NCBI GenBank assembly: GCA_963751455.1
Contig: CAVVUN010000012.1
Span: 642,458-706,457, forward strand
DNA length: 64,000 nucleotides
Direction: 5' to 3'
Source: Nitrospirota bacterium
GTDB lineage: Bacteria; Nitrospirota; UBA9217
The notes under the pieces are model-generated. The model was not told where the DNA came from and ran no database searches. It worked only from the letters and a program-made list of their open reading frames with translations. A program made the translations under genes and the position numbers. Positions within the stretch are counted from its first letter, which is position 1. The number at the start of each line of letters is the position of its first letter. Shown piece after piece: positions 1 through 64,000 of the stretch.

Positions 1-70
1 TTATTCATGAGTATGACAATTGCAGTCTGAACTATGTCCCTTTATACTTTGAAATCGCATTCTTCTTACG

Positions 71-454
71 ATGGCAAAAATTTTACTTGTTGATGACGAG
101 AATCTCATCCTCTATTCGCTCTCGACGACTCTTAGACATGACGGTCTCGATGTAACGGCGGTGGGGAACGGGAAAGATGCGTTGAATGAAATACGCAGTT
201 CCCCGTATGACATCTGTTTTCTGGATATAAACCTTCCGGACGCCAACGGTCTTAATCTTATGAATGTCTTCCGGGAAATTTCGCCCGGCATGAGAATCAT
301 TATTATGACCGCGGTCGACCTCGACGAAGGACAGCTGAGTAGCCTCCGAAACACCGCAAGTCATTATCTTCCAAAACCGTTTGACCTGGATGAGGTCCGT
401 TCTCTCGTGTCACGTTTAATGAAGCCTGGGCAATCCGGCGCATGTGACGCCTGA
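71..454 (+). CDS. Single-domain response regulator (CheY-like receiver)
   Basis: ILLVDDE, ICFLDINLPD (phospho-Asp), IIMTA and YLPKPF receiver motifs; no output domain. Confidence 0.9.
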   Translation: MAKILLVDDENLILYSLSTTLRHDGLDVTAVGNGKDALNEIRSSPYDICFLDINLPDANGLNLMNVFREISPGMRIIIMTAVDLDEGQLSSLRNTASHYLPKPFDLDEVRSLVSRLMKPGQSGACDA

Positions 455-502
455 TTAATCAAATAACTCGCAGCATCAGCAACCGCGGCACCTGGTCACG
501 AC

Positions 503-1894
503 CTATTCCAGTCCGAACTTTTTCACTTGATAGCGCAGCGTATCATAACTGATTTTGAGCAATTTCGCCGCCTGGGTCTTGTTTGATTTCGCACGATCCA
601 GCGCCTGCCGAATCAGGTCCTTCTCAACTTCTTCAAGCGCTATTCCGGCTTCGGGAAGAATAAATCCGCCCTTGCGTTTATCGTGGGTGCCGTTGTCCTG
701 ATGCCCTATCAGCCAATTGGGCAGGTGCTCGGGCTGTATTTCCTCCGTGCTCTCCAGCACCACGATTCTTTCAATAACATTTCTCAGTTCCCGGACGTTG
801 CCCGGCCAGTCGTATTCCGTCAATAACGCCTCGGCCTTCGGTGAGAAGCGCTTAATCGACTTTTTATTGTACCCCGTTTTAAAGGATTCGAGAAAGCTTC
901 TCGCAAGCAGCGTTATATCATCCCTCCTCTGCCTCAGCGGCGGCACATGAAGGTAGAACGTGCTTAACCTGAAAAAAAGATCGCTTCTAAACTCTCCGGT
1001 CTCGACCATCTCCGTAAGATTTTTGTTAGTGGTCGAAATGACCGTAATATCAATCGGTATCTCTTCGCTTCCGCCTACGTGCCTCACGGTCCTCTCTTCC
1101 AGCACGCGCAGGAGCTTGGCCTGCAGGCTCAGCTCCATGTCGCCGATCTCGTCCAGAAGGATTGACCCTCCCTGAGCCAGTTCGAACAGCCCCTTTTTAT
1201 CGGCTTTGGCGTCCGTAAACGCTCCCTTTTCATGCCCGAAAAGTTCGCTCTCAAGCAGGGTTTCCGGCAGCGATGCGCAATTGATCTGGATAAACGGCGA
1301 AAAACCCGAACTCGTCTGGCCCCGCATTAGTCGATGCGCATAGCGGGCGAACAGCTCTTTCCCGGTTCCGCTCTCTCCCGTTATCAGAAGGGTCGATACG
1401 GAGGCATTCGCAATTTTTTCTATCTTGGCTTTTAAATCAATTACCGGCTTGGACTTTCCTATGATTTCCCGATCGAACAGTTCCGAGTTGACTTTCCTGA
1501 GATAGTTTACCTCTTCCTTCAGCTTCTGTTTTTCCAGAATATTGCTTATTACCAGCTTTACTTCTTCTACGTTGAACGGCTTCGTAATATAATCGGCGGC
1601 TCCCAGTTTCATGGCCTTCACAGCGGTCTCCGCGGTATCGTCCGCGGTCAGCATGACTACCTGCGTTGGCACTGCCTGCTCAATCAGTTCCCGCAGGATG
1701 TCTACTCCGCTTTTTTCGGGGAGTCTGTTGTCGAGAAGAACGACGGAGGGCGACCAGGTCCTGATCTTGTCGATGATGGCGTCGGCGCTCGTTTCCACCC
1801 GGACATCATATCCGCTGTTCTTCAAAACGCGGGAGAGCATGGAAACGATCAGTTCATCGTCATCAATAATAAATATTCTCCCCTTGCTTTTCAC
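503..1894 (-). CDS. Sigma-54-dependent NtrC/AtoC-family response regulator (REC-AAA+-Fis HTH)
   Basis: REC domain; ITGESGTGKE Walker A; ESELFGHEKGAFTDA; LLDEIGDM; WPGNVRELRN; C-terminal HTH NKTQAAKLLKIS. Confidence 0.95.
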   Translation of the reverse strand: MKSKGRIFIIDDDELIVSMLSRVLKNSGYDVRVETSADAIIDKIRTWSPSVVLLDNRLPEKSGVDILRELIEQAVPTQVVMLTADDTAETAVKAMKLGAADYITKPFNVEEVKLVISNILEKQKLKEEVNYLRKVNSELFDREIIGKSKPVIDLKAKIEKIANASVSTLLITGESGTGKELFARYAHRLMRGQTSSGFSPFIQINCASLPETLLESELFGHEKGAFTDAKADKKGLFELAQGGSILLDEIGDMELSLQAKLLRVLEERTVRHVGGSEEIPIDITVISTTNKNLTEMVETGEFRSDLFFRLSTFYLHVPPLRQRRDDITLLARSFLESFKTGYNKKSIKRFSPKAEALLTEYDWPGNVRELRNVIERIVVLESTEEIQPEHLPNWLIGHQDNGTHDKRKGGFILPEAGIALEEVEKDLIRQALDRAKSNKTQAAKLLKISYDTLRYQVKKFGLE

Positions 1895-1944
1895 TTGATA
1901 ATGCCTTTCTCCAAAGCTCCTCCCGTCATGACCACCGTGAATAT

Positions 1945-3786
1945 TTACCCCGCTGACACCCTTTCCTGGTTTGCGGCAGGGAGCCGGATCTTGAACAGGG
2001 CGCCCTTGTCCCTGTTGTTTTGAATGCTGATTTTTCCGCCATGCTCCTCAACCAGCCGCTTCGTGATGGCCAGTCCGAGGCCTGTGCCCTTCGGCTTTGT
2101 CGTAAAAAAGGGTTGAAAGAGCTTGTCGATCACGGCGACATCCACGCCGGTTCCCGTATCAGATATCTCGACCCCTACGGATGACGATTCCTCGTCGAAA
2201 AAGGTCCGCATGACCAGCGTCCCGCCTTCCGGCATGGCGTCGACCGCATTCAGGAGGAGGTTCATAAAAATCTGCTGCAGCTGCATGGGATCGGCATGGA
2301 TCCGGGGAACGCTCGTTTCGAAGTTCCGGACTATGGTGATAGCGCGCGACCCTTTTCCCGACCTGGACCGGTCCTTCAGAGCCAGGCTCGCGACGGCGTC
2401 CAGGATGGTATTGACGTCGGTATCGATGAATTGCGGCTTCGGCGGCCGGGCAAAACTGAGCACGCTCTTCATCAAATATTCGATGCGCTTAATCTCATCA
2501 ATGACCTTTGTAAGAACGTCCCGGTCCTCTTCCGTCAAATATGCCTCTTCGGACAGCGCAGCCATAGTGACTTTGATGCCTGCGAGCGGGTTCTTGATTT
2601 CATGCGCCAGCCCGGTCGCCAGTTCGCCGGCGAGCCGTATCTGCTGGGCTCTTTGAAGCGCCTCCTCAGCCTGTTTTCTCTCGGTGATATCGCGGTCGAT
2701 AGCGAGGATATATTTGTGCTCACCTACCTCGAACACGGCCGCGCTGATTTCTACAGGGAAAACCGTGCCGTCTTTTTTCTGATGGGTGATCTCGGTTTGA
2801 AGACGCTCTCCGCTCATGAGCCGGTCTATTCGGACCGGAATGCCCAAAGCCGCGTCCGGCGTATCAAGGTCCCTGATGTTCATGGTAAGCAGCTCATCGA
2901 CGGTATAGCCGTGCATCTTGGCCGCGGCCTGGTTTGCCTTCAATATATCGCCGGTGAACTCGCTGCCGGCGTCCAGAATAAATATCGCGTCGGCGGCGCT
3001 CTCGAACAAAAGCCGGTACCGCTTTTCGCTCTCTTCGATGGCCCGCATATGTTCCCTAAGAGAGCCCGCCATGTCGTTAAAAGCGATCGCCAGCTCCGCA
3101 AACTCGTCCTTCAGGCCTTCGATCCGGTAGTCCAGGTCCCCTGTCTTTATCCGTTTCGTAGCGCCGAGAAGAATATCGATCGGCTTTGTTAAACTTTTTA
3201 TCGCTGTGAAAACCGATACTCCTACGAGCAGGGGACCGAAGGCAACCAGGATAAGCACGATCATTTTGGTACGGTGCAGTCCGCGAAGAGAGTGCTCGGT
3301 CTGTTCCCATAGTTTTTTGTGTGTCGCCACGATCACGGTGTCGACTTTGCCGATCAGCGAATCTCCGATAATACGCGCTTTTTCATGGGCCTCTTGGAGT
3401 CCGTGCGCTTTCTTGACCTGGAGATCCAATACCCGGTTCAATGCGCCGCTGTATTGGCCGATCTGCTGCTGTATGTCGCTGAGCCGTTCGTTCACTTCGT
3501 CGGTATGATGGCAATCAAAGCAGCTGTTGATCCCGTTTACCATGTCGCTGACATGATTCAGAATAGCATCGCGGCTTTCCGGGTGCCGTGTTGTCTGGGA
3601 GTACAGATCTTCCTGTACACGATGGATATCGAGCAGAAGATGCTCGCGGAGGATTTCGACCTGGTGCAGCATGATAAGCTTGTTGAAATTATCGGCGCTG
3701 CGTTCGATCGCGATGATCAAATAAGTGCCGCCCGCGAATGCGAGCAGCGAAAAAAAGGTGAATATGATAATGATCTTTTTTTTCAT
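1945..3786 (-). CDS. Membrane sensor histidine kinase (periplasmic CxxCH, HAMP, PAS, HisKA, HATPase)
   Basis: Two TM segments; periplasmic CFDCH; HAMP; PAS; LAHEIKNPL H-box; NLLLNAVDAM; DTGTG; FFTTKPKGTGLGL. Confidence 0.93.
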   Translation of the reverse strand: MKKKIIIIFTFFSLLAFAGGTYLIIAIERSADNFNKLIMLHQVEILREHLLLDIHRVQEDLYSQTTRHPESRDAILNHVSDMVNGINSCFDCHHTDEVNERLSDIQQQIGQYSGALNRVLDLQVKKAHGLQEAHEKARIIGDSLIGKVDTVIVATHKKLWEQTEHSLRGLHRTKMIVLILVAFGPLLVGVSVFTAIKSLTKPIDILLGATKRIKTGDLDYRIEGLKDEFAELAIAFNDMAGSLREHMRAIEESEKRYRLLFESAADAIFILDAGSEFTGDILKANQAAAKMHGYTVDELLTMNIRDLDTPDAALGIPVRIDRLMSGERLQTEITHQKKDGTVFPVEISAAVFEVGEHKYILAIDRDITERKQAEEALQRAQQIRLAGELATGLAHEIKNPLAGIKVTMAALSEEAYLTEEDRDVLTKVIDEIKRIEYLMKSVLSFARPPKPQFIDTDVNTILDAVASLALKDRSRSGKGSRAITIVRNFETSVPRIHADPMQLQQIFMNLLLNAVDAMPEGGTLVMRTFFDEESSSVGVEISDTGTGVDVAVIDKLFQPFFTTKPKGTGLGLAITKRLVEEHGGKISIQNNRDKGALFKIRLPAANQERVSAG

Positions 3787-3919
3787 CGGAAATGAGCAGC
3801 GCTCGGCTAACGAGCGATGCTCGGAATGCGTTTTCTATTCTAAAGGACTGGACCTCCAGGATCCCGGAGCATGGCATTGACAGATAATTATATAATACAA
3901 AAGTTTATGAAATCGTTAC

Positions 3920-3949
3920 ATAATATATCAGTTATCCGATACTTGTCAA
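3920..3949 (-). promoter_or_regulatory. Putative sigma-70 promoter for the kinase/regulator operon
   Basis: TTGACA at 3949-3944, then TATATT (16-bp spacer) or TATTAT (18-bp spacer) on the minus strand. Confidence 0.45.
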
Positions 3950-4168
3950 TACAACAAGCAGTAGCGGTTTCAGTCTGATTTTAGGGAATTTGCGGCGAAG
4001 AAAGGCCCTCGGGAGGCCAGTGAAGATAAATTGACGTTGAATATTAGGTAATTAGGAGAATTTAGACGAGAGTTTTAACGCAAAAACAGATACAGGGAAA
4101 TGCTCGTCAATATTTTTTAAGCGTTTACGGACCAAGTAATAAAGAAACAGATCTATCGGACATCCGGT

Positions 4169-4714
4169 TTACGCTGCCCGGCGTTTGCTTACCGCTACCC
4201 TGGCCGCCTGAGGGCCTTCTTTCCCCTGCTCCTCAATAAACGTGACGTCTGTTCCGATCTTTAACCGGCCAAAGTCCTCGTTGAGCAGGCTGTTGCGATG
4301 AAAATAGACGTCCCGTTCATCGGATGTCCGTATAAAGCCATACTCCTCGCGCGGAAAAATTTTGATGAGTCGGCCGGTCAGCGGTTCCTCGTGGTTTTTT
4401 ACGTCGCCTCGCTGACGACGTGCATGCTCCTCCAGCCGCCTCGCTGCTGCGTTAAAAGCATCCCTGATCGCAATGTAAATGTCTTCGTTTTCCTCGCGGG
4501 TAACTGCAATCTCCTTGCGCGGCACAGTTATGTCGATGCGAACTTCGTACTGTTTTCCCTGGTGCTGCCTCCGCTGACTGCTGTCGACCACGACACGGCA
4601 ACTCATGATTCTATCGTGGAATTTGTCCAGCTTCGCCGCCTTTTCATTGATATTTACTTCGATTGCTTCGGAATAAGGAATATTGCGGAAAGTGACCTGG
4701 AGAGGAAGTCTCAT
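4169..4714 (-). CDS. HPF/RaiA ribosome hibernation factor fused to a cold-shock domain
   Basis: MRLPLQVTFRN..., DIYIAIRDAFNAAARRL; C-terminal YGFIRT...DVYFHRNS...GKEGPQA CSD. Start moved to 4714 (GGAGGT RBS upstream). Confidence 0.88.
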   Translation of the reverse strand: MRLPLQVTFRNIPYSEAIEVNINEKAAKLDKFHDRIMSCRVVVDSSQRRQHQGKQYEVRIDITVPRKEIAVTREENEDIYIAIRDAFNAAARRLEEHARRQRGDVKNHEEPLTGRLIKIFPREEYGFIRTSDERDVYFHRNSLLNEDFGRLKIGTDVTFIEEQGKEGPQAARVAVSKRRAA

Positions 4715-4789
4715 AAAAATACCTCCAAAAAATCGTTCTAAATAAAACGTAGCACAAAAAGTTTCATGTGTCAAATCGGTGGGGCCGCA

Positions 4790-4890
4790 TTCGCAGAGCG
4801 CATGGTGCATAGCGCAGAGCGTATAAAAGCAGCTCTTTACTTTACTGTCTTCTCTTTTCTCTTTGCTCCATGCGCTATGCGCTATGCTGC
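4790..4890. repeat. 7-nt-periodic palindromic intergenic element
   Basis: gcagagc-gcatggt-gcatagc-gcagagc ... gctccat-gcgctat-gcgctat-gc inverted arms. Confidence 0.65.
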
Positions 4891-4891
4891 C

Positions 4892-7231
4892 TCACGCGGT
4901 AAGGCGCTGGTAAATTTCAGTGATGCGGCTGGGCAGCTTCCGTACGTCGTCGATAAAGACATAGCCCGCCCGACCGAACATATGGGGAAGGTAGGTTTGT
5001 GCCTCGTGATCTATTGTTATGCAGAAGGGATGGATGCCCTGCATCCTGGCTTCGATCAGCGCTTTGCGCGTGTCCTCGACCCCGTAATCCCCCTTATAGC
5101 CGTCCCAATCTTCGGGTTTGCCGTCGCTCAGCGTTATCAGAAGCCGCGTCCGGGCCTCAACTATCTTGAGAAGGCTGGACGAATGGCGGATGAACGGGCC
5201 CATGCGCGTATAATCTTTGGTCGTGATGCCGGCGATACGGCTCTTGACAATGTCGTTGTATCGCTCATTAAACCCTTTGACACGATACAGGTCGCAGCGA
5301 TTCCTCGTCATGCCGGAAAACCCGTAGACCGCGTAGAGATCGCCCAGTGTTTCAAGAGCCTCGATCATGAGAACAAGCGATTCTTTTTCCGCCTGGTTTA
5401 CCCACCCCCGAGTGGATCCGCTCATATCGAGGAGAAAAAGAACCGCGATGCTCCGCTCCTGGCGGTCGGTCCTGTTGTAGATATTCTCGCATGGCGAAGC
5501 ACCCGCCCTGCCGTCGACAAAACACGCGACAGCAGCGTCGAAATCTATTTCGTCTCCGTCCTTTTGCCGCCTTTGCAGCCTGCGCTCGCGTTTGAGCAGC
5601 TCAAACTTTTTTCGAAGAACCGTAACGTATCCGCTGTACCGTTTGAGCGTCCGCCCCACAAAGGGTTTGTCTCCAGGATACATGTCATGCTCGAACAAAG
5701 TGCACCAGCCCTTTTTATATCCGCCGCGCTTGTAATCCCACTCGTCGTATTTAAGCCCGCCGTCGGCGGTTCCGGTTTCCTCTTCTTCAAACGGGTCGAC
5801 GAGCGTAAACAGTATTCCGGCCCCCATGTCGCTTCCTTTAATGAGGGTGCTGCCGGGTATGCCGCCTTTCTCTTCAATAATCGATTTCAACTCCTCGTCA
5901 AGCTTGAGCAGTTTTCCTTTAATCAGGAGATATTCTTTTGACGGCTCGAGCAGCGGCGCCGGGGAGCCGTTTTTATCGGGATGCCGTTCGGGTATTAAGT
6001 CGGGTATTTCCGTAAGCTTCGTGATTATGCTTTCCAGTTTTTTCCTATGACCGTCTTTGAGTTCGTTGCGCCGCGCAGATATCTTTTCCGGCCGTATTTT
6101 GCCCATAAACAGAGGGACCGGCGGAGACGTATACTCCCCGGAGAGAGAGGTCGCTACATCGTAAAAATCGAACAGCAGTCTGACGGACTCCTCGGGCCCG
6201 TGCTCCGGCTGAAGGCCTGAAAGCGCGGCTATGGCTTTCATGAGGAAGGGCGGCGCGGGGCCTTTCGTTTTTCCCGCAAGACAAAACTGCCATAGTCCTT
6301 CCACAAAAGCGGCCTTTTCGGAAAGAAGTCCGATTTTTTGCCGTTCCTGATAAAGGGCGTTTTTGATCTCCGCTGCCTCTTTCATAAGTCCGGGCAGTTC
6401 CTGCCTCAGAAAGGCATCTATTCGAAACGAATCGATGATCGTGTAGAGATCAAGGGAAAGGTCCCGCTCGGGGAAGAGATTCAGGAGTGCATCGATCCCG
6501 ATCCGGTCGAGCGGATAATTGCTGAACCGGCTGGTCATCCTTTTTATATCAACGTCCGCGGTAAGCGTACCGAGCGAAAGCTGGGCCCAGGCATAGGCGG
6601 CCGAAAGTTTGTACAGCAGAAAATTATCCTGCCGTTCCGCGAACCTCTTGACCGAGCCGGGAAGATACAGGGTGACCGTATCCGTATAGATTTGGTCGTC
6701 CTGCCCGATCTTGAGCTCGCGCCCCGACATCGCGCGCAGGTACGTTTCGAGCAGGGGGGCCGTATCGGACAGGCGAATCGCTTCCTGCGACTGAAATTTG
6801 GCAAGATCGCGGGGAGTCACGCTGGACAAAAATTCAAGACCACGGTCCATGCCGTGGGAATCAAGGAGGTCGAAGGCTGCAGTTACCCACAGGTCGAGAT
6901 CGTCAAGGGGAAAAAATCGCGACGCCGTTTTTGTGTTCCGGAGCGCGGCCGGCACAAGAGAAGAGCTTGCGTGGGAGAGGGCAAGCGAAAGCGCAAGAAT
7001 TTTCTGCCTGACCCGGGGATCGTAGGAATCTATTTCCCGCAGAATGTGCTCTATCTCTGCGTCCTCGATCGAATCGAGATACAAGTTCCTGATCAAGGTA
7101 TTTCGCAGTTCGGCGAATTGCTCGGCGTTGATGTCCATACCGGGAAACCCCTCCGCGCGCCGAAAAGACGCGCCCAGCGACGCCTCTTGAGCAGCAGGAC
7201 CACTCGGTCTCAGCCTGTGCAATGCCTTCAA
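4892..7231 (-). CDS. NorD/CbbO-family VWA-domain protein
   Basis: [11 protein letters not shown]; [11 protein letters not shown]; [13 protein letters not shown]; [10 protein letters not shown]; [11 protein letters not shown]; PFCITID. Confidence 0.9.
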
Positions 7232-8067
7232 AAAAGGGAGGTGATGATCTCTCTCAGTGATGCCAGCATATCACGGTCATCGGTAAGCGGCTCCGCCACG
7301 GAACTTTCGCATGCCTTCCTCGGCTCGATGCCGCTGGAGATCAGTTTTGCCGCGTGGATGAGCAGCCTGGTGCTCGCTCCTTCTGTAAGGCCGCGGTCCT
7401 TCAGATTCCGGGTCTTTTCGGCAAGACTCACGAGACTGAGCGCTATATCTTCGCGGATGCCCGATTCGTGCATTACGATCTCTGCCTCCATATCCTGGTC
7501 AGGATACGTAAAATCGAGGGCCAGAAAACGCTGTCGTGTGCTTTGCTTCAGGTCCTTAAGCACGCTCTGGTAACCCGGGTTGTAGGACAACACGATGAGG
7601 AATTCGGGTTCGGCCTTGAGGACTTCTCCTTTTTTCTCGATAGGCAGCATCCTGCGATCGTCCGTCAGGGAATGGATCACGACGATCGTATCTTTTCGCG
7701 CTTCAACTATTTCATCGAGATAACAAAAGGCCCCTGACTTAACCGCGATCGTAAGCGGTCCATCAATCCAGGCCGTCTCGCCGCCCCGTATGAGGTATCG
7801 GCCGACGAGATCCGAGGCAGTAAGATCATCATGACAGGGAACGGTGATAAGGGGCCTCTTGAGCTTCCATGCCATGTATTGCATAAACCGGGTCTTCCCG
7901 CACCCGGTCGGGCCCTTCAGAAGCACGGGAATCCTGTTACGATACGCGGATTCGAAGAGTTCCTTTTCGTTGCTTTGCGCCAGATAGTACGGTTCATCCG
8001 TAATCAGGTACTGTCCGTTATCCGCTGGTCCGGGTTTCATACGCGCCCCCTCTTGCTGTTTGATCAT
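7228..8067 (-). CDS. CbbQ/NirQ/NorQ-family MoxR AAA+ ATPase
   Basis: [13 protein letters not shown]; [14 protein letters not shown]; [12 protein letters not shown]; [21 protein letters not shown]; STRLLIHAA. Confidence 0.95.
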
Positions 8068-8088
8068 ACGTTTGCTCGCGACGCCAGA

Positions 8089-8832
8089 TCATGCCTGCTT
8101 TCTTTCTCCGCAGCTCGGACAATCGGGGTCCTTGCGGATCCTGTATTTCTTAAAATCGGTTGTGGCCCCTTCCCATACCAGGAGTTGGCCCTTTACCGTG
8201 GTGCCCATGCCCGCAAGATACTTCAAGGCCTCGAGCGCCTGAAGAGAGCCGATAACCGCGGGAGTTGCGCCGATAACCGGAAATACCTCTTTCGGAGGGG
8301 CCTCGGGGAAAATACAGCGCAGGCATGGCGTATCGGGCGAGTGAATAAATGAAAGACGGCCGTCGATACCCCATATGCTTCCGTACACAAGCGGTATTTT
8401 CTTTCTCATTGCGCATTCGTTCAGCAGGAACCGGGTCGGAAAGTTGTCCATACAATCGAGGATGATGTCGGAATTCCCAACAAGTTCATCCACGTTATCC
8501 TCGACTATCTTTTCGGTAAAAGCAGTAACCTGTATATCCGGATTGAGCCGCTCGAGGGTCATCTTGCCCGACAGTGCCTTGTTGGTGCCGATCCTGGTAT
8601 GGTCGTGGAGAATCTGGCGGTTCAGGTTTGACCAGTCAGGCGAGTCAAAGTCGCAGATCCTGATATTTCCTATACCGGCAACGGCAAGATATATCGAAAC
8701 GGGCGACCCGAGTCCTCCGGCCCCCGCAATGAATACCGTCGACTTTTTCAGTTTTTTCTGCGTTTCTTCACCCCACCCCTCTATCATCATCTGCCTGGTA
8801 TAACGTTTGTGCTCCTGTTCTGAAAGACTCAT
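8089..8832 (-). CDS. HesA/MoeB/ThiF-family adenylyltransferase (E1-like)
   Basis: RYTRQMM; GAGGLGSP; SNLNRQILH; PCLRC and DPDCPSC Zn motifs. Confidence 0.92.
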   Translation of the reverse strand: MSLSEQEHKRYTRQMMIEGWGEETQKKLKKSTVFIAGAGGLGSPVSIYLAVAGIGNIRICDFDSPDWSNLNRQILHDHTRIGTNKALSGKMTLERLNPDIQVTAFTEKIVEDNVDELVGNSDIILDCMDNFPTRFLLNECAMRKKIPLVYGSIWGIDGRLSFIHSPDTPCLRCIFPEAPPKEVFPVIGATPAVIGSLQALEALKYLAGMGTTVKGQLLVWEGATTDFKKYRIRKDPDCPSCGERKQA

Positions 8833-8854
8833 TTCCCCCCCTTTTTTAGTTTCA

Positions 8855-8918
8855 AAGTCCGAGTGTCACGGTATCAGAGTAACGATACTGCTTTGACACT
8901 ATGATACTTTGACTCTCA
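8855..8918. repeat. 7-nt-periodic palindromic intergenic element
   Basis: agtgtca-cggtatc-agagtaa ... tttgacac-tatgatac-tttgactc. Confidence 0.55.
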
Positions 8919-9782
8919 TAGCCCTGGCCGTTCCTTCAGTCTTACCCGAGCTTTTCTGAGCAGTGTCTCGGGCGCATAGGAAGACTTGAAAACGCGCAGG
9001 TTTTCCTTATCGAGATCCTGCTCCAAGTTGAGATAGGTATACATCGGCGGCAGGATGCCGGCAAAATTGTTGAACATGTATTGATAAATCCCCTTGAATT
9101 TGATCCGGGCCTTTGCAAAGTGGAGGACGAACGTCGTGGAATTCAGTTCCTCTCCGAGCACAAACCCCGCCGGCTCGTTGTTTGCATAGTACATGCCTCC
9201 GCACAGGACAAGCTCTTCGTAGCGGTCCAAAGCCTCGAGACACGGCCCGTAATCCGATTCGTCTTCTTTCATATCGGTCGTCGATCGCCAGTCCTCCAGG
9301 ACAAACCGCGCTTCTCCCAGAAGATCATTCGTGAGCGGACAGGCGTCATGGGTATACGCTTCCAGGAACTGCTTCAGCAAATTTCTCTTTTTATGGAGAT
9401 TCCTTCCCTTGAAGGTGCTCATTTTTTCGACTGTGTAGAGATAGTCCGCATCGCCCTCCACAAAGCTCAACTCAAACCCATCGGCCGCGAACGGCTCAAG
9501 CCACGCTTCCGGTATCGGATACAGGAATTCGACGCCCTGCAGCAGCTGTTTAATGTATCCGATATCGAGTTTCCGAAGGTCGAGAGTGGGCATGAGATAG
9601 CGATGGCCGTCATAAGATCTGCCCTGGATGAATATTTCGTTGTCAAAAATAACCTCATAGTCGTGATGCGAGCGAAACAGGTAAAGATTTGCGAACGTAT
9701 ATTCCGACAGTTCCGGATTCAATGCCTTAAGGCGGTGAAAAAGGACGTCCTTATGTCCGATGCTCAATTTTTCGCTCCGCAT
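8916..9782 (-). CDS. DUF2156 / phosphatidylglycerol lysyltransferase C-terminal-like (GNAT-fold) protein
   Basis: SEYTFANLYLF; DYLY...FKGRNLHKKRN; LHFAKA...KGIYQY; YLNLEQDL...LRVFKSSYAP. Confidence 0.8.
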   Translation of the reverse strand: MRSEKLSIGHKDVLFHRLKALNPELSEYTFANLYLFRSHHDYEVIFDNEIFIQGRSYDGHRYLMPTLDLRKLDIGYIKQLLQGVEFLYPIPEAWLEPFAADGFELSFVEGDADYLYTVEKMSTFKGRNLHKKRNLLKQFLEAYTHDACPLTNDLLGEARFVLEDWRSTTDMKEDESDYGPCLEALDRYEELVLCGGMYYANNEPAGFVLGEELNSTTFVLHFAKARIKFKGIYQYMFNNFAGILPPMYTYLNLEQDLDKENLRVFKSSYAPETLLRKARVRLKERPGL

Positions 9783-9788
9783 AACGCT

Positions 9789-9816
9789 ACTATAATAGAT
9801 AGCATATTTTTGTCAA
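9789..9816 (-). promoter_or_regulatory. Putative sigma-70 promoter giving a leaderless transcript of the DUF2156 gene
   Basis: TTGACA (9816-9811), 16 bp, TATAGT (9794-9789); ATG 6 nt downstream, no Shine-Dalgarno. Confidence 0.5.
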
Positions 9817-9963
9817 GGCTTGTGGCGGTGTGAAGGTTTTATTGCGTTTTTTCGCGTTCTTATGCTTATCCTGAAAATAGGCGAAGCCGTTCTGTCTACC
9901 GGTTTTTTGCTATACTGAAATCAAAGAATGACCATGAGCTGTAAATCCATAAAGGAGGCTTTT

Positions 9964-10749
9964 ATGCTCGTCATCGCTGATAATTTGAATATACGGAATT
10001 CGGCTTACCGCGAAGCCGTAAAGAAGAAGGACAGGAAAGCTATAGAAACAATGTCAAAAGAACTTGCATCGCTTGGAGCTGATATGATCAACATACAGGT
10101 GTCGTCCGACAGCGACGGCGATGAAGATGTCCTGCCGTTCGTAGTGGATACCGTGCAGCAGGCTTTGGATCTGCCGCTCTGCCTGGATTCCAGAAACGTA
10201 GCGGCGCTGGCGAAGGCGGTGCCTCTCTGCAAGGAACCGCCGATCATCAACTATATCTCGGCGGACGAGAAAAATGCCGACGTGTTCTTGAAGCTGATCA
10301 GGGAGACAAAATCGAACCTCGTGATCAGGGCGGTCAAGGGTACTGTTCCTATGACGCTCGAGGCAAAGCTAATGATAATAGAAGATCTGATCGAGAAAGC
10401 AAATGCCGCGGATATTCCGAACGAACGCCTCTTTGCCGACCCTTCGGTTGTTCATATCGGAAAGGCGATGGGCCAGGAGCATCTGCTGAACGCGCACGAG
10501 AGCATCGTCGTGCTGAACGAGATGGTAGACCCTCCGATCAACACCGTGATCTGGCTCTCAAATGTCACGACCGGGCTGCCCCGGAACATCAAATCACGGG
10601 TCGCCGCAACATACCTTTCATATCTTGCCGGGGCCGGGCTGCATGCCGCCATGCTCAATGTGAAGGACCCGGAGATCATGAACACCGTCTATTTGATTAA
10701 AACGTTCCGTGACGAGATAACCTTTGCGGCAGCGGACATTGCTGCGTAA
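9964..10749 (+). CDS. Pterin-binding methyltransferase, AcsE-like (methyl-THF:corrinoid methyltransferase)
   Basis: MLVIADNLN; GADMINI; LPLCLDS; PIINYISA; LFADP; LSNVT; AGLHAAML; AAGGAGG RBS before 9964. Confidence 0.75.
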   Translation: MLVIADNLNIRNSAYREAVKKKDRKAIETMSKELASLGADMINIQVSSDSDGDEDVLPFVVDTVQQALDLPLCLDSRNVAALAKAVPLCKEPPIINYISADEKNADVFLKLIRETKSNLVIRAVKGTVPMTLEAKLMIIEDLIEKANAADIPNERLFADPSVVHIGKAMGQEHLLNAHESIVVLNEMVDPPINTVIWLSNVTTGLPRNIKSRVAATYLSYLAGAGLHAAMLNVKDPEIMNTVYLIKTFRDEITFAAADIAA

Positions 10750-10771
10750 AAAAGGCGGAAGGCTGGAAAAA

Positions 10772-10832
10772 AAGGGCGAGGGACGATGGACGCAGGAGCT
10801 GGCCGTTCGTCCACTGTTCTTCGCCTCTTCTT
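10772..10832. repeat. 7-nt-periodic palindromic element after the stop codon
   Basis: gggcgag-ggacgat-ggacgca ... cgttcgtcc-actgttc-ttcgcc. Confidence 0.5.
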
Positions 10833-10978
10833 TTTGCTGGAACATGTCAAAGCGAAAAATAATTAAGGTCTCTCATGAATGGTTTAGATCCTTAACATCG
10901 TCTCTTTCACCTGCAAGTCTTACCACCGCAAAGCGAAGCGGTGGGAGGCCGCATGAGCTCAGGCAATAGACAGCAAGA

Positions 10979-11998
10979 TCAGTTTTTGAGCGTGACAAGC
11001 TCCAAGCGCTCTCCAGTTTCAGGATTCACTTCGAGAATCAATCCTATAGCCGGAGCAAAGTATTTGTGTTCGATGACATCGGGCTCAAACGGCGTGAAGT
11101 CCTTGGTGACCAGACAATCGCCGTTACACACAGCGGCGGGCGCCGTGGCGGAACCCGTCAAACTCAGTATTTCACCCACGTCTTCTGCGTTGCCGAGGGA
11201 AAATTCCTGGCGATAAACAACCCCGACCACAGGGGCCGCCTTCATAATAATGCCGGGCTTGGCCCCATCGACCCCGGCCTTCCACGACCCCTCAAGGCTC
11301 ACCAGTTCCCCGTCCTCGAACTCTTGCGCGATCTCTCCGAAGTACCACACATTCCCGTTAATATCCTGAGCATACCAATCCACGGTGTCCTCTATTACTT
11401 CTCCATTATCTTCGACCACGTCATGAACGACTGCGCAGGTCACTCCGAGAATCTCCTTGGTTTCCTCCGTTACGGCAACCGTAATCGTTTCAGTTCCGCC
11501 CTTGTAGATCCAGGTCCTGCCGCGAACAAGAGGGAAGTACGGATTAGGTGCAACCGATTTGCCGATTTCAGCGGGATTGACGAACACCGCTGGGTCGATC
11601 TGGGGATCATAGGGGGCTTCCCCGAGAGCGTGGCAGATTGCCAGGCGTGACTCGAACTGCCCGCCGCACTCCTCCCTGTTCTCCCTTAGCGCGACTTTCG
11701 CCTCCTGCTTGCACTGCTCTCGGGCATCAGGCGCCGCGAAATTATTACAGTTGCCGATCTCGATCCAAAAATCGTCCTTCACGTCGTGTTGGCACGCTCT
11801 GAGCGCAGCGTGTGCTGTTCTTGTGCAAAATCCCGCGTTTTCGTCTTCTTTGTCGTCGTCATTGCCTTCTGCCAGTGCCGTACCACTGAGAAGACAAAGG
11901 ACAGCAACAAGCAGCATCGCGAATCGCACAAAAAACCGGGATGATCCAGGGAAATGTCCGATTGTCTCTTTATCTGTAAGAAAGTGTCGCGTCTTCAT
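10979..11998 (-). CDS. Secreted hypothetical protein (Cys-rich helical N-domain plus beta-rich C-domain)
   Basis: Signal peptide ending ALA-E; six Cys in the N-domain; NPYFPL, DWYAQD..GNVWYFGE and KYFAPAIG motifs. Confidence 0.75.
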   Translation of the reverse strand: MKTRHFLTDKETIGHFPGSSRFFVRFAMLLVAVLCLLSGTALAEGNDDDKEDENAGFCTRTAHAALRACQHDVKDDFWIEIGNCNNFAAPDAREQCKQEAKVALRENREECGGQFESRLAICHALGEAPYDPQIDPAVFVNPAEIGKSVAPNPYFPLVRGRTWIYKGGTETITVAVTEETKEILGVTCAVVHDVVEDNGEVIEDTVDWYAQDINGNVWYFGEIAQEFEDGELVSLEGSWKAGVDGAKPGIIMKAAPVVGVVYRQEFSLGNAEDVGEILSLTGSATAPAAVCNGDCLVTKDFTPFEPDVIEHKYFAPAIGLILEVNPETGERLELVTLKN

Positions 11999-12123
11999 CT
12001 TAGCAACCCTCCTATGGTTACATGTCTGCGCCTCCGGGTCAACCTTAGGCGCTTACGCCTATAACATCGACAAAAGATTGTCGATCTTTAAAAAGAATTT
12101 AACGCAAAAACAGGATTATATTG

Positions 12124-12711
12124 CGCTCGCAAAGGAAGGCCAAATCGCCGGGTTTAAAACCAGACTTAAAGCTACTTTACGAACCAACATCTTGAGTTTT
12201 TAGTCGAGTCAAAACCAAAACCCAATTTTCACACAAAGCCACGAAGCCACAAAGAAGAAAACTGAATTTTTTGTCTTTCGATTTTTTTGTCTTTTTCCGT
12301 GTCTTAGTGGCTTCGTGTGAGATCGTTTTAAGGTTTTACTTTTGCTTTATTGGTCTGAGGCGTAACCTCATAAAAGTTTTCTTTGCGTTCTTTGCGGCTT
12401 TGCGAGAGACGCCTTTTACTTTTTGTTGTTATTTCTGTCCCGAAGGGACCATGTCTGCCGGGCGAAGTCTTGGCAGACACATAGTCAGTTACGATTGAAA
12501 ATCTTCTCTAAAAGGCAAGAAAATATTTACCGCGATACCCTGCACTCGCGCTATAGCACTCGTAAACGCTGGGCACGAGAGACGCGAGGGACGCGAGGAA
12601 ACCGGAAAACGTTTTTGATATTAAAAATCCAGTATTTGGTTTGAGCCTTCCTCGCGACCATTGCGCCCTGGCGGTTCAACGGTTTTGGTTCCGGCTTGTC
12701 CGGGTTAGGTA
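12124..12711. repeat. Cluster of nested 9-nt-periodic palindromic (MITE/REP-like) elements
   Basis: Arms 12229-12254 / 12295-12320 (cacacaaagccacgaagccacaaag / gtgtcttagtggcttcgtgtga) inside outer arms 12126 / 12381-12406; another pair 12572-12676; 23-mer at 12689-12711 identical (inverted) to 25465-25487. Confidence 0.7.
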
Positions 12712-13284
12712 CTCGTACAGCGCCGCCTTCGAGAGCGCCGGTCATGGAGAAGCAGAGAAGAATCAACGACTATTGCGCCACGTGCGTATTATCACTACAT
12801 TCATTCTGCCAGACAATGAGTTGAACGCGGATGTCTGTTGTTGTGAGCCTTTAGGCTGTTGGAAGAACAAAAGGCAATTTCCGTGACTTTTTTGATCCTG
12901 CAAAAACCTTAACACCCGTTCTGAATGCTGTCAACCTACGGAAAGAAAAGTAGTAAATTACTACGCAAACGGGGTAACTACTCAGGTCATTTTTTTCTTA
13001 GATTTGTCTTAATGCTGTTCTGAAAAGAAGCTGAATAGTTACCAAACGGGAAGCATTCTTTCAAATCCGATTATCTTTTAGAAATCTGATCGTGGTAAGT
13101 GGTAAAAGGAAAGGTTTCCTTAGGCGAGGCGAATATTTGGACTTCAAAAAAAGCACGGTTTTATTGCCAGATGCCTGTTGCGTTCACCTGTTAATCTTCA
13201 CTTCAGCTGAAGCGAAATAAATATTAATTACGAGTCGAAACGTGCACGATTTCCAGAGAATAACTCAATCTTTAAGTCGGCCCC

Positions 13285-14626
13285 CTATGCGTTGTAGGAT
13301 TCAATCCACTTCTCGATGTCTATTGCTTCCTGTTCCAGCTTTAGATTCAACTCAAGCATTTTGTCGATAAGCGAATCGAGGATTTTGTGTTCATCTGCTG
13401 AGTAAGTTATCCAGCTTTCCACGAATTCGCAATAACCGGATTGAGTCTGATTTTTCAAGCCGTTTACAGCTACTTTTGTGGCATTCGATTACGTCGGAAC
13501 TAAGAAGAAATGGATGAATATCAATCCCCGTTGAGTGCCTGAGGTGCAGAAATATTTCTATTCCGCCGGCGTCGAGATCTCCCCAATGGAAAAAGTTAAT
13601 CGTCCTGTTTGTTTTTTTTGCAAATTCATTTATTTTTAGCAAAAATTGCCTTCGCAATCTATTGGAGAATCCTTTAAGAAAAACTACCAGGTAGTTTTCC
13701 ATTCCTCTTTTTTTCTGACTGATCTGACAAAATTCATAGAAGGAAGCTTCATTTTCTATCGTAATGATCTTCTCAAACCCCATTTCTTTTATTTCCCATT
13801 CCAATGCCGTTTCTGATGAGACGCCGATGAACGGTCGAAAAATTCCCATATCTATGCTCTGGTCGTTCTTTTGATCTGCAAGTGTTAATTTGCCGCTAAA
13901 GAGAACCTTCTGAGGTGATCTTAATAGCTGATATTCTCTCAGCACATCATTGGGATCTTTCAGATCATATTCTTTCAGATCCGGATCGTTTTCTCTAAGA
14001 ATAGAGGCAATTCTTGGCAATAAATGATCAAGCGCCTTGCTGTCAGCAAAATTTTTGACGCAAAACTTTCTCCAGGTTTGGGATACGTTATTCTTGGTTA
14101 TTTTTTCACACGCGGCCAGCAGTAATTTCCCTTCCTCCGGGAGAGAAGCCGTAATGTAATTGGTTTTCAGTTTCGGGGTGAGAAGGATTTGCTTCTGGCT
14201 TTTCAGAAAATCTTGCCACCAGCTTATTTCCGAACTTTCAATAAAAGAATCGATTATAGATCCGAACTCCTGGCAGATTAAGTGCAGTGGCATGCGGCGT
14301 AATTCCGCATAAGCTTCCTGTATCTTATCTCTAATTAATTCGAGCTTATATATCTCATGATTTCGAGGAGTTCGATGCCATCTAATCCGGCATAATCCTT
14401 CATTTTCCAGCATCTCCGCATCATGGTTGATTTGATCTCGCCAAGCCGGATTCGCCTCATCGTAATACTCTTTGAACCCGGCCTCGGTTATTTCAAAAAG
14501 TATCGCTCTTCTCAGTTCGGGCTGCTCATACTGGCTGCTCGCTTCATATTTATCGAGCATGGCGTTGAGGAGCCTTTTTCTATAGCCTCTTTCGGACATT
14601 TCGAAGTCAATACGGCGATTTCCCAT
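13285..14626 (-). CDS. jetD: Wadjet JetD (Toprim/topoVI-A-like nuclease); +1 frameshift near 13405
   Basis: DSKAL; IITIENEASF; FHWGDLDAGGIEIF. ORF stops at 13391 but the conserved tail IDKMLELNLKLEQEAI continues in another frame to TAG at 13285. Alternative start 14599. Confidence 0.85.
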
Positions 14627-14642
14627 GTCTCTGTGACATGAC

Positions 14643-17600
14643 CTAACGCGCCGATATTGTATCCTTTCTGAAATCCGTAACAATAGCTGTTCTTGTCTTA
14701 TCATCCTTGATGATAAGACTGCAAGAGGTGACATGCGGAACGATCATGTCGCATCTCTCCTTGGGGGCGGCAAGAACAAGCTGCATGCCGAGTTCCTGGG
14801 AAAACTTCATCATGCCCGCAATTCTTCTTTCATCCATTTTATTAAAGGCTTCGTCAAACATGATCAAACCGATAGTGCCTTTTTGGGGCTCTTTAAGGCG
14901 GCAGATACGGTACATCGATGCGAGCATAGCGATATAATACGCCGTCTGTGTTTCCCCTCCCGATTTTTCTCCTCCGACCCTGGAAAGACGGGAAACCTGA
15001 CCGTCTTCGTGGGTTATCTCAACGTCATAATCGAAATATTCCCGGTAATCGGACCTCTTCTCGATTTCTTCGGTTATTTTTTGGACATTACCCGACACGA
15101 GGCTTTGGAATAACTCTTCAAGGGGACCTGACCGATACGCATTCTTCCATCCCGCCTCGAACAGAGAGTCTCTTTCCACCATAGCGGATTCGGTCACCAT
15201 CTGGTAAAAATCCTTATAGTCATCTCTTACTCTATGAGTGAATTGATATCTGTCGGAACCGATATGAATCTCTTTTAAAGCGCCGTTCAATTCGTCAAAT
15301 TGACGCTTCACAAGAGAAAGATTCTCCCTCAGTTTATGAACGACGTCTTCAGCCAGTTGCTGCAATGCATTGTCCTTCGCTTTCGCAATCTTTTCCTCAT
15401 ATTCCGGGAGAAGGCTCTGCTCCCATCGGGAAAGCTCTTCAAGATATTCGGAAATCACATCGCCTGCAACAGTGCCGTTAAATGAAAAGGCATTGTTATA
15501 ATCAGCTTTTTTGCTGATCAACTGCTCGACCAAATTATTTACTTTAGTTTCTATTCCGGTTCTTTGTCTCGAAAATACATCGATAATTCTCAGGTTTTCT
15601 TTCTCTTTGCGTTCCTCCAGGTATCTTGCTTCCAGTCGTTGCCTTTCTTCTGCTGTTGCAGAAGCGGTATCTGTCGGCGTTGGGAAGGTCAATTCCAAGC
15701 TCTGGATCTTTTGGGCCAGGTCCTCGTTTTTAAGGCGCAGCTGTATCCTGGTTGTATCGAGTGCTTGGCGAAGTCCACCCTTCTGAGTTAAATTATCTCC
15801 CAAACTCTCTTCAATTTTCTGCAAATCATCCTTGAGTAGCTCCAGCTTCTGTTTTGTTTCTTCAATCTGAGAAAGATCGATATTTTTCAAATCTTCCTCA
15901 AGGCTGTCGATATGCTGCGAAGCTTCTTTTATCTGCCTTGGGAAATCAATTCGCTCTTTGATTATCCGCGTATCTTCCTGTACGTCGCTTAATATCTGCG
16001 TGATCTTTTTTACAGCTTCAATACGTTCCGCAAGCCAGATAACCGATCCGCGAATTGCCTCAAGGCGGGCTTCCTTCAATCGCAACTGCTGGGTTTTGCC
16101 TCTTTCTCCGATATACCAAGTTTCATAAATCTGGAAGGCTGTCTGCCTGGCGGCATAATTTTGATACACCATGCATGATGCGGTAATGGATTTTTTGTGG
16201 AATTTAAGCTCTTTTTCATCCTTACAGCAAATAAGGTCGCCGATAAGAAAGTTAATATAGCCTTTGGCCCATTTGTTTTGCGTAGTTACCATTTTGGCGA
16301 GTGAATTTTCAGACTGCCTGTCCGCATATGCTTCCACTTCCTTCGTATTGACCAGGCCGACCCCGGATATATTTGACGACCTCTTCGATCTTTCATAGAG
16401 GCTTAGTGCCGCATCAAATCCGTCCGGGTTGACGATCAGATCAAATCGGCGGGTATTCAAATATCCTTCCACGGCATTCTGCCACTCTTCATCTGCAATT
16501 TCTATAATGTCGCAAAGTACCGACACTTGACCGGCGCCCAGTTCATTCTCGATGAGCTCTTTAAGCCTTGAAACGTCCGGTCTTGCATAAACAGAGCCGC
16601 CTCGCTTCATGACTGCAATATCTTTTTGCAGAGCATCCCCTTCTGTTTTTATATTTTTTAAGGCCTCTTCAGAGCTTCTCTGGATGCCGTAAAGATTGAA
16701 GATAAGACTTTTGAGAAAAGCTTCGATTTCCTTATGAGCAGATTCAAAAAAATGTATCTGAGTTTCATCGTTACCCTGGGCCGACGCCAGCGCCTTCAAC
16801 CATGATTCGAGCAACAGTTTATGCTCGTTTGCCATTTTTAAGCAAAGAACGTCGCTATAACCTGTAAACGCGTCCGGGACCGTATTCTCCGACAGCTTTA
16901 ATATCCGTTCAAAAACATCCGGGAGGCCACTGCAATGATGACCAAGCATCCGGATCACATCCTGCCACTTTTGTGAAAGCTCGTCGACCTCATCTTTCAG
17001 ACGTGATATGTCAGCCTGCACCCGGCTGGCCTGAACATAATTGGGATTGTCATACAGGATAGACTGATTAATCTCTATCTGGCTTTTTAATCTTTTTTGG
17101 TTCTCCTCAAGTGATGCAATGTCTTTCAGACAGCTGTCAAAAAGCTTTTGCTCGTTTTTTTCCTGGTTCAGCAAAGCGGTTATTTCTTCTCTGCATGCTT
17201 GCTCGCCAGCTCTGAGGATAAGGTAGGTAAATACTCTTGCATAACCCCTTTCTTTTTCCAACTGCAATGCTGTTTCTTTAATGGGGATCAGAGCAGCAAT
17301 ACGGCTCTTTGCGCCGGCCGCTTTGGCTTCCAACTCTTTGTAATGCGCAAGATTTGCCTGCATGCTTTTCGTGTCTACCGGATTTTCATCCAGCAGGTAA
17401 TTGAATACAAAATCCTTGACCTTGCCGATAGGTTTAAATGCGAGTCCCTTGACGATCAGACGGTGAAAAGATTCAGGAAGCCTGCCGAGTCTCCCTCGAA
17501 GAAAGCTGCGAAACTCCCTGGATTCAGAAAAGGGTTTTGCATCTTTTCTGTTTGCAATCTCTTTTTTAAACTCGGACGTGGTAAACGGTCTTGCGCCTTT

Positions 17601-18029
17601 TGTAAAGGATATATCTGATAATTTCACACGGGGGATGATGAAGTACAGCTTCTTCACGGGGCGGGAGTCTGCGTAGCTGTCAAGCGCGGCGCCGACAACA
17701 AAATACGGCGTATCGGGGTCGTCATTTTTAAACTCCAGGGCGACATAACTGCTGCAGTCACCCCTCTCGTATCTTTGTCCGCCTGTATTGTCTTCTGTCC
17801 CAAGTTTAAAACGTGTATAGCCTTCCAGGTTTCGTTTTGCAGTTTCTGTTGCAGCCGTATTGAATTTAACTTCGTTCAGGTCCGCTACCATCACAAACTG
17901 CATGGCGTCCAGTACCGTGGATTTGCCGGCGCCATTGTCGCCGATAATTAAAAGACTGCCGTCCACCGGGATGGTTTCATCAATGAAATGATACCAGTTT
18001 ATAAGACGTATAGCCGTAAGCTGTTTCAT
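14643..18029 (-). CDS. jetC: Wadjet JetC (SMC/MukB-like ATPase)
   Basis: LINWYHF; Walker A GDNGAGKST; long coiled coils with hinge; KSGGETQ signature; LIMFDEAFNKMD Walker B. Confidence 0.93.
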   Translation of the reverse strand: MKQLTAIRLINWYHFIDETIPVDGSLLIIGDNGAGKSTVLDAMQFVMVADLNEVKFNTAATETAKRNLEGYTRFKLGTEDNTGGQRYERGDCSSYVALEFKNDDPDTPYFVVGAALDSYADSRPVKKLYFIIPRVKLSDISFTKGARPFTTSEFKKEIANRKDAKPFSESREFRSFLRGRLGRLPESFHRLIVKGLAFKPIGKVKDFVFNYLLDENPVDTKSMQANLAHYKELEAKAAGAKSRIAALIPIKETALQLEKERGYARVFTYLILRAGEQACREEITALLNQEKNEQKLFDSCLKDIASLEENQKRLKSQIEINQSILYDNPNYVQASRVQADISRLKDEVDELSQKWQDVIRMLGHHCSGLPDVFERILKLSENTVPDAFTGYSDVLCLKMANEHKLLLESWLKALASAQGNDETQIHFFESAHKEIEAFLKSLIFNLYGIQRSSEEALKNIKTEGDALQKDIAVMKRGGSVYARPDVSRLKELIENELGAGQVSVLCDIIEIADEEWQNAVEGYLNTRRFDLIVNPDGFDAALSLYERSKRSSNISGVGLVNTKEVEAYADRQSENSLAKMVTTQNKWAKGYINFLIGDLICCKDEKELKFHKKSITASCMVYQNYAARQTAFQIYETWYIGERGKTQQLRLKEARLEAIRGSVIWLAERIEAVKKITQILSDVQEDTRIIKERIDFPRQIKEASQHIDSLEEDLKNIDLSQIEETKQKLELLKDDLQKIEESLGDNLTQKGGLRQALDTTRIQLRLKNEDLAQKIQSLELTFPTPTDTASATAEERQRLEARYLEERKEKENLRIIDVFSRQRTGIETKVNNLVEQLISKKADYNNAFSFNGTVAGDVISEYLEELSRWEQSLLPEYEEKIAKAKDNALQQLAEDVVHKLRENLSLVKRQFDELNGALKEIHIGSDRYQFTHRVRDDYKDFYQMVTESAMVERDSLFEAGWKNAYRSGPLEELFQSLVSGNVQKITEEIEKRSDYREYFDYDVEITHEDGQVSRLSRVGGEKSGGETQTAYYIAMLASMYRICRLKEPQKGTIGLIMFDEAFNKMDERRIAGMMKFSQELGMQLVLAAPKERCDMIVPHVTSCSLIIKDDKTRTAIVTDFRKDTISAR

Positions 18030-18661
18030 TCCGCGCCCTCCGGCCCATCCCCGTCTTTTGGTCCCTCATCCATTGCCAGATACTCTCTTATCCTGCTGCT
18101 GACGTCCTTGATGTTCTGCCGGTGGACTGCTGCATCTATTGTCGGCATTATGGTGATCTCGAAATCAGGATCAAAATGAAGTCTCCCATCAGGTAATTGT
18201 ATGAGACGAAAATGCTCGAACTTTCGGAGCGACGGTCGCAAGACCCGCTTTGTCATATAGTCGCCGGCTTTCGAAGTGAGATGGGTGAGGCGCTCCTGCA
18301 ACTCACCGAGAGTGACGACGACATCGGAAACCTCGGCTATGTCCTTCATTCTCTCATGATAAATGAGCCGGAGAAGACACAGGAGAACAGATTCAGATTT
18401 ATTGAATGCCACGCGGCCGCGGCCCTCAGGATGATAAAGGCGGGCAATACCGCTGGGCCTGTCAACCTGCAGCCTCCAGCCTGCAATTTGCAGATAACCG
18501 TCTATCATGTCTTCGTTTTGCTCTATGAAGCGATAGATTTTATCAGGATTGAGGGATTCTCCGCGCAGCACGAAGGTCTCTGTCTGCAGTCTTTGCACTG
18601 CTTCCGCAAACACTCTTTTTTTCGCTTCTTCCAGTGATTGATAATCTTTAATAAAGTCCAT
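18026..18661 (-). CDS. jetB: Wadjet JetB (DUF4194-like KITE subunit)
   Basis: ESVLLCLLRLIYHE; LRKFEHFRLI; ITIMPTI; start coupled to the jetA stop (TAATG at 18663-18659) and overlapping the jetC start. Confidence 0.85.
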   Translation of the reverse strand: MDFIKDYQSLEEAKKRVFAEAVQRLQTETFVLRGESLNPDKIYRFIEQNEDMIDGYLQIAGWRLQVDRPSGIARLYHPEGRGRVAFNKSESVLLCLLRLIYHERMKDIAEVSDVVVTLGELQERLTHLTSKAGDYMTKRVLRPSLRKFEHFRLIQLPDGRLHFDPDFEITIMPTIDAAVHRQNIKDVSSRIREYLAMDEGPKDGDGPEGAE

Positions 18662-20103
18662 TATCGTTTTCTTATGATCCTTCCCGGCCTGAACCCATAA
18701 CCATTTTTCCAGACCCATTCATCCCTGCTGAGTTCAACCCTGTAAGGACTGGAAGAATCGTTACTATAGCTCAGGAGATAAATCATCCTTATAAACTGAT
18801 GGTCGTCCTCGACAGGAACTTCATCCAGGGATATGCTCAGCCTGTTGCCGAGAAGTTCAACGGCAAATTGATATATCTTTTTCCTGGTGAATCTTCTGTC
18901 CATTTCCTGTTGATGCCTCTTAAGGAGCTCGTCTTTCGTTTGCATTGGCATCTTTTTTAGCGACAAGTCGCTCGGTTGGTGAGCTGCGCCTTTTTTGGGG
19001 TTGGTATAAAGAGAATCATCGGCAATGGCTTCCATCTCGTAAAGTTCGAACAATTTCCCTGAGATCGATTCCGCCGTATCTTCCGATATGCCGCGATTCA
19101 ATAATGCCTCCAGAACCTTCATCAACTGTCCTTCGAGAAGCTTGTCCTGGTGAAGATGATAATTTATCTTCTGGAGAGTGACGCCCGAGTACCTGGCATT
19201 CCTGCGATCGACATCTGAAATTATCCGGTCGACGGAACGGAATTGGGCCGTTATGAGTTCACACCATTCTTGGACCTTCTTCCCGGCAGTCTCATTGTCC
19301 ATCTGATAATTTTCAGCCACCCATGCGCGGGCGGCATCGACGAGGGCTGAGTCTTTCTGCAGGGCATCTATCCGGTCAACGATAAATTGACGAAACTTAT
19401 AGATATTATCCGAGGTTTTGAAGCGATGATAATTGCCTTCCACAACCTGCTTCTGGTAAATATCCATGTGAAGCCGCAGCAGCTCATCGGCAGCGAGGGC
19501 ATCCTTGAAAATCCTGTCAACATAGCGATGAATATTTCGATTCAGTATCTTAAGTTCTCTCACGAGGTCAACGGTATTTTTTTGCGCGGTTTCAAGCGCT
19601 ACTCCCGGCCTCTCCCGGAAAGACTCCTGTGCGAGGCTGGCTTTCACCCCATAAGCGAGGCCCTGAAAGCTCACCTGCTCTCTTCTCGCTATTCCGGCAA
19701 GCGTATGCATCAGCCTGGCGCTGTAATCGAAAAAGTTCAATACGTAGCCGAACTCTTTGCGGTACTCATAATCAAACCATCCGCACAACTGTAATCTTTT
19801 TAAAAGCCTTCTTGCGAAAATTCTGGCTTCGCCTTCGGCCTGCCTTGCCTCATCTTTCTCATAGAGCCCATCAGTCGGTAATTCTTCATCGATATCATGT
19901 GAAGTCTTCCATTCATCGTTAGTCTCAAGGATTTGAGATATGTGGTCAAGAGCGAACTCTTTTGTAATCTCAAAAGGTTCGTCTTCGAAATCGAGATGAT
20001 AGAGTATATATAAGACTTGCCAGTAGAGATTTGCATGGACACCGGCGAGAGGACGAAAGAGCTCTTTATGTATTTCTGAAAAAAGATTGGGATTGGGTTG
20101 CAT
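18661..20103 (-). CDS. jetA: Wadjet JetA (kleisin-like, DUF5716-type)
   Basis: LFRPLAG; LLKRLQLCGW; YHRFKTSDNIYKFR; DSLYTNP; first gene of the jetA-B-C-D order. Confidence 0.82.
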   Translation of the reverse strand: MQPNPNLFSEIHKELFRPLAGVHANLYWQVLYILYHLDFEDEPFEITKEFALDHISQILETNDEWKTSHDIDEELPTDGLYEKDEARQAEGEARIFARRLLKRLQLCGWFDYEYRKEFGYVLNFFDYSARLMHTLAGIARREQVSFQGLAYGVKASLAQESFRERPGVALETAQKNTVDLVRELKILNRNIHRYVDRIFKDALAADELLRLHMDIYQKQVVEGNYHRFKTSDNIYKFRQFIVDRIDALQKDSALVDAARAWVAENYQMDNETAGKKVQEWCELITAQFRSVDRIISDVDRRNARYSGVTLQKINYHLHQDKLLEGQLMKVLEALLNRGISEDTAESISGKLFELYEMEAIADDSLYTNPKKGAAHQPSDLSLKKMPMQTKDELLKRHQQEMDRRFTRKKIYQFAVELLGNRLSISLDEVPVEDDHQFIRMIYLLSYSNDSSSPYRVELSRDEWVWKNGYGFRPGRIIRKR

Positions 20104-20124
20104 AAGTGTTAGGCGAACCTGCTC

Positions 20125-20454
20125 TTAGCCATATACTACTTTACCTTCACTTGCATAAAGGCCGACGAGCGAAGAGCCGCTTTCAAACTCCTCCGGCGTC
20201 ATCGTAATGATATCGAACGGTATCATGAATTTCTTAATCGTCAGAACTTCCGCATCCATGGTCAGACGCACCCGTTCGAAGATGTCCTTATTTCGAAAAT
20301 CATCGGATAAGACGACGATATCAATATCACTTTCCTCGGTCGCTTCTTCCTTCGCCTGCGAGCCGAACAGAATGATCTTGAAAACATGAAGCCCATTTTG
20401 CTCCAACTGCTTTTCAAAAAAATCAATGGCATCTAATACAATTTGTTTAGCCAT
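20125..20454 (-). CDS. Minimal nucleotidyltransferase (MNT) antitoxin
   Basis: IILFGSQAKEEATEESDIDIVV (GS-x10-DxD); DIITMTPEE; EGKVVYG. Confidence 0.9.
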   Translation of the reverse strand: MAKQIVLDAIDFFEKQLEQNGLHVFKIILFGSQAKEEATEESDIDIVVLSDDFRNKDIFERVRLTMDAEVLTIKKFMIPFDIITMTPEEFESGSSLVGLYASEGKVVYG

Positions 20455-20813
20455 CTCAGCACCTCTCTGCTGCTTTCGAATATTTCCCCGGTCTTCTCCT
20501 GCGTGTAATCTTTCATCATCCGCTGAAGATCATCGGGGTAGCGTGTCGGAATGCTCAGCCGGTTAAGAAAGACAACCGTTTTCTGCAAATCAGCCGGGGG
20601 CTGAACTTGTGTTTTCTCGATCAAGTAGAGAAGATTGTGCGTTCTAGGCGGAATGCTTTCAAGTTTCTTCTGGTAAATGCCCTTCAGGGCCTTTTCAATA
20701 GCAAGATGACACATGAACACAGTGTACATGTATCTGCCGCCTTTATACATGTATTCGGCGGTATCCATGTCATACTCAGCCTGCGTCAGCCATTCCTGCG
20801 GGTCTTTCCCCAT
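20433..20813 (-). CDS. HEPN domain protein (HEPN-MNT toxin-antitoxin partner)
   Basis: EWLTQAEYDMDTA; FMCHLAIEKALKG; PRTHNL; TRYP; overlaps the MNT gene. Confidence 0.9.
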   Translation of the reverse strand: MGKDPQEWLTQAEYDMDTAEYMYKGGRYMYTVFMCHLAIEKALKGIYQKKLESIPPRTHNLLYLIEKTQVQPPADLQKTVVFLNRLSIPTRYPDDLQRMMKDYTQEKTGEIFESSREVLRWLNKLY

Positions 20814-21067
20814 CAGGCCCTCCTTGAATGCCATTTCCAGATTCAATTATAATGCAATTTCGATAGCGAGCGCAAATCTTATCAGCGACAGGGGTAAGGA
20901 GCATTTTGGCGTCGTCGCGATCATTTTCAACTGGTGACAATTTGTCGCCGACTGCCTGCCTTAGTTATTCACTTGCTCCGCATAAGCAATCCGATAACCC
21001 TGAACCTCATAGACGAGCTCGATTAAAGTGTTCTAGTCAGCATCCATGAACATATCTGGATGCTTCT

Positions 21068-21433
21068 TCAGCTGCGAGTCGAGTCTTCGAAACCCTTGCA
21101 GCCCGTATCTTCAGCATGTTCTCTTGAATGCGGGTAATTCCGGCAGTGTTTCGGCTTCACATCATGAATAGAACAAATATGCTTATTCTTGCGCGGCAGC
21201 TTTCGTAACCAGGGGCATTTCGTCGCTTCTTCGCCGGTCCTTGGATCGAACCAGAGGTCAGCTGCCAACGTCTCGCCGTCCGCCTGAATAAAAACGACCC
21301 ATTCCAGGATATCGTAACTGCCCTCATTTTGCCATAAAGTTATATCATCAGGATCGGCACAGGTCACAAAAGCGCCGGACACGTTTAAGCAGCAATTTCC
21401 GCATTGTTTGCAGACAAATCCTTCAGGAGGCAT
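21068..21433 (-). CDS. YkgJ-family CxxCxxCC cysteine-cluster protein
   Basis: FVCKQCGNCC; CPWL; CSIHDVKPKHCRNYP. Confidence 0.85.
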   Translation of the reverse strand: MPPEGFVCKQCGNCCLNVSGAFVTCADPDDITLWQNEGSYDILEWVVFIQADGETLAADLWFDPRTGEEATKCPWLRKLPRKNKHICSIHDVKPKHCRNYPHSREHAEDTGCKGFEDSTRS

Positions 21434-21499
21434 GTCTCAGGATTTTCGTTCCTTTCCTTTCCGTTCCGATGGATAGACTTTCGAACTGATCCGTAATGG

Positions 21500-21570
21500 A
21501 ATTAAACGATGCCGATCCGTTCCGCCGGCGTCTTCCGCCGCAGCACGTCCGCCATTGCGTCGTCATAAGC
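21500..21570 (-). pseudogene. Fragment of a small antitoxin-like gene
   Basis: Minus-strand reading YDDAMADVLRRKTPAERIGI resembles small TA-associated proteins; no intact ORF. Confidence 0.35.
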
Positions 21571-21747
21571 TTGAACACTATTATTCACTGGTGTATAGTA
21601 TTGCCAAGCCGCAAGGCTGGTGGTCCTTTACCGATGGTTCAGGACCGCGGCAGCGCCTCAGTAGCCGTCAAGACAGGGGCTTTTTTATTGATTCTTTCCC
21701 CGAGGGGGGACGGGCTGGGTGTAGGGAAAGAAATTCAGATAGGGTTC

Positions 21748-21942
21748 TTACTTTTGCTTTTCTTCAACAACAATATCTTCCGGTTTAATCAGGATGACCT
21801 TGCCGTCACGCCGCGCCGCAACGGGATTCCCGGCTTTTTTGTGCTGCAAAAGAGCCTGCTGTACGGCCTTTTTTAAAGCCTTATCGATTTCCTTGCCCTC
21901 ATGGAAAAGTTCATCAATTGTTTTCTTTTCCGCAACGCTCAT
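21748..21942 (-). CDS. Small putative antitoxin partner of the zeta-toxin-like ATPase
   Basis: IDKALKKAVQQALLQHKKAGNPVAARRDGKVILIKPEDI; start overlaps the corrected stop of the upstream gene (ATGA). Confidence 0.75.
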   Translation of the reverse strand: MSVAEKKTIDELFHEGKEIDKALKKAVQQALLQHKKAGNPVAARRDGKVILIKPEDIVVEEKQK

Positions 21943-22522
21943 ATTGTTCCACCTCTGATCAAACTCCACGTTTTTGGATCGTAAATAGTTTCGCTTATAT
22001 CTTCCCTGCCGTCTGCTACGATGCTCGGCCAGGATGGCTCCGAATATCGTACATCCGCCACGTGTCCGTCAACGGCTGGTACAGCCGGAAGAAGTTCTCG
22101 ATACCCTTATTATACCGCCTCCGAATGGTTTCCTCAGGCACATCATGCCCGCCCATGCGTACGCGCTCGGCAACGCGGGCAACGGCAAAATCCGCGTTCG
22201 GAGCCACAGGAAAACCAGGTGGAAAGTATACCCGCTTTGCTTCAGTTTTGCAATCCAGGGGAAATGATCTGCTCGCCAGCGTCGTCTCAAAGGCGAAATC
22301 AACCCGCTCCTTCGCAAGAAAGTGCAGCCGCTCCAGCATGACCCGGCCCGCATGGAACGCCGCGCTCTCCGGCTGGAACGCGGAGAGCCCCTGGGCAATG
22401 ACGTCGGCATTCACGAACTCCGTCACTCCCAGCGTCCCCTTAAGGAGCATAGGCGCTGTCGTCGATTTCCCGGCCCCGTTCGGCCCGGCAATGACAATGA
22501 CATGGGGATTCTTTTCAGACAA
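21939..22522 (-). pseudogene. Zeta-toxin/AAA_33-like P-loop kinase with three frameshifts
   Basis: IAGPNGAGKST; FVNADVIA; FAFETTLASRS; RVRMGGHDVPEETIRRRY; frame switches near 22260, 22200 and 22045 are needed to read the full protein. Confidence 0.75.
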
Positions 22523-22772
22523 TGGATAGTCCTCTCGAATAATATAACGGCGATTCCGCTTGAAACGGCCAAATGCAAGAGGCAAGACTTGACCCTAAAG
22601 GTCCTCTAAAGGTCCCGAGATGAAAAATTTGAAGTTGTTCTCCCGGACAGGATCGAGAATAACGTATTTTTGCGGAAACGACAAGGGAAAATTCTTCAAC
22701 TCCGGAGTTCGGCGTTCCTAACAAGTCGCGACAGGTCTTCATTGGGAAAGGATACTGGATTGGCGACATTGA

Positions 22773-23079
22773 TCATGGTTCTTTTATCATGTATCCTCGT
22801 TTGCGGCTTTCTGTGTCTGCCCGGTGAGCGGCAATATCTGCGGAAACTCCGGTTACCTTATTGTTAATCTCATGGATCTCGCTTTGCACGCGGTCCAATT
22901 TTTCCGATAAGCATTTGATGCCCTTCGACGGCCAGTTTCGGTTTGTGTTGAAAATCTTCTGAAAGAATGCCGACCTGTACGCGAAAATCTTTCTTTATCT
23001 CTTCTGTAAAACCTGCAATTTCAGCCTTCACGGCCTTACCGATCATTTGCTCAACGCGTTGGAAGTCTTTTCCTTCCAT
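22773..23079 (-). pseudogene. Small coiled-coil hypothetical protein, frameshifted near 22905
   Basis: MEGKDFQRVEQMI...EDFQHK..VEGHQML continues as SEKLDRVQSEI...AHRADTESRKRGYMIKEP* after removing one base. Confidence 0.55.
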
Positions 23080-23174
23080 AGCAGTTGTACCTCGCTTTTT
23101 TGGGGGCTCTGGAATTCGTCTTCTTCAATGAAGCGAGCCTACCGTATTTTGATGAAAGGAGCAAGGGAATTTTC

Positions 23175-23252
23175 GAATGCGGAATTCAGCCTGCACTCGC
23201 GTTTGTACACTCTTAGTCGCTGGCCGCAGGCGGAATGCGTAGTGCGGAATGG
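23175..23252. repeat. 7-nt-periodic element (gcggaat-type)
   Basis: aatgcggaattc ... gcggaat-gcgtagt-gcggaat; related to 44629-44690 and 50972-50995. Confidence 0.5.
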
Positions 23253-23398
23253 TTTATGCCGATGAATGCATTGTCAGTTACGCGATGTAATCTTTACTAA
23301 GCAAAATGCTCCCTAAATCCAGACTTCAGGAAGAACAACACACTGCGATTTACCACCCAAAGATTATTGCCTTTAAGTTGTCCGGATATTAAGAAGCT

Positions 23399-23866
23399 TC
23401 ACCGTTGCCTTGCCAGAAAGGCCTTCGGCGTCAGGGCCTCCATGGAGAGCAGGCCTTTGAAATGCGCAGCGTCCCAGCTTACGAACGAAGCGCGTTCCGG
23501 AAGAGAGTTGTTCACCAGATTCGCTATCAAGGCGTCGCCGAGGCTCGCTTTCCTGCAGAGCAATGTCATAAGGTCATTGATCGACGACGATGGAAAGGGG
23601 GCATCCATATCATGCGATGGAATCACGTCCACGCCAAACTTTTGAGGCAGGTAATAGAACAACTCCTGAAGCTGTCGGGCGTTCAGATTGAAAGACAGTA
23701 TGCCACAAACCTCAAGAAGATTTATGATGCTCGTGACCCCCTTTCCCTCTTCAGCTATGAAATTAAGGAAGTCTCTGTTCGTTGCGAAATTGGAGTCGTT
23801 TTTATACCTGAGTTCTATAATAAAGACATTGGTGTCTATAAAAGTCACCCTCTTTTTCTTGTCCAA
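23399..23866 (-). CDS. PIN-domain (VapC-like) toxin
   Basis: TFIDTNVFI; NLLEV; SLGDALI; FVSWDAAHF. Confidence 0.85.
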   Translation of the reverse strand: MDKKKRVTFIDTNVFIIELRYKNDSNFATNRDFLNFIAEEGKGVTSIINLLEVCGILSFNLNARQLQELFYYLPQKFGVDVIPSHDMDAPFPSSSINDLMTLLCRKASLGDALIANLVNNSLPERASFVSWDAAHFKGLLSMEALTPKAFLARQR

Positions 23867-24105
23867 GACATTGCCTCCCTTGCGGTTGTAAACTTCGGCC
23901 GGCTTTTCTCGAGGGATGCCTCTATATCATCCCAGGCCTTATCAATGGTTCGAAGAGACGCTTTGCCCAACGCGTCCTTCGTGGCCGGTGATATCAACGC
24001 AAACGGCTTTCCGCGCAGCGTCACGACCACCTTTTCCCCCTGTGAGACCGCTCTCATGGCCTCCCCGGTCCTATTCTTGAGATTTTTCGCAGTCATGGTT
24101 TTCAT
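23845..24105 (-). CDS. Phd/YefM-family antitoxin
   Basis: MKTMTAKNLKNRTGEAMRAVSQGEKVVVTLRGKPFALISP; overlaps the PIN gene. Confidence 0.9.
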   Translation of the reverse strand: MKTMTAKNLKNRTGEAMRAVSQGEKVVVTLRGKPFALISPATKDALGKASLRTIDKAWDDIEASLEKSRPKFTTAREAMSWTRKRG

Positions 24106-24122
24106 ATACGCAGCTTCTCCTT

Positions 24123-24170
24123 AAATAGCTATTTTATATCTATTATAGCTATTTAATTTTCTCAAGGCAA
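24123..24170 (-). promoter_or_regulatory. TA promoter with two palindromic operators
   Basis: TTGCCT-17-TATAAT on the minus strand; palindromes AAATAGCTATTT (24123-24134) and ATAGCTAT (24145-24152), the latter overlapping the -10. Confidence 0.6.
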
Positions 24171-24403
24171 GCGCTTTTTAAGTATATGAAATGTCGACAA
24201 TGCTGAATGGGAATTATCGGGATAACGCGAACAATTACTGAATGCAACACAGGAAAGTTTTATGCTCATCGCCACTCGAGAAGACAAAAACTGTCCAGCC
24301 CGATGAGCGAGGAGAAGATTTTAAGCTGACCGGGTAGCGTGGAGATGGTTAAAAGAGAACCGCGGATTGTGGATTGCTGCTACCGGCAGGATTGGACTCG
24401 ACT

Positions 24404-25417
24404 TCATCTTCGGTTGGCGTATTCCTTCTGGACTTCCGGAATAAGCTGCCGGTAATCCTGGTACGGAATTTTCGAATGCCAGTTGCCGGTTGCCATGCCT
24501 ATGCCTATCACCAGATAGAACAGGATGATCATGACAAACGGGAAAAGAAGCGGCTTTATCACAGTCGCCTTTTTGCCGCTGCTTACCATAAGATCGAGCG
24601 CACCTTCGGAAGGGCAACGGCTGACGCATGTGAGGCAGCCGAAGCACTCCTCGGATTTGACAACCGTTTTGCTCGCGACATCGATCTGCGTCGGACAATG
24701 CGTAGTGCAGGCGTTGCAGTGTATGCACTTTTCATCATTGCGCCGGATCTTAAAGGGGCTCAACCGGCTGAGCAAACCTGCAAGCGCGCCGTACGGGCAC
24801 AGGTAGCGGCACCAGAAGTTTTTGTACAGAAGAGAGAGAAATCCGAGCCCGATAAGCACCCACATACTGAGCGTTGTCATCTCGGTAAAAAATTTCATCA
24901 TGCGCACATCGGCCGTCTTGTAATAATCGCCAATAAAGAAAAGCGCAATCATACTGGAGGGCATGGCAATGCCGATTATGAAGAGAAACAGGCCGAGAAG
25001 CACGTATTTGAGGGATCGGAGCGAAACGTCGCCGAAACCCGGGATGCGAAAGTTTCTGCCGATGACCTTTTGTCCGGCCATCCATACGTATTGCGAAACA
25101 GTCCCAATCGGACAGATCCAGCCGCAAAATGACTTTTTTACAAACAGGGAAACCGCGAGAATTGCCGTGAACATAACGAAGCCGGAAGGATGCACCGGTT
25201 CAACAATGCCGGTCAGAAGAAAATATTTGAAGCCCATAAGTCCCCCGATCGGCAGAAAAGCATCTACCGATGGAGGCCTCTGAACAAACGGGTGACCGGG
25301 GGCTTCGAAATGCTGTACAAATCCGTAAAATCTATAGCCGATAAAAAGCGTCAGCAGAAGAAAGACGGCCTGTACTGCATACCGAATGAGTCGGACCGAT
25401 TTTCGGGGATATACCAT
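24404..25417 (-). CDS. Membrane 4Fe-4S polyferredoxin (NapH/YccM-like)
   Basis: FCGWICPIG; WCRYLCPYG; CIHCNACTTHCP; CFGCLTCVSRCP; multiple TM helices. Confidence 0.9.
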   Translation of the reverse strand: MVYPRKSVRLIRYAVQAVFLLLTLFIGYRFYGFVQHFEAPGHPFVQRPPSVDAFLPIGGLMGFKYFLLTGIVEPVHPSGFVMFTAILAVSLFVKKSFCGWICPIGTVSQYVWMAGQKVIGRNFRIPGFGDVSLRSLKYVLLGLFLFIIGIAMPSSMIALFFIGDYYKTADVRMMKFFTEMTTLSMWVLIGLGFLSLLYKNFWCRYLCPYGALAGLLSRLSPFKIRRNDEKCIHCNACTTHCPTQIDVASKTVVKSEECFGCLTCVSRCPSEGALDLMVSSGKKATVIKPLLFPFVMIILFYLVIGIGMATGNWHSKIPYQDYRQLIPEVQKEYANRR

Positions 25418-25450
25418 GCGCTATACTTATACTTCCTGTTTGGAAAATAA

Positions 25451-25466
25451 TATGATATGGATCATA
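25451..25466. promoter_or_regulatory. FNR/CRP-family-like palindrome
   Basis: TATGAT-ATGG-ATCATA upstream of the polyferredoxin gene. Confidence 0.4.
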
Positions 25467-25576
25467 CCTAACCCGGACAAGCCGGAAAAGAGCTGCCACA
25501 GAGGTCACAGGGAACAGAGAAATCTTTTTCGTTTTTTAGTGGTTCTTCCTCTGTGCCCTCTGTGTGCTCTGTGACA
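25465..25576. repeat. MITE/REP-like element with 9-nt-periodic inverted arms
   Basis: Starts with tacctaacccggacaagccggaa (also at 12689-12711, inverted); gccacagaggtcacagggaacagaga ... ctctgtgccctctgtgtgctctgtgac. Confidence 0.7.
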
Positions 25577-25620
25577 AATAATTTTCTTGTCATTTTGGGT
25601 AGAATTTGATTCTTCAGTAA

Positions 25621-25953
25621 TTACCGCTTCACCTTCTCCATCACTCTTACCATTCCCAGCCGTGTTGCAGAAAAACCATGATCGGTCGGCTCTTCCTGCT
25701 TTTTTACCGTATTGAAGAAATCGCAGCGCCAGCAATTAGTCAGCTTTTGTGCGTACGTACCCTGAATTTTACCTCCGCAAAGGGAGCCTGCGATGACCCA
25801 GCACGCTCTGCCCGCGTTCCGGCCTCCGTGCGCTCCATCCAGTTCTGCATGGATAGTTACCGGGCAGACACCCAGTTGCTCGGCTTTTGTACCTCCCGGG
25901 TACCGCCCGCAATTCTTATATTCCCAGCAATTATTTTTTGAAATTTGGTCCAT
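25621..25953 (-). CDS. Stand-alone two-CW domain protein (Cys-rich, probably metal/Fe-S binding)
   Basis: NCWEYKNC; GVCP; GRACWVIAGSLC; NCWRCDFF. Confidence 0.8.
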   Translation of the reverse strand: MDQISKNNCWEYKNCGRYPGGTKAEQLGVCPVTIHAELDGAHGGRNAGRACWVIAGSLCGGKIQGTYAQKLTNCWRCDFFNTVKKQEEPTDHGFSATRLGMVRVMEKVKR

Positions 25954-26180
25954 CTTGAGAAACCCTGCTTTCTTAAAAATCCCGAAAATACGGATGAACA
26001 ATATACATTTTTTCAAACAACGAAGCCAATTTATTCATACTATAGTTTTATAAAATAATCTTATTCAGGTTCTAATTCTCTGTACGACAGCGAACAATGC
26101 CTGCGACGGAGCATTTTTCGTATCCCGGGGCCCCCTGTTTTGGACTTTGCAATGATTCTAAGAGTATGCTATTTTTGACT

Positions 26181-27563
26181 ATGTCCTCCGATGACTTGAA
26201 TAATTTCTTCTACCCTCGTACGGTGGCACTGATCGGAGCAACAGACAAACCGGCAAAACCGGGGAGAGCGATTTTAGAGAACCTTGACCAGTTCAACGGG
26301 GTCGTCTATCCAGTCAACCCGAAACACAGCATGCTTCTGGGTCACCGCTGCTTTGCCTCTGTTAAGGATATCCCTGACAAAATCGATCTTGCAGTGATTG
26401 CCCTGCCCGCGCCTCTCGTTGAGGCGGAGATAGGGGCGCTTGCGGCAACGGGCGTCAGAAAGGTGATCATTATCAGCTCCGGTTTCTCTGAAGCGGGTGC
26501 TGCCGGAGTTCCGATGCAAAAACGGATCGCCGAAATCATAAAACGGTCCGGGATGCGTGTAGTCGGGCCGAATGCCCTGGGTATCTATAATTCGGAAAAC
26601 GGCCTGGACACTTTTTTTGTCTCTCGCGAGCGGGTTTCAAGGCCGCTTGGCGGTAGGATTTCCATTGTATCTCAAAGCGGCGCGATTACCGTGATCCTTA
26701 TGGAGGCCTTGTCCAGGGACGGGATCGGCATAGCGAAGGCGGTGAACTACGGCAATAGGGTGGACGTGGATGACGCTGACTGCCTCGAGTATCTTGCAGC
26801 CGATCCTCAGACCGGCGCCGTCGCAATGTACATTGAATCCGTGGCCAATGGCGGAAAATTCCTGCGCGCGGCAAAAAATTTCGCAGCAAAAAAACCGATG
26901 GTCATCTGGAAAGCGGGGAAATTCGAAACCGGAGCCGCTGCCGTTTCCTCGCATACGGCAACCCTTGCGGGAAGGTACGGCCTTTACCAGGCGGCCATCC
27001 AACAGGCCGGCGCGGTTGAGGCTTTTAATTTCGACCATATGATCGACTCCGCCAAGGCATTGGCCATCATGGATTACCCCTGTATCGGCAACAGGCTTCT
27101 TGTCGTCACGAACGGCGGCGGCATGGCTGTTGCAGCCGCGGACGAGGCAAGCAATGAAGGCTTCGAAATGCCCCGTATCCCGGACCGGGTGGCGGAACGT
27201 CTGAAGCAGGCATTCCTGCCTTTTTTCATAACCGTCAATCCGATCGACATAACCGGCAGTGGAAGAAACGAAGATTATCTGACTGCGCTGACCGAAGCGC
27301 TTCCGTACTACGACGCTGCGGTCGTAATCGTGCTGATGGGCGCAACAACCGTCACCGAAGCGGTGACCGAATTGATCGCCCGGGCATGCCATCAGGCGCG
27401 CAAACCGGTCACGTGCTGTATGCTCCAGGGCCTGGGGTACACGCGCGAAGCAATGTCGCTGCTGTTTAAACTCGGTATCCCGGTATACCCCTCGCCCGAA
27501 AGGGCAGTAAGGGCGTTGTCAGCGCTCAGGAAGGTTTCGTGCAGGAATATAAAGACGGAATAA
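26181..27563 (+). CDS. ADP-forming acetate/acyl-CoA ligase, alpha (CoA-binding) subunit
   Basis: FFYPRTVALIGA; YPVNP; SSGFSE; VGPNALG; SQSGA; SSHTATLAG phospho-His; TNGGG; NPIDITG. Confidence 0.9.
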   Translation: MSSDDLNNFFYPRTVALIGATDKPAKPGRAILENLDQFNGVVYPVNPKHSMLLGHRCFASVKDIPDKIDLAVIALPAPLVEAEIGALAATGVRKVIIISSGFSEAGAAGVPMQKRIAEIIKRSGMRVVGPNALGIYNSENGLDTFFVSRERVSRPLGGRISIVSQSGAITVILMEALSRDGIGIAKAVNYGNRVDVDDADCLEYLAADPQTGAVAMYIESVANGGKFLRAAKNFAAKKPMVIWKAGKFETGAAAVSSHTATLAGRYGLYQAAIQQAGAVEAFNFDHMIDSAKALAIMDYPCIGNRLLVVTNGGGMAVAAADEASNEGFEMPRIPDRVAERLKQAFLPFFITVNPIDITGSGRNEDYLTALTEALPYYDAAVVIVLMGATTVTEAVTELIARACHQARKPVTCCMLQGLGYTREAMSLLFKLGIPVYPSPERAVRALSALRKVSCRNIKTE

Positions 27564-27574
27564 TTCAGGTCTTA

Positions 27575-27680
27575 CCGCGGGCGCAGAGAACGACACTGAA
27601 AAACAAATGTTTCCGGAAGTTGGGGCGAGAGAAACAATTAAGAATTTTTGAGAATTTTGTGCATCTTTGCGTCCGGAGAC
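27575..27680. repeat. Degenerate 9-nt-periodic palindromic element between the ligase subunits
   Basis: ccgcgggcgcagagaacgacactga ... ttttgtgcatctttgcgtcc. Confidence 0.4.
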
Positions 27681-27692
27681 TATTACAATGCT

Positions 27693-28394
27693 ATGAATCC
27701 AGCTGATCTCATACAATCCGCAGTCCAGCAAGGCAGAACCGCTCTCCTGGAGCATGAAGCGAGGGAACTGGTTCGCTCTGTGGGGATCATCACGGCCAAA
27801 TACGAGCTGGCCGCGCCGGAAGACGATGCTGCAATTATGGCTGCAGCGGGCAGGCTGGGGTTCCCGATAGCGCTTAAGGCAGTGTCGCCGGGGATTTTGC
27901 ATAAAACTGAAGCGGGAGCAGTCTTGCTCGACATCAAGACGCCCGTCGAACTGGCAACAGCGGTGAAACAGATTAAACTGAATGTGCCAGCACGTGCGGC
28001 GGGAGCATCAATCAGCTTCTTTTTGATAGAAAAGATGATGCCAGCCGGTCCTGAGTTTCTGATCGGGGGTCTTCGGGACGAGCAGTTCGGCCCCGCTGTC
28101 GCTTTTGGATTGGGAGGGATTCTTGCAGAGGCGCTCAAGGATGTTGTCTTCGGCATCCTTCCGCTCAACGATATCGACTGTATCGCGATGATCGACCGAA
28201 CACGGGCGGGTGTGCTGTTCAAGGGATTCAGGGGAGTTGCCGCGCTGGACCGGACGCCCGTACTGTCCCTCATGACCGCCGTAGGCCGTCTGATGATTGA
28301 CTACCCGGAGATACGCGAGATCGACCTAAACCCTGTTCGCATTTACGGACGGGGAGCTGCGGCGCTCGACGTGAGGGTCCTGATCAGGGCATAA
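27693..28394 (+). CDS. ADP-forming acetate/acyl-CoA ligase, beta (ATP-grasp) subunit
   Basis: LLEHEAREL; GFPIALK; LHKTEAGAV; DEQFGPAVAFGLGG; EIDLNPV; ALDVR. Confidence 0.9.
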   Translation: MNPADLIQSAVQQGRTALLEHEARELVRSVGIITAKYELAAPEDDAAIMAAAGRLGFPIALKAVSPGILHKTEAGAVLLDIKTPVELATAVKQIKLNVPARAAGASISFFLIEKMMPAGPEFLIGGLRDEQFGPAVAFGLGGILAEALKDVVFGILPLNDIDCIAMIDRTRAGVLFKGFRGVAALDRTPVLSLMTAVGRLMIDYPEIREIDLNPVRIYGRGAAALDVRVLIRA

Positions 28395-28729
28395 TCCACT
28401 TCCGTAATCAGGAAAACCGCAATTCGCGAAATAACCGTTCACCCACAAGACGCAGGCCCTTTACCCCGAGGTCGAGCATCGTCTCTTCCCTGAGCGATGG
28501 TGCAGACCCGATGTCCAGAATGCTTTTACGCGATAAATAAATCATAAGACTGATGGTCATTTTATAACAGTTCAAATATTGAATTTGTGCAAACTAAAGA
28601 AGCAAAAGAAATTTGTCTATAATTGATATTTATCGCGACAATTTGCAAACATGACAACTGTGTGCTATTAATTAAATTATGAGTTCCGGTTCGATGAACC
28701 TCAAGTAACATCCGGAAAGGAGAAAAACA

Positions 28730-29389
28730 ATGAAACGACTCAGTATCGCATTCGCGATAGTATTGATAGCTTCTGCGGCTTCAGTCGGAATTGCTGCAGT
28801 AAGCAGCCATGTTGCAAGTTCATATAAGGCGGATTTGTCAGGGGCTAAGGTGCCTCCGGTTGCAACACGGGCAACGGGCGAGGCCACCTTTGAACTGGTC
28901 CAGATGGGCACGGCAGGCGCTGGTACAGGCGGAGTTAGTCCTAGCGGCAAAGATCCCCTTGCAGCTGATAGGGACATGGGCTATGTGGGTCCCGGTATAG
29001 ATGACTATCCCTATGAAGGAATAATCGACCGGGGTAGAGAGGAGTATGGATACGGCGCCGGTGGTACGACAGCTGGCGAGTCTTTGCGGTATAGACTGAA
29101 CGTCAAGAAAATAGAGAATGTGACAGCGGCGCACCTGCACATGGGCGGTGCAACTTCGGCTGAAGGACCAGTGGTAGCTTCGTTATATCTTGGTCCCAGA
29201 AAGGGTGGTCAATACAGCGGCTTGTTGGCACAGGGAACGATAACCGAAAAAGATTTGCAGGGACCGTTAAGCGGAAAGTCGCTTGATGACCTTGTAGCGG
29301 CAATCAAAGCCGGCGACATCTATGTCAATGTTCACACAGCAAAACATCCTGAAGGAGAAATTCGAGGCCAGGTTGAGCAAAAAGGGTAG
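28730..29389 (+). CDS. Secreted CHRD-domain protein
   Basis: Signal peptide; LSGAKVPPVATRATGEATF; VTAAHLHMG; GPVVASL; IYVNVHTAKHPEGEIRGQV. Confidence 0.9.
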   Translation: MKRLSIAFAIVLIASAASVGIAAVSSHVASSYKADLSGAKVPPVATRATGEATFELVQMGTAGAGTGGVSPSGKDPLAADRDMGYVGPGIDDYPYEGIIDRGREEYGYGAGGTTAGESLRYRLNVKKIENVTAAHLHMGGATSAEGPVVASLYLGPRKGGQYSGLLAQGTITEKDLQGPLSGKSLDDLVAAIKAGDIYVNVHTAKHPEGEIRGQVEQKG

Positions 29390-29416
29390 AGAGAGTTTTA
29401 TTTTAGAATTGTGACG

Positions 29417-29447
29417 AGGAGCCGTTTATCGCGGCTCCTCTTTTTTT
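29417..29447 (+). terminator. Rho-independent terminator
   Basis: gaggagccg-tttatcg-cggctcctc hairpin followed by a T-run. Confidence 0.8.
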
Positions 29448-29480
29448 ATCCCAAATCTCCGTTTGGTTTTTCCGGCCTGG

Positions 29481-30617
29481 CTATATTTTCCGCACAAGTT
29501 CAATGACGGTAACTTCCGGCGGCGAAAGAAACCTGACGGGCGGTCCCCAGGTTCCGGAGCCCCTGCTGACATACAGAACCGAGCCTGACGAAAGCTGGAA
29601 GCGGCCGTTATTCATAGGATATGCAAGCTTGCTGATATACGTGAACGGAAAGATCTGACCCCGGTGAGTGTGTCCTGAGAGTTGAAGATCGAACAGGTTC
29701 GCGGAATCCGGATCGACCGAAGGACGGTGTTTGAGAAGGAGCGTAAACCGGTTTTTGGGCAGGCCGGTAAGAAGTGCAATTTCGGATTTTTTCTCGTCCA
29801 TATGCAGCTGTAGGCCGGTAGGATCGTCCACGCCGATGATATTGATAACTCCGTTGCTGACTGCTTCCCCGCGAAGCAGTGTAAAGCCGGCGTGCTTCGT
29901 GAACTCGAGCGCCTGTTTTAGTCCCGCGTAATATTCGTGGTTGCCGGTAATCGCATAGTTTCCGTATGGCGCGCGCACCTGCAGCAGCAAGTCGCTCATT
30001 CCCGTCATCCTGTTTATCTGTGCATCCACAAGATCTCCCGTGGATACGAAAATGTCGGGCTTCTCCGCTTTCACGATCTCCATGATTCTGCTGAGTCGTT
30101 CGCCCCGGACAATAAGACCGAGGTGCACGTCCGAGATCTGCACGATTTTAAGCCGTTTGACACCTGCAGGCAGTTTTGCTGTCTCGATCGTCACGCGCTC
30201 GGTTTGGATATCAAGTGCCTCGAAATAGCCATGGATGCAAATGGCCAGGGAAAGCACAACAGCGACCAGGAACGATAATTTCGACGAAAATGTAAATGAG
30301 AGGTGAGAACTCCTGCTGATCAACCCTGCGACGTGCGCCGCGAGGTTGGCAGCCTGGAGCACGAGCGAGATGCAGAAATACAGGAATAAAACAGCCATCC
30401 AGCAATACGCGATATACGAAAATATACGTGCTGGGAGTTCATAATCATGCCGCTCGAGCAGGCGGACAAGAAAGGGCGCGAAAGTCATCAACAGCATATA
30501 CAGCGCAAGCGGGATACCGGCGGCCGCGCCGAACCCGAGTGCTGCCCGGGCCTGAAAAAATGCGTACACATGCATCCCGCCGTAAATGCTGAAGATGATC
30601 AGAAAAAAAATGCTCAT
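29481..30617 (-). CDS. Membrane-anchored metallophosphoesterase (YkuE-like)
   Basis: QISDVHLG; TGDLVD; GNHEYY; LKHRP; LSGHTHRGQ; YVSRGSG. Confidence 0.92.
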   Translation of the reverse strand: MSIFFLIIFSIYGGMHVYAFFQARAALGFGAAAGIPLALYMLLMTFAPFLVRLLERHDYELPARIFSYIAYCWMAVLFLYFCISLVLQAANLAAHVAGLISRSSHLSFTFSSKLSFLVAVVLSLAICIHGYFEALDIQTERVTIETAKLPAGVKRLKIVQISDVHLGLIVRGERLSRIMEIVKAEKPDIFVSTGDLVDAQINRMTGMSDLLLQVRAPYGNYAITGNHEYYAGLKQALEFTKHAGFTLLRGEAVSNGVINIIGVDDPTGLQLHMDEKKSEIALLTGLPKNRFTLLLKHRPSVDPDSANLFDLQLSGHTHRGQIFPFTYISKLAYPMNNGRFQLSSGSVLYVSRGSGTWGPPVRFLSPPEVTVIELVRKI

Positions 30618-31693
30618 CTGCCGAAATTTACCCCCATGCCTTCGGTGATCTTTACGAGTTCCCCTTCCGGATCTACGAGCTTGAGACAGCTGATCGCTTT
30701 ATCAAGCGGAACCGATGTGATATTGGGCGGCTGATATGAAACCATTTCTCCGAATTTTTTCTGCGCAATCAGCTCTACGGCTGCAGCCCCATACCGCGTG
30801 GCAAGGATACGGTCATACGGGCAGGGGCTACCACCGCGCTGAAGATGGCCGAGTACTGTCACCCTGGTCTCAATGCTGGCTTGTCTGCTGATTTCGTTTG
30901 CAACGATCTCTCCCATGCCGCCGAGCCTGAGCACGTAGCCGTCAGCGGCCTTCTCCCGCACCGCCATCTCACCTCCTGCGGGTTTGGCGCCTTCCGCCAC
31001 CACCACGATGCTCGACTTGCTGCCCGACTTTTTCCGCTCCATCAGCCGTTCCACCACTTTCTCCATGCTGAAGGGAATCTCCGGAATGAGGATGACATCT
31101 GCGCTTCCCGCTATTCCTGCCTGGAGCGCGATCCAGCCGGCGTACCGTCCCATGACTTCGAGTACGATCACCCGTGAGTGACTTTCCGCGGTTGTATGAA
31201 GTTTGTCCAGCGCATCGGTCGCCGTAGCGACTGCGGTATGAAAGCCGAAGGTAACATGGGTTGCCATGAGATCGTTGTCGATGGTCTTCGGAACACCGAT
31301 CACGGGCACGCCGAGCTTATAAAGACCGTCCCCGATTTTCAGAGACCCGTCGCCGCCGATCACGATCAATACATCGAGTCCGATTTCCTCGATATTGCCG
31401 AGGACCATCGGGGACATGTCCTCCACGATTTCCTTGCCTCCTATCATGGTTTTATGAGCGAAGGGATTGCCCCGGTTCGTAGTGCCGAGGATGGTCCCGC
31501 CTACAAAGAGTATCCCCCGCGTATTCCATGATGTTAGCTGACGCGTTTTCGTGGGTGTGAGCAGCCCTTCAAAACCGTCGATGATGCCCGTCACTTCCCA
31601 CCCATACTTGTATATGGCGGTTTTGACCACTGCCCGTATCACTGCGTTCAGTCCGGGCGCGTCTCCGCCGCCTGACAGTACTCCGATTTTCAT
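30614..31693 (-). CDS. pfkA: 6-phosphofructokinase
   Basis: SGGGDAPGLNA; GGTILGTTNR; IGGDGS; PKTIDND; EVMGRYAGW; LGHLQRGG. Confidence 0.95.
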   Translation of the reverse strand: MKIGVLSGGGDAPGLNAVIRAVVKTAIYKYGWEVTGIIDGFEGLLTPTKTRQLTSWNTRGILFVGGTILGTTNRGNPFAHKTMIGGKEIVEDMSPMVLGNIEEIGLDVLIVIGGDGSLKIGDGLYKLGVPVIGVPKTIDNDLMATHVTFGFHTAVATATDALDKLHTTAESHSRVIVLEVMGRYAGWIALQAGIAGSADVILIPEIPFSMEKVVERLMERKKSGSKSSIVVVAEGAKPAGGEMAVREKAADGYVLRLGGMGEIVANEISRQASIETRVTVLGHLQRGGSPCPYDRILATRYGAAAVELIAQKKFGEMVSYQPPNITSVPLDKAISCLKLVDPEGELVKITEGMGVNFGR

Positions 31694-31784
31694 AACAAAA
31701 CCTCCATATTTATAAAAACGAGTTCCGAGTATTTATTATTTGTCTTCTCCATGTCATTCCGAGCGCTGTGAGAAATCGCGTATT

Positions 31785-32675
31785 TCAAGAGGGCTGACCA
31801 GTGGCGTTGTCCCGGAACGGTGGAACTTTTATTCCGAGAAGGCGCGCTCCTCCTTCGGAGGCTATTGTCATGACGTCGTGACTCGTCAATCCGGCCTGTT
31901 CGAAAAAAGCCAATTCCCGATGGTAGATCTCACGGTAATCCGGATTCGGGAGAACTGCATCGGTGCCGACTGTAAGAGGCACACCGGCGTCGAATGCATG
32001 ACGGATCATTGAGACGTGCCTGCTTATGATGTCAGTCAGATAGCGCCGCGCCTCATCCGGGACGATAGAAGCGCGTATGACCCGTGCCAGCGCATCCGTT
32101 GTGGGCGTCCAATAAGTTCCTTTCCGGGCCATCACGTCAAGGCACTGCTCCGTCATGAAGAATCCATGTTCGACCGATCGTGCACCGGCTTCGGCTGCCG
32201 CTATAATCGCGGCTTCGCCGTTCGCATGGGCCATCACGCCCAGATCAAGCGCTGCGGCCTCATCCACAATGTAACGCAGTTCTTCACGGTTAAATCCTCC
32301 GGCGGTGATGCTTCCAGGATCTTTAAGGCTTACGATACCCGAGGCCATGACCTTAATTATATCAGCGCCTTCTTTTTTCAGTTTAAGGATCTCGGCCTTT
32401 ATTTCGGTTTCCGTGTCAACGGCAATGCCGAACCGAACGCCGTATCCACCCCGCTTATACAGGGCGCGCAAGCTCGAAATTACAATTGTGCCCTTATCAT
32501 GAATCCAGTTTCTCGTTGCAGACGATTCAGCGCCGCCCATGCCCGCATCCCGTATACAGGAAATACCCGCTTCGGCCGCACATGCTATTCCGTCTTTCGA
32601 AAGCAAATGGACATGCGCGTCGATGAATCCGATAGTATTGAAAACACTGTTCGATTGCATGTTCGAATAATACAC
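31785..32675 (-). CDS. Amidohydrolase-family protein (short N-terminus)
   Basis: GFIDAHVH; IKVMASG; MAHANG; SVEHG; VGTDA. Confidence 0.82.
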   Translation of the reverse strand: MYYSNMQSNSVFNTIGFIDAHVHLLSKDGIACAAEAGISCIRDAGMGGAESSATRNWIHDKGTIVISSLRALYKRGGYGVRFGIAVDTETEIKAEILKLKKEGADIIKVMASGIVSLKDPGSITAGGFNREELRYIVDEAAALDLGVMAHANGEAAIIAAAEAGARSVEHGFFMTEQCLDVMARKGTYWTPTTDALARVIRASIVPDEARRYLTDIISRHVSMIRHAFDAGVPLTVGTDAVLPNPDYREIYHRELAFFEQAGLTSHDVMTIASEGGARLLGIKVPPFRDNATGQPS

Positions 32676-32718
32676 CTTTTGCAGGCAAACTCAACGATAA
32701 GGGCGGAAACAGGATATG

Positions 32719-33447
32719 TCAACCGGCGGTTATCAAGCCGTTATCTCTAAAACTAAAGTGGTTCTCGTCGCTCATAATGATATGATCAAGCACCTTGATG
32801 CCGAGCACTTCCCCGGCCTGAACAAGCCTCCGCGTGAGAAGAATGTCCTCCTGGCTCGGTTTTGTATCTCCGCTGGGATGATTATGGATGAAAATGACCG
32901 CGGCGGCTGATTCACGAATTGCAGCTTTGAATGTTTCCCGGGGGTGGACGATTGATGCCGAGAGGCTTCCGATAGACACATCTTCGTCTTTAATCATTTT
33001 AATAAGCTTATTCTTTGTGTCCAGAAGGATGCACTTGAACACCTCTTTCTTCAAGCCTTTCATCTTCTGTTTGTAAAAATTAACCACATCCTGGCTGGAG
33101 CATAATGATTCGGGTTTCTCTCGCACATTGGAGGGCATTTTATACCAGCGCCTGCCCAGCTCTATCGCGGCCTTAATCTCCGCGATCTTGGCAGGGCCGA
33201 TTCCCTTGATGCCAATCTTCTTATCGCTCAACTCTTTGATGCCCGCCTGCGCAATACCTTCGAGGTTTTCAAACTTCTTAAGCAGTTCCATGCCCAAATC
33301 TACCGCGGATCGGCCTCCGCTGCCGCTGCGTATGATGATTCCGAGCAATTGCGCTTCGGAAAGGACGCCGACACCGTACTTTAACAACCGCTCCCGGGGC
33401 CGCTCGTCCTCCGGCCAGTGTTTGACGCTGTTCTTTTTTTCAGACAT
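32719..33447 (-). CDS. radC: RadC (JAB/MPN domain)
   Basis: ERPRERLL; GIGPAK HhH; VHPRETFK; IHNHPSGD; LDHII. Confidence 0.95.
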   Translation of the reverse strand: MSEKKNSVKHWPEDERPRERLLKYGVGVLSEAQLLGIIIRSGSGGRSAVDLGMELLKKFENLEGIAQAGIKELSDKKIGIKGIGPAKIAEIKAAIELGRRWYKMPSNVREKPESLCSSQDVVNFYKQKMKGLKKEVFKCILLDTKNKLIKMIKDEDVSIGSLSASIVHPRETFKAAIRESAAAVIFIHNHPSGDTKPSQEDILLTRRLVQAGEVLGIKVLDHIIMSDENHFSFRDNGLITAG

Positions 33448-33456
33448 ACTCGCCTC

Positions 33457-33696
33457 TTATACTATGCCGCATCTGCAAACTACACTCTTCCCCGCCCCGA
33501 AGTATGCATCGTAGATGTGCTGATAGGCCGTGGTGCACTTCTTCTCATAGACCTGCGGAGCGTAGCTCTTCGGCAACATCTCATCAAGCATCGTCTCGAT
33601 AGTGTACTGAACGTCAGCGCGCGTCTGCTGTCGCTTCCGCCAGTCCAGAACCAGTTTCTCCCGCTTGAACACATCAAGCAACTTCTTCGATGCCAA
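33457..33696 (-). pseudogene. C-terminal fragment of a type I restriction endonuclease R subunit (DUF3387-like tail)
   Basis: LVLDWRKRQQTRADVQYTIETMLDEMLP.SY...YEKKC...YQHIYDAYFG matches HsdR C-termini; no helicase part present. Confidence 0.65.
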
Positions 33697-34063
33697 TGAA
33701 ATACGATCGGATCATCCGGGCGGGAGTGAAAACTTCTCGTCTTCAGCGCCTCCATTTGAGGATGTACGACTGATTCCACGTATTTGAGGTCGAGTATTAC
33801 GCCTGTCAGGCTCAAGAAACCGATGATCCTGAAAAGAGCTTTTGGACACGGATAAAATCTGATTAACACGTATTTACAAAGATATACAACTCTTTCATAA
33901 TTCTCCAAAAGGGCGAGATGTTATTTTGTTCTATCGCACTGTTTTTATCCGTTATTTCCGTGTTCATCCGTGTCCAAATGCCGTTTTTAGGATGATTCGG
34001 ATTGTCTGAACTCCCCAAATCCGGATTGCCGACTTCATCGATATAGATTCGGTACTTTGACAT
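33697..34063 (-). pseudogene. DUF3800-like (RNase H-fold) gene, truncated and interrupted by a MITE
   Basis: MSKYRIYIDEVGNPDL..DNPNH | insertion | FLSLTGVIL...DDPIVFH; 3' part replaced by the hsdR tail. Confidence 0.65.
33828..33991. mobile_element. 164-bp MITE with terminal inverted repeats and ATGAT target-site duplication
   Basis: CCTGAAAAGAGCTTTTGGACACGGAT vs CCTAAAAACGGCATTTGGACACGGAT (22/26 match); ATGAT at 33823-33827 and 33992-33996. Confidence 0.8.
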
Positions 34064-34263
34064 AAATCTCGCAAGATTGTGAAAGTGACCGTTAGGCGAG
34101 CGCCGTGAGCTATGCGTGATCGCCCACGGAGCAGCCTACGGCAAAAGTACTATAATTAAAGGGAAAAGTAAAGAATATTGATGGGCGGTTTAAATGCAAA
34201 TTTGGATTACGGCTTACGAAATAGAGAATCTATTTGTATTTTTGCCTGTCATTTGCTGCAATT

Positions 34264-35529
34264 TTATCCGAGCGTTGCTCCTCCCGGCCGCCGGCACTCT
34301 CCTGACAGACTGCCGTCAAACGGTTTCTGGTATTCCCGTGTTTTTTCCCCGAACAGTTTTCCGAATTCAAAACATTTTTTGTAATCATCGGGGCTCATGC
34401 GATAGAGCACCTCGACGCCGGGCTCGACTGTTTCAAGTCCCATCTTTTTGAACGTCTCGTAGGCCTCCTTCACGGCGCCTCCGCCCCAGCCGAAACTGCC
34501 GAATGCGCCGGCAAGCCTGTTCTTCGGCCGAAGCCCCCTGAGATGCGTAAGGAATTCCGCGACCGTCGGGAACATGATGTTATTCAGCGTCGGCGTGCCG
34601 ATGAGCATCGCCCGCGACTCCCAGATCCTTTTGATCGCCACACTCATCGGCGTTGCCCGGAGTTTGATCACTTCCACGTCAACACCGGCGGACCTGATCC
34701 CTTCAGAAAGCGGGATGGTCATATGTTCAGTACTCTGCCACATTGTATCGTAAACAATTATAACGCGAAGGTCCGCCTTATCGTTCGCCATATCAAGATA
34801 CATCTGGATGATCTTGTCGGGGTTCTTTCTCCAGATCAGGCCGTGGTCCGGCGCAATCATGTCGATATCGATGCCGAGTTTCTTGACCTCCGCAAGTTTT
34901 GTCTTGATGAGGCTTCCAAAAGGCATGAGGATGTTGGCATAATAATCCCTGACGGCGTGCTCCAGGGCGGTGACCGAGTACTGGTCGCAGTACTCGTCAT
35001 CGAACCTGGCCGCCGTTGCGAGATGCTGGCCAAAGGCGTCCTGGCTGATCAAAAGCCTGTCTTCCTTAATATAGGTCATCATTGAATCCGGCCAGTGAAG
35101 CATGGGCGTCTCGAGAAAGGTAAGCGTCTTCGTGCCCGTATTCAGAGTGTCGCCGGTTTTTACGATATTGAATTTCCAGCGCGATGTATCGAAAAAGCGG
35201 TCAAGACCCTTCTTGCCTCGGGCCGAGATATGGATTGTTGCGTGCGGCGTCAGTTCCATAATCCGGTCGATGCTCGTCACGTGGTCGTTCTCAATATGGT
35301 TGATGACTATGTTTTCTATTTTTGAAGGATCAACAAGTGAGCGGATGTTCTCGAGGGTGTATTCTGAAAAATCGTGCTTGACGGTATCGACAAGGGTGAC
35401 CTGCTTGTCGAGAATGAGATAATTATTGTACGTTGTTCCGTTTGGTGTAATATAGCCGTGGAAATCCCTGATTGCCCAGTCTATCGCTCCGACCCAGTGG
35501 ATATTCGGTTTAATCTCTACAGTATGCAT
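34264..35529 (-). CDS. fprA: Class A flavodiiron protein (O2/NO reductase)
   Basis: GTTYNNYLI; NHIENDH; MLHWPDSM; QDAFGQH; IAPDHG; flavodoxin YDTMWQST, GSFGWGGGA. Confidence 0.93.
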   Translation of the reverse strand: MHTVEIKPNIHWVGAIDWAIRDFHGYITPNGTTYNNYLILDKQVTLVDTVKHDFSEYTLENIRSLVDPSKIENIVINHIENDHVTSIDRIMELTPHATIHISARGKKGLDRFFDTSRWKFNIVKTGDTLNTGTKTLTFLETPMLHWPDSMMTYIKEDRLLISQDAFGQHLATAARFDDEYCDQYSVTALEHAVRDYYANILMPFGSLIKTKLAEVKKLGIDIDMIAPDHGLIWRKNPDKIIQMYLDMANDKADLRVIIVYDTMWQSTEHMTIPLSEGIRSAGVDVEVIKLRATPMSVAIKRIWESRAMLIGTPTLNNIMFPTVAEFLTHLRGLRPKNRLAGAFGSFGWGGGAVKEAYETFKKMGLETVEPGVEVLYRMSPDDYKKCFEFGKLFGEKTREYQKPFDGSLSGECRRPGGATLG

Positions 35530-35626
35530 GCCAGCCTCCTTTGTTGTCCGAATGGATGAAAAAGCCTTGATCCAATGCAGCGGCTCTGCGGAATATGGCA
35601 CCCATCAGTTGCTTGGACTGCCGGGA

Positions 35627-36052
35627 TCATGAAATTTTTTTCTTTTTTTTGCAGTTCGGACAGTACCCGTAAAACTCAACGTGGTTGCCTAGAATGGTAA
35701 AGTCGTGCAAGGACTTTTTGGGCAGATCGACAGATATTTCGTCCTCAGGGACATCCGTGATTTTCTTGCAGGCAACGCAGATCAGGTGATGATGCCTGGT
35801 GATATCCGGATCGTACCTCTTACGGTCGGCGTCGATCGTCAACTCCCGCACGCCGCCTGTCTGCGCCAGCGTATTCAGGGTGTTATACACGGTCGCAAAC
35901 GACATAGAATGGTATTTTCTCGAAACTGCCCGGTAGATCTCCTCGGCCGAAGGGTGCGATCTATTTCCGTCGAGATAATCCAGAATAGCAAGCCGTTGCG
36001 GTGTGCGCTTGAGCCCGGAGGCAAGAACGCTTTTGTGCAGTGGCCTTTTCAT
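35627..36052 (-). CDS. perR: Fur-family regulator, PerR-like
   Basis: TPQRLAIL; HPSAEEIY; ATVYNTL; RYD...HHHLICVAC; YGYCPNC; Per box directly upstream. Confidence 0.85.
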   Translation of the reverse strand: MKRPLHKSVLASGLKRTPQRLAILDYLDGNRSHPSAEEIYRAVSRKYHSMSFATVYNTLNTLAQTGGVRELTIDADRKRYDPDITRHHHLICVACKKITDVPEDEISVDLPKKSLHDFTILGNHVEFYGYCPNCKKKKKIS

Positions 36053-36054
36053 AC

Positions 36055-36091
36055 TTAGAATAATTATAAATTAACGATCGGGGCTTGTCAA
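36055..36091 (-). promoter_or_regulatory. Consensus sigma-70 promoter overlapped by a Per box
   Basis: TTGACA (36091-36086), 17 bp, TATAAT (36068-36063); TTAGAATAATTATAA at 36055-36069 has one mismatch to TTATAATNATTATAA. Confidence 0.85.
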
Positions 36092-36123
36092 GGGGTGTCT
36101 CAGGAGGAGGACGAAATGAGCGA

Positions 36124-36165
36124 CAAAAAACAGAAGGCAGCCACCCTGCGGGTGCTGCCTTCTTG
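36124..36165 (-). terminator. Rho-independent terminator of the atp operon
   Basis: agaaggcagc...gctgccttct hairpin followed by a T-run on the minus strand. Confidence 0.75.
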
Positions 36166-36188
36166 CCTGCTATTATTTGTATGGGGTA

Positions 36189-36614
36189 TTATTTTTGTCC
36201 GTGCTTCTCGGCGATCTGAATACGAATCATGGCTCTCAAAAGATCAATGCGGGCTTTTTCGTAGTCATGCTGCTCGAGCCTCTCGCTGAGAGCCTTTTCG
36301 GCGCGCTCTTTAATGACTTTCTCTTCGGCAAGGTCGATGTCCGATGCACGATCCGCGCCTTCGGCCAGGATGATAACCCTGTTCGGCACTACTTCAGCGT
36401 AACCCCAATCCACGGCCAAATGATGCCATTCCGTGCCTTCACGATAGGAGAGCTTGCCCACCTTCAGTGTGGTCAGGAACGGGGTGTGGCCGGGCAATAC
36501 GCCGAATTCGCCTTCGCTGCCCGGCGCAATCACCTCATCAACGCGCTCCGAAAGCACTACCTGCCTGCTCGGCGCGACAATCTCAAGGAGCATTTTTCCT
36601 TTTTCTGCGACCAT
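36189..36614 (-). CDS. atpC: ATP synthase epsilon subunit
   Basis: LEIVAP; PGSEGEFGVLPGHTPF; WGYAEV; follows atpD. Confidence 0.95.
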   Translation of the reverse strand: MVAEKGKMLLEIVAPSRQVVLSERVDEVIAPGSEGEFGVLPGHTPFLTTLKVGKLSYREGTEWHHLAVDWGYAEVVPNRVIILAEGADRASDIDLAEEKVIKERAEKALSERLEQHDYEKARIDLLRAMIRIQIAEKHGQK

Positions 36615-36649
36615 AGTCATTTTCCATTTCTCGGAAATTGATCAGTGTG

Positions 36650-36720
36650 AGGATCCATGATGCATGATGCCTGATCCACGAAAAAGCCTGTTGATATCCT
36701 GAATCGCACATCCTGCATCG
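36650..36720. repeat. 7-nt-periodic palindromic element between atpD and atpC
   Basis: ggatcca-tgatgca-tgatgcc-tgatcca ... atcctga-atcgcac-atcctgc-atc. Confidence 0.6.
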
Positions 36721-36724
36721 TTTC

Positions 36725-38224
<1,500 letters not shown>

Positions 38225-38226
<2 letters not shown>

Positions 38227-39091
38227 ATTTCTGCGCTTCCGCTCCTCCCACAATCTCGGATATTTCCTTGGTAATCGCGGCCTGCCGCTGCTTATTGAAC
38301 TTCAGCGTGAGCCTTTCGATCATGTCCTTCGCATTCCGCGTCGCGGAGTCCATCGCCGTCATCCGCGCCCCCATCTCGCTGGCCTGGCTTTCGAGCATGG
38401 AACGATATGCCTGTACTTCGATATGCTTCGGCAGTATAGAATCGAGGATTGCCTCGGGGGTCGGCTCATAAAGATAATCGACGGCGGCCATGAACGGATC
38501 AGCCTCGGTCGGAGGCTCAACCGGCAGGAGCTTCTCAAGCGTCACCTTTTGCTGCATCACGCTCTTGAACTCGTTATACAGAAGATACACTTCGTCGGTC
38601 TCGCCCGCCGCAAACCGCTCGACGATATGCTTGCCAACGCCCGCAGCCTTGTCGTAATCGATCATGCCGAGTTCGGACCACACTTTGCCGAGTGAATAGG
38701 CAGACCGTTTCCTGAAAAAGTCTCTGCCTTTCCGCCCGAGCACGTTGATTGTAACTTCTTTACCGTCGGCCTTGAATTGCTTAACCGCTTCGACTGCTTT
38801 CCGCAGAATATTCGTGTTGTAAGCGCCGCAGAGTCCCCGGTCGGACGTAAGCACGACGAGTTTGACTTTCTTCGGTTCGCGTTTTGCCAGAAGAGGATGC
38901 TGTGCGCGTTCCACCCGTCCCGCCAGATTGGCGATGACCGAGAGCATCTTTCGCGAGTAGGGCCTGGCCGCAATGACGCGCTCCTGGGCGCGCCGAAGCT
39001 TCGCCGCAGCCACCATCTTCATGGCCTTCGTGATCTGCTGGGTCTTCTTGACGCTCGTGATTTTTCTTTTAATGTCTCTTAAACTGGGCAT
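38225..39091 (-). CDS. atpG: ATP synthase gamma subunit
   Basis: ITKAMKMVAAAK; SDRGLCGAYN; RQAAITKEISEIVGGA. Confidence 0.99.
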
Positions 39092-39102
39092 TGATTCGCC
39101 TC

Positions 39103-39167
39103 GAATTTAAGATTCAATATTCAACATCCATGCGCGATTTTGAATCTTAAATTTTGAATTTTGAATT
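39103..39167. repeat. 7-nt-periodic palindromic element between atpA and atpG
   Basis: gaattta-agattca-atattca ... ttgaatc-ttaaatt-ttgaatt-ttgaatt. Confidence 0.72.
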
Positions 39168-39172
39168 ACGGT

Positions 39173-40696
<1,524 letters not shown>

Positions 40697-40705
40697 TTAA
40701 AACGC

Positions 40706-40815
40706 TTAAATTTCGAAATTCGGATCTCGAAATTCTAAAAAATATCGAATGTAGCAAATTTAGAATTTTGAAATTTTGATATTATTTCGGATTTAAAAAT
40801 TCGTGCTTCGAATTT
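40706..40815. repeat. 7-nt-periodic palindromic element (TTCGAAA type) between atpH and atpA
   Basis: aatttcg-aaattcg-gatctcg-aaattct ... ttcggat-ttaaaaa-ttcgtgc-ttcgaat. Confidence 0.7.
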
Positions 40816-40832
40816 CTTCTCCGTCTCATTAA

Positions 40833-41373
40833 CTATCGTTCAGCCAGCTTGCTGCGCATCTTCTTCGAGCTGGTTCTTGATGCTGCCGTCGTAGATGACG
40901 CTCCCGATCATTGCCTTGGCGCCGCCTATGAGAGAGGCATCCACCTTGGAATCGATGTCCACCTGCTTGCCGGTAAGCGTCTCCAGCTTTTTCTTGATGT
41001 CATCCAGTTCAGCCGCTTTTATTGATGCCGCCGTCGTCAGATGGACCATTGCCCGGTTCTGGCGCTCGGACAATATTGCAAGAAACGCTTCGTAAACGTC
41101 CTTGGTGTATCTGATTCTCCCGGTCTCAGCAAGGTGCTCGATGAACCGGATCGTAGTCGGCTGCAGGTTCAGTTTTCCGGAAAGTTCCTTGATGACCGCC
41201 TTCTTGTTCTCCGGAGTAAAAACGGGGCTGGCAAAAAGTTTCTGCAGCGCGGGTTGTGATTCAATTGCGGCTACGAACGCTCCGAGATCGGCCTTTGTCT
41301 TATCAATGCTCTTTTTCTCCTCGCTCAGCTCAACGAGGGCCTTGGCATATCTCTTTGCGATAATCCTGATCAC
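40833..41373 (-). CDS. atpH: ATP synthase delta subunit (apparent +1 frameshift in the last codons)
   Basis: IAKRYAKAL; DASLIGG...IYDGSIKNQL; removing one base near 40864 gives QLEKMRSKLAER* ending at 40833. Confidence 0.93.
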
Positions 41374-41942
41374 TTCTTGCCTCCAACCTTCGCTATATAT
41401 TCTTTCACAATGCGTTCATGATCCGTGTGGCTGATTTTCTCCTTGATTTTGCCTTCGGCGAGGTCGACGGAAAGAATGGCGGCCTCGACTGCAAGCGCGG
41501 TCTTGGCCTTCTGGACCTCCATATCCATGCCCTGCTTCACCTGGGTCTGGATTTCCGCCGCAACCTTCCTGCCTTCTTCAATGAGGGCCTGGCGGTCTTT
41601 TTCACCGCGCGCCTGGGATTCAGAAACCAGCTTGCCCGCTTCTATTTCCATGTCCTTGATCTTTTGCTCGAGCGCCGCCAGCGCCGCAACGGCACGCTCA
41701 CGTGCTTCCCGTGATTCTTCCATTGCCTTCGCAATATCAATGGACCGGTTTTTGAAGAAATCCCGGATCGGCTTTCTCGTGAAATAAATCAGGACCCCGG
41801 CGATTATTGCGAAGTTGAACAGGCGTGGCAGCCAGTCGCCCAGAAACGTCATCGGTTCCTGGTGCCCCTCTTCTTCAGCTATCGCAAGTGTACTCATCAG
41901 AATCGCAGCCACTGAATAGATAAACGAAATGATCCTTTTCAT
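41370..41942 (-). CDS. atpF: ATP synthase b subunit
   Basis: RLFNFAIIAGVLIYFTRKPI TM, followed by a coiled coil; DHERIVKEYI. Confidence 0.9.
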   Translation of the reverse strand: MKRIISFIYSVAAILMSTLAIAEEEGHQEPMTFLGDWLPRLFNFAIIAGVLIYFTRKPIRDFFKNRSIDIAKAMEESREARERAVAALAALEQKIKDMEIEAGKLVSESQARGEKDRQALIEEGRKVAAEIQTQVKQGMDMEVQKAKTALAVEAAILSVDLAEGKIKEKISHTDHERIVKEYIAKVGGKK

Positions 41943-41955
41943 CGCTGCTCCCATG

Positions 41956-42381
41956 CTACACCGCCCTTCCGAGCAGCTTGGAGGTAATGTCCTGCGACAG
42001 GCGTTCTGCTTCTTTTTTCAGTTCGGCCCGCGCGGAATTTGCCGCAGACGCAATCTCGGCCCGCGCCTTGTCCAGCATTTCCCCGGCCTTCGCGCGCTCG
42101 GAAGAAATCATTTCCCGCTGCCCGTCCAGGCCCTGCTGGTAAATGGCGTTATACGTTGCAGCCGCTTTCTGCTTCGATTCCGCCAGCGAAGCGTTGTACC
42201 GCTCAAGCTGGCTCTGCATGCGGTTCTGTGCGGTTTTTGCGTCTTCGAGCGCAGACCTGATGCCTTGTTCACGCTCGCGCATCACCTGCCGGATCGGCTT
42301 GAAGAGTATGAAGTTGAGCGCGATAAGCACAACGACAAAATTGCCGATTTGGATCAGGAGTGAATTATTTATATCTATCAT
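41956..42381 (-). CDS. ATP synthase b' subunit
   Basis: IQIGNFVVVLIALNFILFKPI; ITSKLLGR; upstream of atpF. Confidence 0.9.
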   Translation of the reverse strand: MIDINNSLLIQIGNFVVVLIALNFILFKPIRQVMREREQGIRSALEDAKTAQNRMQSQLERYNASLAESKQKAAATYNAIYQQGLDGQREMISSERAKAGEMLDKARAEIASAANSARAELKKEAERLSQDITSKLLGRAV

Positions 42382-42860
42382 TGTTCGCCTCTCTTGCTGG
42401 TTCAAAAACATCTTTTTAGCTTGAAAGTGTCAAAAAATTATCATAATGAAAAACCAAAGTCAATATCTTTGTCTATAAATAATATAAATGAGCGCTTGGA
42501 TTTTTATTATAGAAAAAACCAGCGAAAAAAACCTTCAAAACGCGGAGAAAAAAACCATCGCGGAATAACCTGCGCATTCCGAAAGAAACTCAACCATAAT
42601 ATCACTTTTCAGAAGCATTGCGATACAAAAAAGGAGCGCTTTTGGGAACATTATGAAGGCATTTGACAATGAGAACCAAGGACGCAGTGTGCAGTAACAA
42701 TTAAGGAACTAAGTAGCATGTTTTACGCAAGTTTTTCATTCAGCCACATTTTTTTGCATTCTTTTCTTTAAATGTAAAGTGCTGGGGGTTTATAATTTAG
42801 GTGAGAAACGAGAAAAAACTGTCCCGGCTTTACCGGCTGGCGAGTTAACTGAAGGCGCAT

Positions 42861-44594
42861 ATGATGAATAAAATAGCTGTGCTTCTTATTGAAGACAGTC
42901 CACTGGATGCGGACATTATCAAGGAGTTGCTGCGGACGGCGGGGCCGCAGTTCACCTTTTTCCATTCCCGCCGGCTGGCCGAAGACCTTACGCTCTTGGA
43001 TGAAAACCATTATGACATTGTTCTTCTTGACCTGGGTCTTCCGGATGCTGCCGGCATCGATTCTCTAACGAAACTGAATAAAGCGTCACCGACAATGCCC
43101 GTCATTGTGCTTGCCGCGGGAAGCGACGAAGCAGGCGCGGCGCAGTCACTGCAACAAGGCGCTCAGGATTATCTGATAAAAGGACGCATGAGCCCTGATC
43201 TGCTTGCCCGGTCGATTCGCTATTCCATGGAACGGAAACAATTGTCGCTTGAGTATGCCCTGCTTGCCAAAGAACACGATCGGATCAAAGATGAAATAAG
43301 CCGGATGGCGAACCGGGACGCCTTGACAGGCCTGCCCAACAGGCGTCTGTTGATTGATATGATGATCGTAGCGCGCGAACAGGCGCTTCGGAACCGTAAG
43401 AAAACAGCGGTGCTTTTTCTGGACTTGGACGGCTTTAAGGAGGTAAACGACACCCTGGGCCATGGTGCGGGCGACATGCTCCTCCAGGGAACTGCCGCGC
43501 GGCTGACCTCGCTCGTAAGGAAGTCCGACACGGTTGCGCATATCGAGGGCGACGAATTCGCCGTCATTCTGGCCGATATCATCCGACCGGAACATGCCGC
43601 AGGCATCGCGCGAAAAATTCTGGAGTCCATACGCAGGCCGTTCCTGATCGGTGAACATCAAGTGCAGGTGACCACGAGCATAGGCATCAGCCTCTTCCCG
43701 GACGATGAGCAAGACGTCGACGCCCTCTTGCGGTATGCCGACATCGCAATGCACCATGCAAAAGAGCTGGGAAGGAACACATACCGTTTCTATGATGACT
43801 CAATCACTATTAGCTCTCTTGAACGCGTACGGAATGAAACGATGCTGAGGCGAAGCCTCGATGCCGGAGAAATGCTCATTTACTATCAGCCGCTGGTCGA
43901 TGTTGCAACCCGCCGCATCGTATGCGCGGAAGCGCTCGCGCGCTGGAACCAACCTGAAAAGGGACTTCTGTTACCCGAGGATTTCATTCCTTCCGCCGAG
44001 GAAACCGGGTTTATCACCGCCCTCGACGAATGGGTGCTCAGGGCGGTGTCCTCACAGCTCAGCTCGTGGCTGAACGCCCGCCTCTCACGGGTCTGCGCCG
44101 CGGTGAACCTTTCTGCCCGCCAGTTTCAGGACCCCGCGCTTGCCGATACGGTATCGAGGATAATCAGGGAAACGGGGATCCCTCCGCACTCTCTCAATCT
44201 CGAAATCAGTGAGAACACGGCGATGGACAATGTCGAACGGACCGAAATCCGACTAAGGGAGCTTACCGCGCTAGGGGTCCGTATCTCCATAGACCAGTTC
44301 GGCACCGGCTATTCCTCCCTCAATCATATCAAGCGCCTGCCGATCGAACGGCTCAAGATCGACAAATCGTTTATTCGTCACATTCCCGACGACCCTGACG
44401 ACAGAACGATTATCCGGGCTTTGACGGCCTTTGGGCATAATATGCGGTTAAAAGTCGCTGCCGAAGGCGTGGAAACAGAGGACCAGCTGACGTTTCTCCG
44501 GAGAACGGGCTGCGATGAGATACAGGGGTATCTCTTCGGTAAACCGGCACCCGCCGAAGAATTCGAGGAGCTGCTCGCGAAGAAAGCCGCGTAA
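42861..44594 (+). CDS. REC-GGDEF-EAL protein with variant motifs
   Basis: REC; DALTGLPNR; DLDGFKEVNDTLGH; HIEGDEF; EALARW; IDQFGTGYSS; AEGVET; QGYLF. Confidence 0.92.
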   Translation: MMNKIAVLLIEDSPLDADIIKELLRTAGPQFTFFHSRRLAEDLTLLDENHYDIVLLDLGLPDAAGIDSLTKLNKASPTMPVIVLAAGSDEAGAAQSLQQGAQDYLIKGRMSPDLLARSIRYSMERKQLSLEYALLAKEHDRIKDEISRMANRDALTGLPNRRLLIDMMIVAREQALRNRKKTAVLFLDLDGFKEVNDTLGHGAGDMLLQGTAARLTSLVRKSDTVAHIEGDEFAVILADIIRPEHAAGIARKILESIRRPFLIGEHQVQVTTSIGISLFPDDEQDVDALLRYADIAMHHAKELGRNTYRFYDDSITISSLERVRNETMLRRSLDAGEMLIYYQPLVDVATRRIVCAEALARWNQPEKGLLLPEDFIPSAEETGFITALDEWVLRAVSSQLSSWLNARLSRVCAAVNLSARQFQDPALADTVSRIIRETGIPPHSLNLEISENTAMDNVERTEIRLRELTALGVRISIDQFGTGYSSLNHIKRLPIERLKIDKSFIRHIPDDPDDRTIIRALTAFGHNMRLKVAAEGVETEDQLTFLRRTGCDEIQGYLFGKPAPAEEFEELLAKKAA

Positions 44595-44628
44595 TGTGGA
44601 GAGATAGGGTCAAGCAACAGGGGGCCAT

Positions 44629-44690
44629 CAATTGCGGATTGCGGAGTCCGGAATGCAGCGGATTGCTGATTTGGACTGCGGAATTTTAAG
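44629..44690. repeat. 7-nt-periodic element (tgcggat type)
   Basis: aattgcg-gattgcg-gagtccg-gaatgca-gcggatt-gctgatt-tggactg-cggaatt. Confidence 0.55.
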
Positions 44691-44736
44691 AGGGCAGGTC
44701 CAGGGGACACAGGGCGATATTCAGAAACAGTTCCCT

Positions 44737-45153
44737 TCAGAGCCTGCCCCCTGGCATTTTCTTGTGGCAGCTGAAGCAGAAGATTTTGCCCGGGGTTCTT
44801 CTCAGATAAAATCGCTTTGTGCCGTCCTGATCCCGGTATTCTCCGTGGAAGGCATGGCAGGTGATGCAGACGACCTTTCCGTCGGCGCCGAGGATCATAT
44901 CGGGCGGGATACGCATGGAAGGCGCCACGTTCACGGGATGAGACAGGATTTTATCGACGCCGTGATGGCGCTCATGGCACGACCCGCATACGTCTCCGAC
45001 TTCGCTCCGAAGCAACGACGCCCTGCCGGAAAAAGGAAGGCGCGTGTGGCATTCGACGCACGGGACCTTCAGCAGGCCCTGATGCGCGGCATCCTTCACG
45101 GGCTGCGAAAGCGCGGTGAGCATCACGGCCAATATGACTCCGGAAGCGGTCAT
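44737..45153 (-). CDS. Tetraheme c-type cytochrome
   Basis: Signal peptide; CVECH, CGSCH, CITCH, CFSCH; SHPV. Confidence 0.9.
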   Translation of the reverse strand: MTASGVILAVMLTALSQPVKDAAHQGLLKVPCVECHTRLPFSGRASLLRSEVGDVCGSCHERHHGVDKILSHPVNVAPSMRIPPDMILGADGKVVCITCHAFHGEYRDQDGTKRFYLRRTPGKIFCFSCHKKMPGGRL

Positions 45154-45731
45154 ATTTTAAAAGCTCCTATCCCCTCTTGCATGGACCTGATCGCCCGCAT
45201 CATGGTTTCGCGGCTCGCCCGGTACTCTGCTGAATCGGGTGAGACCTTCAGCCCGCCTGCCGCTTCGGTCACCTCACGGGCGAGTTCCTTTAACCGCATG
45301 ATCCCGCCGTTCAGCTCGCAGGTCATTGCATTGATCTCCTCGGCAAAGTCGTGGAACTCGTCCCTTTCTCGCATGGTGACCCGGCAGCTCAGGTCGCCGG
45401 CGGTCATTTTTTGAAGGTCGGACCTGATCTGGCGCAGCGAATCCGATATTGTGTGATATAGTTTCCGGGACGACCACAGCAGCAGAAGACTGACTGCGGC
45501 TACGGCCGCCACGCCGGCAAGGAGCGCCAACGGCGTAAGAAGCGCGCCTGGATCCGTGTTCGGAAGCTGCATCGAAAAAAGCAAGGTGTCGATCCTGCTC
45601 CTGGCCGGAATGATGAACAACGTTACCGCAATGATATTGGCCAGGAGCGAGGAGAGGAGAAAGGGGATCATGAACCTGGTCTGAAAGCCCTTCTTGATAA
45701 AGTAGTTTCTTCTTTTATAGGCCGCGGCCAT
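45150..45731 (-). CDS. Short 2-TM HAMP/coiled-coil protein (no complete signalling domain)
   Basis: YKRRNYFIKKGFQTRF; two TMs; GDLSCRVTMRERDEFHDFAEEIN HAMP. Confidence 0.8.
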   Translation of the reverse strand: MAAAYKRRNYFIKKGFQTRFMIPFLLSSLLANIIAVTLFIIPARSRIDTLLFSMQLPNTDPGALLTPLALLAGVAAVAAVSLLLLWSSRKLYHTISDSLRQIRSDLQKMTAGDLSCRVTMRERDEFHDFAEEINAMTCELNGGIMRLKELAREVTEAAGGLKVSPDSAEYRASRETMMRAIRSMQEGIGAFKI

Positions 45732-45745
45732 GTTTGCCCTCCCCT

Positions 45746-46558
45746 TTAAGCGATATGGCAAGAAAAACAAAGCTTGCTGTGCTCATCGCTCATGACCAGT
45801 TTTTTCGGAAGACGCGAGTACGGGTCGTGACAGGACCCGCAACCAACCTTCCCGTTGAAAAACCGTATCCGCCGGTCCACCTCGTAGATGGATATAAGGT
45901 CCATTTTTCTTCCCTGTTTGAGCCGTGCACGCTCGTAATCAACGCCGATCGGGTGGCTGCCCCCGTCATACCTCATCAGGTCCTTGCTGTGCTTCCACAC
46001 GCCGGCGCCGATCGTCACCGATTTTGCATATACACCGTCGTGGCAGCTCAGGCAGTTGAAGGACATGGCGTCTATTTCCCCGCTCGGATCGGTTACGATG
46101 TACCCGGACCGGAAATGCGCCTCTCCCAAAGATGCCGTGTGCCCCGTGGCAATGTCCCTGTGGCAGAGCCGGCAGAATGCCTTACCTGCTTCCTGGCGCC
46201 TGAGGAAGTGGGTCGGGGCGCCGTACGGTGTGAAAAAGTCGGAGTGAACGTCGTGACAGGTGGCGCACATTATTTCACCGGCGCGTGAGAGGGGCATGTC
46301 GTCGGGTATGATGACACCTGCGGGCTTGATATCCACGGGATGCATATACCCCTCGGCAAGGGTCTTCTCGTGGCACACGGCGCAGAGGAGGCTGACCGGC
46401 CCGGTCATCTCGCGCGCCGTTGCCCCGGAGGGTTCGGCCGCGAGATGACATGATGAACATTCCTTGAAGGCATGCGGCTGATTTTCCAGGCTGAAGACAA
46501 TAAGAGACAGCAGAACGGCAACAGCGAAAATTAAGGCAAGTACGGACTTCTGCCTCAT
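45746..46558 (-). CDS. Heptaheme c-type cytochrome (doubled-CxxCH family)
   Basis: CSSCH, CAVCH, CATCH, CRLCH, CLSCH, CGSCH, CFSCH; MHPV and SHPIG distal His motifs. Confidence 0.92.
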   Translation of the reverse strand: MRQKSVLALIFAVAVLLSLIVFSLENQPHAFKECSSCHLAAEPSGATAREMTGPVSLLCAVCHEKTLAEGYMHPVDIKPAGVIIPDDMPLSRAGEIMCATCHDVHSDFFTPYGAPTHFLRRQEAGKAFCRLCHRDIATGHTASLGEAHFRSGYIVTDPSGEIDAMSFNCLSCHDGVYAKSVTIGAGVWKHSKDLMRYDGGSHPIGVDYERARLKQGRKMDLISIYEVDRRIRFFNGKVGCGSCHDPYSRLPKKLVMSDEHSKLCFSCHIA

Positions 46559-47079
46559 GACTTGATCTGGTTGAGCAATCCGTTGAGCTCATCTATCCTC
46601 TCCGAGATTTTTCGGGATTCCGGATCGTCCATGGCCGATTCAAGCTCCCGCGTCTTTGTTTTCAGCTCGACAAGCAGAACCCGATAACGGCCTGACAAAT
46701 CGTTCAGATCGTCGGCAACGGCATGAAGGACATCGGTTTTTCTCAAGTGGACCGGTTCCGCGAGGTCCCCTGACGCGATCCGCCGCGCCTGCATGCCGAG
46801 CCGGTAAAGCGGACCTGCCACGCGGTGAGAATAGAGTATGGCAATAACGATGATCGCGGCGATGCTCAAGAGAAGGGTGAGAGAGAACAAGAAAAGCGTT
46901 TTGTCGACGAGGCTGCGGTTCAATTCGGCCAGGAGCGCGTAGCTGTCCGCATATGACGTCCCGCGGTCCCCGAGCAAGAGAGAGAGGCCTGTCACGGTCA
47001 GAATGGCCCCGCAGGCGAAGAGGACCGTGTTCAACACGATAAAGCTCTTAAAATAGGATTTTGGCAGTGTTTTTTTCAT
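46555..47079 (-). CDS. Short 2-TM HAMP protein
   Basis: Two TMs; SHRVAGPLYRL..RRIASGDLAEPVHLRKTDVL HAMP; short coiled-coil tail. Confidence 0.8.
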   Translation of the reverse strand: MKKTLPKSYFKSFIVLNTVLFACGAILTVTGLSLLLGDRGTSYADSYALLAELNRSLVDKTLFLFSLTLLLSIAAIIVIAILYSHRVAGPLYRLGMQARRIASGDLAEPVHLRKTDVLHAVADDLNDLSGRYRVLLVELKTKTRELESAMDDPESRKISERIDELNGLLNQIKS

Positions 47080-47455
47080 GGCATGCAAGCCCCGGGATTC
47101 CATGAACGAAGGACCCCATTTTCCGCCCTTGATCACGCTCCATTAAGTGAGATATTACTGTAGATTCCGGCAATCGTCAAGCGAATCTGTGACGGCATGC
47201 ATCCGCCCATTCTTTTTGATTTTTTTGCAGGCGCATCGCTTAGCCTCCTCTGCGTGTCCGTGCAATCATCCTGCGTTTCAATATAGTTATAGGTCTGTCC
47301 AACCTGAAGCGTTTCTCTTTTCCGATATAGTATGACGGCATGCTTCACGGCAGCCACGCGTCAGAGCCGCCCGCAGCCCATAAGGCATCACGCCGAACTA
47401 CAAACTCCTTTACTCCCATCCGACTCGGTGGTAAAATATACTTTCGCCGTCAATC

Positions 47456-50248
47456 ATGGATAAAATAATTATTAAAGGCTGCCGCCAGCACAACCTGAAA
47501 AATATCGACCTGGAAATCCCCAGGGACAAGCTGGTCGTTATCACGGGCTTGTCCGGGTCGGGGAAATCGTCGCTCGCATTCGACACAATTTATGCTGAAG
47601 GACAGCGCCGCTACGTTGAGAGTCTCTCTGCCTATGCGCGCCAGTTCCTCGGCCAGATGGACAAGCCGGACGTTGATTCGATCGACGGCCTTTCCCCTGC
47701 CATCGCCATCGAGCAAAAAACAACGAGTAAGAACCCGCGTTCGACCGTAGGCACCGTAACAGAGGTGTATGACTACCTCCGCCTGCTTTTTGCCAGGATC
47801 GGCAGGCCCTACTGTTACAAGTGCGGCCGGGAGATAACGGCACAGACCGTTCAGCAGATAACAGACGCGGTCATGGGCCTGCCTAAGGACTCGCGTATCC
47901 AGATCCTCGCGCCGATCGTCCGGGGCAGAAAAGGCGAATACAAGAAAGAGTTGATGGCAGCGGCGGCTTCAGGGTACGTGCGGGGCAGAATCGACGGAGT
48001 CATAAAAGAGCTTTCCGAGCCGGTGCCGATGGACAAGAAGAAAAAGCACGACATCGAGATCATCATCGACAGGCTCGTGGTCAAGCCGGGAGCAGAACGC
48101 AGGATTGCAGAATCGATCGAGACCGCGCTCCGGCTCGCTGACGGCATCGTGCTCGTAAACCTCGTGGACCAGAAGAAAGACCTGCTCTACAGCGAGAAAC
48201 TCGCGTGCATCGTGGACGGCATCAGCTATCCCGAGGTAACCCCGCAGATATTTTCATTCAACAGCCCGCAGGGCGCATGTCCCACGTGCGACGGCCTGGG
48301 GGGGCTCCTCGAATTCGATCCGGGACGCATCGTTCCCAATACAAACCTCTCGCTCCGCGAAGGCGCGATCAAACCCTGGTCTAAGCGAACTTCTTTCCAG
48401 TACTACCAAATGCTCGAATCGATCGCCAAGGGATGCAATTTCGACGTAAATACGCCGTTCAAGGACCTGAAGGCCTACCAGCAAAAGGCTTTGCTGCACG
48501 GCACCATTGAGAATGGTGCAAAGCCGGTCGGCAAGGCATCGGCATGCAAGCCGTTTGAAGGGATCATCGAGCTCCTGAAGCAGAAATACGAAGAGACCGA
48601 GTCGTTCGCAACACAGTGGGAGCTCGAACAGTATATGAGCTACCAGACCTGCCCGGATTGCGAGGGAAGCCGGCTGAGGCAGGAGTCCACGGCCATCAAG
48701 GTTGCGGGGAAAACAATCCATGAAGTGACGGCCATGAGCATCGAACAGGCTCTCGCCTTTTTTACCGGACTTACGCTGAATGCAAAAGAGACCGCGATCG
48801 CGCAGCGAATCATGAAGGAAATCCGGGAACGGCTCGGATTCATGGTCCACGTGGGCCTCGACTACCTCACGCTTGAGCGCGGGGCAGCTACGCTCTCGGG
48901 CGGCGAAGGCCAGCGGATCCGGCTCGCGACCCAGATCGGCTCATCGCTGGTCGGCGTGCTGTATATTCTGGATGAGCCCAGCATAGGCCTCCACCAGCGC
49001 GACAACCGAAGACTTCTCGATACGCTCTTCCGTCTCAGGGACCTGGGGAATACGGTGCTCGTCGTCGAACACGACGAGGAAACGATCCGTTCCGCGGACC
49101 ATGTGATCGACATGGGCCCGGGCGCGGGAGTGCACGGCGGAGAAGTGATCGCACGGGGAACCCCTGAAGAGATCCAGGCGAACGACCAATCGCTTACGGG
49201 CAAATATCTTTCGGGCAAGGCCTTCATCCCGGCGCCTTCCAAACGAAGGACCTCGGAAAAATCCGTGACGGTGGTATCGGCGGTCGAAAACAACCTGAAG
49301 AACATTACCATAGACTTTCCCCTGGGCCTCTTGACGTGTGTTACCGGCGTGTCCGGTTCGGGCAAAAGCACTCTCGTCGTCGACATACTCTATCGCGCGC
49401 TCGCGCAAAGGCTGTACCGGTCGTCCGAGCGCGCAGGCATGCACAAGGACATAAAGGGCCTTGATAACATCGACAAGGTGATCGACATCGACCAGTCGCC
49501 GATCGGCAGGACGCCGCGCTCGAACCCGGCAACGTACACGGGGGTCTTCGGCCCGGTCCGGGACCTGTTCTCCCAGCTGCCTGAATCGCGCATGCGCGGG
49601 TACAAGCCGGGCCGCTACAGCTTCAACGTGAAGGGCGGCAGGTGCGAAGCATGCGAGGGCGACGGGCTGATCAAGATTGAAATGCATTTTCTTCCCGATG
49701 TGTATGTGACCTGCGATGTGTGCCGCGGCTCCCGCTACAACCGCGAAACTCTCGACATCCGCTTTAAGGGCAAAAATATAGCCGAGGTACTGGCCATGAC
49801 CGTGGAACAGGCCCTCGAATTCTTCCAGGCAATCCCCCCGATCAGGGCCAAGCTTCAGACGCTCATGGACGTAGGCCTGGGCTACATAACGCTCGGCCAG
49901 TCCGCAACCACACTTTCCGGAGGCGAATCACAGCGCGTGAAACTCTCCAAGGAACTCTCGCGCCGCGCAACCGGCAGGACGCTCTATATCCTGGACGAGC
50001 CTACAACGGGTCTGCACTTCGAAGACGTGAAGAAGCTCCTCGACATGCTGAACCAGCTTGTAGATACCGGAAATACCGTTGTCGTGATCGAGCACAACCT
50101 CGACGTGATCAAGACCGCTGACTGGATCATCGACCTCGGGCCGGAGGGTGGCGACCGCGGCGGCGAAATCGTGGCACAGGGAACGCCGGAGGCTGTGGCC
50201 CATGTGAAAAAATCATATACCGGCCAGTTTTTGAAGAAGGTACTGTGA
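47456..50248 (+). CDS. uvrA: Excinuclease ABC subunit A
   Basis: GLSGSGKSS; GVSGSGKST; LSGGE twice; Zn fingers; [14 protein letters not shown]. Confidence 0.99.
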
Positions 50249-50492
50249 CTGATCCAGGATGCAGTGCTTCAAGAAAGAGCAATAGGCGGCAGATTTTCGC
50301 AGATGAGCGCAGATAATTCACAGGATGCCGGCTTTGTACCTGATTAATCGTTCCAGCATTTTTTAAAAGCAAGTTGCATGACGATTTAGGGTTGCATTAC
50401 GCGGCCTTCTTCATGTATCCTTAAACCCGTACCGCGCATCATGGATGTTGGTTTCTGTTTGTTCACCTTCTGATTTCAAACATGGAGGCCGT

Positions 50493-50966
50493 ATGAACCG
50501 CCTGATTCTTCTTTTCTTCGTATCCCTTCTTGTCGTGAGCTCATCAGCCTGCAGCGAAAAAAAGCCGCCCACTGATACGGCAATCAAGGGACATAGCGTC
50601 GTCGCCGCTCTTGAAGACATGAGCCACATGTACGAAATGAAGAACCTGCCGGGCTTCATGAACCTTGTTTCAGAAAATTTCAAGGACCGGCAGACATTCG
50701 CCTCCTCAATTCAGGTCGTGTTCGCAAAATACGAAACTGTCAGGTTCACGGTCCAGTTCACGAAAATGCTGATCGTGATCGACAACCTTGGCGCACCGAG
50801 AGCGGACCTCAACTGGGACAGCGAGTGGCAGACCGAAGGCGGCTCCATTCTGAAGAACAGCGGCCGGGGGACCTTCGTCTTCGATTCCAGGGATTCCAAG
50901 CTGGTCTCCATTGAAGGCAAAAACCCGTTTCTGCCTCAGCCAGTAGAAACGCCGGAAAAACAGTAA
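50493..50966 (+). CDS. Hypothetical lipoprotein (NTF2-like fold possible)
   Basis: GGAGG RBS; MNRLILLFFVSLLVVSSSAC lipobox. Confidence 0.7.
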   Translation: MNRLILLFFVSLLVVSSSACSEKKPPTDTAIKGHSVVAALEDMSHMYEMKNLPGFMNLVSENFKDRQTFASSIQVVFAKYETVRFTVQFTKMLIVIDNLGAPRADLNWDSEWQTEGGSILKNSGRGTFVFDSRDSKLVSIEGKNPFLPQPVETPEKQ

Positions 50967-51021
50967 TTTTACAATTGCGGATTTTGGATTGGCGCGAGAG
51001 CAGGGTGCATTCCATTAAGAT

Positions 51022-52597
51022 ATGAACTACACTGAAGAACATATTTCGACCGACTTCCTGATTATCGGGGGCGGCGTGGCTGGCCTGCGGGCAGCCGTTG
51101 AGCTTGCGCGGAACGGCACGGTCATTGCGGTGACTAAGGACGCCCCTTCCGAGAGCAGCAGCGAATATGCGCAGGGCGGGGTGGCGGTCGTGCTGTCCGA
51201 CGAGGATGAGATCTCTATTCATCTGGACGACACGATCAAGGCCGGAGATGGGCTCTGCCTGCGCAAGGCGGTAGGCACGCTCGTCGCCGAAGGGCCAACC
51301 CGGATTCGCGAGCTTATCCTGTGGGGCGCCGAGTTCGACAAGGAGGACACCAAGCTCGCCTTCACGCAGGAGGCAGCCCATTCTAAACGCAGGATACTTC
51401 ATGCGCAGGGAGATTCCACCGGCCACGAAATAATGCGCGTTCTCGTTGACAAGGTCCGAAGCATGGAAAACGTTTCGAAGATCGACTTTGCGTTCACAAG
51501 GGACTTGATCATAAAGAACGGCAGGTGCGTCGGCGCAATAGTGTGTCAGCAGGCGCTTAGAAAAAGTCCTCATCATATCGGCCCGTGCTGTGCTGCTTGC
51601 CACAGGAGGGGCCGGCCAGCTCTATGAGCGCACGACAAACCCGGCAGTCTCAACCGGCGACGGCATGGCAATGGCGTTTCGCGCGGGCGCGGCGCTGGTT
51701 GACATGGAATTCGTCCAGTTTCATCCTACAGCCCTCTTCCGGCCCGGTGCGCCTCAGTTTCTGCTGTCAGAAGCAATGCGTGGAGAGGGGGGGATGCTTA
51801 AAAATACGAACGGAGTCCGCTTTATGGACCGCTACCATCCCGCCCGCGAACTTGCGCCCCGTGATGTTGTTACACGCGCCATCCACTCGGAAATGACGGC
51901 AACCGGATCAAGCAATGTGTTCCTTGATATGACGCATTTGAACCCGGATTACCTCACGAAACGATTTCCGCGAATTTACCGGACCTGCAAGGGGCTCGGC
52001 ATCGATATTACCCGCGAACCCATCCCCGTGTCGCCCGCGGCCCATTACATCATGGGCGGCATCAGGACCGACCTCTGGGGTTCGACCAGCATACCTGGCT
52101 TGTTTGCCGCAGGCGAAACTGCATGCACGGGAGTGCACGGCGCGAACCGGCTCGCAAGCAACTCCCTGCTCGAAGGACTGGTCTACGGAGAACGGGCCGG
52201 CCTTGCCGCTGCGCGCTACGGTCGCAAGCACTTTAACAGGAACACCAACCTCGCCAAGACCTTTCTTAACAGCCTGCATAAGAATCATTCTGCCCCATCA
52301 GAGGCGAATGTCACTGCAATTCGGGCTTCACTTAAAAAACTTATGTGGGATAAGGTCGGTATTGTACGAAACAGGAAAGATCTGGCCGCCGCAATGAAAC
52401 AGCTTCGGGATTGGGACAGGAAGGTAAAGGGTCATCCTCCAGATAGAAGTGTTTTTGAGCTCAAGAATATGATCCTCACGTCAATGCTGATTACCCGTTC
52501 AGCGCTCCTGCGAGAAGGCAGCATCGGTGCGCACTTCAGAAGCGACTTCCCCTCAAAGGGCAAGAACTGGCGAAAGAGGACCCTGCTGACAAAGTAG
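51022..52597 (+). CDS. nadB: L-aspartate oxidase (+1 frameshift in the A-run at 51561-51565)
   Basis: IIGGGVAGL; SEYAQGG; EAAHSKRRILH; LATGGAG; EFVQFHPT; SEAMRGEG; HGANRLASNSLLE; removing one A joins the two ORFs. Confidence 0.93.
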
Positions 52598-52684
52598 CTG
52601 AAGCACAGCGAGCAGCCCCGCCGTTCCTGACGCCCTATTAATCTTCAATCCCCTTTTACGTACCCGTCACACGCTTTTTCCGCG

Positions 52685-52702
52685 TTGTGACTCGCATCAC
52701 AT
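52685..52702. promoter_or_regulatory. CRP/HcpR-type binding site
   Basis: tTGTGA-ctcgca-TCACAt, a perfect TGTGA-N6-TCACA about 70 bp upstream of 52771. Confidence 0.7.
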
Positions 52703-52770
52703 ATTTCCTCCACGGTAAAGCGTATTTTTTTAGCACTTTCAGATAATGAGCTTTTTGAGGAAGGTCGGAG

Positions 52771-54192
52771 ATGAAAAAAAGAGACGTAATCTTATTTTTA
52801 ATTATCTTACTTGCCCTTGCAGGCTTGCTGTTTGGTTATGCCAATCGCGCGTCAGCGTACTCAACATACTTTACAGATCTGTGCACCGGCTGCCACGGCA
52901 GCGGCTCCGTTTCCACGTGCAACGGCTGCCACTCGCACGGCACACATTCCGATAATTCGAAAAGCAGTCTGAATATCACGGCCACGACCGACAAAACCAC
53001 CTACCAGCCCGGAGAGGCGATAAGCGTCACGATCTCGGGCGGATACAGGAGCGGGTGGGCCAGGGCAGTACTGTATGACCAGAACATGATCGAGCTTGAC
53101 CGGAGCACGGGAACGGTTATTTCCGGCGCAATAGCTCCGAGCGGGGCAGCCGCGTTTCCGGTTACCTTGAGCGGTCAGGCTCCGGCAACGCCCGGCACTT
53201 ATACCTTTAATGCGTCATGGTACGGAAACAAGTATGATGCCACTGGCGCTTTTTTCGGTTCAAACTGGAAACCGGACAGCGGCAATGCCAACCACGGTGA
53301 AGAAATCGTAGCAACAAATTCCTTTACCGTTTCAAGCTCCACACCCTCACCTGCTGCAGCCATCAGCGTCACGGATTCCGTTTCACCTGCCACTGACCTG
53401 CAGATCCCCTTCGGCACTATATCCGTCGATTCTTCGGCAACGCAGACGGTTACGGTCAGCAATACGGGCACCGCGAATCTGACACTCGGCACAGTAGGGT
53501 CGGCTGATCCGCTGGCCGCCCCCTTCTCTGTAAAGAGCGATACGTGCTCAAGCCAGTCAATCGCTCCGGCAGCCTCGTGCACTATCTCCATCGGCTTTGC
53601 CCCAACCGAAGCCGGTACCTTTTCGGACAGCTTCAGCATCCCGAGCAATGATTCCGCCCGCCAGACTGTCACAATACAGGTGGGCGGTTCGTCGATCTCT
53701 GTCGCCGTTAACAACCCTCCAGGCAAGCCCGTGCTGACGTACCCGGCGGATCAGCAGCAAGGTCTCGACACATCGATTGTTATGAAATGGCAACCGGTCT
53801 CGGATCCGGACGGGGACACGGTCACTTATCAGGTGGTTGCATCAACGAACCAGAGTTTCAGCTCGACGATCGTTGCCCGCATTAATCCAGCTGCAAGCGT
53901 GAAGGCCTTGCTGCTGGCTGGACCGGGTCTCGGGTTCATCTTCTTAGGCTTTGCTTTTATCAGAAACACCGGCATAAGGAAGGGACTGTTTGTCATTACC
54001 GCGGTTTCCGTGCTGGCCGGCGGCATGCTCGCTGCCTGCAGCTCGAGTAAAGGAGACGTGACCGCCGCAACGGAAGTCACCAGGCAATTGAGCGGTTTGC
54101 AATCAGGGACCACGTATTACTGGAAGGTCACTGCAAGTGACGGGAAGGGCGGCACCACTGAAAGCGATGTGAGCAGCTTCAGCACCAAGTAA
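52771..54192 (+). CDS. Exported diheme cytochrome with Ig-like domains and a C-terminal FN3 split by a membrane hairpin
   Basis: Signal peptide; CTGCH and CNGCH; choice-of-anchor-D/ASH-like TVTVSNTGTANL...FAPT; FN3 halves NNPPGKP..SDPDGDTVTY and LQSGTTYYWKVTASDG around two hydrophobic helices ending LAAC. Confidence 0.8.
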   Translation: MKKRDVILFLIILLALAGLLFGYANRASAYSTYFTDLCTGCHGSGSVSTCNGCHSHGTHSDNSKSSLNITATTDKTTYQPGEAISVTISGGYRSGWARAVLYDQNMIELDRSTGTVISGAIAPSGAAAFPVTLSGQAPATPGTYTFNASWYGNKYDATGAFFGSNWKPDSGNANHGEEIVATNSFTVSSSTPSPAAAISVTDSVSPATDLQIPFGTISVDSSATQTVTVSNTGTANLTLGTVGSADPLAAPFSVKSDTCSSQSIAPAASCTISIGFAPTEAGTFSDSFSIPSNDSARQTVTIQVGGSSISVAVNNPPGKPVLTYPADQQQGLDTSIVMKWQPVSDPDGDTVTYQVVASTNQSFSSTIVARINPAASVKALLLAGPGLGFIFLGFAFIRNTGIRKGLFVITAVSVLAGGMLAACSSSKGDVTAATEVTRQLSGLQSGTTYYWKVTASDGKGGTTESDVSSFSTK

Positions 54193-54216
54193 CGGCCCCT
54201 AAAAAGCACCGAATAA

Positions 54217-54258
54217 CAAAAAAGCCCTTCTCCTTATCTGAAGGGCTTTTCTTTTTCT
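54217..54258. terminator. Bidirectional Rho-independent terminator
   Basis: aaaaaagcccttc-tccttatct-gaagggcttttctttt between convergent genes. Confidence 0.8.
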
Positions 54259-54259
54259 G

Positions 54260-54811
54260 TTACCACCACCATCCCGGCGGCGGAGGCCATGGACCCGGAT
54301 ACGACCAGTACGGGTATGAATATGGATAATAATAGGGATAGGGGTAATAATAGTATTGCTCTTCCGGGAAGAGGTGCACCTGACTCACCTCGAACAGCGG
54401 GTAAATGTACTCCATGTCGTCTATCTTGCCCTTTCTTATATCAATAAATTGTCCGGCAAGACTGACTTCTCTTCCTTTCTTATAAATGACCGGGTCAAGA
54501 AGTCCCTTCGACTTCGGAAATACGGCCAGGAACCGCCCTCTTGACCCGTCTCCTTCCTCGAGGTAGCCGCGTGAATCAACCGGAACGGAAAGTATCTCCA
54601 TCTGCGATCCGGCCTCTGTGAAACGGGTCTCCACAATCAATCCCCCGAGGACGTACATTTTGCCTTTGTATGCGTCCGGGTTGGCCCTTAACTGATCAAA
54701 CGAAAGAATGCGCTCGCCTTGGGTAAGATATTCCCGGTTCAAGGCAGGAGCGCATGAAAAAAGGAGGGTGACAAGCATGCCTGACAATATCGGGAGGACC
54801 AGTTTTTTCAT
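54260..54811 (-). CDS. Slp-family outer-membrane lipoprotein
   Basis: LFSC lipobox; LGGLIVET; GRFLA..LDPVIYKKGR; YIYP; Tyr/Pro-rich tail. Confidence 0.85.
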   Translation of the reverse strand: MKKLVLPILSGMLVTLLFSCAPALNREYLTQGERILSFDQLRANPDAYKGKMYVLGGLIVETRFTEAGSQMEILSVPVDSRGYLEEGDGSRGRFLAVFPKSKGLLDPVIYKKGREVSLAGQFIDIRKGKIDDMEYIYPLFEVSQVHLFPEEQYYYYPYPYYYPYSYPYWSYPGPWPPPPGWWW

Positions 54812-54859
54812 ATTTTTATTTTTACACGGGTGTATTGCAAAGTCAAGGGACTGTGTCGC

Positions 54860-55207
54860 CTATCCCGGCGATTGACCCGCCTTCAGCAGGCTGACCATGG
54901 GCTCTTCAGGATGGGGAAGACCCGCTATTTTCCAGGACAGAAGAGGATTCATGAATTTCTCTTCAACACATCCGTTCGGTTCGTTTATATGTCTGCAAAT
55001 AGCATTAACAATGGGGAAAAAATCGTATGTCTTGTAATAGAACCGGATGAATTTGAGCATATTGATCATGTCCGGCATCAACTCCGTGACGCCTTCGCGC
55101 GCTGCAAGAAGGCGGGCGACATCCTCGTCCCAGTCTTCAAAATGGACAAGGCAGCCATCTTCATCCATCTCCACTTCTTTTCCTTCCTGCCTGAATACCA
55201 TGGTCAT
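54860..55207 (-). CDS. TusE/DsrC/DsvC-family protein lacking the C-terminal cysteines
   Basis: EMDEDGCLVHFEDWDEDVA; FIRFYY; KIAGLPHP, then no terminal Cys. Confidence 0.8.
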   Translation of the reverse strand: MTMVFRQEGKEVEMDEDGCLVHFEDWDEDVARLLAAREGVTELMPDMINMLKFIRFYYKTYDFFPIVNAICRHINEPNGCVEEKFMNPLLSWKIAGLPHPEEPMVSLLKAGQSPG

Positions 55208-55376
55208 TCACCTCATATCCTTATTAATTTTAGGCCCGATAGTGTTGCTTTGTCAAGGGATCCCGAAACACGGCGCACGGTTTTTTTAAGCGCCTTTGGC
55301 ATGCAAGAAACCCCTTTTATTTGCATGATGTATTTCTAAATGCTATACTGGCATAATAACGACCGGGAGGCGCTTC

Positions 55377-55640
55377 ATGGCGGTTTCTACCCCAAAAATC
55401 AAACTCTACACACTCAGCACCTGCTCGCACTGCACCCGGACCAAGCGATTTTTCAAGGAAAGCGGCATCGACGCCGAATTCGTGGATGTGGATCTTCTGA
55501 CAGGGCCGGAGCGAACAAGAATACTGGATGAAGTGCGTAAACTGAACCCCGATTGCAGTTTCCCGACGATTTGCATCAACGATATCATCATTATAGGTTT
55601 TCACGAGGAGAAATTGCGGAAAGCGCTGGGACTATCATGA
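55377..55640 (+). CDS. Glutaredoxin (NrdH-like)
   Basis: YTLSTCSHC; SFPTI; IIGF. Confidence 0.88.
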   Translation: MAVSTPKIKLYTLSTCSHCTRTKRFFKESGIDAEFVDVDLLTGPERTRILDEVRKLNPDCSFPTICINDIIIIGFHEEKLRKALGLS

Positions 55641-55969
55641 TGACCGAAAAACTGTATGAAGTCCTGTTCAAATACGCCGAATCGCAGGGCATCCGGCTGA
55701 ACAGGGACAAATCTTTTGTAATGGACATTCTTGCCGGTCTGCTCGCGAACGAGGCCAGGTATGGATATCGCTCCTGTCCCTGCCGGTTGGCATGGGGCGA
55801 GAAGGAAAAGGATACAGACATCATCTGTCCCTGCCGGTACCGGGACCCGGACATAAAAGAATATGGAAGCTGTTACTGCGGGCTGTACGTTTCCACTGCA
55901 TGGAATAGCGGAGAAATCGAACACCTGCAGGTACCCGAACGGAGGCCCAAGGAAAAGCGTTTAATGTAG
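55637..55969 (+). CDS. Ferredoxin-thioredoxin reductase catalytic-subunit-like protein
   Basis: YGYRSCPCR; IICPC; GSCYCGLY; VPERRP; ATGA overlap with the glutaredoxin gene. Confidence 0.9.
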   Translation: MMTEKLYEVLFKYAESQGIRLNRDKSFVMDILAGLLANEARYGYRSCPCRLAWGEKEKDTDIICPCRYRDPDIKEYGSCYCGLYVSTAWNSGEIEHLQVPERRPKEKRLM

Positions 55970-56180
55970 CTTCTTCAGACAGAACTTTATCTTCTCCCTA
56001 AATTTTCCTTATCGCGTCATTGCCCTGCGCTTCCCCTCCGGTTAATCGAAAAACAAAAACCAAACCAAAAATAGTTGGTATTTCAACAAATTTAATTTGA
56101 CATTTTTTGCATCAATATGCTAAAGTATTACTGTTTTGTTCCGTATTTGTAAATTCAATGATGTTTGAGTGGAGGCACCT

Positions 56181-57119
56181 ATGGCCCATACGCTCTACTG
56201 GCTGCAGGCCGGCGCATGCAGCGGCGACAGCATGTCGCTTCTCAGCGCTGAGTCCCCGGACCTGGTCGAGGCACTCGGTTTCTTCAATATAGAGGTCCTC
56301 TGGCATCCCTCCCTTGCGAACATCAGCGCCGCCGAACATGAGGCGCTTCTCACCGCATTACAAAGCGGAAAAAAGCCGCTCGACATCCTTTGCATCGAAG
56401 GCTCAATCATTACCGGACCCGGCGACACAGGCCTGTTCGATATGTTCAAAGGCCGGCCCAAAAAAGACCTTGTACTGTCGCTTGCGGCCCAGGCAAAGCT
56501 GGTCGTGGCCGTGGGTACCTGCGCAAGCTTTGGGGGCATCCCTGCAATCGCGGAATCGGCTGGGACCGGACTTCAGTTTCACCGCCGGACCAAGGGCGGA
56601 CTGCTGGGTGAAGCTTTCACCGCGAAAAGCGGGCTTCCCGTCATCAATCTCCCGGGCTGCCCTTGTCAGAGCGACGTGCTGCTAAGCACGCTGGCGGCCT
56701 CTATATCAGGAGTCAAGCTTTCACTGAATGAGTTCAATTCACCTCTCGAATGGTACGGTGTGCTCGTTCACCAGGGCTGCACCAGGAACGAGTATCACGA
56801 GTATCGGGTCGAGGAGCAGGATTTCGGCGAAAAAGGCTGCCTGTTCTTCCACATGGGATGCCATGGACCGCTTGTGTACGGACCCTGCAACAAGATCCTC
56901 TGGAACAAGCGAAACACCAAAACCCGCATCGGTGTACCGTGCTTCGGCTGCACCAGTCCTGACTTCCCCACTCCCGATGAATTCTTTTTCACGAAGAACA
57001 TCGTGGGTGTGCCTCTGACCTTGCCTGAAGGGGTCGACCGCGCCCACTACCTGGCGTACAAAGACATGGCGGCGTCGGCAGCGCCCACGAGGCTTACAGA
57101 GCGGAAAACGAAGGTCTAA
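56181..57119 (+). CDS. [NiFe] hydrogenase small subunit, cytoplasmic (group 2-like)
   Basis: WLQAGACSGD; EGS; GTCASFGG; NLPGCP; VHQGCTRNE; GCLFFHMGCHGP; CNKILWN; PCFGC; no Tat signal or TM anchor. Confidence 0.92.
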   Translation: MAHTLYWLQAGACSGDSMSLLSAESPDLVEALGFFNIEVLWHPSLANISAAEHEALLTALQSGKKPLDILCIEGSIITGPGDTGLFDMFKGRPKKDLVLSLAAQAKLVVAVGTCASFGGIPAIAESAGTGLQFHRRTKGGLLGEAFTAKSGLPVINLPGCPCQSDVLLSTLAASISGVKLSLNEFNSPLEWYGVLVHQGCTRNEYHEYRVEEQDFGEKGCLFFHMGCHGPLVYGPCNKILWNKRNTKTRIGVPCFGCTSPDFPTPDEFFFTKNIVGVPLTLPEGVDRAHYLAYKDMAASAAPTRLTERKTKV

Positions 57120-57258
57120 GTCGAAAGCATCTCATAATCGCGAACTCCAAAGCCGAAACACATAAGTAATGATCTGAACGGCATCGCGACTTTGAAATTT
57201 ATTAATTATAAGTTCGTGTACGTTTGCGGGACCCACTATCCGGCCCGGGAGGCATTTG

Positions 57259-58803
57259 ATGTCGAATAAAGTAAAAATAGAGATTCCCCTGAACAGGGTC
57301 GAAGGCGATCTGGAAATCAGGGTCGAGATCGAGGATGGAATTGTGACCGATGCCTGGAGTTCCGGCATTATGTTCCGCGGCTTTGAAGGACTCCTGAAGG
57401 GACGCGGTGCGCGGGACGGCCTCGTAATCACACCCCGCGTCTGCGGCATCTGCACAACCGGCCACCTGACGGCCGCCGCGAGAGCGCTTGATGCGGCATC
57501 CGGCGCGACAGTCCCGCCGGATGCAACCCGGATCAGGAACCTTGCCCTTATGACAGAACATATACAAAGCGACGTTCGCCACGGTGTTCTGATGTTTGCC
57601 GTGGATTTCGTGAACGCGGCCTACCAGTCTCATCCGCTTTTCGAAGAAGCCGTAAAGCGGTATCAGCCGTTCAAGGGCGACGTCGTCGTGGACGTGATCA
57701 AGAAAACGAAAAAGGTGCTGGAGATCGTGGCCATCCTCGGCGGCCAGTGGCCCCACTCCTCGTTCATGGTGCCTGGCGGCATTGCATCGATTCCCAGCAG
57801 CAACGACATTTTTCAGTGCAGTTACCTGCTCGAAATTTATACAAAATGGTATGAGGAGATCATTCTCGGCTGCACGCTCGAGCGATGGAGCGAGGTGAGA
57901 AACCTCGCTGACCTTGATGCCTGGCTGGAAGAACGCTATACACACCGGAACAGTCACGTCGGATTCTACATCCGTTTTGCGAGAAAAATCGGACTCGAAA
58001 ACATAGGCAAGGGGTACGGTAATTTTTTGAGCTTCGGCTCTCTGGAAATACCCGGAGGTTCCGCGGTAAAGGGCAGGAAGAACCAAAGCATGCTCATCCC
58101 GTCCGGGTTCATGAAGGCCGGGCAGTCGGCAGCGTTTGACCAGGCCAGGATCGCGGAACATGTTGCTCATTCCTGGTATGAAGATTATGAAGGCGGCAAG
58201 CATCCGTTCGAGGGAGAAACACAACCGTTGTCCACGCTCGAAAGCGACCGGAAATACTCCTGGGCAAAAGCCCCCCGTTACGACGGATCTCCTGCCGAGA
58301 CCGGGCCGCTGGCAGAATTGGCAATCGCCGGTCATCCCCTCATCAATGATCTTCTCGCAAAGCTCGGGCCTAATGTGTTTGTACGCGAGCTAGCGCGTCT
58401 CATACGGCCGGCCGAACTGATTCCCGCAATGGAAACATGGCTATCGGAAGTAAAGGAAGGTGCGCTCTTCTATAAACCCTGCGGAGAGATAGTCGACGGC
58501 GAGGGTTTCGGCCTGACCCACGCTTCCCGCGGGGCGCTCGGCCACTGGGTTAAAATCCGGAACAGAAAGATCGATCGCTATCAGATCATAACCCCTACCG
58601 CCTGGAACGGCTCTCCGCGTGACTCGCAGGGACTGCGCGGCCCATGGGAAGAGGCCCTCATCGGTACCCCCGTCAAGGATCCCGCCAACCCGATCGAGTT
58701 GGGACATGTCATCAGGTCGTATGACGCGTGCCTTGTCTGTACAGTGCATGCGGTACACCGCGGAAACAATCAGACGCGCAGAATGCCCGGAGCATCGATG
58801 TGA
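57259..58803 (+). CDS. [NiFe] hydrogenase large subunit (group 2b/2c-like), with C-terminal extension
   Basis: NRVEGD; FRGFE; L1 PRVCGIC; GGQWPHS; YSWAKAPRY; RGALGHW; YQIITPTAWN; L2 DACLVCTVH followed by 17 residues. Confidence 0.95.
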   Translation: MSNKVKIEIPLNRVEGDLEIRVEIEDGIVTDAWSSGIMFRGFEGLLKGRGARDGLVITPRVCGICTTGHLTAAARALDAASGATVPPDATRIRNLALMTEHIQSDVRHGVLMFAVDFVNAAYQSHPLFEEAVKRYQPFKGDVVVDVIKKTKKVLEIVAILGGQWPHSSFMVPGGIASIPSSNDIFQCSYLLEIYTKWYEEIILGCTLERWSEVRNLADLDAWLEERYTHRNSHVGFYIRFARKIGLENIGKGYGNFLSFGSLEIPGGSAVKGRKNQSMLIPSGFMKAGQSAAFDQARIAEHVAHSWYEDYEGGKHPFEGETQPLSTLESDRKYSWAKAPRYDGSPAETGPLAELAIAGHPLINDLLAKLGPNVFVRELARLIRPAELIPAMETWLSEVKEGALFYKPCGEIVDGEGFGLTHASRGALGHWVKIRNRKIDRYQIITPTAWNGSPRDSQGLRGPWEEALIGTPVKDPANPIELGHVIRSYDACLVCTVHAVHRGNNQTRRMPGASM

Positions 58804-59267
58804 AACGCATAATCTGCATCGGAAACCGGTATCTCAGTGAGGATGCTGCAGGCCCCCGCGTTTTCGATTATCTTGCGGGCCTGGCCATGCCGGGCGATGT
58901 GGAGCTCATCGACGGCGGCATCGCCGGCTTGAATCTCCTCGGCCTTGTAGATGGGGCCGAACGGGTCGTGTTTGTGGATGCCGTATCCGGCATCGCGGAC
59001 CGGGGCGTCGTCGTCCTGCCCGCTGCTGAAGTTCCCGCGCCATCAACCATATTTGATCACGCAGCAGGAGTTCAATATCTTATCAGCATAATTCCCCATG
59101 TCTGTGAATCCGCCCCGGACGATCTCTACCTCGTCGGGATCGAGGGCGAGGCCGATCGAGCCATGATCGCTGAGGCGGCGCAAACGAGTATGCGCCTTGC
59201 CGCACATGGATTTCAATCCGCGGGAAATGATCTGTTCACCGGAGGTAGCGATGAGCGCGTCCACTGA
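58800..59267 (+). CDS. Hydrogenase maturation endopeptidase
   Basis: GTG start overlapping the large-subunit stop; CIGNRYLSEDAAG; LIDGG; VFVDAV; FDH; LVGIEG. Confidence 0.9.
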   Translation: MKRIICIGNRYLSEDAAGPRVFDYLAGLAMPGDVELIDGGIAGLNLLGLVDGAERVVFVDAVSGIADRGVVVLPAAEVPAPSTIFDHAAGVQYLISIIPHVCESAPDDLYLVGIEGEADRAMIAEAAQTSMRLAAHGFQSAGNDLFTGGSDERVH

Positions 59268-60300
59268 CCAACGGAGCCTGGAAGACCTGCAAAAAGAGAA
59301 CGCCCTGCTTCTCGCCGAAATCAAGACGGCACGCAAAGCATCTGAGGTCAAGAACGGCGTTGTAATCGAGCAGTTTAAAAAAATCGATGCCATGCTGAAG
59401 CGGCTGGAAGAAGAAGCGGCGAAGGAACAGAAGCTCCGGCAGCAGCTCAAGAAGGAGCTTCGCATATCCGAAGAGCGCAAGCGCGAACTTGATGCGGCTC
59501 GTGCTGTTGCCGAGCAGTCTCTGGAATCGCTGAAACAGGCGCAGAAGAGTCTCGTTGAATCAGAAAAGATGGCGGCCTTGGGCGGCCTGGTCGCGGGTGT
59601 GGCCCATGAAATCAATACACCGGTCGGGGTCGGTATAACGGCGGCGACACACCTGCAGGAAAAACTGAAGGAACTGGTCGCCGAATACAAGGCCGGGACC
59701 ATGAAGCGCTCCACGCTGGACAAATACCTCGAGACCACCGAAGAGACGCTCGAAATCACCATGACAAACCTGATGCGAGCCGCCGAACTTATCGCGAGTT
59801 TCAAACAAGTGGCCGTTGACCAGTCGAGCGAGGACCGCCGCAGGTTCAACTTCAAGGGCTACCTGAACGATGTGCTTCTCAGCCTTAAGCACGAGTACAA
59901 AAAAACAAAGCACCGGGTCGAGGTCTCCGGGCCCGACGACGTGGAAGTCGACAGTTTTCCGGGCGCCTTTTCACAGATCGTAACCAATCTGCTGATGAAT
60001 TCGCTCATTCATGCTTATGAAAAAGACGATGAGGGACAGATTCTGTTCGAGGTGAGGCACGACAACGGAATGATAAAACTGGTGTATTCCGATAACGGCA
60101 AGGGCATACCTGCCGAAAACCTTCCCCGCATTTTCGATCCCTTTTTCACGACAAAGCGCGGCAAGGGTGGAAGCGGACTCGGCATGCATATTGTGTACAA
60201 CCTGGTGAAAAGCAAGCTTAACGGCACGATAACCTGTTCCAGTACGGTAGGGCAGGGAACAACGTTCATGATTGCCTTTCCAGCTGGTTTAGGAGGTTAG
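59251..60300 (+). CDS. Cytoplasmic histidine kinase with only a coiled-coil N-terminus
   Basis: EKMAALGGLVAGVAHEINTP; TNLLMNSLIHAY; DNGKG; FFTTKRGKGGSGLG; no TM or PAS. Confidence 0.93.
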   Translation: MSASTDQRSLEDLQKENALLLAEIKTARKASEVKNGVVIEQFKKIDAMLKRLEEEAAKEQKLRQQLKKELRISEERKRELDAARAVAEQSLESLKQAQKSLVESEKMAALGGLVAGVAHEINTPVGVGITAATHLQEKLKELVAEYKAGTMKRSTLDKYLETTEETLEITMTNLMRAAELIASFKQVAVDQSSEDRRRFNFKGYLNDVLLSLKHEYKKTKHRVEVSGPDDVEVDSFPGAFSQIVTNLLMNSLIHAYEKDDEGQILFEVRHDNGMIKLVYSDNGKGIPAENLPRIFDPFFTTKRGKGGSGLGMHIVYNLVKSKLNGTITCSSTVGQGTTFMIAFPAGLGG

Positions 60301-60302
60301 GG

Positions 60303-61967
60303 ATGGAAGGTTCTGACGAATTGTTATTCACGGAAGAGGCCGAAGCGCAGCCAGCATCAGCGGAAGCGACCGGGTCGACACCTGTGGCGGGAGGGTGGAA
60401 AGTACTTCTGGTCGACGATGAAAAGGAAGTTCATTCCATCACGAAGATAGCCTTGAGCGACTTTGTGTTTGAGAGAAAGAAAATAGAATTTATCAACGCG
60501 TATTCAGCGGCTGAGGCGAAGGTGCTGATAGCGCAGCATCCGGACACCGCGCTTATTCTTCTGGACGTGGTCATGGAAGCGGATGACGCAGGGCTCCAGG
60601 TTGTGAAGCATGTCCGCGAGGCGCTCAAGAACACCATGGTGAGGATAATCCTCCGGACCGGGCAGCCGGGACAGGCGCCCGAGCGGAAGGTCATTGTGGA
60701 TTTCGATATCAATGACTACAAGACCAAGACGGAGCTCACCGCACAAAAATTATTCACCACCGTAGTTGCCGCCCTTCGGGCGTACCGTGACATCAAGATC
60801 ATCGACAGTAATAAAAAGGGGCTTGAAAAGATCATCGAAGCCTCGTCGTCGATCTTTGAACTGAAATCCCTCGAAAACTTTATTGTGGGCGCGCTTACGC
60901 AGATTACATCTCTCCTGTACCTGGAAGAGCATTCAGCCTTTGTCATGAGCTTCGCAGCCTGCGAAAAGGACGGCGAACTGTACATCCTTGCCGGAACCGG
61001 CGCATATGCCGCCTTCAACATGAAGCGGGTGAAAGAGGTTGTGCCTCCCGACATCCAGGAGTGCCTGGAGAGGGCCGTAGCTCAGGGAGAGACTCAGTAT
61101 CTGGAAGGCCGCTGCGTCATTTACTTTAAGACGAAAAACGGCAGGCACAATATGATCTTCATGCATGGCATGAAGCAACTGACCGCCTGGGACAAAAACC
61201 TGCTCGATATTTTCTGCGGAAATATTGCGGTGGCCATGGATAACATTTATTTAATAGATCGCATCGTACAGAAGGAGCTCGAGGCCGAACGCAACCGGAT
61301 GGAAACGGAAAAAGCATGCGAGGCGCTTTCCCGCTACGTGAGCCCGCAGATAGCCGGAGAAATTCTGCTGAAAGGGACGACCTTCGGGGGTGAGCGGACA
61401 GTGGCAACCATATTATTCTTCGACATCCGTAATTTTACCGCCTACAGCGACGACATGCGGGCCGAACAGGTCGTCGGATTCTTAAACGGTCTTTTCAATG
61501 AAGTCGTGGATATCATTTTCGAATATACCGGCACCCTGGACAAATTCCTCGGAGACGGGCTCATGGCCGTGTTCGGCGTACCGCTCAGCACGGGAGCCGA
61601 CGAGATAAACGCGGTTACCGCAGCGCTCAAAATCAGGGAAGCCGTGAATGAGATGAACCGGTTCAGGGTCATAGAGAATCAGCAGCCCATCAAGTTCGGC
61701 ATTGGAATCCATACGGGAGAGGTGGTGGCTGGAAACGTCGGCTCGAAAAAACGGGTAGACTATACGGTAATCGGTAGATCCGTAAATCTCGCTTCGCGGG
61801 TCGAAGCGCTGACCAAGCACTTCAATACGGATATACTGATAACACAGGAAACATTTGAGAAAGTGAAGAATACGGTCAATTGCACACCGCTGGAAGCTGT
61901 TTCCGTTAAGGGTATCCAGAAGCCGGTCGCGACCTACTCCATCAGGGGGCTGAGACCGGACCTGTAA
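60303..61967 (+). CDS. Response regulator with REC, DUF3369-like and class III adenylyl cyclase domains
   Basis: LLVDDE; LLDVVME; RIILRTGQPGQAPE; DINDYKTK; LFFDIRNFT; DKFLGDG; GIGIHTG; DYTVIG.SVNLASR; VKG. Confidence 0.92.
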   Translation: MEGSDELLFTEEAEAQPASAEATGSTPVAGGWKVLLVDDEKEVHSITKIALSDFVFERKKIEFINAYSAAEAKVLIAQHPDTALILLDVVMEADDAGLQVVKHVREALKNTMVRIILRTGQPGQAPERKVIVDFDINDYKTKTELTAQKLFTTVVAALRAYRDIKIIDSNKKGLEKIIEASSSIFELKSLENFIVGALTQITSLLYLEEHSAFVMSFAACEKDGELYILAGTGAYAAFNMKRVKEVVPPDIQECLERAVAQGETQYLEGRCVIYFKTKNGRHNMIFMHGMKQLTAWDKNLLDIFCGNIAVAMDNIYLIDRIVQKELEAERNRMETEKACEALSRYVSPQIAGEILLKGTTFGGERTVATILFFDIRNFTAYSDDMRAEQVVGFLNGLFNEVVDIIFEYTGTLDKFLGDGLMAVFGVPLSTGADEINAVTAALKIREAVNEMNRFRVIENQQPIKFGIGIHTGEVVAGNVGSKKRVDYTVIGRSVNLASRVEALTKHFNTDILITQETFEKVKNTVNCTPLEAVSVKGIQKPVATYSIRGLRPDL

Positions 61968-62147
61968 CAGCACCCTCTGATTTCGCGTCAATAAATCCTC
62001 TCGCGTTTATTTAATTTTACGTATGTCATTAAGGCACTTATTGCGGATCGCTGTATCCGTGGCGCCTTGAAGCAGCTGAGTTAAGGAAGTTATTTTGAGC
62101 ATATGCGCCAGGCAGGTACAGGGCTGTTCGGGGATTCGGAGATATCT

Positions 62148-63380
62148 ATGGCAACGGCAATATTCAAGACAATAGGTTTCGCTGTAATTATTTTCGTAGC
62201 CGGGGGCTCGGCTGTATGGGCACAGGATATCGTGCTGGGGACCTCTGCGGCATTTAAAGGGCCGTCAAAGGGACTGGGCATAGAGCTGTACCGCGGAGCG
62301 AAGGCATACATCGATCATATAAACGCCGGAGGCGGCATACACGGCAACACGATCGTTCTCAAGGGTTACGATGACGGGTATAATCCGACACCGGCCATAG
62401 AAAATACAATCAGAATGATCGAGAAGGACGACGTCTTTCTCCTCATGAATTACGTAGGCACGCCAACCGTTACCCGCGTTCTGCCTCTCCTTAAAAAATA
62501 TCAGGACAATAACATCTATCTCTTCTTTCCATTTACCGGCGCGCAGCCGCAAAGGGAATTTCCGTACGATGCCTTTGTATTCAATCTCCGGGCGTCCTAC
62601 CGGCAGGAGACTGAGGGGTTGGTTAAAAAGTTTCTCGCCGTCGGTAGAAACCGGATCGCGGTGTTCTACCAGGCGGATTCATACGGAAGGAGCGGTTGGG
62701 ATGGAGTAAGGAGGGCACTGGCAAGAGCCGACCTTAAGATCGCGGCTGAGGCTACGTACCGCAGAGGGGCCGTATTCCAGGAAAGCATGGTGCGGCAGGT
62801 CAACATCATCAGGCAGTCACAAGCCGACGCTATCGTCGCCGTCGGTTCCTATGCGGCTTGCGCCGCCTTCATAAGGGACGCCCGGGACAGCGGTATGACC
62901 GTGCCTATTGCCAATCTTTCTTTCGTCGGTAGTGAAAACCTTCTCGGTCAATTGCTCGAGGCGGGCAAACTGAACGGCAAAAACTATACCGGGAACCTCA
63001 TAAATTCACAGGTTGTGCCGAGCTACGAAGATATGTCCCTGCCGGCGGTCAGGGAATACAGGGAACTGATGAACAGATACAGCCCGTCCCCGCCCTCGGG
63101 CCTTGCCGAACCTGGATACCAGCCGTTTCCGTACAGCTTTGTCAGTTTTGAAGGTTTCCTGAACGCAAAGCTCCTCGTTAAAATCCTTAACAATATGAAA
63201 ACCCTCGATAAAAAACAGATACGGTCCACCGTCGAAGAAATCAGGTACCTGGACATCGGGACAGGCGCCAGGGTCTCCTTCGGGAAGAACAGGCATCAGG
63301 GTCTGGACACCGTGTATTTCACGACCGTCGCGGACGGGAGATTCGTCCCCATCGACAGTTGGGAGGCGTGGAGAAAATGA
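62148..63380 (+). CDS. Periplasmic ligand-binding protein (LIV/PBP1 family, probably sensory)
   Basis: Signal peptide; INAGGGIHG; YDDGYNP; VGTPT; NLRASY; SFEGFLNAK. Confidence 0.88.
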   Translation: MATAIFKTIGFAVIIFVAGGSAVWAQDIVLGTSAAFKGPSKGLGIELYRGAKAYIDHINAGGGIHGNTIVLKGYDDGYNPTPAIENTIRMIEKDDVFLLMNYVGTPTVTRVLPLLKKYQDNNIYLFFPFTGAQPQREFPYDAFVFNLRASYRQETEGLVKKFLAVGRNRIAVFYQADSYGRSGWDGVRRALARADLKIAAEATYRRGAVFQESMVRQVNIIRQSQADAIVAVGSYAACAAFIRDARDSGMTVPIANLSFVGSENLLGQLLEAGKLNGKNYTGNLINSQVVPSYEDMSLPAVREYRELMNRYSPSPPSGLAEPGYQPFPYSFVSFEGFLNAKLLVKILNNMKTLDKKQIRSTVEEIRYLDIGTGARVSFGKNRHQGLDTVYFTTVADGRFVPIDSWEAWRK

Positions 63381-64000
63381 AAATGTCCGCCCTGTTCAAA
63401 AAAACACTCATGATCATGGTGGCGCTTTTCGGCATCATTGCCGCATCCACATCGCTCTACTCTGGGTGGAACCTGCGCCATGCGCTCTCCGAAGAATACC
63501 GGAGCAAAGGCATGGCGATTGCGAAGAGCATAGCGGACTCAAGCGTGGAGGTGCTTATGAACAGAGACGCATCGAGCGCGCAGTCCATGATTGACCAGTT
63601 TCTTGAAATTCAGGGGGTCAAATACATATTCATTATTGACGGAAGCGGCGATATCATATCCCATACGTTTGTGCCGACGATACCGCCAGAACTGGCCAAC
63701 TTCAGGAATGAGGGAAACGCCCTTTCCATAAAGGACTTCGAAATAGAGGCCGTCGGCCCAATCATGGACGTGTCCTCCCCGATCCTTGCAGGCGTAGCAG
63801 GGACCGTGCACGTCGGGATGGACAAGGGTCTTATCAAGTCCGCCATCATCTCGGCTATCGTACGGCAACTCACGATCATGGCCGCTATTTTCGTATTCAG
63901 CATTGTGGTTGCGTATCTGTTCGTGAGGAGAATATCTCAGCCCCTGAACGAGTTGAGCAGGTATGCAGACCGGCTTGCCGCGAAGGATTTCTCTGCGCGT
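63377..64000 (+). CDS. Membrane sensor N-terminus (TM-periplasmic-TM-HAMP), truncated by the window edge
   Basis: ATGA overlap with the upstream gene; MKMSALFKKTLMIMVALFGII...; SHTFVP; GTVHVGMD; RRISQPLNELSRYA HAMP start; open to the end of the window. Confidence 0.8.
   Translation, partial: MKMSALFKKTLMIMVALFGIIAASTSLYSGWNLRHALSEEYRSKGMAIAKSIADSSVEVLMNRDASSAQSMIDQFLEIQGVKYIFIIDGSGDIISHTFVPTIPPELANFRNEGNALSIKDFEIEAVGPIMDVSSPILAGVAGTVHVGMDKGLIKSAIISAIVRQLTIMAAIFVFSIVVAYLFVRRISQPLNELSRYADRLAAKDFSAR

What the first reader, a model, noticed from the sequence alone, without database searches (positions are those of the whole stretch)
56181..61967. Candidate H2-sensing cAMP signalling operon: [NiFe] hydrogenase, protease, histidine kinase and receiver-adenylyl cyclase
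Seen: five co-oriented genes. The large subunit overlaps the protease, the protease overlaps the kinase, and the kinase ends 2 nt before the cyclase. The hydrogenase has no Tat signal, TM anchor, cytochrome b or diaphorase partner. The cyclase keeps both metal Asp (FFDIRNF, GDG), the ATP-specifying Lys (DKFLG) and Asp (DYTVIG), and the N/R of VNLASR. Established: sensory hydrogenases HoxBC/HupUV (group 2b) signal through PAS kinases HoxJ/HupT to NtrC-type regulators, and group 2c enzymes are predicted to link to diguanylate cyclases. Inference: here H2 would be relayed by phosphotransfer to cAMP synthesis, an output I do not know to have been described.
Basis: partly seen in the sequence, partly recalled or inferred. 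Interest (0 to 1): 0.85.

Follow-up and report, generated by a model that had tools for sequence, protein, structure and literature searches.

The report
Hydrogen-sensor hydrogenase wired to cAMP
Five adjacent genes in an uncultured bacterium encode a nickel-iron hydrogenase of a never-tested, putatively sensory class, a kinase that begins with a helix found only behind such hydrogenases, and a likely cAMP-making enzyme, so hydrogen gas would likely set cAMP levels, an output not listed for these sensors.

Summary
The five genes are real and intact. The hydrogenase is a HydDB group 2c enzyme ('diguanylate cyclase-linked, putative'), not 2b or an uptake enzyme. The kinase has no PAS or membrane sensor. 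It starts with a ~55-residue helix unknown to Pfam and PDB. That helix sat right behind a 2c hydrogenase in all 12 of 802 genomes that carry it, and in 61 of 70 loci of the 2c clade. It is fused to kinases, GGDEF or phosphatase domains, so it is the likely hydrogenase-coupling input. The output here is a receiver-DUF3369-class III cyclase with adenylyl-type residues. This cAMP wiring is rare: 2 of 70 loci, 2 of 401 phylum genomes. It has near-identical phosphotransfer residues and probably feeds the same cyclase. Verdict: new variant of a known but untested kind, interest 0.62.

The parts
56097..56126 (+). sigma-70-like promoter match (10 of 12) upstream of the small subunit; not above chance
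   Evidence: 5 sites found, 3.9 +/- 2.1 in shuffles
56181..57119 (+). [NiFe] hydrogenase small subunit, 312 aa, no Tat signal. Proximal C13/D16/C114/C160 plus an extra C162; distal H197/C200/C220/C227; medial C236/C254/C257 with K247 where HoxB has Cys
57259..58803 (+). [NiFe] hydrogenase large subunit, group 2c, 514 aa. Ni ligands C62/C65/C491/C494 intact; 17-residue C-terminal extension after H497
58800..59267 (+). HycI-family hydrogenase maturation protease, 155 aa
   Evidence: PF01750; TIGR00072 over cut-off
59251..60300 (+). soluble histidine kinase, 349 aa (H119, N and G boxes intact), no PAS or TM; modelled as one helix from residue 10 to 147 running into the phospho-His
59272..59439 (+). 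conserved N-terminal helix ('NT' motif) found only on the gene behind group 2c hydrogenases; candidate hydrogenase-coupling input
60303..61967 (+). receiver (60402-60734; D88, T119, K140) - DUF3369 (60762-61265) - class III nucleotidyl cyclase (61404-61946) with adenylyl-type residues, 554 aa
62148..63380 (+). periplasmic binding protein (Peripla_BP_6; ORF open from 62103), likely ligand receptor of the second kinase
63377..64000 (+). N-terminal part (TM, sCache_3, first half of HAMP) of a second, membrane kinase, cut by the contig end. The rest lies at G000:C8:2-922 and is 74% identical to the first kinase over the catalytic core

Best explanation
The locus encodes a group 2c [NiFe] hydrogenase that likely acts as a cytoplasmic H2 sensor, likely binds the N-terminal helix of the neighbouring histidine kinase, and would thereby control phosphorylation of a receiver-DUF3369-adenylyl cyclase and so cAMP. 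Steps: (1) shown: intact 2c subunits, protease and cleavable tail, and Hyp maturation genes elsewhere in the genome. (2) Inferred: H2 reduces the FeS chain; the helix, which runs straight into the phospho-His helix, relays that state without a PAS domain. (3) Inferred: H119 phosphorylates D88 and the cyclase dimer is switched on. (4) Inferred: the downstream binding protein plus membrane Cache kinase is a second input to the same receiver, so cAMP integrates H2 with a periplasmic ligand. On sign I commit, weakly (about 55:45), to H2 turning the kinase off as in HoxJ, so cAMP would be high when H2 is scarce.
For: Class: L2 motif fits the 2c consensus. The large subunit lies in a 100/99-supported clade with DGC/PDE-linked 2c loci, apart from 2a and 2b. 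The genome has separate Tat/cytochrome b-linked and other hydrogenases and HypD, so this one is not needed for uptake. Helix: 61 of 70 clade loci have it on the gene behind the hydrogenase, and 4 of the 9 others end under 600 nt behind it. None of 51 loci without it scores better than E 2.6. In whole genomes, 6 of 401 and 6 of 401 carry it, all 12 directly behind a 2c hydrogenase; 8 of those 12 were not in the training alignment. It is single-copy in the own genome. A protease-helix-GGDEF fusion exists (P0162). 29 of 61 helix-bearing proteins have no PAS or GAF hit. Relay: receiver residues are invariant in 25 of 25 homologues. This kinase class and receiver class lie within 2 kb in 4 of the 8 plasmid records shown in both lists. 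Kinase-to-receiver activation of a class III cyclase is known for CyaC (PMC3009899, passage). Cyclase: K414/T488 pattern as in CyaB, unlike the guanylyl cyclase Cya2. Receivers of cAMP: 19 cNMP-binding matches, 4 CRP-type proteins over the cut-off, one with a G-E...R-S pocket. Second kinase: same phosphotransfer helix in 19 of 20 residues from the His; the two pieces match residues 1-207 and 209-513 of one intact 518-aa protein.
Against: No 2c hydrogenase test was found in the papers searched, so H2 sensing rests on gene context. The small subunit's cluster ligands resemble uptake-type 2a (D16, K247) rather than HoxB, and the enzyme keeps a protease and tail that 2b sensors lack. The cAMP output is rare (2 of 70 loci; 2 of 401 genomes). 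Two cyclase homologues share contig lengths with the membrane kinase and with no listed large subunit or helix kinase, so the cyclase can apparently serve the membrane kinase alone. The genome has four other class III cyclases, which may swamp this one. No CRP-like site was found upstream of the other hydrogenase operons. The helix may be only inherited with the operon: its similarity tracks the small subunit (Spearman 0.58), which kinship alone would give.
Confidence: 0.6

Rival explanations
1. Same wiring, other signal: the hydrogenase-kinase complex reports cell redox state or O2/NO through its unusual proximal FeS cluster, with H2 only one of the reductants.
For: Proximal Asp16 in 51 of 51 and an extra Cys162 in 47 of 51 small subunits, which HoxB and the 2a row lack. 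Oxidation is reported to alter the clusters even in HoxBC (PMC6978683, passage).
Against: All Ni ligands, E15, R424, the tail and the protease are kept, so the H2 site is under selection.
Confidence: 0.15
2. The hydrogenase-kinase pair signals to some other regulator; the cyclase answers mainly to the membrane Cache kinase and merely shares the operon.
For: Cyclase homologues P0279 and P0276 share contig lengths with membrane kinases P0406 and P0407 and with no listed hydrogenase. The output behind the helix kinase varies widely.
Against: The helix kinase's core is 74% identical to the membrane kinase and at most 32% to the kinases of other 2c loci, bar L030. So the core was swapped for one of the cyclase's own kinase class. 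The two genes are 2 nt apart, and the genome has only one DUF3369 protein.
Confidence: 0.1
3. The enzyme is a working uptake hydrogenase like Huc (group 2a), and the kinase helix is a scaffold or a way to regulate it, not a sensor output.
For: Closest solved structure is Huc (E 2e-132). 2a and 2c are sister clades (92/94). HucM is a helical scaffold for Huc lobes (PMC10017518, passages).
Against: No membrane anchor or acceptor gene. The helix is nearly always fused to signalling domains. No helix match near the 2a loci. The genome has other uptake hydrogenases.
Confidence: 0.08
4. H2 sensing and relay are right, but the cyclase makes cGMP or is inactive, or DUF3369 ligand binding rather than phosphorylation controls it.
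For: A second 2c locus (L144) ends in a class III cyclase that lacks the Lys and resembles the guanylyl cyclase Cya2. DUF3369 is GAF-like with unknown ligand (10.1101/2021.11.05.467447, passages).
Against: K414 is kept in 20 of 25 and T488 in 25 of 25 homologues, with both metal Asp. The fold matches CyaB at 2.0 A.
Confidence: 0.07

Closest known systems
HydDB [NiFe] group 2c, 'diguanylate cyclase-linked (putative)' (PMC5037454)
   Same: Same clade and L2 motif; cytoplasmic small and large subunits followed by a signalling gene; protease present in 42 of 70 clade loci.
   Different: All 20 HydDB 2c rows list a diguanylate cyclase/phosphodiesterase partner. Here the partner is a PAS-less kinase and the output an adenylyl-type cyclase. 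In my survey a GGDEF protein was seen at only 14 of 70 loci (many are truncated), while 57 have a helix-bearing kinase.
Group 2b regulatory hydrogenase HoxBC-HoxJ-HoxA (Cupriavidus necator) and HupUV-HupT
   Same: Soluble hydrogenase beside a histidine kinase; Ile at the gas-channel position (I64). This is what the locus most likely works like.
   Different: Not a member: separate clade, 35% identity to HoxC, has a C-terminal tail and protease, Asp/Lys instead of two HoxB cysteines, shorter small-subunit tail. The kinase lacks PAS (PAS in HoxJ is recalled), and the output is a cyclase, not a sigma-54 activator.
Huc (group 2a) of Mycobacterium smegmatis with HucM
   Same: Closest solved structure; the 2a-clade row shares K247, the tail and the protease; Huc lobes dock on a helical partner.
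   Different: Huc reduces menaquinone through HucM. The helix here shows no match near 2a loci and leads into a kinase.
CyaC of Spirulina/Arthrospira and CyaB of Pseudomonas (class III adenylyl cyclases)
   Same: CyaC is activated by kinase phosphorylation of a receiver (PMC3009899); the catalytic domain matches CyaB in sequence and fold.
   Different: Here kinase and receiver-cyclase are separate proteins, with DUF3369 between receiver and cyclase, and the input is a hydrogenase.
RpfY-family REC-DUF3369-HD-GYP phosphodiesterases (VCA0210, DVU0722)
   Same: Same receiver-DUF3369 front end, about 50% identical.
   Different: The output is a cyclase. That combination is not among the DUF3369 partners named in the passages read, though database entries with it exist (about two dozen of 120 rows).

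Membership tests
[NiFe] group 2c | Large subunit clusters with 2c references, apart from 2a and 2b | tested here: met
   (100/99). The anchors are locus L140 (DGC/PDE-linked) and L053/L055, whose N-termini match HydDB 2c rows by eye. The HydDB classifier itself was not available.
[NiFe] group 2c | L2 motif SFDxCLVCTVH | tested here: met
   SYDACLVCTVH, one conservative change
[NiFe] group 2c | Cytoplasmic; medial cluster of the [3Fe-4S] type (three Cys) | tested here: met
   No Tat or TM; C236/C254/C257 with K247 in 51 of 51. Cluster type is predicted, not measured.
[NiFe] group 2c | Linked diguanylate cyclase/phosphodiesterase (HydDB label, predicted) | tested here: not met
   Partner is a kinase plus class III cyclase. 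The class is defined by sequence; a GGDEF partner was seen at 14 of 70 clade loci.
[NiFe] group 2c | H2-sensing activity | not testable with these tools
   HydDB calls the role undetermined
[NiFe] group 2b (HoxBC/HupUV) | Large subunit ends at the last His, no protease; three [4Fe-4S] clusters; 2b clade | tested here: not met
   17-residue tail and protease; D16/K247 against Cys in HoxB; separate clade (three [4Fe-4S] from PMC5665086)
[NiFe] group 2a (Huc/HupSL) | 2a clade | tested here: not met
   The 2a rows form their own 100/100 clade
Class III adenylyl cyclase | Two metal Asp, Asn/Arg pair, Lys plus Asp/Thr for adenine | tested here: met
   D374, D418, N495, R499, K414, T488; residue roles recalled, pattern checked against CyaB and Cya2
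Class III adenylyl cyclase | Makes cAMP from ATP | not testable with these tools
   Needs an assay
Two-component kinase-receiver pair | Phospho-His and ATP boxes; receiver Asp/Thr/Lys; cognate pairing | tested here: inconclusive
   Residues present; pairing supported only by adjacency here and in 4 of 8 plasmid records

The most novel reading that the evidence does not exclude
The ~55-residue helix is a portable H2-input module that docks on group 2c hydrogenases and needs no PAS domain. It has been grafted onto kinases, diguanylate cyclases and phosphatases. In this lineage it was grafted onto a duplicate of a membrane kinase's core, creating a two-input switch in which H2 and a periplasmic ligand jointly set cAMP. 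Group 2c would then be a general H2-signalling hub, and this the first gas-sensing hydrogenase route to cAMP.
Probability: 0.45. Interest if true: 0.8.

Novelty: new variant of a known kind. Interest (0 to 1): 0.62.

Why it matters
The H2-sensing [NiFe] pathway with a worked-out output is HoxBC-HoxJ-HoxA, which switches hydrogenase genes; how it passes the signal is still open (PMC6978683). Group 2c is predicted to sense H2, and I found no test of it. This locus is a compact test case: a 349-residue kinase with one helix as its only input, and a cAMP output that is easy to read in an E. coli cya mutant. If right, H2 would feed a global second messenger, the 'DGC-linked' label of group 2c would need replacing, and the helix could be used to build H2 reporters.

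Tried and rejected
Complex prediction of small subunit with the helix was not available, so binding is untested. No sequencing run was listed for the region, so expression and the contig join could not be checked on reads. The helix has no Pfam family (best single-member E 7e-4), no PDB match at E <= 1 and only unnamed short look-alikes in the Atlas (uninformative for a plain helix). Homology of the helix to the N-terminal coiled coil of the PAS-GGDEF-EAL partners of the beta/gamma 2c subclade was not supported (hhalign probability 9.7%, two template rows). Promoter and terminator scans were at chance level, with no + strand terminator. The two intergenic regions fold no better than shuffles. 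No CRP- or FNR-like site was found upstream of the genome's hydrogenase operons. Chance adjacency of kinase and hydrogenase was rejected. Membership of 2b and 2a was rejected. Greening et al. 2016 (ISME J) is not held; two HydDB supplement archives were too large to read, and either may describe other 2c gene contexts. PMC11023054 uses 'group 2c' for mutagenesis of H2 sensors that I take to be HydDB 2b (passage), so I did not count it as a test of 2c. PMC2907700 (passages) had nothing relevant.
Full report
OBSERVATION. The window is the end of contig C12 of a 5.7 Mb, 15-contig genome. It is in the same family as G012, whose hydrogenase contig is locus L030, titled Nitrospirota. Pfam and NCBIfam give small subunit, large subunit, HycI protease, HATPase kinase, and receiver + DUF3369 + class III cyclase. 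None has a Tat motif or membrane helix. The small and large subunit genes are 139 nt apart. The adenine-specifying partner of K414 is T488, not the Asp of DYT (rule recalled).

CLASS OF THE HYDROGENASE. The L2 motif fits the 2c consensus quoted in PMC4853749 (passage). [quoted passage not shown] I gathered 112 loci: the window, 19 genome contigs, 8 genome regions, the best 80 of 581 metagenome matches from a partial scan and 4 annotated plasmid loci. The 108 with over 400 matched residues went into a tree; 4 were left out. The window's subunit lies in a 70-row clade (SH-aLRT 99) with the DGC/PDE-linked Ideonella locus, apart from 29 rows of the 2a type and from HoxC/HupV. A 26-row tree gave 100/99 for that clade. 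All Ni ligands and a 17-residue tail are present. The small subunit has Asp16 and Lys247 (51 of 51) where HoxB has Cys, and an extra Cys162 (47 of 51) next to the proximal cluster. The genome has HypD and at least three other [NiFe] hydrogenases, two with cytochrome b-like neighbours.

THE HELIX. The kinase has no PAS domain; a model shows one helix from residue 10 to 147 that carries H119 (pTM 0.48). Its first ~55 residues match the N-terminus of the gene behind the hydrogenase in other loci whatever the rest of that protein is. In the 70-row clade 61 loci have it: 57 on a kinase, 3 directly on GGDEF, 1 cut off; L083 has two copies, on a PAS-GGDEF protein and on a kinase. Of the 9 without, 4 end under 600 nt behind the large subunit and 5 form the beta/gamma subclade, 3 of which have a PAS-GGDEF-EAL partner with a different coiled coil. 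Many loci are near-copies, so these counts are not independent. None of the 51 loci without the motif scored better than E 2.6. As a test not started from hydrogenases, the profile was run over whole genomes: 6 of 401 in the phylum of G041 and 6 of 401 in the own phylum matched. All 12 lie directly behind a 2c large subunit or its protease, and 8 were outside the training set. Conversely, 6 of 8 genomes with a strong large-subunit match had it; the other two are more distant enzymes with different kinases. A profile search of 1.84 billion proteins found 219 clusters at E <= 0.001, with the match almost always N-terminal. Among the 101 of the 150 listed that have 200 residues or more, most are kinases, with several GGDEF and two SpoIIE proteins; one is a protease-helix-GGDEF fusion, and two carry unrelated enzyme domains. 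The helix is not in Pfam or PDB. Two earlier AI reports on c-di-GMP versions mention a possible coupling, one naming a short conserved helix; I had seen it before, and they are not independent support. Binding was not tested.

THE cAMP OUTPUT. Downstream outputs seen in the clade: GGDEF 7, HD-GYP 7, sigma-54 2, SpoIIE 2, class III cyclase 2 (window and L030), lone receiver or kinase 18, none visible 24. The full receiver-DUF3369-cyclase was found in 2 of 401 phylum genomes, both with the hydrogenase. At protein level there are 6 close large-subunit clusters (75-83%), 11 close helix kinases (71-83% over residues 1-130) and 10 close full-length cyclases (67-78%). Contig lengths shared between these lists (11497 and 7124 in all three; 4441, 9247 and 29461 in two) suggest about five more copies of the arrangement, one of them L030; this is circumstantial. 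A separate recruitment of a class III cyclase occurs at L144 (another family): helix-hybrid kinase, receiver, then HisKA-receiver-cyclase, but without the Lys, so possibly cGMP. The window's cyclase keeps the CyaB pattern and fold. Receiver residues are invariant in 25 of 25 homologues. The genome has 5 class III cyclases, 19 cNMP-binding matches and 4 CRP-type proteins.

SECOND INPUT AND ORIGIN. Behind the cyclase lie a periplasmic binding protein and a TM-sCache-HAMP gene cut by the contig end. Contig C8 starts with the other half of a HAMP and a kinase core. The two pieces match residues 1-207 and 209-513 of an intact 518-aa protein, so they are most likely one gene. Its core is 74% identical to the helix kinase, against at most 32% for kinases of other 2c loci (bar L030, 83%) and 31% for other kinases of the genome, with 19 of 20 residues from the His alike; no regulator follows it. 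Kinases and receivers of these classes are neighbours in 4 of 8 plasmid records shown in both searches, three of them Azospirillum kin. I infer that a membrane kinase-cyclase module existed first, and that a duplicate of its core acquired the 2c helix. That swap is the best argument that the helix kinase targets this receiver.

MECHANISM. Shown: genes, motifs, clade, co-occurrence. Inferred: H2 reduces the hydrogenase, which sits on the helix and shifts the kinase; H119 phosphorylates D88; the cyclase makes cAMP; the membrane kinase adds a second signal. Precedents: HoxBC forms a tight complex with HoxJ, which phosphorylates its regulator when H2 is absent (PMC10073562, PMC5665086, passages); Huc docks on helical HucM (PMC10017518, passages); CyaC is activated by receiver phosphorylation (PMC3009899, passage). 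Confidence 0.6; rivals are redox sensing (0.15), kinase aimed elsewhere (0.1), uptake enzyme (0.08), cyclase not making cAMP (0.07).

NOVELTY. Four full-text searches of the held library showed no paper linking a sensory hydrogenase to an adenylyl cyclase or testing a HydDB 2c enzyme. I saw listings for all and passages for four of the listed papers on this point (PMC4853749, PMC11023054, PMC2907700, PMC6978683). The library lacks most subscription papers and Greening et al. 2016. Each component is known; the combination, the PAS-less helix input and the two-kinase convergence are what I did not find described.

Noticed in passing
L144:3952-10591 (G734:C21): Independent 2c locus ending in a HisKA-receiver-class III cyclase that lacks the adenine-specifying Lys and resembles the guanylyl cyclase Cya2: a possible H2-to-cGMP route. 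Its large subunit ends at the last His and no protease gene was seen.
   Followed up: partly
L083:3807-6801: One 2c hydrogenase followed by two helix-bearing genes (PAS-GGDEF and PAS-kinase), suggesting two transducers on one sensor.
   Followed up: no
window 56181-57119, residue 162: Extra cysteine (CPC) beside the proximal cluster in 47 of 51 helix-linked small subunits, absent from the HoxB, 2a and beta-type 2c rows aligned; together with Asp16 it suggests an unusual proximal cluster.
   Followed up: partly
L057:6820-12598 and L058:2-2408: Group 2 hydrogenases outside the 2c clade (L057 joins 2b on a long branch) followed by other kinases, in L057 with a receiver-HD-GYP protein: a further kinase-linked lineage.
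   Followed up: no
L098:8796-11618: PAS-GGDEF-EAL partner of a gamma-type 2c hydrogenase appears to carry a Rieske-like Cys/His motif pair ahead of its coiled coil (seen by eye).
   Followed up: no
L133:3780-5856: GAF-class III cyclase and a metallo-beta-lactamase-fold gene directly upstream of, and co-oriented with, a 2c hydrogenase.
   Followed up: partly
L060, L068, L072-L074, L053 and others: 28 of 70 clade loci show no protease hit nearby, though most keep a C-terminal tail; some are truncated. L093 and L144 end at the last His like 2b sensors.
   Followed up: no
window 51022-52597: An L-aspartate-oxidase-like gene (label from recall of its motifs) is split into two overlapping ORFs near 51600: frameshift or assembly error.
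   Followed up: no
G000:C9:105876-107559: A group 1 large subunit is split over two frames near its C-terminus and has in-frame TGA in the profile match: frameshift or assembly error.
   Followed up: no
window 54860-55969: DsrC/TusE-like gene and a ferredoxin-thioredoxin reductase beta chain gene lie just upstream of the operon; not seen at this place in L030.
   Followed up: no
L146:5048-6766, L147:6225-7943: Receiver-DUF3369-SpoIIE proteins in another family of the phylum: same front end, phosphatase output.
   Followed up: partly
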